Below are positions 1-32,000 of a stretch of 32,000 bases of DNA, in pieces; the first letter of the stretch is position 1; the number at the start of each line of letters is the position of its first letter. The position numbers and the translations under genes are program-made. This DNA is from Synechocystis sp. PCC 6803 substr. PCC-P (GTDB lineage: Bacteria; Cyanobacteriota; Cyanobacteriia; Cyanobacteriales; Microcystaceae): NCBI RefSeq assembly GCF_000284455.1, contig NC_017039.1, forward strand, positions 540,001 through 572,000. Reading direction: 5' to 3'. Below the pieces are notes generated by a model. The model did no database searches, had not been told where the DNA came from, and saw nothing but the letters and a program-made list of their open reading frames with translations.

Positions 1-87
1 CAATGATGCCGATTGTGGTGGATAGCCCGCGCTATTAATGGCCATGGTACTGGCATTTTCCGGTTTAATGCTGGCTGTATAACTAAG

Positions 88-95
88 GCGATCGC
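88..95. repeat. HIP1 octamer GCGATCGC (representative copy of a dispersed highly iterated palindrome)
   Basis: Exact GCGATCGC read at 88-95, 270-277, 770-777 and 3631-3638. My manual scan found roughly 30 copies across the window, both inside and between genes. This density is the known HIP1 signature of many cyanobacteria, including Synechocystis. Confidence 0.9.
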
Positions 96-112
96 CGTTT
101 GTAGGAGTTCAT

Positions 113-865
113 TTGGCTAATATCACCGTTCAAGGCAAAACTTTTACCCAGATCCAAGCCCTAATTTTCGATAAGGACGGCACTCTGGAAAATTCCAAGG
201 TGTATCTGGAAAAACTCACCGTGGCTAGGTTGGCCCTATTGGAACAGGGAATACCAGCCGCAAACTTTGGCGATCGCCTGGCTGGGGCCTTTGGTTTTGA
301 CCGGAGCAGTGCTCAGTTAGATCCAGGGGGACTAATGGCGGTGGGCAGTCGTCGGGATAATGTTATTGCCGCCGCTAGCTACATTGCCGAACAGGGCTAT
401 GGCTGGTTCCAGAGTTTGGACATTGCTAACCAATGTTTTGACCAGGCCGATCGCCAAATTATTGCCAATGCCCATACCTGTCCCATGTTCCCCGGAGTAG
501 TGGACAGCCTTACATTGTGGCAACAACAGGGGGTAAAAATTGCCATCCTTTCCGCCGCCCGCCAAAGGAGTGTGGAACGGTTCATTGCCGATCACCAATT
601 GCAAAGCCTAGTGGATGTGGCTAAGGGGTCGGACCAAGGACTCAGTAAACCTGATCCAGCTTTATACCTTTTAACCTGCCGGGAGTTGGGCGTGAAACCG
701 GAGCACACCTTGATGATTGGGGATGCCCAGGGGGATATCACCATGGCCAAAGGGGCCCATGCCCAAGGGGCGATCGCCATTCACTGGCCTGGTTATGCCC
801 AGGGAAACCTAGTGGGGACCGACGCCACCATCGCCGATTTACAGCAAATTCACTGCCAGCCCTAA
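113..865 (+). CDS. HAD-superfamily hydrolase (phosphatase-like)
   Basis: 250-aa ORF. HAD motif I is FDKDGTL, followed by SKPDP and GDAQGD motifs. The TTG start is preceded by AGGAG about 6 nt upstream. Confidence 0.8.
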   Translation: MANITVQGKTFTQIQALIFDKDGTLENSKVYLEKLTVARLALLEQGIPAANFGDRLAGAFGFDRSSAQLDPGGLMAVGSRRDNVIAAASYIAEQGYGWFQSLDIANQCFDQADRQIIANAHTCPMFPGVVDSLTLWQQQGVKIAILSAARQRSVERFIADHQLQSLVDVAKGSDQGLSKPDPALYLLTCRELGVKPEHTLMIGDAQGDITMAKGAHAQGAIAIHWPGYAQGNLVGTDATIADLQQIHCQP

Positions 866-964
866 ACACCCCCAACGGCCTAGCCCCAGCTTGAGCCGAA
901 ACAACAAACGTGGGAAGATAGCCCTTGCCCGTCGTCCTGGTTCTTAGTTTTTTGGTTAGTTCCT

Positions 965-2167
965 ATGCAGTGCCGTGTTTGTGATTCTACCCGTCTAGAT
1001 TTGGCGATCGATTTGGGGGAACAACCCTGGTGTAACCATTTTCTCACCCCGGCGGAAGTGGGCCAGGAACCCTATTATCCCCTGCGGGTTTTATACTGCC
1101 AGGACTGCGGCACCGTGCAGTTGGACTACACAGTTAAAAAAGAAATCATGTTTGGGGACCACACCTATTTGTCCGGTGTGACCAAATCCCTCAGTGATCA
1201 TTTTGCTCGGGTGGCCCAGGAAGTGGACGAACGCTTTTTTGCCAATACTCCCGGAAAATCCGTGCTGGACATTGGCTCCAACGATGGCACCCAACTAAAA
1301 CATTTCCAAGCCTTGGGTTACGACGTACTGGGGGTGGAATCCTCCAAAACCACTGCCAAAATTGCCAACGATGCGGGGGTGCCCACCCTGAATGATTTTT
1401 TCAATTTGGAAGTAGTCGAAAAGTTAGGGCGTAAATTTTCCGCCATTAATGCGGCGGGCGTCTTTTTCCATCTCGAAGAACTCCATTCCGTAACGGAAGG
1501 TATTCGGGAAGCGTTGGCAGAAGATGGGGTATTTGTGGTGCAGTTTCTTTACATGAAACGCATTGTGGAAAACCTGGCTTTCGACCAAATTTACCACGAG
1601 CATTTACTGTACTATAATCTCCAAACCATCGAAGTGTTGCTCAATCGCCATGGACTGTCCATGTTTGATGCCTACTTAGCTCCTATCCACGGTGGTTCCA
1701 TTGTCGGTTTTGTCACCCATCAAGGCAAACGGCAACCCACAGAACGGCTCCAGGCCATGCGCCAGTCGGAAATAGATGAAAAAAGTAATGATTACCAAAC
1801 CTACCTTGATTTTGCCCAACGCATTGAAACGATGAAGGCAGAAAACCTGGCCTATTTAGACGAAGCTAAGCAAGCTGGTAAAACCGTTTGGGGCTTTGGC
1901 GCTCCGGTGAAGGGTAATACCTTGCTCAATTACTTTGGCATTGGTACCCAATATTTAGACTATTTGGTGGAAAAAAATGAGCTACGGCGGGGCTTGGTTT
2001 CTCCTGGTATGCACATTCCGCTTTTAATTGAAAAAGAGCTAACCACTTTGCCCGATATTTATTACGTTTTAGCGTGGAACTTTAAGCGGGAAATTTTGGC
2101 TAATAATCAGCATTTAATTGACCAGGGGGTGGAATTTTTCTTCCCCGTTAATCCCCCCGATGCCTAG
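965..2167 (+). CDS. SAM-dependent C-methyltransferase (NDP-hexose C-methyltransferase-like, with N-terminal Zn-ribbon)
   Basis: 400-aa ORF. The N-terminus has a 4-Cys pattern (CRVC...CQDCG). A SAM-binding motif LDIGSNDG follows. The length and C-terminal region fit the TylCIII-type C-methyltransferase architecture as I remember it. Confidence 0.75.
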   Translation: MQCRVCDSTRLDLAIDLGEQPWCNHFLTPAEVGQEPYYPLRVLYCQDCGTVQLDYTVKKEIMFGDHTYLSGVTKSLSDHFARVAQEVDERFFANTPGKSVLDIGSNDGTQLKHFQALGYDVLGVESSKTTAKIANDAGVPTLNDFFNLEVVEKLGRKFSAINAAGVFFHLEELHSVTEGIREALAEDGVFVVQFLYMKRIVENLAFDQIYHEHLLYYNLQTIEVLLNRHGLSMFDAYLAPIHGGSIVGFVTHQGKRQPTERLQAMRQSEIDEKSNDYQTYLDFAQRIETMKAENLAYLDEAKQAGKTVWGFGAPVKGNTLLNYFGIGTQYLDYLVEKNELRRGLVSPGMHIPLLIEKELTTLPDIYYVLAWNFKREILANNQHLIDQGVEFFFPVNPPDA

Positions 2168-2206
2168 GGCCATATCGATCATGAATTCAATACACTTGAT
2201 TACTCT

Positions 2207-2698
2207 CTAGGTGTTTTTAGGCTCGTTTTTGATACCTAGTTTTTCCAAATTAATATTTAGGCATTCTGCAATTTGCTCATGACTTAATCCAAAAGTGAGA
2301 AGTTTTTCAATAAGTCTCGTCAAAAACTGATCATTTTGGCAACTTTTGTCTGATCTTTTATCTAAACCTACGTAAAAACTAACTTGGTCTATTGAACCAA
2401 CCGTATTATCGTTTCCAGAAATGCTTACGTTGTTGGCGAATTTGTGACGAAGTAAGCTAGACCTAATATTTGATTTGTTAATCTCTTCTCCAAAAATTTC
2501 TGAGAATAATTTCCACAATTCGTAACCAATGTCCTTAATATATCCTTCTGTACAGTTTAAATCTCTCGCTATATCTGCATATTTTTTTCTTTGTAAAACC
2601 CCTTCAATGACCCCAAACTCAATATCATCCAGGTGTCTACCTGTTTTTTGAAACACCATATCGTCAGCGAAAAGCAAGCACTCCCCTAAATCCATCAT
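2207..2698 (-). CDS. Stand-alone HTH-type putative regulator (N-terminal module resembling that of cyanobacterial STAND / vWA-MoxR-associated proteins, plus a second C-terminal HTH-like segment)
   Basis: 163-aa ORF in an AT-rich islet. It contains the segments KYADIARDLNCTEGYIKDIGYELWKLFSEIFGEEINKSNIRSSL and LSHEQIAECLNINLEKL. The family assignment is from memory only. Confidence 0.55.
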   Translation of the reverse strand: MMDLGECLLFADDMVFQKTGRHLDDIEFGVIEGVLQRKKYADIARDLNCTEGYIKDIGYELWKLFSEIFGEEINKSNIRSSLLRHKFANNVSISGNDNTVGSIDQVSFYVGLDKRSDKSCQNDQFLTRLIEKLLTFGLSHEQIAECLNINLEKLGIKNEPKNT

Positions 2699-2747
2699 AT
2701 CCGTTAATTTAAGTTTGGTTTAGGTTGTCGCACAAAATAGTATACGT

Positions 2748-2841
2748 CTAAATTCGACTTTATTCGACTTTTTCTAAATTTGATGACAATTCAAAATAGT
2801 TAAAGTATACAAACTGACTAAATCCGACCTAGTTCGACTTT
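2748..2841. promoter_or_regulatory. Divergent promoter region with two 24-bp imperfect direct repeats (candidate operators)
   Basis: CTAAATTCGACTTTATTCGACTTT (2748-2771) and CTAAATCCGACCTAGTTCGACTTT (2818-2841) share 20 of 24 positions. The first contains a perfect tandem 10-mer, ATTCGACTTT x2 (2752-2771). They lie between the divergent genes ending at 2698 (start of the minus-strand gene) and starting at 2905. Confidence 0.4.
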
Positions 2842-2904
2842 ACGAACAATTTAGATTTGTAGTAAGGTGACAACGTCAGTAAAAAAACTCTATCGGTTTA
2901 AATT

Positions 2905-3444
2905 ATGTTAAGCTTAGAAAAAGGTCAGTCTCTTTCCCTTACTAAACCAGATGGGTCTAGTATTCAGAAAGTTCGTGTAGGGCTGTCATGGGATGTCGCT
3001 AGCATAGGCTCTAATGTTGACTTAGACCTTTTTGTCGTACATAAAGAATCTAAAAAAGTTGCCTTTTTTAATGACAAAACCGCAATTTCTGGTATCAAGT
3101 TAAGTGATGATAATTTGACTGGCGAGGGAGAAGGAGATGATGAGTTTACAGAACTAGATGCAACAAAGACTGATGATGGAGATTATTATATTTGTGTCAA
3201 TATTTACGACGCAAAATCAAGAAAACAGGCTTTTAACCTTGTAAATAATGCAAAAGCAACAATTTATAATAACGAGACTAACACAGCCCTTGCTAGCTAT
3301 TCTATTACTGAAGACGGAGGTCAAAACACAGGCATTATTGTCGCCAAATTAAAAGATGTAGGCGGTAGCTATGAATTCACTGCACTCGGGGAGTATATTG
3401 TTGGCGACATTAACGAAATTGCCCAGGTAGTTTTTAGAAAATAA
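2905..3444 (+). CDS. TerD-domain stress protein (single-domain, orphan)
   Basis: 179-aa ORF. It opens with LSLEKGQSLSLTK...VRVGLSWDV, then DLDLFVV, then the acidic motif DDNLTGEGEGDDEF typical of TerD Ca-binding sites. Confidence 0.8.
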   Translation: MLSLEKGQSLSLTKPDGSSIQKVRVGLSWDVASIGSNVDLDLFVVHKESKKVAFFNDKTAISGIKLSDDNLTGEGEGDDEFTELDATKTDDGDYYICVNIYDAKSRKQAFNLVNNAKATIYNNETNTALASYSITEDGGQNTGIIVAKLKDVGGSYEFTALGEYIVGDINEIAQVVFRK

Positions 3445-3494
3445 CCTGATAATCGTAGGAAATTCTCCTTGTAATTGTGTTTAGATTTTTTGTG

Positions 3495-3528
3495 GAATGG
3501 GAAGAAATTTTTCTTCCCATTCATTTTT
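3495..3528 (+). terminator. Rho-independent terminator downstream of the TerD gene
   Basis: Perfect 12-bp stem, GAATGGGAAGAA (3495-3506) pairing with TTCTTCCCATTC (3511-3522). The loop is ATTT and the stem is followed by ATTTTT. Confidence 0.7.
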
Positions 3529-3569
3529 CAAATATTTAAGGTCTGTTTCATTGTGAATGATTATGATGC

Positions 3570-4973
3570 CTAATGGCTAAAGTGGGAACCTTCCTGCTTC
3601 GGTTTGTGGTCCGGTTGGCTGGCAAAATAGGCGATCGCCCTTTCCATGTCCGCTAACAAAAGGTCCGCCATATCCCGACTAAAACCCTCTTTCACGACAA
3701 TGCGTTGCACCACCAAATCTTCACGGTTTTTGGGCATGCGATAGGCGGGCACCAACCAGCCCCGTTCCCGCAATTTGTCGGCCATGTCGTACAGGGTATA
3801 ACAAGTGTTGGCCAATACTTCGTCCTTTAATCTCCAGGCAAAAACCGGGATATCCCCACCGTCGGTGAGCAATTCAAAAGGGCCTAATTGGGCAATTTTG
3901 CCAGATAGATACAGAGCCGTATCTCGACAAGTCTGTTGGATTTTGCGGTAACCTTCTTTGCCTAAGCGGAGAAAGTTATAATACTGGGCCACTACCTGAT
4001 TGCCGGGGCGGGAAAAGTTGAGGGCAAAGTTGGGTAAATCTCCCCCCAAATAGTTGCAATGGAAAATTAATTCTTCCGGTAATTCTTCCTTATCCCGCCA
4101 AATGATCCAACCTACCCCCGGATAAACTAAACCGTATTTGTGGCCAGAGGTGTTGATGGATTTCACCCAAGGTAAACGAAAATCCCAACGCAAATCTGGA
4201 TCTAAAAAGGGAGCAATAAAACCACCGCTGGCGGCATCTATGTGCAGAGGCACCTGCCAACCAGTTCTTTGATTTAAAGTTTCCAGGGCATCGTTCAACG
4301 CTTCAATGGGTTCATAACTGCCGTCAAAGGTGCTACCTAAAATACCAATTACACCGATGGTATTTTCGTCAATTAGCTTAACTGCTTCTTCCGGGCTGAT
4401 GTGGTACCGATCGCCTTCCATGGGGACAAAGCGGGGTTCCACTTCCCAGTAACGACAAAACTTTTCCCAACAAACCTGGACGTTAATGCCCATAACCAAA
4501 TTCGGGCGATCGCCTGGTTTCCCTGCCGCTTGTCGTCGTTGCCGCCATTTCCACTTCATGGCCATCCCCCCCAACATGGCCGCTTCACTAGAACCAATGG
4601 TGGAACAGCCGGTGGCTTCCGCACTGGCCGGAGCATTCCAGAGTCGGGACAAAATATTGACGCAACGCAACTCAATTTCCGCCGTTTGGGGATATTCATC
4701 CTTATCGATCATGTTTTTGTCGAAGGTATCCGCCATCAGTTGCCTAGCTTCCGGCTCCATCCAAGTGGTGACAAAGGTGGCCAGGTTTAATCGGGAATTG
4801 CCATCTAGCCCCAGTTCATCGTGGATGAGGTTATAGGCGATCGCCGGTAGCATTTCCGTTTCTGGCATTTCATATTTACTGACAGAATTGGCTAGGCCCC
4901 GGGCCGCATAGGTGGGGGTCAGTAGGCTTTCCGCTTCACTGAGCTGGTTGAGGTCAATTTTTTTATGCACCAT
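3570..4973 (-). CDS. gad: Glutamate decarboxylase (PLP-dependent)
   Basis: 467-aa ORF. It has the GAD-type PLP-lysine motif SINTSGHKYGLVYPGVGW. Overall similarity to bacterial and plant GAD is by recollection. Confidence 0.9.
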   Translation of the reverse strand: MVHKKIDLNQLSEAESLLTPTYAARGLANSVSKYEMPETEMLPAIAYNLIHDELGLDGNSRLNLATFVTTWMEPEARQLMADTFDKNMIDKDEYPQTAEIELRCVNILSRLWNAPASAEATGCSTIGSSEAAMLGGMAMKWKWRQRRQAAGKPGDRPNLVMGINVQVCWEKFCRYWEVEPRFVPMEGDRYHISPEEAVKLIDENTIGVIGILGSTFDGSYEPIEALNDALETLNQRTGWQVPLHIDAASGGFIAPFLDPDLRWDFRLPWVKSINTSGHKYGLVYPGVGWIIWRDKEELPEELIFHCNYLGGDLPNFALNFSRPGNQVVAQYYNFLRLGKEGYRKIQQTCRDTALYLSGKIAQLGPFELLTDGGDIPVFAWRLKDEVLANTCYTLYDMADKLRERGWLVPAYRMPKNREDLVVQRIVVKEGFSRDMADLLLADMERAIAYFASQPDHKPKQEGSHFSH

Positions 4974-5130
4974 AATGATTATTACAATTTTGCCAATGGA
5001 GATTAACTTTCCCTTCAGGGTAACGGCTGACTGACTTTTGATACGGAAATTTTGTTAGGGAGGAGAAAATCAAAAAATGCGATGTAGTATAAAAAAATCT
5101 TACTCGTATGAAATGATCTTAGTACACTAA

Positions 5131-5355
5131 ATGAATAGCTTACTGTCTCGCATTACCCAAACCCCCGGTCAGTGTGGTGGTCGTCCTTGTATTCGAGGGA
5201 TGAGGATTCGAGTGAGCGACATCCTAGAAATGTTAGCTGAGAATGTTAGCACCTCTGAGATTTTAGAGGACTTTCCAGACCTAGAAATGGCCGATATTCA
5301 GGCTTGTCTAGTGTTTGCTGCACGGCGGACTGATTTTTCCCGGTTGACGGCATGA
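5131..5355 (+). CDS. DUF433-family small protein (antitoxin-like)
   Basis: 74-aa ORF with the DUF433-type core GGRPCIRGMRIRVSDILEML...ILEDFPDL. Its stop overlaps the next start in an ATGA (5352-5355). Confidence 0.75.
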   Translation: MNSLLSRITQTPGQCGGRPCIRGMRIRVSDILEMLAENVSTSEILEDFPDLEMADIQACLVFAARRTDFSRLTA

Positions 5356-5690
5356 ATATTTGGGTTGATGCTCAACTACCTCCAACATTGGCAGATTGGC
5401 TGTCGAGTAATTTTGATTTAGAGGCGTCAGCTTTGAGGGATCTGGGATTACGGGATGCAAGAGACATTGAAATTTTTGATGCCGCACGAGTTGCCAACTC
5501 TGTAATCATGACAAAAGACAGCGACTTCGTTGATCTTGTATGTCGATTAGGAATACCACCTCAAATCATTTGGCTAACTTGCGGTAACGTTACGAATCGA
5601 AACTTACGTCGAATTCTCTCAAGTACTTTGCCACAGGCTCTGGAAAAACTGCAAGCAGGCGAAATTATCATAGAAATCAGCAACTCCTGA
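5352..5690 (+). CDS. DUF5615 / PIN-like (Mut7-C-like) putative toxin
   Basis: 112-aa ORF starting MNIWVDAQLPP, with acidic residues (DARD, KDSDF) as in DUF5615 partners of DUF433. Translationally coupled to the upstream gene. Confidence 0.65.
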   Translation: MNIWVDAQLPPTLADWLSSNFDLEASALRDLGLRDARDIEIFDAARVANSVIMTKDSDFVDLVCRLGIPPQIIWLTCGNVTNRNLRRILSSTLPQALEKLQAGEIIIEISNS

Positions 5691-5692
5691 CA

Positions 5693-6658
5693 TCAGGTTA
5701 ACTCGCTGGCCAAAGACCCATACAGATTTGATTGGCGATCAACTAAGTAATTAGTTTGTTCTGGATGGAGGGAACCATAATCTGCGGAGACACAATCGGC
5801 AATGAGCAAAGTTTCTTCATTACGGGGATAGAGCAAAAGATCACCATGGGGCCCGGCAATGGCACTGTTGCCTAAATATTCCCCCACCAATACCGTTTTC
5901 CCCTGGGCATTGAGCCTGGTTTCAGCGCCAGCCCGATTGCAGTAGGCAACAAAAATATGATTTTCCAAAGCCCGCACGGGAATAACGTTGTGGGACACAT
6001 CAGGGTAGGGAATTTTTGTCCTTTCCCCAGTGGATAACAAGGTCCAAATATCCGCCGCCGTGGGAATAACCACTAATTTTGCCCCCCGCAGGGCTAGGAT
6101 ACGGGTCAATTCGGCAAATTCCGCTTCATAACAGTTCAATAAACCGATGGGAAAACCGTTAACTTTATGGACCGTAAAGGCTTTACCTTCTTCCTTATGG
6201 CGATGGCCGCGGGAGTAAATTTTGCTTTCGTCGGGGCCCCAAAGATGGGTTTTGCGATAGGTTTTGACCAATTTTCCTTGGTCATCAAACAGATTAATGC
6301 TGTCGTAGTAGTGGATTTCCCCGTTAATGGCCGCCTTTTCTGGGTAGGGACAAATGATGGCCATCTGATATTTGTGCGCTAGTTGCCCCACCTGGGTCAT
6401 CACTTCCCCGTCCCTGGCGATCGCCAATTGATGGACTTCTTGGGGAGAAAGGGCATAACCAGTTAGATAAAGTTCGGCAAAGCTAATTAGCTGGGCTTCA
6501 AAACGTTGGGCTCCCTGGAGGGCTTCTTCCATTTTTGCCAAGTAATAGGCGATCGCCTCAGTATTACCAATGGGCCCGCCTTGGTTTTGGTAAATGGCTA
6601 ATCTTACCCCCGTGCCCGGAGCAGGTGGTTGGGGCTGAAGACGGGTTAGATAAATCAT
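5693..6658 (-). CDS. Carbon-nitrogen hydrolase (nitrilase superfamily)
   Basis: 321-aa ORF. The Glu-Lys-Cys triad contexts are present: FAELYLTGY, YRKTHLWG and GLLNCYEAEF. The start ATG (6658-6656) overlaps the ureD stop TGA (6657-6655). Confidence 0.8.
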   Translation of the reverse strand: MIYLTRLQPQPPAPGTGVRLAIYQNQGGPIGNTEAIAYYLAKMEEALQGAQRFEAQLISFAELYLTGYALSPQEVHQLAIARDGEVMTQVGQLAHKYQMAIICPYPEKAAINGEIHYYDSINLFDDQGKLVKTYRKTHLWGPDESKIYSRGHRHKEEGKAFTVHKVNGFPIGLLNCYEAEFAELTRILALRGAKLVVIPTAADIWTLLSTGERTKIPYPDVSHNVIPVRALENHIFVAYCNRAGAETRLNAQGKTVLVGEYLGNSAIAGPHGDLLLYPRNEETLLIADCVSADYGSLHPEQTNYLVDRQSNLYGSLASELT

Positions 6659-7494
6659 GGGCTAATTACCTGACTAAGTTGCGTAAAAATATCCTTAACT
6701 TCTTGGGTGGAGTTTCCCCGGTAGCGGGCAATTAGGCCTTGGGTCGCAGTTAAAGTTAGGCCAAACTGCGGCGATCGCCCTTGGCTGTGAATTATCTCCT
6801 GAGCTTGATGGACTAAATCCTGGTCAAAGGAACGACTCAAGTCCACATAGGTGCCCAAACAAGTGAAGCCCGCCAGGGCATTGGGAGATTCGTAAAGTTG
6901 TTCCGAACCAATTAGCTGTTGCCTTTCTCCCCAAATTAATTTATCCCCCTGCCAAATTTCCCAACTCGATCGCCAATGGCCTTGGGTAAATTTTTCTCCT
7001 CTGGCGGTGCGCCCCAAACGGACAATTTCCCAACCTTTGAAACGGGCCTGCTCCTGGAGCTTAATGCAGAAATTTTGTTGATAGCGGGCCTGGTCAAAAA
7101 TAATTGTTTCCTGGGGACACCAGAGTACCGAAGCTCCGACTCTCACCTCTAGGTTGACGGTCTGTTCACTCCAGGGCCCCAAACTACGATAAATCTTTCC
7201 CGCCGAAGCACTGGTGAAACACACATCACTCTGGGCTTCTAACACAATGTCATAGCCCAGGCGATCGCCCCCCACCATGCCGCCCCCAGTATGGAGCAAC
7301 ATGGTCTGACATTGGCCAGTGTCATCCGGATAAAAAGACCGTTGCACTTTCAAAGGAGCCTGCACCAAGCATTCAACCATGCGGGTACGGTGTCCTGGAC
7401 GGTCATAACGGAGCCAAAGATTGGCCTGCCAGGGGGCGGAAGGGTTAACAGTGGAAGCGCTTAGCAAAGAATTTGCACTCGGTAAATTGAGCAA
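6655..7494 (-). CDS. ureD: Urease accessory protein UreD
   Basis: 279-aa ORF with a UreD-like core (LLHTGGGMVGGDRL). The annotated start is a TTG, so the true start is uncertain. Confidence 0.8.
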   Translation of the reverse strand: MLNLPSANSLLSASTVNPSAPWQANLWLRYDRPGHRTRMVECLVQAPLKVQRSFYPDDTGQCQTMLLHTGGGMVGGDRLGYDIVLEAQSDVCFTSASAGKIYRSLGPWSEQTVNLEVRVGASVLWCPQETIIFDQARYQQNFCIKLQEQARFKGWEIVRLGRTARGEKFTQGHWRSSWEIWQGDKLIWGERQQLIGSEQLYESPNALAGFTCLGTYVDLSRSFDQDLVHQAQEIIHSQGRSPQFGLTLTATQGLIARYRGNSTQEVKDIFTQLSQVISP

Positions 7495-7526
7495 CGGACA
7501 ATAACTGTGATCTTGCTCAAGGATGC

Positions 7527-7976
7527 CTAGCTAGCTTGGGGCAACAGGTTCAAAAAGGAATCAAAATCCGCCAAGGCTTCCTGGTACTGGATTTTAGCTT
7601 GGGAACCATTACGGTCTTTGGCCGCCGCATCCAATCGTTCTAGGTGACCAAACACTTCTTTAGCCAGGGTTTTGGCTTTATCCTGATCCTTCGGTAACAA
7701 AGAACTGGCTAGCCCCAACATATCCCGGCGTAGTTGTCCTAAAGGCCCGTGGATATAGGTTTGGGTATCGACCCAATTTTGATCAGCAATCAGGCCCTGC
7801 AACCTTTTTTCCATGCCGTCCCGAGCCACGGCGATCGGATTGACGTAGACCTGCAACTGGGCAATTTTTTCTGGGCTATAGGTAGTGGGGATTTCCACCT
7901 GGGGGCTACTGCAACTAACGAGGACCGTAGTTACTAAGACCAGAATAAGGGAAAGTAACGAACGTAAACGAGACAT
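7527..7976 (-). CDS. psbQ: Photosystem II lipoprotein PsbQ (CyanoQ)
   Basis: 149-aa ORF. It has a signal peptide with lipobox LVSC. I recognise the sequence as Synechocystis PsbQ (sll1638) from memory. Confidence 0.85.
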   Translation of the reverse strand: MSRLRSLLSLILVLVTTVLVSCSSPQVEIPTTYSPEKIAQLQVYVNPIAVARDGMEKRLQGLIADQNWVDTQTYIHGPLGQLRRDMLGLASSLLPKDQDKAKTLAKEVFGHLERLDAAAKDRNGSQAKIQYQEALADFDSFLNLLPQAS

Positions 7977-8337
7977 AAGCTTGGGTTACGGTGTTATTGA
8001 CATTGATGAAATTTGACAAGGAAAAGTTATCCCTGCAATTCTGTTCAATCATACGTGCTTTTCTGACCGAAAACGAGTACCAGACCACCCTAACTCCCTA
8101 GGGAGCAAGCACCCCATAAACAAGCTTGAGTATAAATAACTAATTACCCATTCCATCGCTTAATGTTGGCCGCAGCATCGGACGGCAAGTTCTCCCCAGG
8201 AATAATAGTCCATTGTTCATCAACCAAGCTTTAAAAATATTCACAAAAAATTCTTCGGTATTAGCACTATTTTCTGGGCAAACAATTGAAAAAAATAAGC
8301 TAGCATGGCTTCAATATGAGTATTAAGTAGGTTAACC

Positions 8338-9234
8338 ATGGGTGCTGTTATCTCGGCGATCGCCGCTTTGGCTAGTTGGACAGTATTTATCACCGTTAAA
8401 AATCCTGAGAATCCCAAAATTCCTAAACTTTTACGGCCCCTGCTATTTTTTATTGCCCTACTCATGTCAGCATTATTTGTGCAACAGAGTTTAGGGCGAG
8501 CTCTGGTGGTGATTCCGGCGGGAGAAGTGGGGGTAATCGAAACTATGGGCACAGTGGATACCACTCCCCTTACCTCTGGGGTTTATTTCCTCAATCCCCT
8601 TTCCAAGGTCGTCACCTATTCCACCCGTTTGCAGGACATTAAAGAAACCGTAGATACCTCTTCCAAAGAAGGTTTGAACTTTAACATTGATGTCAGTTTG
8701 CAATATCGCCTTAACCCGGAAAAAGCTGGGGAAGTGTTTTCTAGCCTCGGCAGTGAAGAACAGCAAAGGGAAATTATTATCTCTCGCTTCCGTTCCCTCA
8801 TCCGGGAAAATACGGCCAAATACGATCTAAGTTCTATCTATGGTGATAAAAGAGCTGAGATTTCCGGAGTACTGGTTCAGTCAATGAAAGAGCAATTAGA
8901 ACCCCTGGGATTTGTGGTGGAAGAAGCCCTAATGAGAAATGTGATTTTGCCGGAAAATATTCAAAAAGCGATCCAAGCTAAAGTGGAAGTAGAGCAAAGT
9001 AATCAGAAAAAACAATTGGAATTAATTAGTGCCCGACGGGATGCGGAAAGAAAAATTATTGAAGCCCAAGGGGTAGCTGATTCCCAAAGAATTCTCTCCC
9101 AAAGTTTGACGGATCAAATTATTAAATTAAAGGCCATTGAAGCCACCCAGAAACTGGCGGAATCGCCCAACACCAAGGTATTAATTATGGGCTCGGGGGA
9201 GGGAAATTTGCCCATTATCATGTCGGACCCCTAA
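8338..9234 (+). CDS. SPFH / band-7 (prohibitin-homologue) membrane protein
   Basis: 298-aa ORF. An N-terminal TM segment is followed by an SPFH-like core and a coiled-coil tail ([20 protein letters not shown]...[10 protein letters not shown]). Confidence 0.85.
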
Positions 9235-9746
9235 CCCAACCCTGCGGCGGCATGGGCTTTAGCTAAACGAACATAGTTTTGTCCGTGGTCTAGTAGACCT
9301 TGGACCTGGCCTTCACTCACCTGTTTAATAATTTTTGCTGGTACTCCCATCACCAAAGACCGGGGGGGCACATCCTTGGTCACCACGGCTCCAGCACCGA
9401 TGATACTGCCAGCACCAATGCGAACATTATCCAAAATAGTTGCTCCAATGCCGATCAAGCTACCCCGTTCAATGTGGGCGGCGTGGACCACAGCCCGGTG
9501 GCCAACGGTGACCCAATCTTCTAGTACGGTGACAATGCCCGGATCGCCGTGGAGTATGGCTCCATCTTGGATATTAGTGCCTTCCCCAATGATTATGGCT
9601 TCCAGATCCGCCCGTACCACAGCTCCGTACCAAATACTACAATCCTTGCCTAAGTGGACTTTGCCGACCACAGTGGCATTGGCTGCCACAAACGCTGCTG
9701 GGGATAAATCCGGTGGAGTAAGGTAAATGGGAAAGTTTGCGTCCAT
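9231..9746 (-). CDS. Gamma-carbonic-anhydrase-like / left-handed beta-helix (hexapeptide repeat) protein
   Basis: Hexapeptide repeats run throughout ([16 protein letters not shown]..., [13 protein letters not shown]). I placed the start at the ATG of MDANFPIY (9746). The ORF track extends to a TTG at 9812. Confidence 0.8.
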
Positions 9747-10095
9747 AACACCCTTGAGAGCCTGTTTGCAAAGTTTGGAATGGGGGTTAATCCCGCCAGG
9801 CACCTTTAGCAAGGGAGAAAAAAAATGAAAGTTTTTCCTTCAAGGGGGATTTAGGGCTGACCATACCACTTTTCTAACCCACTCCCACAATGAACACAAA
9901 AACAGTTTTGGGCAATTTTCCGTTATTTCGCCATACCAGCAAAAAAAATTTCGCGCTACCATTGAGGGCAACAAAATGGGACTTGGGTAGTCTAAATTTC
10001 CCAATCCTTTAGGGGGAAGTCTCTGTTTTGGTCAAGGCCCATGGCTTTTGGGTTCTTGAACGTTGTTGTTGTTGCCGCAAGGCGAAATTTTTGTT

Positions 10096-10431
10096 ATGCA
10101 CTATACCTTTGATATTTTGGGGGTAACGCCGGTTTTCACCTTTTTTAACTATCAACAAGAGGTGGAAAATAACCCCCGCCGCAGTATGGCCTACCTGGGC
10201 AGTCCCGAATGCACTTTGGATGGGCTGATTCAAGCTACAGAATTAATTCCCGACAAACCTGACTGGGACTGGGACGCAGTGGTAAAAACCATGGTTAACT
10301 TTTGGTTGCACCACGAATCCAATATTCAGACTTGGCGACGGGAAATGGCCAGTTTTAGTGAAGCAACTTTACTGGTGGCTAGGGTTGCCAATACCCATGT
10401 GCTCCGTCAAGAGTTTGAAGCTCTGCTTTAG
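10096..10431 (+). CDS. Conserved hypothetical protein
   Basis: ORF with an ATG at MHYTFDILGV. The upstream TTG extension from 10063 looks unlikely. I recognise no family. Confidence 0.45.
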   Translation: MHYTFDILGVTPVFTFFNYQQEVENNPRRSMAYLGSPECTLDGLIQATELIPDKPDWDWDAVVKTMVNFWLHHESNIQTWRREMASFSEATLLVARVANTHVLRQEFEALL

Positions 10432-10634
10432 CAACTAGGACAATGTTTGTATAGCGTTCCCGGTGTTCTCATTTCTTTTACCGGGCTGGGTTGTTCCATT
10501 GACCGCAATATTATGATGGCTTTGAGTTTGCCACCAATCGAACAAGGCTAAAGTTCTCTTTCTCTAGCTTTGCAAGAATCCAGAAGACAAACTCAGAAAC
10601 CTTAATTTCCTCAACCTAATTTTTTGTTGCCGCT

Positions 10635-12272
10635 TTGAACTTGATAAAACCCATTTGCCAATCCATGGTTACCAGGGATGGGATCCGCTTGGACAGCGAT
10701 CTTTACTATCCCAACTCCGGTGGGCCATGGCCGGCCCTGTTGATGCGGCAACCCTACGGCCGCCGTTTAGCTTCCACCCTGGTGTATGCCCATCCCCATT
10801 GGTACGCTGCCCAGGGTTATTTAGTCATTATCCAAGATGTACGGGGTCGAGGGAGTTCGGAGGGAGAATTTGATCTATTTGCCCACGAAGTAGAAGACGG
10901 CCAGGATTGCCTAGATTGGGTTTCTAAGCTACCCCAATGTGAAGGTTCTGTGGCCACCTATGGTTTTTCTTACCAGGGCATGACCCAACTGTATGCTGCT
11001 GCCAACCACCATCCGAGTTTGAAAACCATTTGCCCGGCCATGATCGCCTGGGATTTATATCAAGATTGGGCCCATGAAAATGGGGCTTTTTGTCTGCAAA
11101 ATAACCTCGGCTGGGCCCTACAGTTGGCGACGGATTCTGCCAAGCGGCGGAAAGATGAGCAAACTTTTCGAAGGTTGATGCGCCTAGCAAAAAGTTACGA
11201 TTTTTCTGGTTTCCAACCAGCCATTCCCGATCGCCTGGGGGAGTTGGCCCCGGATTCCTTTTACCATCAATGGATCAGTCAACCTCCAGAAGCAGATTAT
11301 TGGCAACGGCGATCGCCAGATCAACGCTGGCAAATTAGGGAAAAAATTGACATTCCCGTGTTGCAAATTGGCGGTTGGTTTGATCCCCATCTGCGAGGTA
11401 ATTGGCGTTTATATGCAGAATTAGAAAGATGTGGCATTCAGCAAAAAATGGTGGTGGGGCCCTGGGGGCATTTTCCCTGGGGCAGTCGGGCCGGGGGACA
11501 AAATTATGGTGAGTCTGCCATCAGTGGGGTGGATCAGTTGCAATTAGCCTGGTTTGATCATTTTCTTAAAGGGCAAGAGCCCCGCTTTAATCCAGCCAAG
11601 TTGGAGTTATTTGACCTGGGCACCAAGCAATGGCGATATTTAACTGACTTGCCCTCGACGCAACAAAGCTGGTTTTTACAATGCTCTGGTTTAGGTACTA
11701 CCCAAGGCAGTGCTTTGACGGCAAAGGTCCCAGCAAGGTCAACGGAGGAAATTAGCGATGTTTGGGTTCATGATCCCTGGCGACCCGTACCCAGTTTGGG
11801 GGGGCATAGTGGTTATCCCCAGGGAGTGAAGGAAAGAAGTACTATTGATGATCGCAGTGATGTGGTTACCTATACTTCTGAGCCTTTGCAGAAAAGTTTA
11901 ACCATCTGTGGTGTTCCCCAAATTTTCCTCACTTTGGAATCCGATCGCCCTAGTTTCGATGTAGCGGTGAGTTTGTCTCAATTTAGGGTCACTGGAGAAG
12001 TGTGGGCCCTCAGCCAGGGTTACTGTACTAGCTGTAAGCAAACAGCTAATTTGGAAATTTGTCTCCAGGCAATTTGTGTAACTTTGTCCCCTGGCGATTG
12101 CCTGCGCATTAGTTTAGCGGGGGCAAGCTTTCCTGCTTATCCCGTCAACCCTGGCACTGGTCAGCAGGCGGTTTTGGCGAATTTGGTTGATCAGCAAATT
12201 ATTACCCTGGCTTTGGTCACCGATGGCCCAACCCAAAATCATCTGCTGTTGCCCATTCTCTCGGGGGAGTGA
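10635..12272 (+). CDS. CocE/NonD-family hydrolase (S15 X-Pro dipeptidyl-peptidase-like)
   Basis: 545-aa ORF. The N-terminal region RDGIRLDSDLYYP, the nucleophile-elbow-like YGFSYQG and the length all fit CocE/NonD. The start may instead be the ATG at about 10665. Confidence 0.8.
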   Translation: MNLIKPICQSMVTRDGIRLDSDLYYPNSGGPWPALLMRQPYGRRLASTLVYAHPHWYAAQGYLVIIQDVRGRGSSEGEFDLFAHEVEDGQDCLDWVSKLPQCEGSVATYGFSYQGMTQLYAAANHHPSLKTICPAMIAWDLYQDWAHENGAFCLQNNLGWALQLATDSAKRRKDEQTFRRLMRLAKSYDFSGFQPAIPDRLGELAPDSFYHQWISQPPEADYWQRRSPDQRWQIREKIDIPVLQIGGWFDPHLRGNWRLYAELERCGIQQKMVVGPWGHFPWGSRAGGQNYGESAISGVDQLQLAWFDHFLKGQEPRFNPAKLELFDLGTKQWRYLTDLPSTQQSWFLQCSGLGTTQGSALTAKVPARSTEEISDVWVHDPWRPVPSLGGHSGYPQGVKERSTIDDRSDVVTYTSEPLQKSLTICGVPQIFLTLESDRPSFDVAVSLSQFRVTGEVWALSQGYCTSCKQTANLEICLQAICVTLSPGDCLRISLAGASFPAYPVNPGTGQQAVLANLVDQQIITLALVTDGPTQNHLLLPILSGE

Positions 12273-12321
12273 ACAAAAGTTTTGATTATCCAAAGGCGAT
12301 CGCCTTGCTGGGTTATTTCTT

Positions 12322-12969
12322 CTACCACTCCAGAGCCGCCGCCACAGTGGGAAAATGCTTCATAAAAATCTTCCGAGCCGCCAAAGCAATTTCCCGGTGT
12401 TCTTTTTGGGTGGCCTGGTCACAGCGGACACTGAAATAGTGGATCCAACTGCGTACAGAGCCTTTCATATATAAACGGGTAACCGTATTGAGGGGCAAAA
12501 TAGAACGGGCACACTCTTTGGCAATGCCCTTAGCCAAGGCCTCTTCATAAAGTTGATGACTTTTTTCCCACACGGCTGCCTGGGCTTGGTTGAACCATTT
12601 TTTTGTGCTTTCATCAAAGTCATCTAGGGAATTTTGACGGTTTTTCACATCCTGACGACGGGCTTCATAGCACTCATATTCGGTAGCACAGGAATACCTT
12701 AGACTAAACTCCTGAAAAGAAAACGATCGATGTCTTAAAATTTGGGGGGCGATCGCCCGGGTGGTGGTAATTTCCAAGGTCATATCCACCATTTCAAAAA
12801 TGCTCCAATGGCCTTCCCGGATGCAAAATTGCAATAGCTTAGTGTAGTTGGGATTTTCTTGGTTAGGACTAGAAACCCTAGCGCAGTAGGCAATTAGTCC
12901 CTCGGGGGAAAGGGGCTCCCCGTCAATGACAATTTCGGGTTTGGTGAGGGAAATGAAACGAACATCCAT
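12322..12969 (-). CDS. thyX: FAD-dependent thymidylate synthase ThyX
   Basis: Carries the ThyX signature [15 protein letters not shown] placed the start at the ATG of MDVRFISL (12969). The track ORF extends to a TTG at 13020. Confidence 0.9.
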
Positions 12970-13166
12970 GGTTAAAAATAGGCCACTATGGGGAGGAGAT
13001 TTATCGTTGGCCTTGGTCAATGCAGGGCAAAATCAGCATTGCCCCACAAAAAAATTCCCCAGCTATGGCCAACGGGGGACAACTTGGGGATATCAGCTTA
13101 ATTGTGGTCCAACAAATTTTCTTAAGCGACCAGGTAAAATGACAAGCCCCAGGGGCGATCGCCAGT

Positions 13167-13305
13167 TTATTTAAAACCAACCGCCGCTTGCCACACAAAG
13201 GCCAAAGCCAAAAAGAAGAGGGGAATGACCGGCAGAACATCCACCAGGGGGTCAAAAATCTGATAGGCTTCCGGCAATTTAGCGAGCAAATAAATTGTTT
13301 CCATT
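13167..13305 (-). pseudogene. psbK: psbK (photosystem II PsbK subunit) interrupted by a 1-nt insertion after codon 15
   Basis: Hand translation of the minus strand. 13305-13261 gives [15 protein letters not shown]. 13259-13167 gives [30 protein letters not shown] followed by a stop. One extra base (13260, + strand C) separates the two parts, so the frame as written ends as ...YQDF then stop. Confidence 0.7.
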
Positions 13306-13398
13306 ATTTGAGTTTCCTGACTGACAAAGAATAAAATCTTAATTTACGGTAAATCTTATCATGATGGCCCCTTCCCCCATTAGCCGTTTTGACGAAAT

Positions 13399-14121
13399 TC
13401 ACGAAGCGGCGATCGCCTCGCACAGAGAGACATTCTCGGAACTGTAAAGGTTCTGCATTCTATGGGCCAAACAACGGGTCAGTTTTTGGGAGCTAGCCTT
13501 GATGGTGCTGGGGTCGTAGTCCCTAGCGGCGATGCCCTGGCCAAAATTAATTTCCACTGAAGTGCCTTTGCCTGGGTAGGGGTCACTGTAGGCGATCGTC
13601 ACTGGGATCACTTTAATGTCAGTGTTGGGGTTTTGCTTACAAACTTCCATGGCAATGCGCCCAATACCCCGTTTGAGGGGATGGACAGTGTGTTGATCCC
13701 GAAAAATGCCCCCCTCAGGAAAAATGACCAACATTTCCCCTGCTTGGAGTAACTGCACACTATAACTCACACTACTGATTTCCGGCCTTTTCACGTCAAC
13801 GGGAAATCCCCCCAAATGGCGAATAAACCAACCCTGTAAACCCTGCACTTCCGTCACCGCCACCATAAAACGGAGGTCTCGACCAGTTACCCCCCGACCG
13901 GCGGCCAAAGAAAGCAAAATTGCATCCCAACGGGAACGGTGGGTAGGGGCCAGAATAATCGGGCCACTGCGGGGTAAATGCTCCTGACCATGGATGGCGA
14001 TCGGGCCAAAATACCAATGTAAAAACCTGGTGCCTAGGGGATAAATTAATTTGATTAGCCAGGGGGAAACCCTGGAAGGGCCAATGACAGCAGGGTCGAT
14101 CGCCAGGGGAGAATTGGTCAT
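13399..14121 (-). CDS. Lysophospholipid (1-acyl-sn-glycerol-3-phosphate) acyltransferase family protein
   Basis: 240-aa ORF. It has the acyltransferase H(X)4D motif (THRSRWD) and the FPEGG block. Confidence 0.8.
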   Translation of the reverse strand: MTNSPLAIDPAVIGPSRVSPWLIKLIYPLGTRFLHWYFGPIAIHGQEHLPRSGPIILAPTHRSRWDAILLSLAAGRGVTGRDLRFMVAVTEVQGLQGWFIRHLGGFPVDVKRPEISSVSYSVQLLQAGEMLVIFPEGGIFRDQHTVHPLKRGIGRIAMEVCKQNPNTDIKVIPVTIAYSDPYPGKGTSVEINFGQGIAARDYDPSTIKASSQKLTRCLAHRMQNLYSSENVSLCEAIAAS

Positions 14122-14390
14122 GGTTACGAAAAAAATATGGGTTCTTCCTCCGACAGACGATTAAACTAGAACCTTAGTATTAATTAAATCGCTTGCCGTG
14201 GGGGGTGGTCTCTGTTTTTAAGTTAGATTAACTACTCTGGTTTGGGGACGAGCCATGGGACAGTTAAACAACAGTTGAACGGCCAAATTCCCTCCGCTAT
14301 GTTGGGGGCTGAGCCTTTCAGCTACAGTGGTTAAATAATTACCCTGGGATTATATCGGCCCTATTCCTTGGCCTATTGCTATAAATAACT

Positions 14391-14648
14391 ATGATTAGTC
14401 TTGATCAAGTCAAACAACAAATCCAAGCCGCCCTACCTGATGCCGAAGTAATGGTCAATGACCTGGGGGGAGGGGATCACCTGGAGGCCGTGGTGGTATC
14501 TTCAGCCTTTACCGGCCAGTCCCGGGTCAAACAACATCAAATGGTCTATGGTGCCCTCAAGGATGCTTTGGCTTCGGAGGCAATCCATGCCCTGGCGCTG
14601 AAAACCTTTACTCCAGAAGCCTGGGCCGTGGCCCGGCAGACTGCTTAG
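14391..14648 (+). CDS. BolA-family protein
   Basis: 85-aa ORF with a BolA-like pattern ([28 protein letters not shown]). Confidence 0.85.
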
Positions 14649-14828
14649 ATTTTTCCCCTACATCGAAAATTGGCTCTTTGACATCCCCCAAAACGGCTAA
14701 AGCCAGGGGATTCCTAGACCTGTTTTCAGATAAATTTGAGTTGGGGGGTAAAATGGCAATATTTAAACAACATTAAAGTTGTTAAACTCGCCCACATCCC
14801 AATTTGTCCTTGAAGAGGAGTTGTCTGA

Positions 14829-15152
14829 ATGAATCCGGAAACGAAAGCAAGAATTGATCAGTTGGTCACCGCCAATAAGGTGATGGTCTTTATGAAGGGC
14901 ACGAAGCTGATGCCCCAGTGTGGTTTTTCCAACAATGTGGTGCAAATTCTCAATATGTTGGGTATTCCGTTTGAGACTTTAGATGTGCTGGCCGATGCGG
15001 AAATTCGTCAGGGTATTAAGGAATATTCCAATTGGCCCACCATTCCCCAGGTTTACGTCAATGGTGAATTTGTCGGTGGTTCTGACATCATGATTGAGCT
15101 CTATCAAAATGGTGAGCTGCAGGAAATGTTAGAAGTGGCCTTGGCTTCCTAG
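14829..15152 (+). CDS. grxD: Monothiol (CGFS) glutaredoxin, Grx4 family
   Basis: 107-aa ORF with the active site PQCGFS and the conserved [18 protein letters not shown]. Confidence 0.9.
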
Positions 15153-15363
15153 GGCTTCACATTCGGTGCATAACGCTGGCGATCGCCGTGGGGGGAAGCT
15201 CTCATCTGTGGAGGGCTTCTTTCACTCCCGCCGTTCGCCAATAAGATGGCGGAGACGGTGGGATATAATCGGACAGGCTTTCGCTAGGGCGTTGTTTGCA
15301 CCTCAGCGACTTTGCTGCTTGTTTAACTCTAATTATTGTTTAACTACTTAGAAATCAATTCCC

Positions 15364-15708
15364 ATGGCACAAGGTAAAGGTTTCGGATTCGGCCTCGGTA
15401 AAATTAAGGAATTACAGGAAGCTTTCCAAAAAGCCCAACAGGTTCAAGAAGGGGCCAAAGTGCTCCAGGAAGAACTGGAAAGAATGGAAATTCCTGGCAA
15501 AAGTGCCGATGGATTGGTGACAGTGTTGATGAGTGGCAACCAAGAACCCCTCAGTATTGAAATTGATCCCAGTGCCCTTGAAAAAGGAGCAGAAGGACTA
15601 TCGGCATCCGTCACCGAAGCGATGAAAGCGGCCTATGCTGAGTCCACGGAAACCATGCGCTCTAAAATGGAAGAGTTAACCAGCGGTTTGAATTTACCCG
15701 GTATGTAG
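15364..15708 (+). CDS. YbaB/EbfC-family nucleoid-associated protein
   Basis: 114-aa ORF. It has a YbaB-like N-terminal helix ([17 protein letters not shown]) and a core segment ([20 protein letters not shown]). Confidence 0.85.
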
Positions 15709-15743
15709 GTTCGCCGCCCTTGCCCCCAATCGGAGAGGGATCT

Positions 15744-17048
15744 GTGACTCGTATTCTTAAGCTCTCGCACCTTACCCCCCAACAATTAAACCAACTCAAA
15801 CGTCGCTCGGAACAAAACATTGACCAAGCCCTGGCGATCGCCAAGGAAGTTATTGAGCAGGTAAAAATGGAGGGAGATGCGGGGGTTTTGCATTACAGCC
15901 GTCAGTTTGACTTCGCTGGGGCCACGGCGGAAAATTTGCGGGTGAGTGAAGCGGAATTTGCCGAAGCGGAAAAGTTGGTGGATCCTGAACTACGGCGGGC
16001 GGTGGAACACGCTTTTCGCAATATTGAAAAGGTTCATGCTGGGCAAATGCCTCCCCCCATGCACCTAGCGGAAATTGAGCCGGGGGTATTTGCGGGGGAA
16101 AAAATTACGCCTCTGCCCACGGTGGGTTTGTACGTGCCCAGGGGTAAGGGGGCTTTCCCTTCCATGATGTTGATGTTGGCGGTGCCGGCCCGGGTGGCAG
16201 GGGTAAAGAAAATTGTGGTTTGTACTCCCCCTGACAAAGAGGGAAAAGTGGAGCCGGTTTCCTTGGTCACTGCCCGCATGGCCGGAGTGGATGAGGTCTA
16301 TAAATTGGGTGGTGTCCAGGCCCTTGCGGCAATCGCCTACGGCACCAAAACGGTTAGCAAAGTGGATAAGCTAATTGGCCCCTGCAGCATTTACGGTGCG
16401 GCGGCGAAAAGATTACTGTCCGGCATTGTTGATGTGGGTTTACCGGCAGGACCCAGTGAGTCCATTGTTTTAGCTGATGAAACCACTGACCCCAAGCTGG
16501 CGGCGTTGGATTTGTTGATCGAAGCGGAACACGGCTCCGACTCAGCGGCGCTGTTGGTGACCCACTCTGCAAGTTTGGCGGAAAAGGCATTGGGTTATTT
16601 AGGGGAATACCTGGAAAAACTCCCCCCCTGGCGCAAAAAGTTTTGTGAAGATGGTCTGGGTTCCTATGGCGGCATTTTGCTCACTGATAGTTTGCAAGCT
16701 TCCCTAGATTTCATTAACGATTACGCTCCGGAACATTTGCAGGTGTTGACGGCGGACCCCCTCAAATTGGTGGGCAAAATCGACAATGCGGGGGAAATTT
16801 TGCTGGGCAATTACACTCCGTCTTCAGCCGCTACCTATGCCATTGGGGTAAATGCGGTGCTTCCCACGGGAGGCTTTGCCCGTTCCTACTCGGCGGTGTC
16901 GGTGTTTGATTTCCTCAAGCGTTCTACCCTAGCTTATTTAACGGAGGAAGGTTTTGCTGGGGTGAAGGAAACGGTCACTACCCTAGCGGACTATGAGGAT
17001 TTTCCAGCCCATGCCCTGGCCATACGGGAACGGGAAAATTTGCTTTAA
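15744..17048 (+). CDS. hisD: Histidinol dehydrogenase
   Basis: HisD-length ORF with a conserved core (YVPRGKGAFPSMMLM, IEAEHGSDS, APEHL). I placed the start at the GTG of VTRILKL (15744). The track ORF begins at 15720. Confidence 0.9.
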   Translation: MTRILKLSHLTPQQLNQLKRRSEQNIDQALAIAKEVIEQVKMEGDAGVLHYSRQFDFAGATAENLRVSEAEFAEAEKLVDPELRRAVEHAFRNIEKVHAGQMPPPMHLAEIEPGVFAGEKITPLPTVGLYVPRGKGAFPSMMLMLAVPARVAGVKKIVVCTPPDKEGKVEPVSLVTARMAGVDEVYKLGGVQALAAIAYGTKTVSKVDKLIGPCSIYGAAAKRLLSGIVDVGLPAGPSESIVLADETTDPKLAALDLLIEAEHGSDSAALLVTHSASLAEKALGYLGEYLEKLPPWRKKFCEDGLGSYGGILLTDSLQASLDFINDYAPEHLQVLTADPLKLVGKIDNAGEILLGNYTPSSAATYAIGVNAVLPTGGFARSYSAVSVFDFLKRSTLAYLTEEGFAGVKETVTTLADYEDFPAHALAIRERENLL

Positions 17049-17297
17049 CTTAGAATTGCTGATTGCCGTATTACTTCTGAAATATTCAACAATGCCAGTT
17101 CATTTTTAAAAGATTTAAAATTATTGTTGTTATTCAGGCGATCGCCAAGCTAATCAATAGGATAAATACCGGATAGATAATTTTTGATTATTCTCTCTAC
17201 CGTGTCCATTGATAGGGATTTCGCTTGTTTTTTCATTTACATTCACGTATCCATCGTTATCTAAGAAAGCGTTTGAAAATTACAAGACTAGGTATTT

Positions 17298-17385
17298 ATC
17301 CCCCTAAATCTCCTCACTAAAGCTCCGGCTTAAAAAGGAGAATTTTACGGCAGTTCCCCCCTTCTCAAGGGGGGCTAGGGGGGAT
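17298..17385. repeat. Small palindromic G/C-run intergenic element (MITE-like)
   Basis: ATCCCCCTAAAT (17298-17309) and CTAGGGGGGAT (17375-17385) are near-inverted ends. An internal hairpin has C6 (17356-17361), loop TTCTCAA and G6 (17369-17374). Confidence 0.3.
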
Positions 17386-17524
17386 TAAACAGCCAAAACC
17401 CAACTTTCCAAATATGCTCTAAGCTCATTGAGGAATTTGTCATAAATCAACAACTTAAGATTCAGATTAATACTCCAAAATTTAATTCAATTCTAAATAA
17501 TTTTTCATTAAACAATTAATCCTT

Positions 17525-19081
17525 ATGAATAATTCTACTGTCTCTAGTATTGACATTACTCCCCAAGATAGATACAACCAACAATTACTAGCCCATGTTC
17601 ATCCTCCGGACTGGATTAATCCTTCTCCTAAAGATCAATATGACCTGGTAGTTATTGGAGCTGGCACCGCTGGTTTAGTCGTAGCTGCTGGGGCAGCGGG
17701 TTTAGGTATTGGTCTTAAAGTTGCTTTAATTGAAAAGCATTTGATGGGGGGCGATTGTCTCAACTTTGGTTGCATTCCTTCTAAGGCCCTAATTAGCTCC
17801 GCAAGGGTGGTAGGAGTAATGAATAATGCTAATAGTTTAGGCATCAAAAAACCAGACAGCATTGAAATTGATTTTCCCGCTGTGATGGCGAGAATGCGTC
17901 AAATTAGGACCGGCATTAGCCACCATGACTCTGCTCAAAGATTTCGGGATTTGGGCATTGATGTTTTTCTTGGAGAAGGACATTTTGTTCGTAATAATCA
18001 AATTGAGGTGGGAGGGGCTATTCTTAACTACAAAAAAGCCATAATTGCCACTGGAGCGAAAGCGGTTAAACCTAACATTCCTGGCATAGAAGAAGTCGGA
18101 TTTTTAACTAATGAAACAGTGTTTTCCTTAACGGCATGCCCCGATCGCCTAGGGGTCATTGGAGGTGGCCCGATTGGGTGTGAGTTAGCCCAAGCTTTTC
18201 AACGATTGGGGGCGCAAGTTACGCTCTTTCATCGGGGTAGTCATTTGTTGAACAAAGAAGATCCGGAAGCGGCGGCGATTGTACAGGAATCCTTAATCAA
18301 AGATGGCATTGAACTAATTTTAAACGCCAAATTGGAACGGGCAGAATTAACTGATCGGGGTAAAGTTTTGCATTACAGGGCTAATGGCGATTCTGGCACC
18401 ATTGTAGTGGATGAAATTCTGGTTGGTGCAGGGCGAGCCCCTAATGTGGAGGAATTAAACTTAGAGGCTGTGGGGGTAAAATTTGATCGCCGAGGAGTGA
18501 AAGTCAACGATTATTTGCAAACTACCAGCCCGCAAATTTATGCCGCCGGGGATATTTGTATGGACTGGAAATTCACCCATGCCGCCGATGCCGCCGCCCG
18601 CATTGTGATTAAAAATACTCTCTTTTCTCCCTTCGGTTTAGGACGCAGTAAACTAAGCAGTTTAACCATGCCTTGGGTAACCTACACCGACCCAGAAATT
18701 GCCCATGTAGGATTAAATGAAACTATGGCTGAGGCCTTAGACATAGGCTATAAAATTATTAAAATTCCCTTTTCCCAGGTTGACCGGGCGATCGCCGCTG
18801 ACGAGACAGAGGGATTTTTGAAAATTATCCACGTAGCCAACAGTGATGAAATTTTAGGTGCTACCATTGTTGCCTCCCATGCCGGGGAAATGATTTCTGA
18901 AATTACCACGGCTATTGTTAATAAAATTGGCTTAAGCAAATTAGCCGGGGTGATCCATCCCTATCCCACCCAGGCCGAAGCGATTAAAAAAGCCGCCGAT
19001 ACTTACCGCCGTACTTTGCTCACTAATAATACGAAAAATTTACTAAAACTTCTAACTAAATTTCCCAGTAAATTATTCTAG
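17525..19081 (+). CDS. merA: Class I pyridine-nucleotide disulfide oxidoreductase, mercuric-reductase-like
   Basis: 518-aa ORF. It has the FAD motif VVIGAGTAG and the redox-active site GGDCLNFGCIPSK. I recall this as the Synechocystis MerA-like enzyme (slr1849). There is no C-terminal Cys pair and no N-terminal HMA domain. Confidence 0.7.
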   Translation: MNNSTVSSIDITPQDRYNQQLLAHVHPPDWINPSPKDQYDLVVIGAGTAGLVVAAGAAGLGIGLKVALIEKHLMGGDCLNFGCIPSKALISSARVVGVMNNANSLGIKKPDSIEIDFPAVMARMRQIRTGISHHDSAQRFRDLGIDVFLGEGHFVRNNQIEVGGAILNYKKAIIATGAKAVKPNIPGIEEVGFLTNETVFSLTACPDRLGVIGGGPIGCELAQAFQRLGAQVTLFHRGSHLLNKEDPEAAAIVQESLIKDGIELILNAKLERAELTDRGKVLHYRANGDSGTIVVDEILVGAGRAPNVEELNLEAVGVKFDRRGVKVNDYLQTTSPQIYAAGDICMDWKFTHAADAAARIVIKNTLFSPFGLGRSKLSSLTMPWVTYTDPEIAHVGLNETMAEALDIGYKIIKIPFSQVDRAIAADETEGFLKIIHVANSDEILGATIVASHAGEMISEITTAIVNKIGLSKLAGVIHPYPTQAEAIKKAADTYRRTLLTNNTKNLLKLLTKFPSKLF

Positions 19082-19116
19082 AAAACATGGTTGAAAACCC
19101 TAAAATTGTACTCAAT

Positions 19117-19452
19117 TTAAGACTGGCCACAACAGGTTTCATAGCCTAAACTTTCTAAGATTAGATCACTAACAGCATTGGCCACTGCAAATTCACTAAA
19201 AAAACTTTCCCGAAAATCAAAAGCCTGCATTTCAGTCACAATGGCAATCACTAGGGAACCTAAATCATTTTCCCCTTCCAATCGTTGACGCACAAAAATT
19301 TGAGCGGCCCGTTCCGCAATGGTGGCATTAATTCCTTCGGGAATAAATTCTTGATTAAGCCATTGTTGTAATCCTTGACGCAACCAATCGCCCTCTTGCA
19401 CAGGGTCTTGGAGTGGGGGCAACGTGATTGGGGGAATGGGTTCAACAGCCAT
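19117..19452 (-). CDS. Conserved hypothetical protein (111 aa, C-terminal ETCCG)
   Basis: ORF with an ATG start, co-oriented with and 110 nt downstream of ureC. I recognise no family. Confidence 0.5.
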   Translation of the reverse strand: MAVEPIPPITLPPLQDPVQEGDWLRQGLQQWLNQEFIPEGINATIAERAAQIFVRQRLEGENDLGSLVIAIVTEMQAFDFRESFFSEFAVANAVSDLILESLGYETCCGQS

Positions 19453-19562
19453 ATTTCCTGGAAACTTTGTTTATAAAATGTTAATAAAATATTGTTTAAG
19501 GGGGGCTAATTTAAAGCCATCGTAGCAGATTGGTAGATGGCCAAAAACAGCTCCAAAAGTTA

Positions 19563-21272
19563 CTAAAATAAGAAGTAACGTTGGGCCATGGGCAACACTG
19601 ATGCTGGCTCACAGGTGAGTAATTCTCCGTCGGCTCGCACTTCGTAGGTTTCTGGATCTACTTCAATGTGGGGCAAATAATTATTCAGTTTCAGATCCCG
19701 TTTGGTTAACTGGCGAATATTTTTCACCGCCACCAACGGCTTGCTCAGTCCCAATTTTTCGCCAATATCTTTTTTGGCCGCTTTTTGGGAAACAAAGGTC
19801 ACACTTGTGGCGGCGATCGCCCCACCATAATTAGCAAACATCGGCTGCATATGTACTGGCTGAGGCGTGGGAATACTAGCATTGGCATCCCCCATTTGGG
19901 CGTAGGCGACTATGCCGCCTTTAATAACTAATTCGGGTTTAACCCCAAAAAAGGCGGGACTCCAGAGGCAGAGATCCGCTAACTTGCCCACTTCCACTGA
20001 ACCAATCTCCTCGGAAATGCCATGGGTAATGGCAGGATTGATGGTGTATTTTGCCACGTAACGTTTGGCCCGAAGATTATCATTATTGCCTGTTTCCCCC
20101 GGTAATTGGCCCCGTTGCACTTTCATCTTGTGGGCCGTTTGCCAAGTACGACAGATAACTTCCCCCACCCGGCCCATGGCTTGGGAATCGGAAGAAATGA
20201 TGCTAAAGGCCCCCAGGTCATGGAGAATATCCTCCGCCGCAATGGTTTCCCGACGGATTCGAGACTCGGCAAAGGCCACATCTTCGGGAATATTACGGTG
20301 CAGGTGATGGCACACCATTAACATGTCTAGATGTTCTTCCAGGGTGTTGATAGTGTAGGGTCGGGTGGGATTGGTGGAGGAAGGGAGAACGTTCAATTCT
20401 CCACAAATTTTGATAATGTCCGGTGCGTGGCCTCCCCCGGCTCCTTCGGTGTGATAGGTGTGAATAACTCGATTTTTCAGGGCGGCAATGGTGGTTTCCA
20501 CAAATCCCGCTTCGTTGAGGGTGTCGGTGTGGATAGCCACCTGGACGTCGTAGTCTTCAGCCACGCCCAAACAGTTGTCGATCGCCGCTGGGGTGGTGCC
20601 CCAATCTTCATGGAGTTTGAGCCCGATCGCCCCGGCCTTGATTTGTTCTGCTAAGGCAGCCGGTTGACTGCCATTGCCCTTACCCAAAAAGCCCAAGTTA
20701 ATGGGAAAACCATCGGCCGCCTGTAACATGCGGTGAATATTCCAAGCCCCAGGAGTGCAGGTAGTGGCCTTGGTGCCCGCCGCCGGCCCGGTGCCTCCCC
20801 CCACCAGAGTGGTAACGCCCGACGCTAAGGCCGTTTCAATCTGTTGGGGGCAAATAAAATGCACATGGGCGTCAATTCCCCCCGCCGTTAAAATCATTCC
20901 TTCCCCGGCGATCGCCTCGGTGCTGGGGCCAATGATTATGGAAACATTGTCTTGGATATGGGGGTTGCCTGCCTTACCAATGGCGTAAATGCGACCGTTC
21001 TTAATGCCCACATCAGCTTTGACAATGCCCCACCAATCCAAAATCAACGCATTGGTGATCACCACATCCACCGCCCCTTCTGCCCTGCTTAAAGGGGATT
21101 GCCCCATGCCATCCCGAATTACCTTGCCGCCACCAAACTTCACTTCATCGCCATAGGTGGCGTAATCCTGTTCTACTTCGATAAATAATTCCGTATCCGC
21201 CAGTCGTACCTTATCTCCCACTGTGGGACCAAAGGTGTGGGCGTAGCTGTGGCGGTCCATCCGATAACTCAT
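19563..21272 (-). CDS. ureC: Urease alpha subunit
   Basis: 569-aa ORF with urease active-site regions ([34 protein letters not shown]). Confidence 0.95.
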
Positions 21273-21289
21273 GGTGGCTATTTCCTTGG

Positions 21290-21760
21290 TTAATTGGGGG
21301 GAGAAGATTCTAGTAACTGTTGCAGGCTATAGGGACAGGTTAGAGGAAAATCCACACCATGGCCGGTTTTCTCTTGCACATAGCCTAGGGCACCTTGATA
21401 AATCTGGGGCAATTCTTCCTCCAGATAATTTTTCAAGGTGGTAGTTAGACAGCGACGAAGTTGGGTGCGAAAACTTTGAATCTCAGCCCGCCAATGGTTG
21501 CCGTTACGTCCCCGTTCTTCCTGCCAGTATTGCAATAGCAGACAATGGCGAATTAACTGTTCCAACAGATAGGCGACTCGATTACGATCCTGTCTTCCCA
21601 AGCTCTCCAACTCCTCAATCAAATGAACCCAGTCCACCTCCGCCAGGGAATTTTGCCGAAATAAGCTCACCGTCACCTCAAGCCATTGGGCGGGATCTTG
21701 CTCATAAAGTTCGGACAGAACTTCGCTAGGGGAAATGGGGAATTGCAGTTGAGATTCCAT
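21290..21760 (-). CDS. DUF29-family protein
   Basis: 156-aa ORF with the DUF29 pattern (LYEQD...[34 protein letters not shown]). It ends 17 nt upstream of the ureC start. Confidence 0.7.
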
Positions 21761-21810
21761 TGCTGAGAAACTAACAGTCCGGAATATTTGGTTCAGTCTA
21801 GCTAAAGCCC

Positions 21811-22065
21811 TTAACTCTTACCAGTGGCAGGGGAATAATCGGCAATAACGGCAATGTACAACAGGTGCAAAAGCAAACCCCCTAGCCAGATGCCCGAAAG
21901 AGGTGTCAACCAAGACCAATCGGCCTTGTTTAAGTTATGAACAAACCATAGGCCAGAGTTAATCGCTAAAAATACTGCCACATGGACAGCAAAATTCATC
22001 CGGTCATCCAAACGGCGAAAGGCAGGGTCATTACGGTCGGGTTTACGGGGCCAACGAGGAGGCAT
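21811..22065 (-). CDS. 2TM-domain small membrane protein
   Basis: 84-aa ORF. A basic N-terminus is followed by two hydrophobic helices (FAVHVAVFLAINSGLWF, IWLGGLLLHLLYIAVI). Confidence 0.6.
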   Translation of the reverse strand: MPPRWPRKPDRNDPAFRRLDDRMNFAVHVAVFLAINSGLWFVHNLNKADWSWLTPLSGIWLGGLLLHLLYIAVIADYSPATGKS

Positions 22066-22658
22066 AGATTACCAGTCAGGGTCACAATTAATCACTAGCC
22101 CTAATTTTAACGGCAACGGTCTGAAATCCCCGTAGATCAAGACGCAAAATTAAGCAAAATTTCAGCAAAGTTAGCGGACGGGCTCCTGCCTGGAGTGGCC
22201 AAAAAGGTGGCCCAATGTCAGCACTACAGTCGACCCAATGCCCCTATCAGTTTTTTCATCCACTCTGCACCACTCATATCACTGGCACAGGGCTGGCGCT
22301 GACTATTTCCGGCATTGGTTGGACCACTCATCGGAACTACTAAAATCCTACTCCTCCACCATAGGGATTCGCCAAAACCAATTCGTTTCTCCTCTACTTT
22401 CTTTAATTTTTCTTTGGAAATAAGCCCTTACATAGCAATAAATTGTGCTTGATACCTACAGCTATTTTTTCGTAAATTTAATGTACGATTTACTCCCGAG
22501 ACTTTGCAGCAATAAATGTTAAATTTTGTATCGATATTCAACGTTTCTGTATCTAGCCATAAATAAAATTTGAGTTACAATGGGAGAAGAGTGTTTTTAA
22601 AATTAAGTGCAAAAAGTCGGTGTGATTTAAAGCAAAAAAAGTCGCTGTGTAGAAAAGG

Positions 22659-23147
22659 ATGAAAACTATGGATGCCCAGGAAATTCTTCGGTGTTACGCG
22701 CAAGGACAAAGGGATTTTAGTCATATAAACTTGGTCAGAGTCTGTTTGTCCAATGCAAGCCTAATCGGAGCACAACTAATTTTCGTAGACCTCGGTGGTG
22801 CAAACTTAACCCGTGCACAGCTTGACAGTGCAACCTTAAAAAACGCCAATCTTGCTTTAGCTAATATGACGGAGGTGTGTTTGATTTATGCTGATTTGAG
22901 TAATGCAGACCTTAGTGGTGCAAATTTAGTGGGGGCAGATCTAACCAATGCAGATCTATCGGGGGCAAAACTAGGGGGGGCAGACTTACGAAAAGCGAAC
23001 TTGTCTGAAGCTAGTCTTCGGGGAGCAGATTTGCGCGGTGTGAACTTGATCGAAGCCAACCTAACAAATACAGATTTTAGCGAGGCAGACTTAACGGGGG
23101 CTTACATAAGTGATGGCGCAGTGATTAATGTTGTCAATCTCTCCTAA
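22659..23147 (+). CDS. Pentapeptide-repeat protein
   Basis: 162-aa ORF with long runs of A(D/N)LxG-type pentapeptides (ADLSGANLVGADLTNADLSGAKLGGADLRKANL...). Confidence 0.85.
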   Translation: MKTMDAQEILRCYAQGQRDFSHINLVRVCLSNASLIGAQLIFVDLGGANLTRAQLDSATLKNANLALANMTEVCLIYADLSNADLSGANLVGADLTNADLSGAKLGGADLRKANLSEASLRGADLRGVNLIEANLTNTDFSEADLTGAYISDGAVINVVNLS

Positions 23148-23239
23148 GAAATCATTCATACCTTGTAGCTAGGGTAAAAAAGCTTAAGAATTAAATATTC
23201 TTAAGTATGTGTTTTTTTATTATCCAAGAGGATAAAACC

Positions 23240-23392
23240 ATGAAACCGATGATTTGGCACCCAGAAGATAAAGATGAAAAGGTCAACAAGTATCTAGACC
23301 GCATCAACCATGAACCTTGGTTGGGATTTGTTGCTTTTTCCTTAGCATTTTTCATGGCCTTTATTTTAATAATGTTTATGGGGATTTTCTAG
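23240..23392 (+). CDS. Small hypothetical tail-anchored membrane protein (50 aa)
   Basis: The ATG at 23240 is preceded by AGAGGA. A charged N-terminus (HPEDKDEKVNKY) is followed by a single hydrophobic C-terminal helix. No homology recognised. Confidence 0.35.
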   Translation: MKPMIWHPEDKDEKVNKYLDRINHEPWLGFVAFSLAFFMAFILIMFMGIF

Positions 23393-23549
23393 GAAAATGT
23401 TTGAAAAGTTCTAGGTAAGTTTCCGAAGCACGGGATTAACCATAGCCCCATGGATCTTTGTCTCACTGGTGTTAGGTAGATCGTTCGTTGACGACTTCTT
23501 AAAGCGCAACTTAAACGTTGCAAACCTTTTTAAAGGGTCACCGGGGTAA

Positions 23550-26027
23550 CTAATTGAGCAGCCCAGATTGCTCAACCGTTTGCCAGGCGGGCCAAATTTT
23601 TCCCTGCATAAAGAGGGCGATCGCCTGGAGGCCATTAATTTCAGGGTTATCGGGAGCCAGGGCCAAGGCGGGTTTGAGGGCCTGTTCCCCCTGGTATCCT
23701 TGCCAGTCGTAAAGATGAACAAAGGCTAAATAAGCGTGGGCGTAGGGATTTTCGGGATCTAGTTTGACCAAAGATTGCAAAGCGGCGATCGCCTGGGGAG
23801 GATTTTCCTGCAATACCCGGGCCAAAACTTGGGCATAGGTTAAACGGAGAGCATCAACGGGATTTTGGCTGAGGCGATAGGTCCAACTAGCATCCCCCTG
23901 CCGCAGATAGTCGTGGCGAGGATCGTATAAATTAATCCGGTCAACCTGGGCAAAAACTGGATCTAGCCCAGCAATGCCCTGCTGCAAATTTTGCGCTAAA
24001 TGGTACAGTTGGCTGACAAAATCCAATGGTGGAGCAGGCAAAGCTGGAGCATCGGCAGCTAAGGTTAGGGTAATGTCTGGTAAAGGTAAGGGTTGGGCCG
24101 TCATAGTGCTGGGATCTAGCCATTGCCCTTTTAAACGGTAATCCCCCGGAGGTAGATCCGCCTGGGGCGCCATGGCTGTCCTTTCAATTACTTCAACGGC
24201 TTGCCCATTGTCGGTAGGAAGCAATTCACCCAAACCAATGGCATGGTCATGGAGCCAAACTTGCTTAGGATCAGCAACATTTTCCCAAGTGAGCAAAACA
24301 ATCCCTTCACTAAGGCGATCGCCATTGCCCTGCCAATGGTAGGTGATGGGTACGGGTTGACCGGGGGGGGCGCTGGTGGGTAAATCAACTTTGGTCAGTT
24401 GCGGCAATTCAGTATTAATTTGACTGGGTTTGACCTCCACCCTGGGTTGGCGACGGTGCCAGAGGTTCAACTCACTGCCATCGGGCAAAGGCCAGGTTTG
24501 CACAGCGGTAAAATTACCATTCTGGGCAATGGTTTCTCCCAATTCCACTTGTACTGGGTCAGCTAAATAGTTATCTCCAGTTTTTGTCAAGAACCAGTCA
24601 AAATTTTGCTGATCCTGTTGAATAATTTCCCCGTTACGACTCAATTCCCGACCGTAAGCCCGAAAATCCGCCGCCGCCCCATAATAATTCACCGTATTGG
24701 GATTAATAGCTGGGGTGTTGGGAATCACACCCAAATTAATTCTTTGCTCCGGGGTGGTTTCCATGGCAGCGGTAATGACTTCCGTGTTGGGGGCAGGCAA
24801 AACGAAATCGGGACGAAATAACACCGATGGGTTGAGGGCTTGGACAATGCCGTTGCTACCAGGAATGGGAAATAGGTTGCCGAGGGTAATCAAAATGGTG
24901 ATCGCCAACGTACCCCAACGCACCCACAACCAACGACCACACCAACGGGTCAGACCGAAGGCAAGAAAAATAGCCACAATGGGCAAATAGGGCAAAATGT
25001 AGCGGTCATCCTTATTTTGAATGGCGGAGCAGATTAGATAAGTGCCACCGTAGTAATATCCCAGCCACAGCAACCCCGGTTTCGCTTCCCGCCAACTAGG
25101 TATCTGCAATGAAGCAGGAAAACGGTTCAGCAAAGACAAAATCACCCCCACCAAGGGCGGTATTAACCAGACCCAGGACAGGGCATTGGGTAAATCCTGC
25201 CAGTAGTAAGTCCAGGCGGCTAGGGTATTGACGGGAGGGTCCCCCTCCAAAGTGGCGGGGATGGCATTGGAATTTTGGGCGGTGCTGAATAGATAAATCC
25301 AGTTGGTGCGATACCAGGGATACCAAAGGGGAATGCTTGCCAGTAAACCCACTAGCAATTGGGCTAACCGTTGCCATTGCTTTGTCCAAATGCTCCACAG
25401 CCCCAAGCCCACCAAGGGAAAAAACAGATAGAAAATAATACTTTGTTTGGAGAGCAATCCCAGTCCCAACCCAACTCCAGCGGCGATCGCCCAGAGCCAT
25501 TGGGAACGACGACCTTCAGCTTCTTTCCAATAGGTCAGACAGGTAAAGCTCAACAGGGTAAAAGCCAGGAGTGGACTGTCCAACAACACAATCAAACGAC
25601 TATGGATTAAACGGGGAATCAAAACCATGATGGCCACTGCCCACAGACCAATTTCCCGGCTGAAGAGCTTTTTTCCCAAGCCGTACACAGAGAGAATTAA
25701 AATGCCACTCCAGAGCCAATTACTCAGTAAAGCCAGATCACTACCTGGGCCGCCTAGCCCCTGGAAAGGAGCATTGACTATGTAGGTCAAAGGGGGATAT
25801 TTGGGGGACAACATCCAAAAGCTCCGCCACCATTCCCCGCTCAAAAACTCCGGCGATCGTAGGGCTTGCAAATATTCCAGGCCGTAGGATAAGTGGTTAC
25901 TCTGGTCCCAAGCTGGCACCGTTTGATCCATCCCTAGCCACAGGCGATCAAGGCCGTTGCTACCAAGCCACACCATGGCCAACAGCAGGGGCACTCCCCA
26001 GGATTTAGACAAAATTTGCTTAACCAT
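23550..26027 (-). CDS. GT39 / ArnT-like (GT-C fold) membrane glycosyltransferase with a large C-terminal soluble domain ending in TPR-like repeats
   Basis: Large ORF of about 825 aa with many TM helices. It has the N-terminal DRLWLGMDQTVPAWDQSNHL motif typical of carrier-lipid-dependent glycosyltransferases. The C-terminus has a TPR-like segment (YAHAYLAFVHLYDWQGYQGEQALKPALALAPDNPE). I placed the start at the ATG at 26027; the track uses a TTG at 26057. Confidence 0.75.
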   Translation of the reverse strand: MVKQILSKSWGVPLLLAMVWLGSNGLDRLWLGMDQTVPAWDQSNHLSYGLEYLQALRSPEFLSGEWWRSFWMLSPKYPPLTYIVNAPFQGLGGPGSDLALLSNWLWSGILILSVYGLGKKLFSREIGLWAVAIMVLIPRLIHSRLIVLLDSPLLAFTLLSFTCLTYWKEAEGRRSQWLWAIAAGVGLGLGLLSKQSIIFYLFFPLVGLGLWSIWTKQWQRLAQLLVGLLASIPLWYPWYRTNWIYLFSTAQNSNAIPATLEGDPPVNTLAAWTYYWQDLPNALSWVWLIPPLVGVILSLLNRFPASLQIPSWREAKPGLLWLGYYYGGTYLICSAIQNKDDRYILPYLPIVAIFLAFGLTRWCGRWLWVRWGTLAITILITLGNLFPIPGSNGIVQALNPSVLFRPDFVLPAPNTEVITAAMETTPEQRINLGVIPNTPAINPNTVNYYGAAADFRAYGRELSRNGEIIQQDQQNFDWFLTKTGDNYLADPVQVELGETIAQNGNFTAVQTWPLPDGSELNLWHRRQPRVEVKPSQINTELPQLTKVDLPTSAPPGQPVPITYHWQGNGDRLSEGIVLLTWENVADPKQVWLHDHAIGLGELLPTDNGQAVEVIERTAMAPQADLPPGDYRLKGQWLDPSTMTAQPLPLPDITLTLAADAPALPAPPLDFVSQLYHLAQNLQQGIAGLDPVFAQVDRINLYDPRHDYLRQGDASWTYRLSQNPVDALRLTYAQVLARVLQENPPQAIAALQSLVKLDPENPYAHAYLAFVHLYDWQGYQGEQALKPALALAPDNPEINGLQAIALFMQGKIWPAWQTVEQSGLLN

Positions 26028-26160
26028 AGCAGGGGTTAGACGTAAGATGGATACCAACAGCCCATCTTTTATGATTGGGCACCGAGAGTCTTCCTGGCCT
26101 GACCCAAACGGTTAGGGTTAGGGGGGCTTACCATTTAGCATTAATCATTTTGGTAATCCT

Positions 26161-26907
26161 ATGAGTGCAAACCTTGCCCAACTCCACCAGGCCCTGGAAA
26201 ATCGTACCGCCTTAAAGGTAATTAGCGGTTTAAATAACTTCGATAGCGCCAATGTTTTAGCCGTGGCCCGGGCTGCCCAGGCTGGGGGAGCTACTTTTGT
26301 GGACATTGCAGCCGATCGCCAATTGATCCAACAGGTGCGCCACGCCATTGATTTGCCCATCTGTGTGTCGGCGGTGGAAGCAGAATTATTAGCCGAAGCG
26401 GTGGCCGCCGGAGCTGACTTGGTGGAAATTGGTAACTTTGACAGTTTTTACGCCCAGGGTCGTCGTTTTGAAGGGCCGGAAGTGTTGGCCCTCACCAAAG
26501 CCACCCGTCAATTGTTGCCCCATACTTTGCTCTCCGTTACCGTGCCCCACATCCTTGCTCTGGACGAACAGGTACAGTTAGCCGAAGCTTTAGTGGCCGC
26601 TGGAGCCGACATCATCCAAACTGAAGGGGGGACCAGTGCCGAACCCCATCACCCTGGAGTTTTGGGTTTGATTGAGAAAGCCGCTCCCACTTTGGCCGCT
26701 GCCCACGCTATCAGTCGAGCCGTTAATGTCCCCGTACTATGTGCTTCTGGCCTATCCGATGTCACCGTTCCCATGGCGATCGCTGCTGGAGCCAGTGGAG
26801 TAGGGGTTGGTTCCGCCATTAACCAATTGAACGACCAAGTGGCCATGGTGGCCGCTGTCCGTCGCCTGGCCGATGCCTTGGTGGCCCAGCCTGTGCGGGT
26901 TGCCTAA
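26161..26907 (+). CDS. DUF561 (Ycf23-like) TIM-barrel protein
   Basis: 248-aa ORF. The pattern LKVISGLNNFD...GGATFVDIAAD...VEIGNFDSFY...IIQTEGG matches my recollection of DUF561/Ycf23. Confidence 0.6.
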   Translation: MSANLAQLHQALENRTALKVISGLNNFDSANVLAVARAAQAGGATFVDIAADRQLIQQVRHAIDLPICVSAVEAELLAEAVAAGADLVEIGNFDSFYAQGRRFEGPEVLALTKATRQLLPHTLLSVTVPHILALDEQVQLAEALVAAGADIIQTEGGTSAEPHHPGVLGLIEKAAPTLAAAHAISRAVNVPVLCASGLSDVTVPMAIAAGASGVGVGSAINQLNDQVAMVAAVRRLADALVAQPVRVA

Positions 26908-27084
26908 CTATCGGTTTAAGTTCGACTAAATAGGTTAGACGCCCCCGGTTCCCTCAAACTTGTGAGGAAAATAGATAAAAATCCTCCAATATTTGGGGGA
27001 TTTGGGGGCAAACCCAAACTTTGCAAGGGGGAGTGTTAAAACCACTATGCCCCTCGACAAATGCAAAATGTATCAAAATTCCTG

Positions 27085-29007
27085 CTAACTAACTCCAGGA
27101 GCGACAACTGATTCAGTTTCAGTTTTGAACAGTGAAGCCATAATATTCTGCGCCATCTGGGCTGGGGTTAAACCAAGGTCAACGGTGGATTGTTCCGGAG
27201 TGGCATGGTCCACAAGTATGTCGGGCACCCCTAAACGTTTCAAGGGCACCAACACGTTGTTATCCATCAGGGCCTCCGCCACTGCTGAGCCAAAGCCCCC
27301 CATGAGGCAACCTTCTTCCATGGTCACCACTTTGCCGATGCGCTCGGCCAAGGGCAAAATTAATTCCGTATCTAGTGGTTTAACAAAGCGGGCATTAACC
27401 ACCGTTGCTTCGATGCCGTGTTCGTGGAGTAATTCCGCTGTTTGCAGAGCGGGATAGACCATGGAGCCGTAGCCCAACAGAAGCACATCATCCCCCGACC
27501 GGAGAATTTCAGCTTTACCAATTTCCAGCGGTTCCCAACCTTCCTCCATCAGGGGCACCCCGATGCCATTACCCCGGGGATAACGCATGGCGATCGCCCC
27601 ACCGGTGTAGTTAACCCCAGTAACCAGCATTTGTTGTAACTCTGCTTCATCCTTGGGAGCCATCAGCACCAGATTGGGAATGCAACGGAGATAGGCAATG
27701 TCATACATCCCTTGGTGGGTGGGCCCATCCGCCCCCACAATGCCCGCCCGGTCTAGGCAGAAAAATACGGGTAATTTTTGAATACAAACGTCATGGATAA
27801 TCTGGTCGTAACCCCGTTGCAAAAAGGTGGAATAGATGGCCACCACTGGACGAATGCCCTCGCAGGCCATGCCCGCCGCCAAAGTAACTGCGTGTTGTTC
27901 CGCAATGCCCACGTCCACATACTGCTTGGGTAGCTTGGCCTGGAGTTTATCTAGCCCTGTCCCCGTCGCCATAGCAGCCGTGATACCGACAATGTTGGGA
28001 TTTTCCTTGGCCAGGGTAGTCAACGTATGGGCAAAAACCTTGGAATAGCTGGGGGGTTTCGGCTTACTAGAAGGATAGGCCTTACCGGTGGAAAGGTTGA
28101 AAGGACTTTGGGCGTGGTAGCCTACTTGATCCTTTTCGGCTAAGTCATAACCCTTGCCCTTGGTGGTGGAAACATGGACAAACACCGGACCAGGCACTTT
28201 TTCCGCTTGTTTAAAGGTATCGATTAATTCCTGTAAACTATGACCGTCAATGGGACCAAAATATTTAAATCCTAGTTCTTCAATCACCGCTCCCACTTTG
28301 GGGACAACAAGACGTTTCATTCCCTCCTTGACCCTTTCCATCTCCGGGGTGAGGGAATCCCCCACAAAGGGCAAGTGTTTGATCTGTTCCTCCAGATTGT
28401 CCGTCAAAAACTGCATCGGACTGCTGAGGCGGACTTTATTTAAATAACGGGAAATGGCTCCCACGTTGGGGGAAATGGACATCTCATTGTCATTGAGAAT
28501 CACCATTAGTCTGGTATGGGGCAAATGCCCGGCATGGTTGATTGCCTCCAAGGCCATGCCCCCGGTTAAAGCACCATCGCCAATGATGGAAACTACTTTA
28601 AAATCTTCCCCCTTGGCATCTCGAGCTAAAGCCATGCCCAAACCAGCGGAAATACTTGTGGAAGCGTGCCCAGCACCAAAATGGTCAAAACGACTTTCAG
28701 AGCGTTTGAGGTAACCAGCCACCCCATCTTTTTGCCGCAGGGTATGGAAATCATGGTAACGTCCCGTCAACATTTTGTGGGGATAGGCTTGGTGTCCCAC
28801 ATCCCAAATCACCCGGTCTTTGTCTAAATCAAGAGTGGAATATAGGGCCACCGTCAGTTCCACCACTCCCAACCCAGGCCCCAGATGACCGCCGCTGGTG
28901 GCCACAGTTTGGAGATGTTTTTCTCGGATTTGCCGGGAAACTTCCTCCAGCTCACGGATAGATAAACCCTTTAACTCATTGGGGTGGGTCAGTTCGCTGA
29001 TGTGCAT
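27085..29007 (-). CDS. dxs: 1-deoxy-D-xylulose-5-phosphate synthase
   Basis: 640-aa ORF with DXS motifs ([13 protein letters not shown], the TPP-binding [13 protein letters not shown], and GPTHQG). Confidence 0.95.
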
Positions 29008-29242
29008 GGTGGATTGGGACTAACGATGGCTAAATTATGGAACTTTTTTCAGACTTCTCACACTTTAACCCATTGGGTGAAGGGAAGTTAGGTTGGAAAA
29101 CCCCAGTCACAGTCTGGACAAAACATTCGGTGAACCAATGATGAATCCCCATTGAGAAGGCTGGGGAAAAGGGTAGCGAAGATGTCATAATTTTTAACAA
29201 AGATTACTAAAGATTTACCCCCAGTTCTCTGCTGTAGTAGCC

Positions 29243-29590
29243 ATGAGTGAGCGTCCCCCTGAAAAGACCCTGGCGGAGTTGGCATCCCCAAACCATGAAT
29301 GCCGGGCCTGCGGTTATGTTTACATTCCCAGCCAAGGGGATCAAAAGACTAGTGTTTCCCCCGGCACTCCCTTTGAGGCCCTACCCCTTAATTGGAAATG
29401 TCCGGTGTGTGGCGCCCCCCGCAACTACTTCATCAGCACCGGGGAGACCGATGCTCCCTCTGGTTTTGCCGAGAACCTTAACTACGGTTTTGGTTTTAAC
29501 CGTATGAGTGGTGGTAAAAAGAATTTACTAATTTTCGGTAGTCTTTTCGTCATTTTCCTATTTTTCCTGAGCCTTTACGGCATGGGATAA
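29243..29590 (+). CDS. rubA: Membrane-anchored rubredoxin RubA
   Basis: 115-aa ORF with two CxxC pairs (CRACG, CPVCG) and a C-terminal TM helix. It occupies the conserved position upstream of ycf48-psbEFLJ. Confidence 0.9.
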   Translation: MSERPPEKTLAELASPNHECRACGYVYIPSQGDQKTSVSPGTPFEALPLNWKCPVCGAPRNYFISTGETDAPSGFAENLNYGFGFNRMSGGKKNLLIFGSLFVIFLFFLSLYGMG

Positions 29591-29645
29591 GGCTTCAATT
29601 TTCCCTCTGAGCCCTTGCTGTACTCGTTGATTATTCCTGTTCACA

Positions 29646-30674
29646 ATGCCTGTTAAATTCCCCAGTTTGAAGTTTGAGCAACTAAAGCAACTTGTCCTAG
29701 TGGCGGCGATCGCCGTTTTCTGTGTGAGCTGCAGCCATGTGCCGGATTTGGCCTTCAATCCATGGCAAGAAATTGCTTTAGAAACAGATTCTACCTTTGC
29801 GGATATTGCCTTCACGGAAGATCCGAACCATGGTTGGCTGGTGGGTACCAAGGAGACTATTTTTGAAACCACCGATGGCGGTGACACCTGGGAGCAGAAG
29901 CTGATTGACCTAGGGGAAGAAAAGGCTAGTTTTTCCGCCGTTAGTTTCTCTGGCAACGAGGGATGGATCACAGGTAAACCTTCCATTTTGCTCCACACCA
30001 CCGATGGGGGCCAAACCTGGGCCCGCATTCCCTTGAGTGAGAAACTGCCCGGTGCTCCCTACAGTATTATTGCCCTGGGACCCCAGACGGCGGAGATGAT
30101 TACGGATTTGGGCGCTATTTACAAAACCACCAATGGGGGCAAAAACTGGAAAGCTTTGGTGGAGGGGGCCGTAGGAGTAGCCCGCACCATTCAACGATCA
30201 ACCGATGGCCGTTATGTGGCGGTGTCAGCCCGGGGTAATTTTTATTCCACCTGGGCACCGGGACAAACGGAATGGACTCCCCATAACCGCAATTCTTCCC
30301 GACGCTTACAGACCATGGGCTATGGCAAGGACGGTCAACTATGGCTGTTGGCCCGGGGGGGACAACTCCAGTTCAGCACCGATCCCGATGCAGAGGAATG
30401 GAGCGATGTGATTGCTCCCCAGGATAAAGGTAGTTGGGGTCTGCTCGATCTGTCTTTCCGTACCCCTGAAGAAGTATGGGTAGCGGGGGCCAGCGGTAAC
30501 CTCTTGATGAGTCAAGACGGGGGGCAAACCTGGGCCAAGGACACTGGGGTAGAAGATATTCCAGCCAATCTTTATCGGGTGGTGTTCCTCAGTCCGGAAA
30601 AAGGATTTGTGTTGGGGCAGGATGGGATTTTGCTCAAATATAACCCCAGCACCGAGGTGGCAATGGTTCCCTAG
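29646..30674 (+). CDS. ycf48: Photosystem II assembly factor Ycf48 (HCF136 homologue)
   Basis: 342-aa ORF with a lipoprotein-type signal (VSCS). Beta-propeller motifs repeat through the protein (TTDGGDTW, TTDGGQTW, TTNGGKNW, SQDGGQTW). Confidence 0.9.
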   Translation: MPVKFPSLKFEQLKQLVLVAAIAVFCVSCSHVPDLAFNPWQEIALETDSTFADIAFTEDPNHGWLVGTKETIFETTDGGDTWEQKLIDLGEEKASFSAVSFSGNEGWITGKPSILLHTTDGGQTWARIPLSEKLPGAPYSIIALGPQTAEMITDLGAIYKTTNGGKNWKALVEGAVGVARTIQRSTDGRYVAVSARGNFYSTWAPGQTEWTPHNRNSSRRLQTMGYGKDGQLWLLARGGQLQFSTDPDAEEWSDVIAPQDKGSWGLLDLSFRTPEEVWVAGASGNLLMSQDGGQTWAKDTGVEDIPANLYRVVFLSPEKGFVLGQDGILLKYNPSTEVAMVP

Positions 30675-30759
30675 GCGGCTCACAAAATAGTAGACTAGAC
30701 TCTACTTGCTTTGCATTTGTCAGTCAATGTTGTTTTGAAAAATTGAAGGAGAACACAAA

Positions 30760-31005
30760 ATGTCAGGGACTACCGGCGAGCGTCCATTTTCCGATATTGT
30801 CACCAGCATTCGCTACTGGGTGATCCACAGCATCACCATCCCGATGTTGTTTATTGCTGGTTGGTTGTTTGTCAGCACGGGCTTAGCCTACGATGCTTTT
30901 GGCACTCCCCGCCCCGATGAATATTTCACCCAGACCCGTCAAGAGTTGCCCATTCTCCAGGAACGCTACGACATTAATCAGGAAATTCAAGAGTTTAATC
31001 AATAA
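30760..31005 (+). CDS. psbE: Cytochrome b559 alpha subunit
   Basis: 81-aa ORF with the heme-ligand region [15 protein letters not shown]. Confidence 0.95.
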
Positions 31006-31041
31006 AACATTTAATTGTTCTTTTTTAGTTGGTAATTAACA

Positions 31042-31176
31042 ATGGCAACCCAAAATCCTAATCAACCGGTTACTTATCCCATTTTTACGGTGCGCTGGCT
31101 GGCGGTTCACACCCTGGCGGTGCCCTCTGTCTTCTTTGTCGGGGCGATCGCCGCGATGCAATTTATTCAACGCTAG
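31042..31176 (+). CDS. psbF: Cytochrome b559 beta subunit
   Basis: Hand translation gives [44 protein letters not shown] (44 aa). Not in the ORF track because it is too short. Confidence 0.95.
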
Positions 31177-31185
31177 GAGTTTTTC

Positions 31186-31305
31186 ATGGACAGAAATTCA
31201 AACCCAAACCGCCAACCGGTGGAATTGAACCGCACTTCTTTATACCTGGGTCTATTGTTGGTGGCTGTGTTGGGGATTTTGTTCTCCAGCTATTTCTTTA
31301 ACTAA
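31186..31305 (+). CDS. psbL: Photosystem II protein L
   Basis: Hand translation gives [39 protein letters not shown] (39 aa). Confidence 0.95.
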
Positions 31306-31337
31306 ACTTTTTTAATACGCAATTTAGGAGGCATGGT

Positions 31338-31457
31338 ATGTTCGCAGAAGGCAGAATCCCTTTGTGGGTGGTGGGTGTAGTGGCCGGTATTGGCGCCATT
31401 GGTGTTCTAGGGTTATTTTTCTACGGAGCCTATGCTGGTTTAGGTTCTTCCATGTAA
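31338..31457 (+). CDS. psbJ: Photosystem II protein J
   Basis: Hand translation gives [39 protein letters not shown] (39 aa). AGGAGG lies upstream. Confidence 0.9.
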
Positions 31458-31494
31458 TCGAGGGCTAGCCGCCACACAATATCATGGTTTTAAG

Positions 31495-31516
31495 GTGGGC
31501 TTGGCCCACTTTTTTT
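31495..31516 (+). terminator. Rho-independent terminator of the psbEFLJ operon
   Basis: Stem GTGGGC (31495-31500) pairing with GCCCAC (31504-31509), loop TTG, followed by a T7 run (31510-31516). Confidence 0.7.
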
Positions 31517-31541
31517 ATGGCAATTTTTCCTCCCAAAATAG

Positions 31542-32000
31542 ATGACAATGGCAATGCAACCCCAAACTTTGGTGATTAAAATTGGTACTTCTAGCCTAGC
31601 TCGTCCGGAAACGGGTCAGTTGGCCCTCTCCACCATTGCCGCTTTGGTGGAAACTGTATGCAAGTTGATCGGCCAAGGCCATCGGGTGGTGCTAGTCTCC
31701 TCTGGAGCCATAGGAGTAGGTTGTAGTCGTTTGGGCCTGACAGAAAGGCCAAAAAAAATGGCCTTAAAGCAGGCGATCGCCGCTGTGGGCCAGGGCAGAT
31801 TAATGCGGACCTATGACGACCTTTTTAGTAGCCTCCGGCAACCCATTGCCCAAATTTTGCTCACCAGACGGGAATTAATTGAGCGTACCGCCTATGTCAA
31901 CGCCTACAACACGTTCCAAGCTCTGTTTGAGTTGGGGGTGATTGCCATTGTCAATGAAAACGACACGGTGGCGATCGATGAACTAAAATTTGGCGACAAT
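31542..32000 (+). CDS. proB: Glutamate 5-kinase (5' part; continues beyond the window end)
   Basis: Open frame from the ATG at 31542 to the window end. It reads [37 protein letters not shown]...[17 protein letters not shown], a typical ProB N-terminus. Confidence 0.85.

Follow-up and report, generated by a model that had tools for sequence, protein, structure and literature searches.

TerD-family proteins (PF02342) are represented structurally by the proteins of Klebsiella pneumoniae (2KXT and 2KXV) and Streptomyces (3IBZ), and the two calcium sites of the Klebsiella protein involve residues 40, 41, 42, 78, 79 and 89 (Ca1) and residues 29, 82, 84 and 88 (Ca2; PMC8779313). The VMAP-M9 module (PF26355) was described as a variable middle module of vWA-MoxR-associated proteins, and its authors regard the VMAP-M modules as helical regions that probably sense invaders (Kaur, Burroughs, Iyer and Aravind 2020; PMC7159879). 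Both families meet in a short AT-rich islet of Synechocystis sp. PCC 6803, within the 32-kb stretch of DNA that we analysed (the window), where the TerD gene slr1764 stands back to back with sll1642, a gene for a small helix-turn-helix (HTH) protein. Like other members of the TerD family, Slr1764 is a full-length single domain which keeps the Ca1/Ca2 ligand positions (DLD and D-N-x-T-G-E-G-x-G-D-D-E). Unlike the classical ter loci, however, it has neither terZABCEF nor Ter-associated biosynthetic genes nearby in the window, and, unlike classical TerD, it stands beside a dedicated divergent HTH gene. The domain found in the homologs of Sll1642 is the same as that at the N-termini of NB-ARC/WD40 STAND proteins and in a Uma2 nuclease protein, whereas Sll1642 differs from VMAP proteins in being free-standing, with a second small HTH and without vWA, MoxR or VMAP-C.

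Two further kinds of system bear comparison with this locus. As in LuxR/GerE/NarL-type regulators and KorA of plasmid RK2, a small HTH protein is combined with divergent promoters and repeated operator-like half-sites, and these sites overlap candidate promoter elements, the local fold resemblance of Sll1642 to such proteins lying below significance. Unlike the LuxR/GerE/NarL regulators, Sll1642 has no receiver or ligand domain, and its sites are not palindromes of the KorA or LuxR-box kind but same-orientation, 10-bp-phased repeats in two clusters. Graspetide (omega-ester peptide) clusters with MvdD-like ligases share with the islet a sister-clade regulator and the same operator architecture, whereas the Synechocystis cassette has no precursor or ATP-grasp gene and instead holds TerD in the cargo position. 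From these sequence comparisons we propose that the islet is probably a portable control cassette, in which an autoregulated transcription factor and its operator carry a swapped-in TerD cargo. The islet and its flanks are laid out as follows.

113–865: HAD hydrolase gene of the flank, with core composition, missing from the L052 context
965–2167: C-methyltransferase gene, the left flank
2168–3569, strandless: AT-rich islet of ~1.4 kb, from the C-methyltransferase stop to the gad stop, defined by GC content and tetranucleotides
2207–2698, minus strand: sll1642, a free-standing HTH_VMAP-M9 protein of 163 aa and putative transcription regulator, from the ORF and the PF26355 matches of its homologs
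2699–2904, strandless: divergent intergenic control region, 206 bp
2905–3444, plus strand: slr1764, a single-domain TerD of 179 aa, predicted to be of the Ca2+-binding type, from PF02342
3495–3532, plus strand: intrinsic terminator of the TerD gene, with a 12-bp stem (3495–3522), a 4-nt loop and the T-run ATTTTTCAAA
3570–4973: glutamate decarboxylase gene (gad), the right flank

The composition of the islet is foreign to its surroundings. Its GC content is 0.345 against 0.478 for the whole 32-kb window, in which the lowest-GC segment of 1400 nt starts at 2201 (0.347; mean 0.477, sd 0.038), and its tetranucleotide L1 distance of 0.52 is the top outlier (window mean 0.27, sd 0.05). Relative to the 25 other genes of the window, the GC/GC3 z-scores are -4.4/-3.0 for sll1642 and -3.6/-3.6 for slr1764. 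A preliminary description of this DNA had proposed such a low-GC islet from a few 60-nt lines, and our recount of these (20/60, 19/60 and 39/60) is identical. The same description had exactly two divergent genes between the methyltransferase gene and gad, with a 12-bp-stem terminator of their own at the islet end; the ORFs at 2207–2698 (minus) and 2905–3444 (plus) and the 12 pairs of the stem at 3495–3522 bear this out, and the stem is kept in the related locus L049. Rfam and tRNA scans returned no riboswitch and no tRNA attachment site.

The minus-strand ORF was found by look-up to match sll1642 (P73041; Synechocystis sp. PCC 6803) exactly. Precomputed PF26355 matches at E<=1e-5 are present in 18/18 of its homologs, among them a cluster representative with 93% identity and P0003 with 89% identity, and the membership of Sll1642 itself is by proxy. 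An AlphaFold2 model divides the protein into three regions.

2429–2698, minus strand: N-terminal five-helix HTH_VMAP-M9 domain, residues 1–90, from the AlphaFold2 model
2345–2428, minus strand: linker, predicted to be disordered (pLDDT <50 at residues 92–121)
2237–2344, minus strand: C-terminal three-helix HTH-like module, residues 119–154 (pLDDT about 70–81)

The model is most confident for residues 1–80 (pLDDT 86–99), and the helices of the N-terminal domain span residues 4–19, 25–35, 40–46, 51–69 and 78–90. The linker is of low conservation and variable length (alignments A1 and A3), and the C-terminal module has the conserved residues G137, L138, Q142, I143 and L147. Matches of Sll1642 to the HTH families of a local Pfam library are all below the gathering cut-offs, with Sigma70_r4_2 at 20.5 bits (cut-off 25.7), GerE and Sigma70_r4 weaker at residues 132–152 and a weak match to HTH_23; NCBIfam and PADLOC scans gave sub-threshold HTH matches or none. 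The top local Foldseek matches of the model are HTH regulators in DNA-bound form (KorA with its operator, GerE, NarL and sigma region 4), with rmsd values of 2.5–3 Å over ~60 columns, a probability of at least 0.9 and E of 0.3 or more, none of them being significant (the best Foldseek E is 0.24). Searched against PDB sequences, the family profile matched nothing but HTH repeats of a generic or de novo designed kind, and these in the C-terminal module. There is no recognisable sensor domain in Sll1642, the only match to its HTH domain in the isolated-phage database is a partial one in Planktothrix phage PaV-LD, and literature searches for VMAP-M9, or for graspetides together with Microcoleus, gave no match. 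We speak of Sll1642 as an HTH_VMAP-M9 family protein with two helix-turn-helix modules and as a putative regulator, this being one part of a cassette model that we hold to be probable as a whole.

The preliminary description had recognised the first module as one of the STAND-fused kind, followed by a second HTH-like segment, and was right on both counts: PF26355 is fused N-terminally to NB-ARC/WD40 STAND proteins elsewhere, and the three-helix C-terminal module appears in the AlphaFold2 model. The free-standing form, which it had seen as unusual, is not uncommon, since among the best 150 family representatives 54/150 are 145–200 aa long and 44/150 are 400 aa or longer.

The plus-strand ORF is likewise an exact match, to slr1764. 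PF02342 covers residues 2–174 of the protein (profile positions 3–185 of 187) with E=2e-36 and 125.7 bits (cut-off 25.3), which settles its identity as a TerD, and the PDB chains 3IBZ and 2KXT match it at E about 5e-22. In the alignment to 2KXT the residues DLD, D-N, G, G, D and E are identical to Ca1/Ca2 ligand positions, so that the DLDL and GEGEGDDE stretches had been read correctly as Ca-site motifs, and W29, D30, D39, D41, D69, N70, D79 and E80 are invariant across the alignment of the subfamily. All Ca2+ ligand positions thus appear to be intact. Identity to classical TerD, TerZ and TerE is only 30–39%; the subfamily is short (169–179 aa), its members here coming from cyanobacteria and from phage-like contigs, and the nearest relatives outside the slr1764 clade adjoin TerC on phage-like contigs. 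The TerDs of the isolated-phage database are only 26–34% identical to Slr1764, and, among the matches listed in a metagenome scan with the TerD alignment and general patterns, the TerDs are at most 40% identical and have no HTH gene nearby. As had been claimed, slr1764 is an orphan within the window, whose 29 large ORFs include no TerA/B/C/E/Z, TerY-type vWA, PRTase or ATP-grasp partner.

The islet occupies the same place in all the Synechocystis relatives that were retrieved, so that none of these offers an empty site for comparison. The TerD-HTH pair is kept in at least three genomic backgrounds, with a regulator identity of 54–62% in those other than that of Synechocystis; it recurs in the L052/L053 contexts and in L225, where the flanks lie outside the visible sequence. 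The TerD-linked regulators form one clade of the HTH family, and throughout the free-standing clade the regulator gene keeps a cargo gene as its divergent neighbour. The commonest arrangement has a different cargo, the HTH gene being paired at 34/48 genome loci with a graspetide precursor of ~72 aa and an MvdD-like ATP-grasp ligase gene, divergent from a sister clade of sll1642. In a tally of 58 HTH and 157 TerD loci, the two families are found together at only 4, with L225, which was added later, as a fifth, and these numbers do not favour the two as general partner families. Nor is TerD tied to the HTH gene, for a TerD that is 72% identical to Slr1764 stands in a TerD-TerD tandem without either an HTH gene or the repeats described below. 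Within the same probable cassette model, the conserved unit would be the regulator with its operator, and TerD one of several interchangeable cargos.

The finding that the same regulator clade has RiPP biosynthetic cargo in most genomes argues for a generic regulator as opposed to a defence sensor, and it bears directly on the phage-conflict role favoured in the preliminary description. According to that explanation, which we consider unlikely, the locus is a minimal Ter-type conflict or stress system, in which HTH_VMAP-M9 senses an invader and partners or triggers a TerD effector. It draws on the presence of the domain in STAND, Uma2 and VMAP-type conflict proteins (PMC7159879), on the contribution of ter operon genes including terD to phage and colicin resistance (PMC4823308), on the phage-like contigs that carry the nearest TerD relatives outside the clade, and on the mobile and AT-rich character of the pair. 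However, no family of PADLOC-DB 2.0 matches either protein at E<=1, the window holds no vWA, MoxR, STAND or nuclease partner, and a TerD of the same clade occurs without the HTH gene. The VMAP ternary system (MoxR AAA+ ATPase, vWA and VMAP-C) is also absent from the window, and Sll1642 has only its two helical modules. Neither a new Ter or defence system nor a conflict system dedicated to TerD and the HTH protein has more than weak evidence in its favour.

The cassette model gains most from the 206-bp intergenic region, which contains two clusters of 10-bp-phased direct repeats with the form AAAGTCGRAT in the orientation of sll1642. These and the candidate promoter elements, which were picked out by eye, are listed here.

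2739–2744, minus strand: candidate -10 box of sll1642, TATACT, 8 nt downstream of the proximal repeats
2748–2771, minus strand: operator-like cluster nearest sll1642, two repeats, reading CTAAATTCGACTTTATTCGACTTT on the plus strand, with GTCGAA at -70 and -60 from the sll1642 ATG
2783–2811, plus strand: candidate TerD promoter, with ATGACA (2783–2788), a 17-nt spacer and TATACA (2806–2811)
2818–2841, minus strand: operator-like cluster nearest TerD, two repeats, reading CTAAATCCGACCTAGTTCGACTTT on the plus strand, at -140 and -130 from the sll1642 ATG

The two clusters start 70 bp apart, which is about seven helical turns, and therefore lie on the same face of the DNA. The sll1642-proximal cluster is conserved in L049, L050, L052 and L053, and the TerD-proximal cluster precedes the TerD ATG by 64–87 nt. 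The repeats and a TTTGATGACAATT block are kept in L052/L053, whose regulator is only 54% identical, while the intergenic DNA around them has diverged there. The candidate TerD promoter would place the start of transcription at ~2818, on the border of the TerD-proximal repeats, and the sll1642-proximal repeats would cover the -35 and spacer of the candidate sll1642 promoter; TATAAT boxes equivalent to its -10 follow the proximal repeats in L052, L225 and L226. A consensus scanner listed no canonical sigma-70 promoter in the intergenic region, the candidate TerD -10 being passed over because it ends in A.

We scanned 260 nt upstream of the HTH gene for GTCG[AGT]A at 57 loci, the window included, and at 50/57 the motif precedes the sll1642 homolog with its orientation and phasing unchanged; the remaining 7/57 have either no exact match in 170 nt upstream (L020, L038, L042 and L043) or one or two copies. 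Its density is 12.2/kb upstream of the HTH gene and 0.45/kb per strand elsewhere, a 27-fold enrichment that overstates independence, since the 57 loci come mostly from Microcoleus genomes that are close relatives of one another and the set amounts to about six to eight independent lineages. There are no reverse matches upstream of the HTH gene, the spacing is mostly 10 bp, and many loci have two clusters. Across loci the GTCGRA core is conserved and the A/T filler is variable. Free-standing family members have their second cluster ~60–80 bp further out, on the cargo side, and STAND-fused members have one cluster, upstream of their own gene.

The motif is conserved upstream of the HTH gene irrespective of the neighbours, with four types of cargo or architecture: TerD (the window, L049/50, L052/53 and L225), graspetide (L001–L037), unknown cargo (L021 and L057/58) and STAND-fused genes in Nostocales (L044–L048). 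Because it is present with all of these and absent from the TerD tandem that lacks an HTH gene, the motif, judged by its co-occurrence, follows the HTH gene and not the cargo. As a prediction test, two loci were retrieved after the motif had been defined, L227 with a fusion to NB-ARC and L228 with one to Uma2; in both, repeats resembling AAAGTCGGA run in the same orientation and stop close to a TATAAT-like box. These patterns point to HTH_VMAP-M9 as a domain that binds DNA sequence-specifically, at phased GTCGRA repeats in front of the gene that encodes it. The earlier suggestion that the HTH protein controls TerD is also strengthened, as the conserved operator-like repeats lie in what would be a shared promoter region.

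Published expression data bear on this control. In the wild type both islet genes are lowly expressed (RPKM about 15 and about 25), and in a lexA mutant slr1764 is up 5–8 fold with sll1642 mRNA unchanged (PMC4759255). The TerD promoter is therefore inducible, and TerD could be controlled by something other than Sll1642. Published Synechocystis LexA sites fit the intergenic region poorly, where only CTAGTTCG resembles part of AGTAACTAGTTCG, and, because this match is unconvincing, we treat the induction as possibly indirect. Neither gene is mentioned in the supplements of the PCC 6714/6803 paper. The repeats might serve autoregulation of the HTH gene only, with TerD a co-transferred neighbour under independent control, for example by a LexA-dependent network. 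The single cluster upstream of the STAND-fused members' own gene would suit such an arrangement, as would the rise of slr1764 alone in the lexA mutant, but the free-standing members have a second cluster on the cargo side, this cluster is conserved between the window and L052, and divergent cargo pairing is kept across the clade, and for these reasons we regard autoregulation alone as improbable.

The islet looks like a horizontally acquired cassette, as had been proposed, and this fits its foreign composition, the occurrence of the pair in other contexts and the inverted repeats of L052. There, the pair is bracketed by 92-nt inverted repeats (418–509 and 1913–2004) with arms that are 92% complementary and that differ in sequence from the operator-like repeats; the 92-nt repeat is absent from the window, in which there is also no transposase or tRNA gene near the islet. 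In the window, in L049 and in L052 the pair has a higher AT content than the DNA that flanks it. A 20-nt imperfect repeat around the islet, at 2126–2145 in the methyltransferase coding sequence and at 3499–3518 in the terminator hairpin, was considered as a target duplication and is too weak to call. A reading of the phased repeats as structural or mobile-element DNA (such as sites of recombination or transposition, or an intrinsically bent A-tract) that travels with the cassette, rather than as a protein operator, is very improbable, for, although the units are A-rich and one helical turn apart, like bent DNA, and the cassette has signs of mobility, they lie between genes inside the cassette and not at its ends (the terminal repeats of L052 being of other sequence), their GTCGRA core is conserved and the A/T filler is not, and the motif also occurs with chromosomal STAND genes that carry the domain.

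In the control cassette that we favour, Sll1642, probably oligomeric, would bind the phased repeats along one helix face, and so bound would control both its own promoter and that of TerD, each cluster being placed at a promoter-like element of one of the divergent genes. Repression is favoured as the sign of this control, because the repeats would cover the -35 and spacer of the sll1642 promoter and +1 to +24 of the candidate TerD promoter. On a cue, TerD would be released and may then serve in the cytoplasm as a stress protein that binds Ca2+, perhaps in concert with the TerC of the host. For a broader form of the proposal we find the case evenly balanced: HTH_VMAP-M9 may be a hitherto uncharacterised sequence-specific DNA-binding domain for 10-bp-phased AAAGTCGRA repeats, and domain and operator may form a portable cassette on cargos as diverse as phage-type TerD, graspetide RiPP clusters, and STAND/NB-ARC and Uma2 conflict proteins, the Synechocystis cassette having captured TerD and moved as a 1.4-kb unit, which in one other genome has inverted repeats on both sides.

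The function of TerD has been uncertain for decades, partly through its usual burial in multi-gene ter operons, and slr1764, a lone TerD that would answer to a single small regulator, offers a clean test of its role in the cyanobacterial model with the best-developed genetics. Until now the VMAP-M9 family has appeared solely as one of the variable helical modules in predicted conflict systems, and the candidate GTCGRA target is a testable handle on the control of STAND/VMAP genes and of cyanobacterial graspetide clusters. The exchange of TerD for RiPP cargo and the inverted repeats of L052 suggest how small units of regulator, operator and cargo may move. If the proposal is true, genuine operator-binding domains would be found among the 'variable sensor' modules of VMAP/STAND conflict systems, and PCC 6803 would provide a tractable two-gene model for both the HTH_VMAP-M9 domain and an orphan TerD.

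The two open reading frames of the islet (window positions 2168–3569) encode exact matches to sll1642 and slr1764 of Synechocystis sp. PCC 6803, which are labelled 'hypothetical' and either 'cAMP binding protein' or 'TerD family', respectively (PMC2823733, PMC4759255). The genes are divergent, with a spacing of 206 bp, and are arranged as follows:

965–2167, C-methyltransferase gene (Methyltransf_13/14), flanking the islet
2207–2698, minus strand, sll1642 ORF (163 aa)
2748–2771, plus strand CTAAATTCGACTTTATTCGACTTT, cluster of direct repeats spaced by 10 bp
2783–2811, strand opposite to sll1642, candidate (inferred) TerD promoter, ATGACA-N17-TATACA
2818–2841, plus strand CTAAATCCGACCTAGTTCGACTTT, cluster of direct repeats spaced by 10 bp
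2905–3444, plus strand, slr1764 ORF (179 aa)
3495–3522, terminator, 12-bp stem followed by a T-run
3570–4973, glutamate decarboxylase gene (gad), on the other flank

The islet has a GC content of 0.345 versus 0.478 for the window, includes the 1400-nt segment with the lowest GC of the whole 32 kb and is the top tetranucleotide outlier, and both of its genes lie 3–4 s.d. below the 25 other genes in GC and GC3. The G+C counts given for three sampled lines in the preliminary description were reproduced exactly, and its account of a compositionally deviant islet with a terminator of its own holds, as does its statement that Ter-system partner, vWA, phosphoribosyltransferase and ATP-grasp genes are absent from the rest of the window. 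Two regions, at ~16650–18600 and ~21900–23800, are less strongly depleted in GC (about 0.41 over windows of 1400 nt); the genes they overlap are those for histidinol dehydrogenase (3′ end), for a pyridine-nucleotide-disulphide oxidoreductase (GC3 0.385) and for a pentapeptide-repeat protein (GC3 0.393). At 5131–5690, DUF433 (74 aa) and DUF5615/PIN-like (112 aa) genes with a stop/start overlap, the latter with a GC3 of 0.345, separate gad from the CN-hydrolase gene; because gad and the CN-hydrolase gene are just 34 nt apart in a related Synechocystis contig (L049), this pair is a strain-specific insertion. A similar pair flanks a Uma2-fused HTH_VMAP-M9 gene in locus L228.

Slr1764 matches the TerD domain over its full length (E=2e-36). 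All published Ca1/Ca2 ligand positions are kept in an alignment with Klebsiella TerD (2KXT) and Streptomyces 3IBZ, and the ligand residues are invariant throughout a subfamily of short proteins (169–179 aa) that share 30–39% identity with classical TerD/TerZ. The earlier identification of an orphan TerD with Ca-site-type motifs is thus upheld at the level of sequence, and the most likely role of Slr1764 is that of a stress protein that binds Ca2+. In ter operons, disruption of terC, terD or terZ affects all of the resistance phenotypes, namely those to tellurite, phage and colicin (PMC4823308). Several TerD homologs (P0178, P0192, P0197 and P0214 in alignment A4, and those of L061/L062) carry Trp in place of an invariant family Gly (for example LTWEWDWDDE vs LTGEGDGDDE) and are found on phage-like, low-GC (0.31) contigs. 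Since, in addition, the table 11 translation of the L061 TerD gene disagrees with the query protein, UGA is apparently read as Gly and was called as Trp, which suggests that the hosts of these contigs use code 25 (Gracilibacteria/Absconditabacteria-type).

For Sll1642, Pfam returned only sub-threshold matches to sigma-70 region 4 and HTH_23, and all of its homologs have a precomputed assignment to PF26355 (HTH_VMAP-M9), a domain that Sll1642 can by this proxy be taken to carry. Kaur et al. (2020, PMC7159879) described this domain as 'VMAP-M9', a middle module found in vWA-MoxR-associated proteins; a full-text literature search for 'VMAP-M9' found nothing. An exhaustive profile search gave 1627 representatives, and among the best 150 of these 54 are free-standing (145–200 aa) and 44 are at least 400 aa long. 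Among the longer proteins, those sampled (P0042, P0050) are NB-ARC fusions, and the domain also occurs in a STAND protein with NB-ARC and WD40 (L044) and fused to a Uma2 nuclease (P0075). The preliminary description was therefore right about the fusion partners within conflict proteins but not in treating fusion as the normal state, the free-standing form being common. An AlphaFold2 model built from a 44-sequence alignment predicts a confident five-helix N-domain (residues 1–90; pLDDT 86–99 over 1–80), a disordered linker (92–121) and a small three-helix C-terminal HTH (119–154). The top local Foldseek matches of the model were HTH regulators bound to DNA (KorA-operator, GerE, NarL and sigma region 4), all statistically insignificant. 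A 'hypothetical protein' of Planktothrix phage PaV-LD (HQ683709.1, 84147–84362; match H12) is 39% identical to residues 6–77, and the N-domain is therefore present in a cultured cyanophage.

Genome loci encoding Sll1642 homologs do not generally encode TerD, which was found within 6 kb in none of 48. At 34 of these loci the divergent genes instead encode an MvdD-like ATP-grasp ligase and a ~72-aa peptide in which a Ser/Thr-rich core lies between a conserved leader (PLMMHL) and an acidic tail (DDDQQEDD), together a putative graspetide RiPP cluster; other homologs face uncharacterised genes. Conversely, in a tally of 224 loci, the HTH gene is present in only 4 of the 157 TerD loci, which were drawn from viral and metagenomic data and from look-ups. 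The pair is nevertheless kept with the same flanks in Synechocystis relatives (L049/L050; regulator 89% identical), in another cyanobacterial setting, with PrmA, SerA and MiaB-like flanks, in L052/L053 (regulator 54%, TerD 79% identical) and in L225 (regulator 62%). We conclude that the two families are not partners in general, yet that their pairing is not accidental. Neighbour-joining analysis places the TerD-linked regulators in one clade, sister to the graspetide-linked regulators, which implies that the cargo was exchanged once and that the pair then spread. A TerD with 72% identity is also found in a TerD–TerD tandem without an HTH gene.

The putative graspetide (omega-ester RiPP) clusters are found in Microcoleus, Oscillatoria, Phormidium and Symploca (L001 4381–5804, equivalent positions in 34 of L001–L048, and also L054–L056). 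Their precursors are 71–76 aa long, with the leader LDKKA(N/H)PLMMHLSI, a variable Ser/Thr/Trp-rich core and the tail DDDQ(Q/K)EDD; some loci (L005, L024) have two in tandem, and the ligase 3′ of the precursor is a 334-aa protein (PF21068, E=3.7e-8). No paper on graspetides together with Microcoleus was found in a full-text search.

What recurs across cargoes is a set of repeats in the intergenic DNA. Read in the sll1642 orientation the repeat unit is AAAGTCGRAT, with GTCGRA cores at −140, −130, −70 and −60 from the ATG, and in L052/L053 the repeats are conserved while the neighbouring DNA has diverged. Across 57 loci, including the window, GTCG[AGT]A has a density of 12.2/kb over the 260 nt that lie 5′ of the HTH gene versus 0.45/kb per strand elsewhere; these loci are mostly close-kin Microcoleus genomes, such that the independent support amounts to some six to eight lineages or architectures. 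The upstream matches share one orientation throughout, are mostly 10 bp apart and, at many loci, fall into two clusters, one distal (about −140 to −110) and one proximal (about −70 to −45). Several loci have one or two copies only, and no exact match lies within 170 nt of the start in L020, L038, L042 or L043; in L020 (Symploca sp. SIO2E6) GGTCATT heptamers in a long tandem array (~5740–5850) take the place of the usual GTCGRA region. The motif accompanies every kind of cargo (TerD, graspetide and uncharacterised), is also found 5′ of Nostocales STAND genes whose products start with HTH_VMAP-M9, and is absent from the TerD–TerD tandem. As a test of prediction, two further architectures were examined, in which HTH_VMAP-M9 is fused to NB-ARC or to Uma2, and both displayed AAAGTCGGA-like same-orientation repeats ending beside a TATAAT-like box. 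The phased repeats are thus a putative conserved operator.

A −10-like box lies ~8 nt past the proximal repeats (TATACT in the window; TATAAT in L052, L225 and L226), so that these repeats would cover the −35 element and spacer of a candidate sll1642 promoter. The candidate TerD promoter, part of which (TTTGATGACAATT) is conserved in L052, would place the TerD transcription start at ~2818, on the border of the TerD-proximal cluster; a consensus scanner listed no canonical promoter in this region. Because of both arrangements we favour repression as the probable role of the repeats, activation being possible. In published RNA-seq both genes are lowly expressed in the wild type (sll1642 RPKM about 15), and in a lexA-depleted mutant slr1764 rises 8.3-fold and 5.3-fold with sll1642 mRNA unchanged (PMC4759255). 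The TerD promoter can therefore be induced, and Sll1642 may or may not be involved. In the intergenic region, CTAGTTCG is similar to part of one of the LexA sites reported for Synechocystis (AGTAACTAGTTCG), but the region contains no full match to it.

In the window, L049 and L052 the pair has a higher A+T content than the DNA on either side. Inverted repeats of 92 nt (418–509 and 1913–2004; 92% complementary) enclose it in L052 (GCA_013565635.1), with an extra partial direct copy (398–418 and 446–466); with two genes as cargo between what look like the ends of a MITE, the arrangement resembles a non-autonomous mobile cassette. This repeat is not present in the window, where a weak imperfect 20-nt repeat (2126–2145 and 3499–3518; 13 nt exact, AATTTTTCTTCCC) flanks the islet, its two copies lying in the final codons of the methyltransferase gene and in the TerD terminator hairpin, respectively; either an insertion footprint or coincidence could explain it. 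All Synechocystis relatives retrieved have the islet in place, and no relative with an empty site was found among them. The closest TerDs beyond the cyanobacterial clade (52–60% identical) come from contigs of phage-like character and from three viral ones in IMG/VR (L146–L148). In both contigs inspected TerD adjoins TerC, together with ERF, NinB and vWA genes in L061 (5001–6281) and with Amidase_2 and DUF2828 genes in L063 (5001–6786), which points to a phage-borne TerD–TerC mini-module; an origin of the TerD cargo in the phage pool is plausible.

The islet is not a Ter operon or system, since the partner genes were sought in the window and not found, nor a VMAP ternary system, since it is without vWA, MoxR and VMAP-C, and it matches none of the PADLOC defence models. 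Its arrangement is analogous to that of a classical divergent autoregulated regulator–operator–cargo unit, and we know of no description of its helically phased, two-cluster direct-repeat operator or of HTH_VMAP-M9 as such a regulator. The original observation as a whole is confirmed, and its interpretation stands in part, for the conserved operator-like repeats and the retained pair, but not as a new TerD–HTH system. We propose that the islet is a portable HTH_VMAP-M9 regulator–operator cassette whose cargo in Synechocystis would be an orphan, phage-type TerD. Interest thereby moves from the pairing to the cassette, a reading that is directly testable in a model organism.
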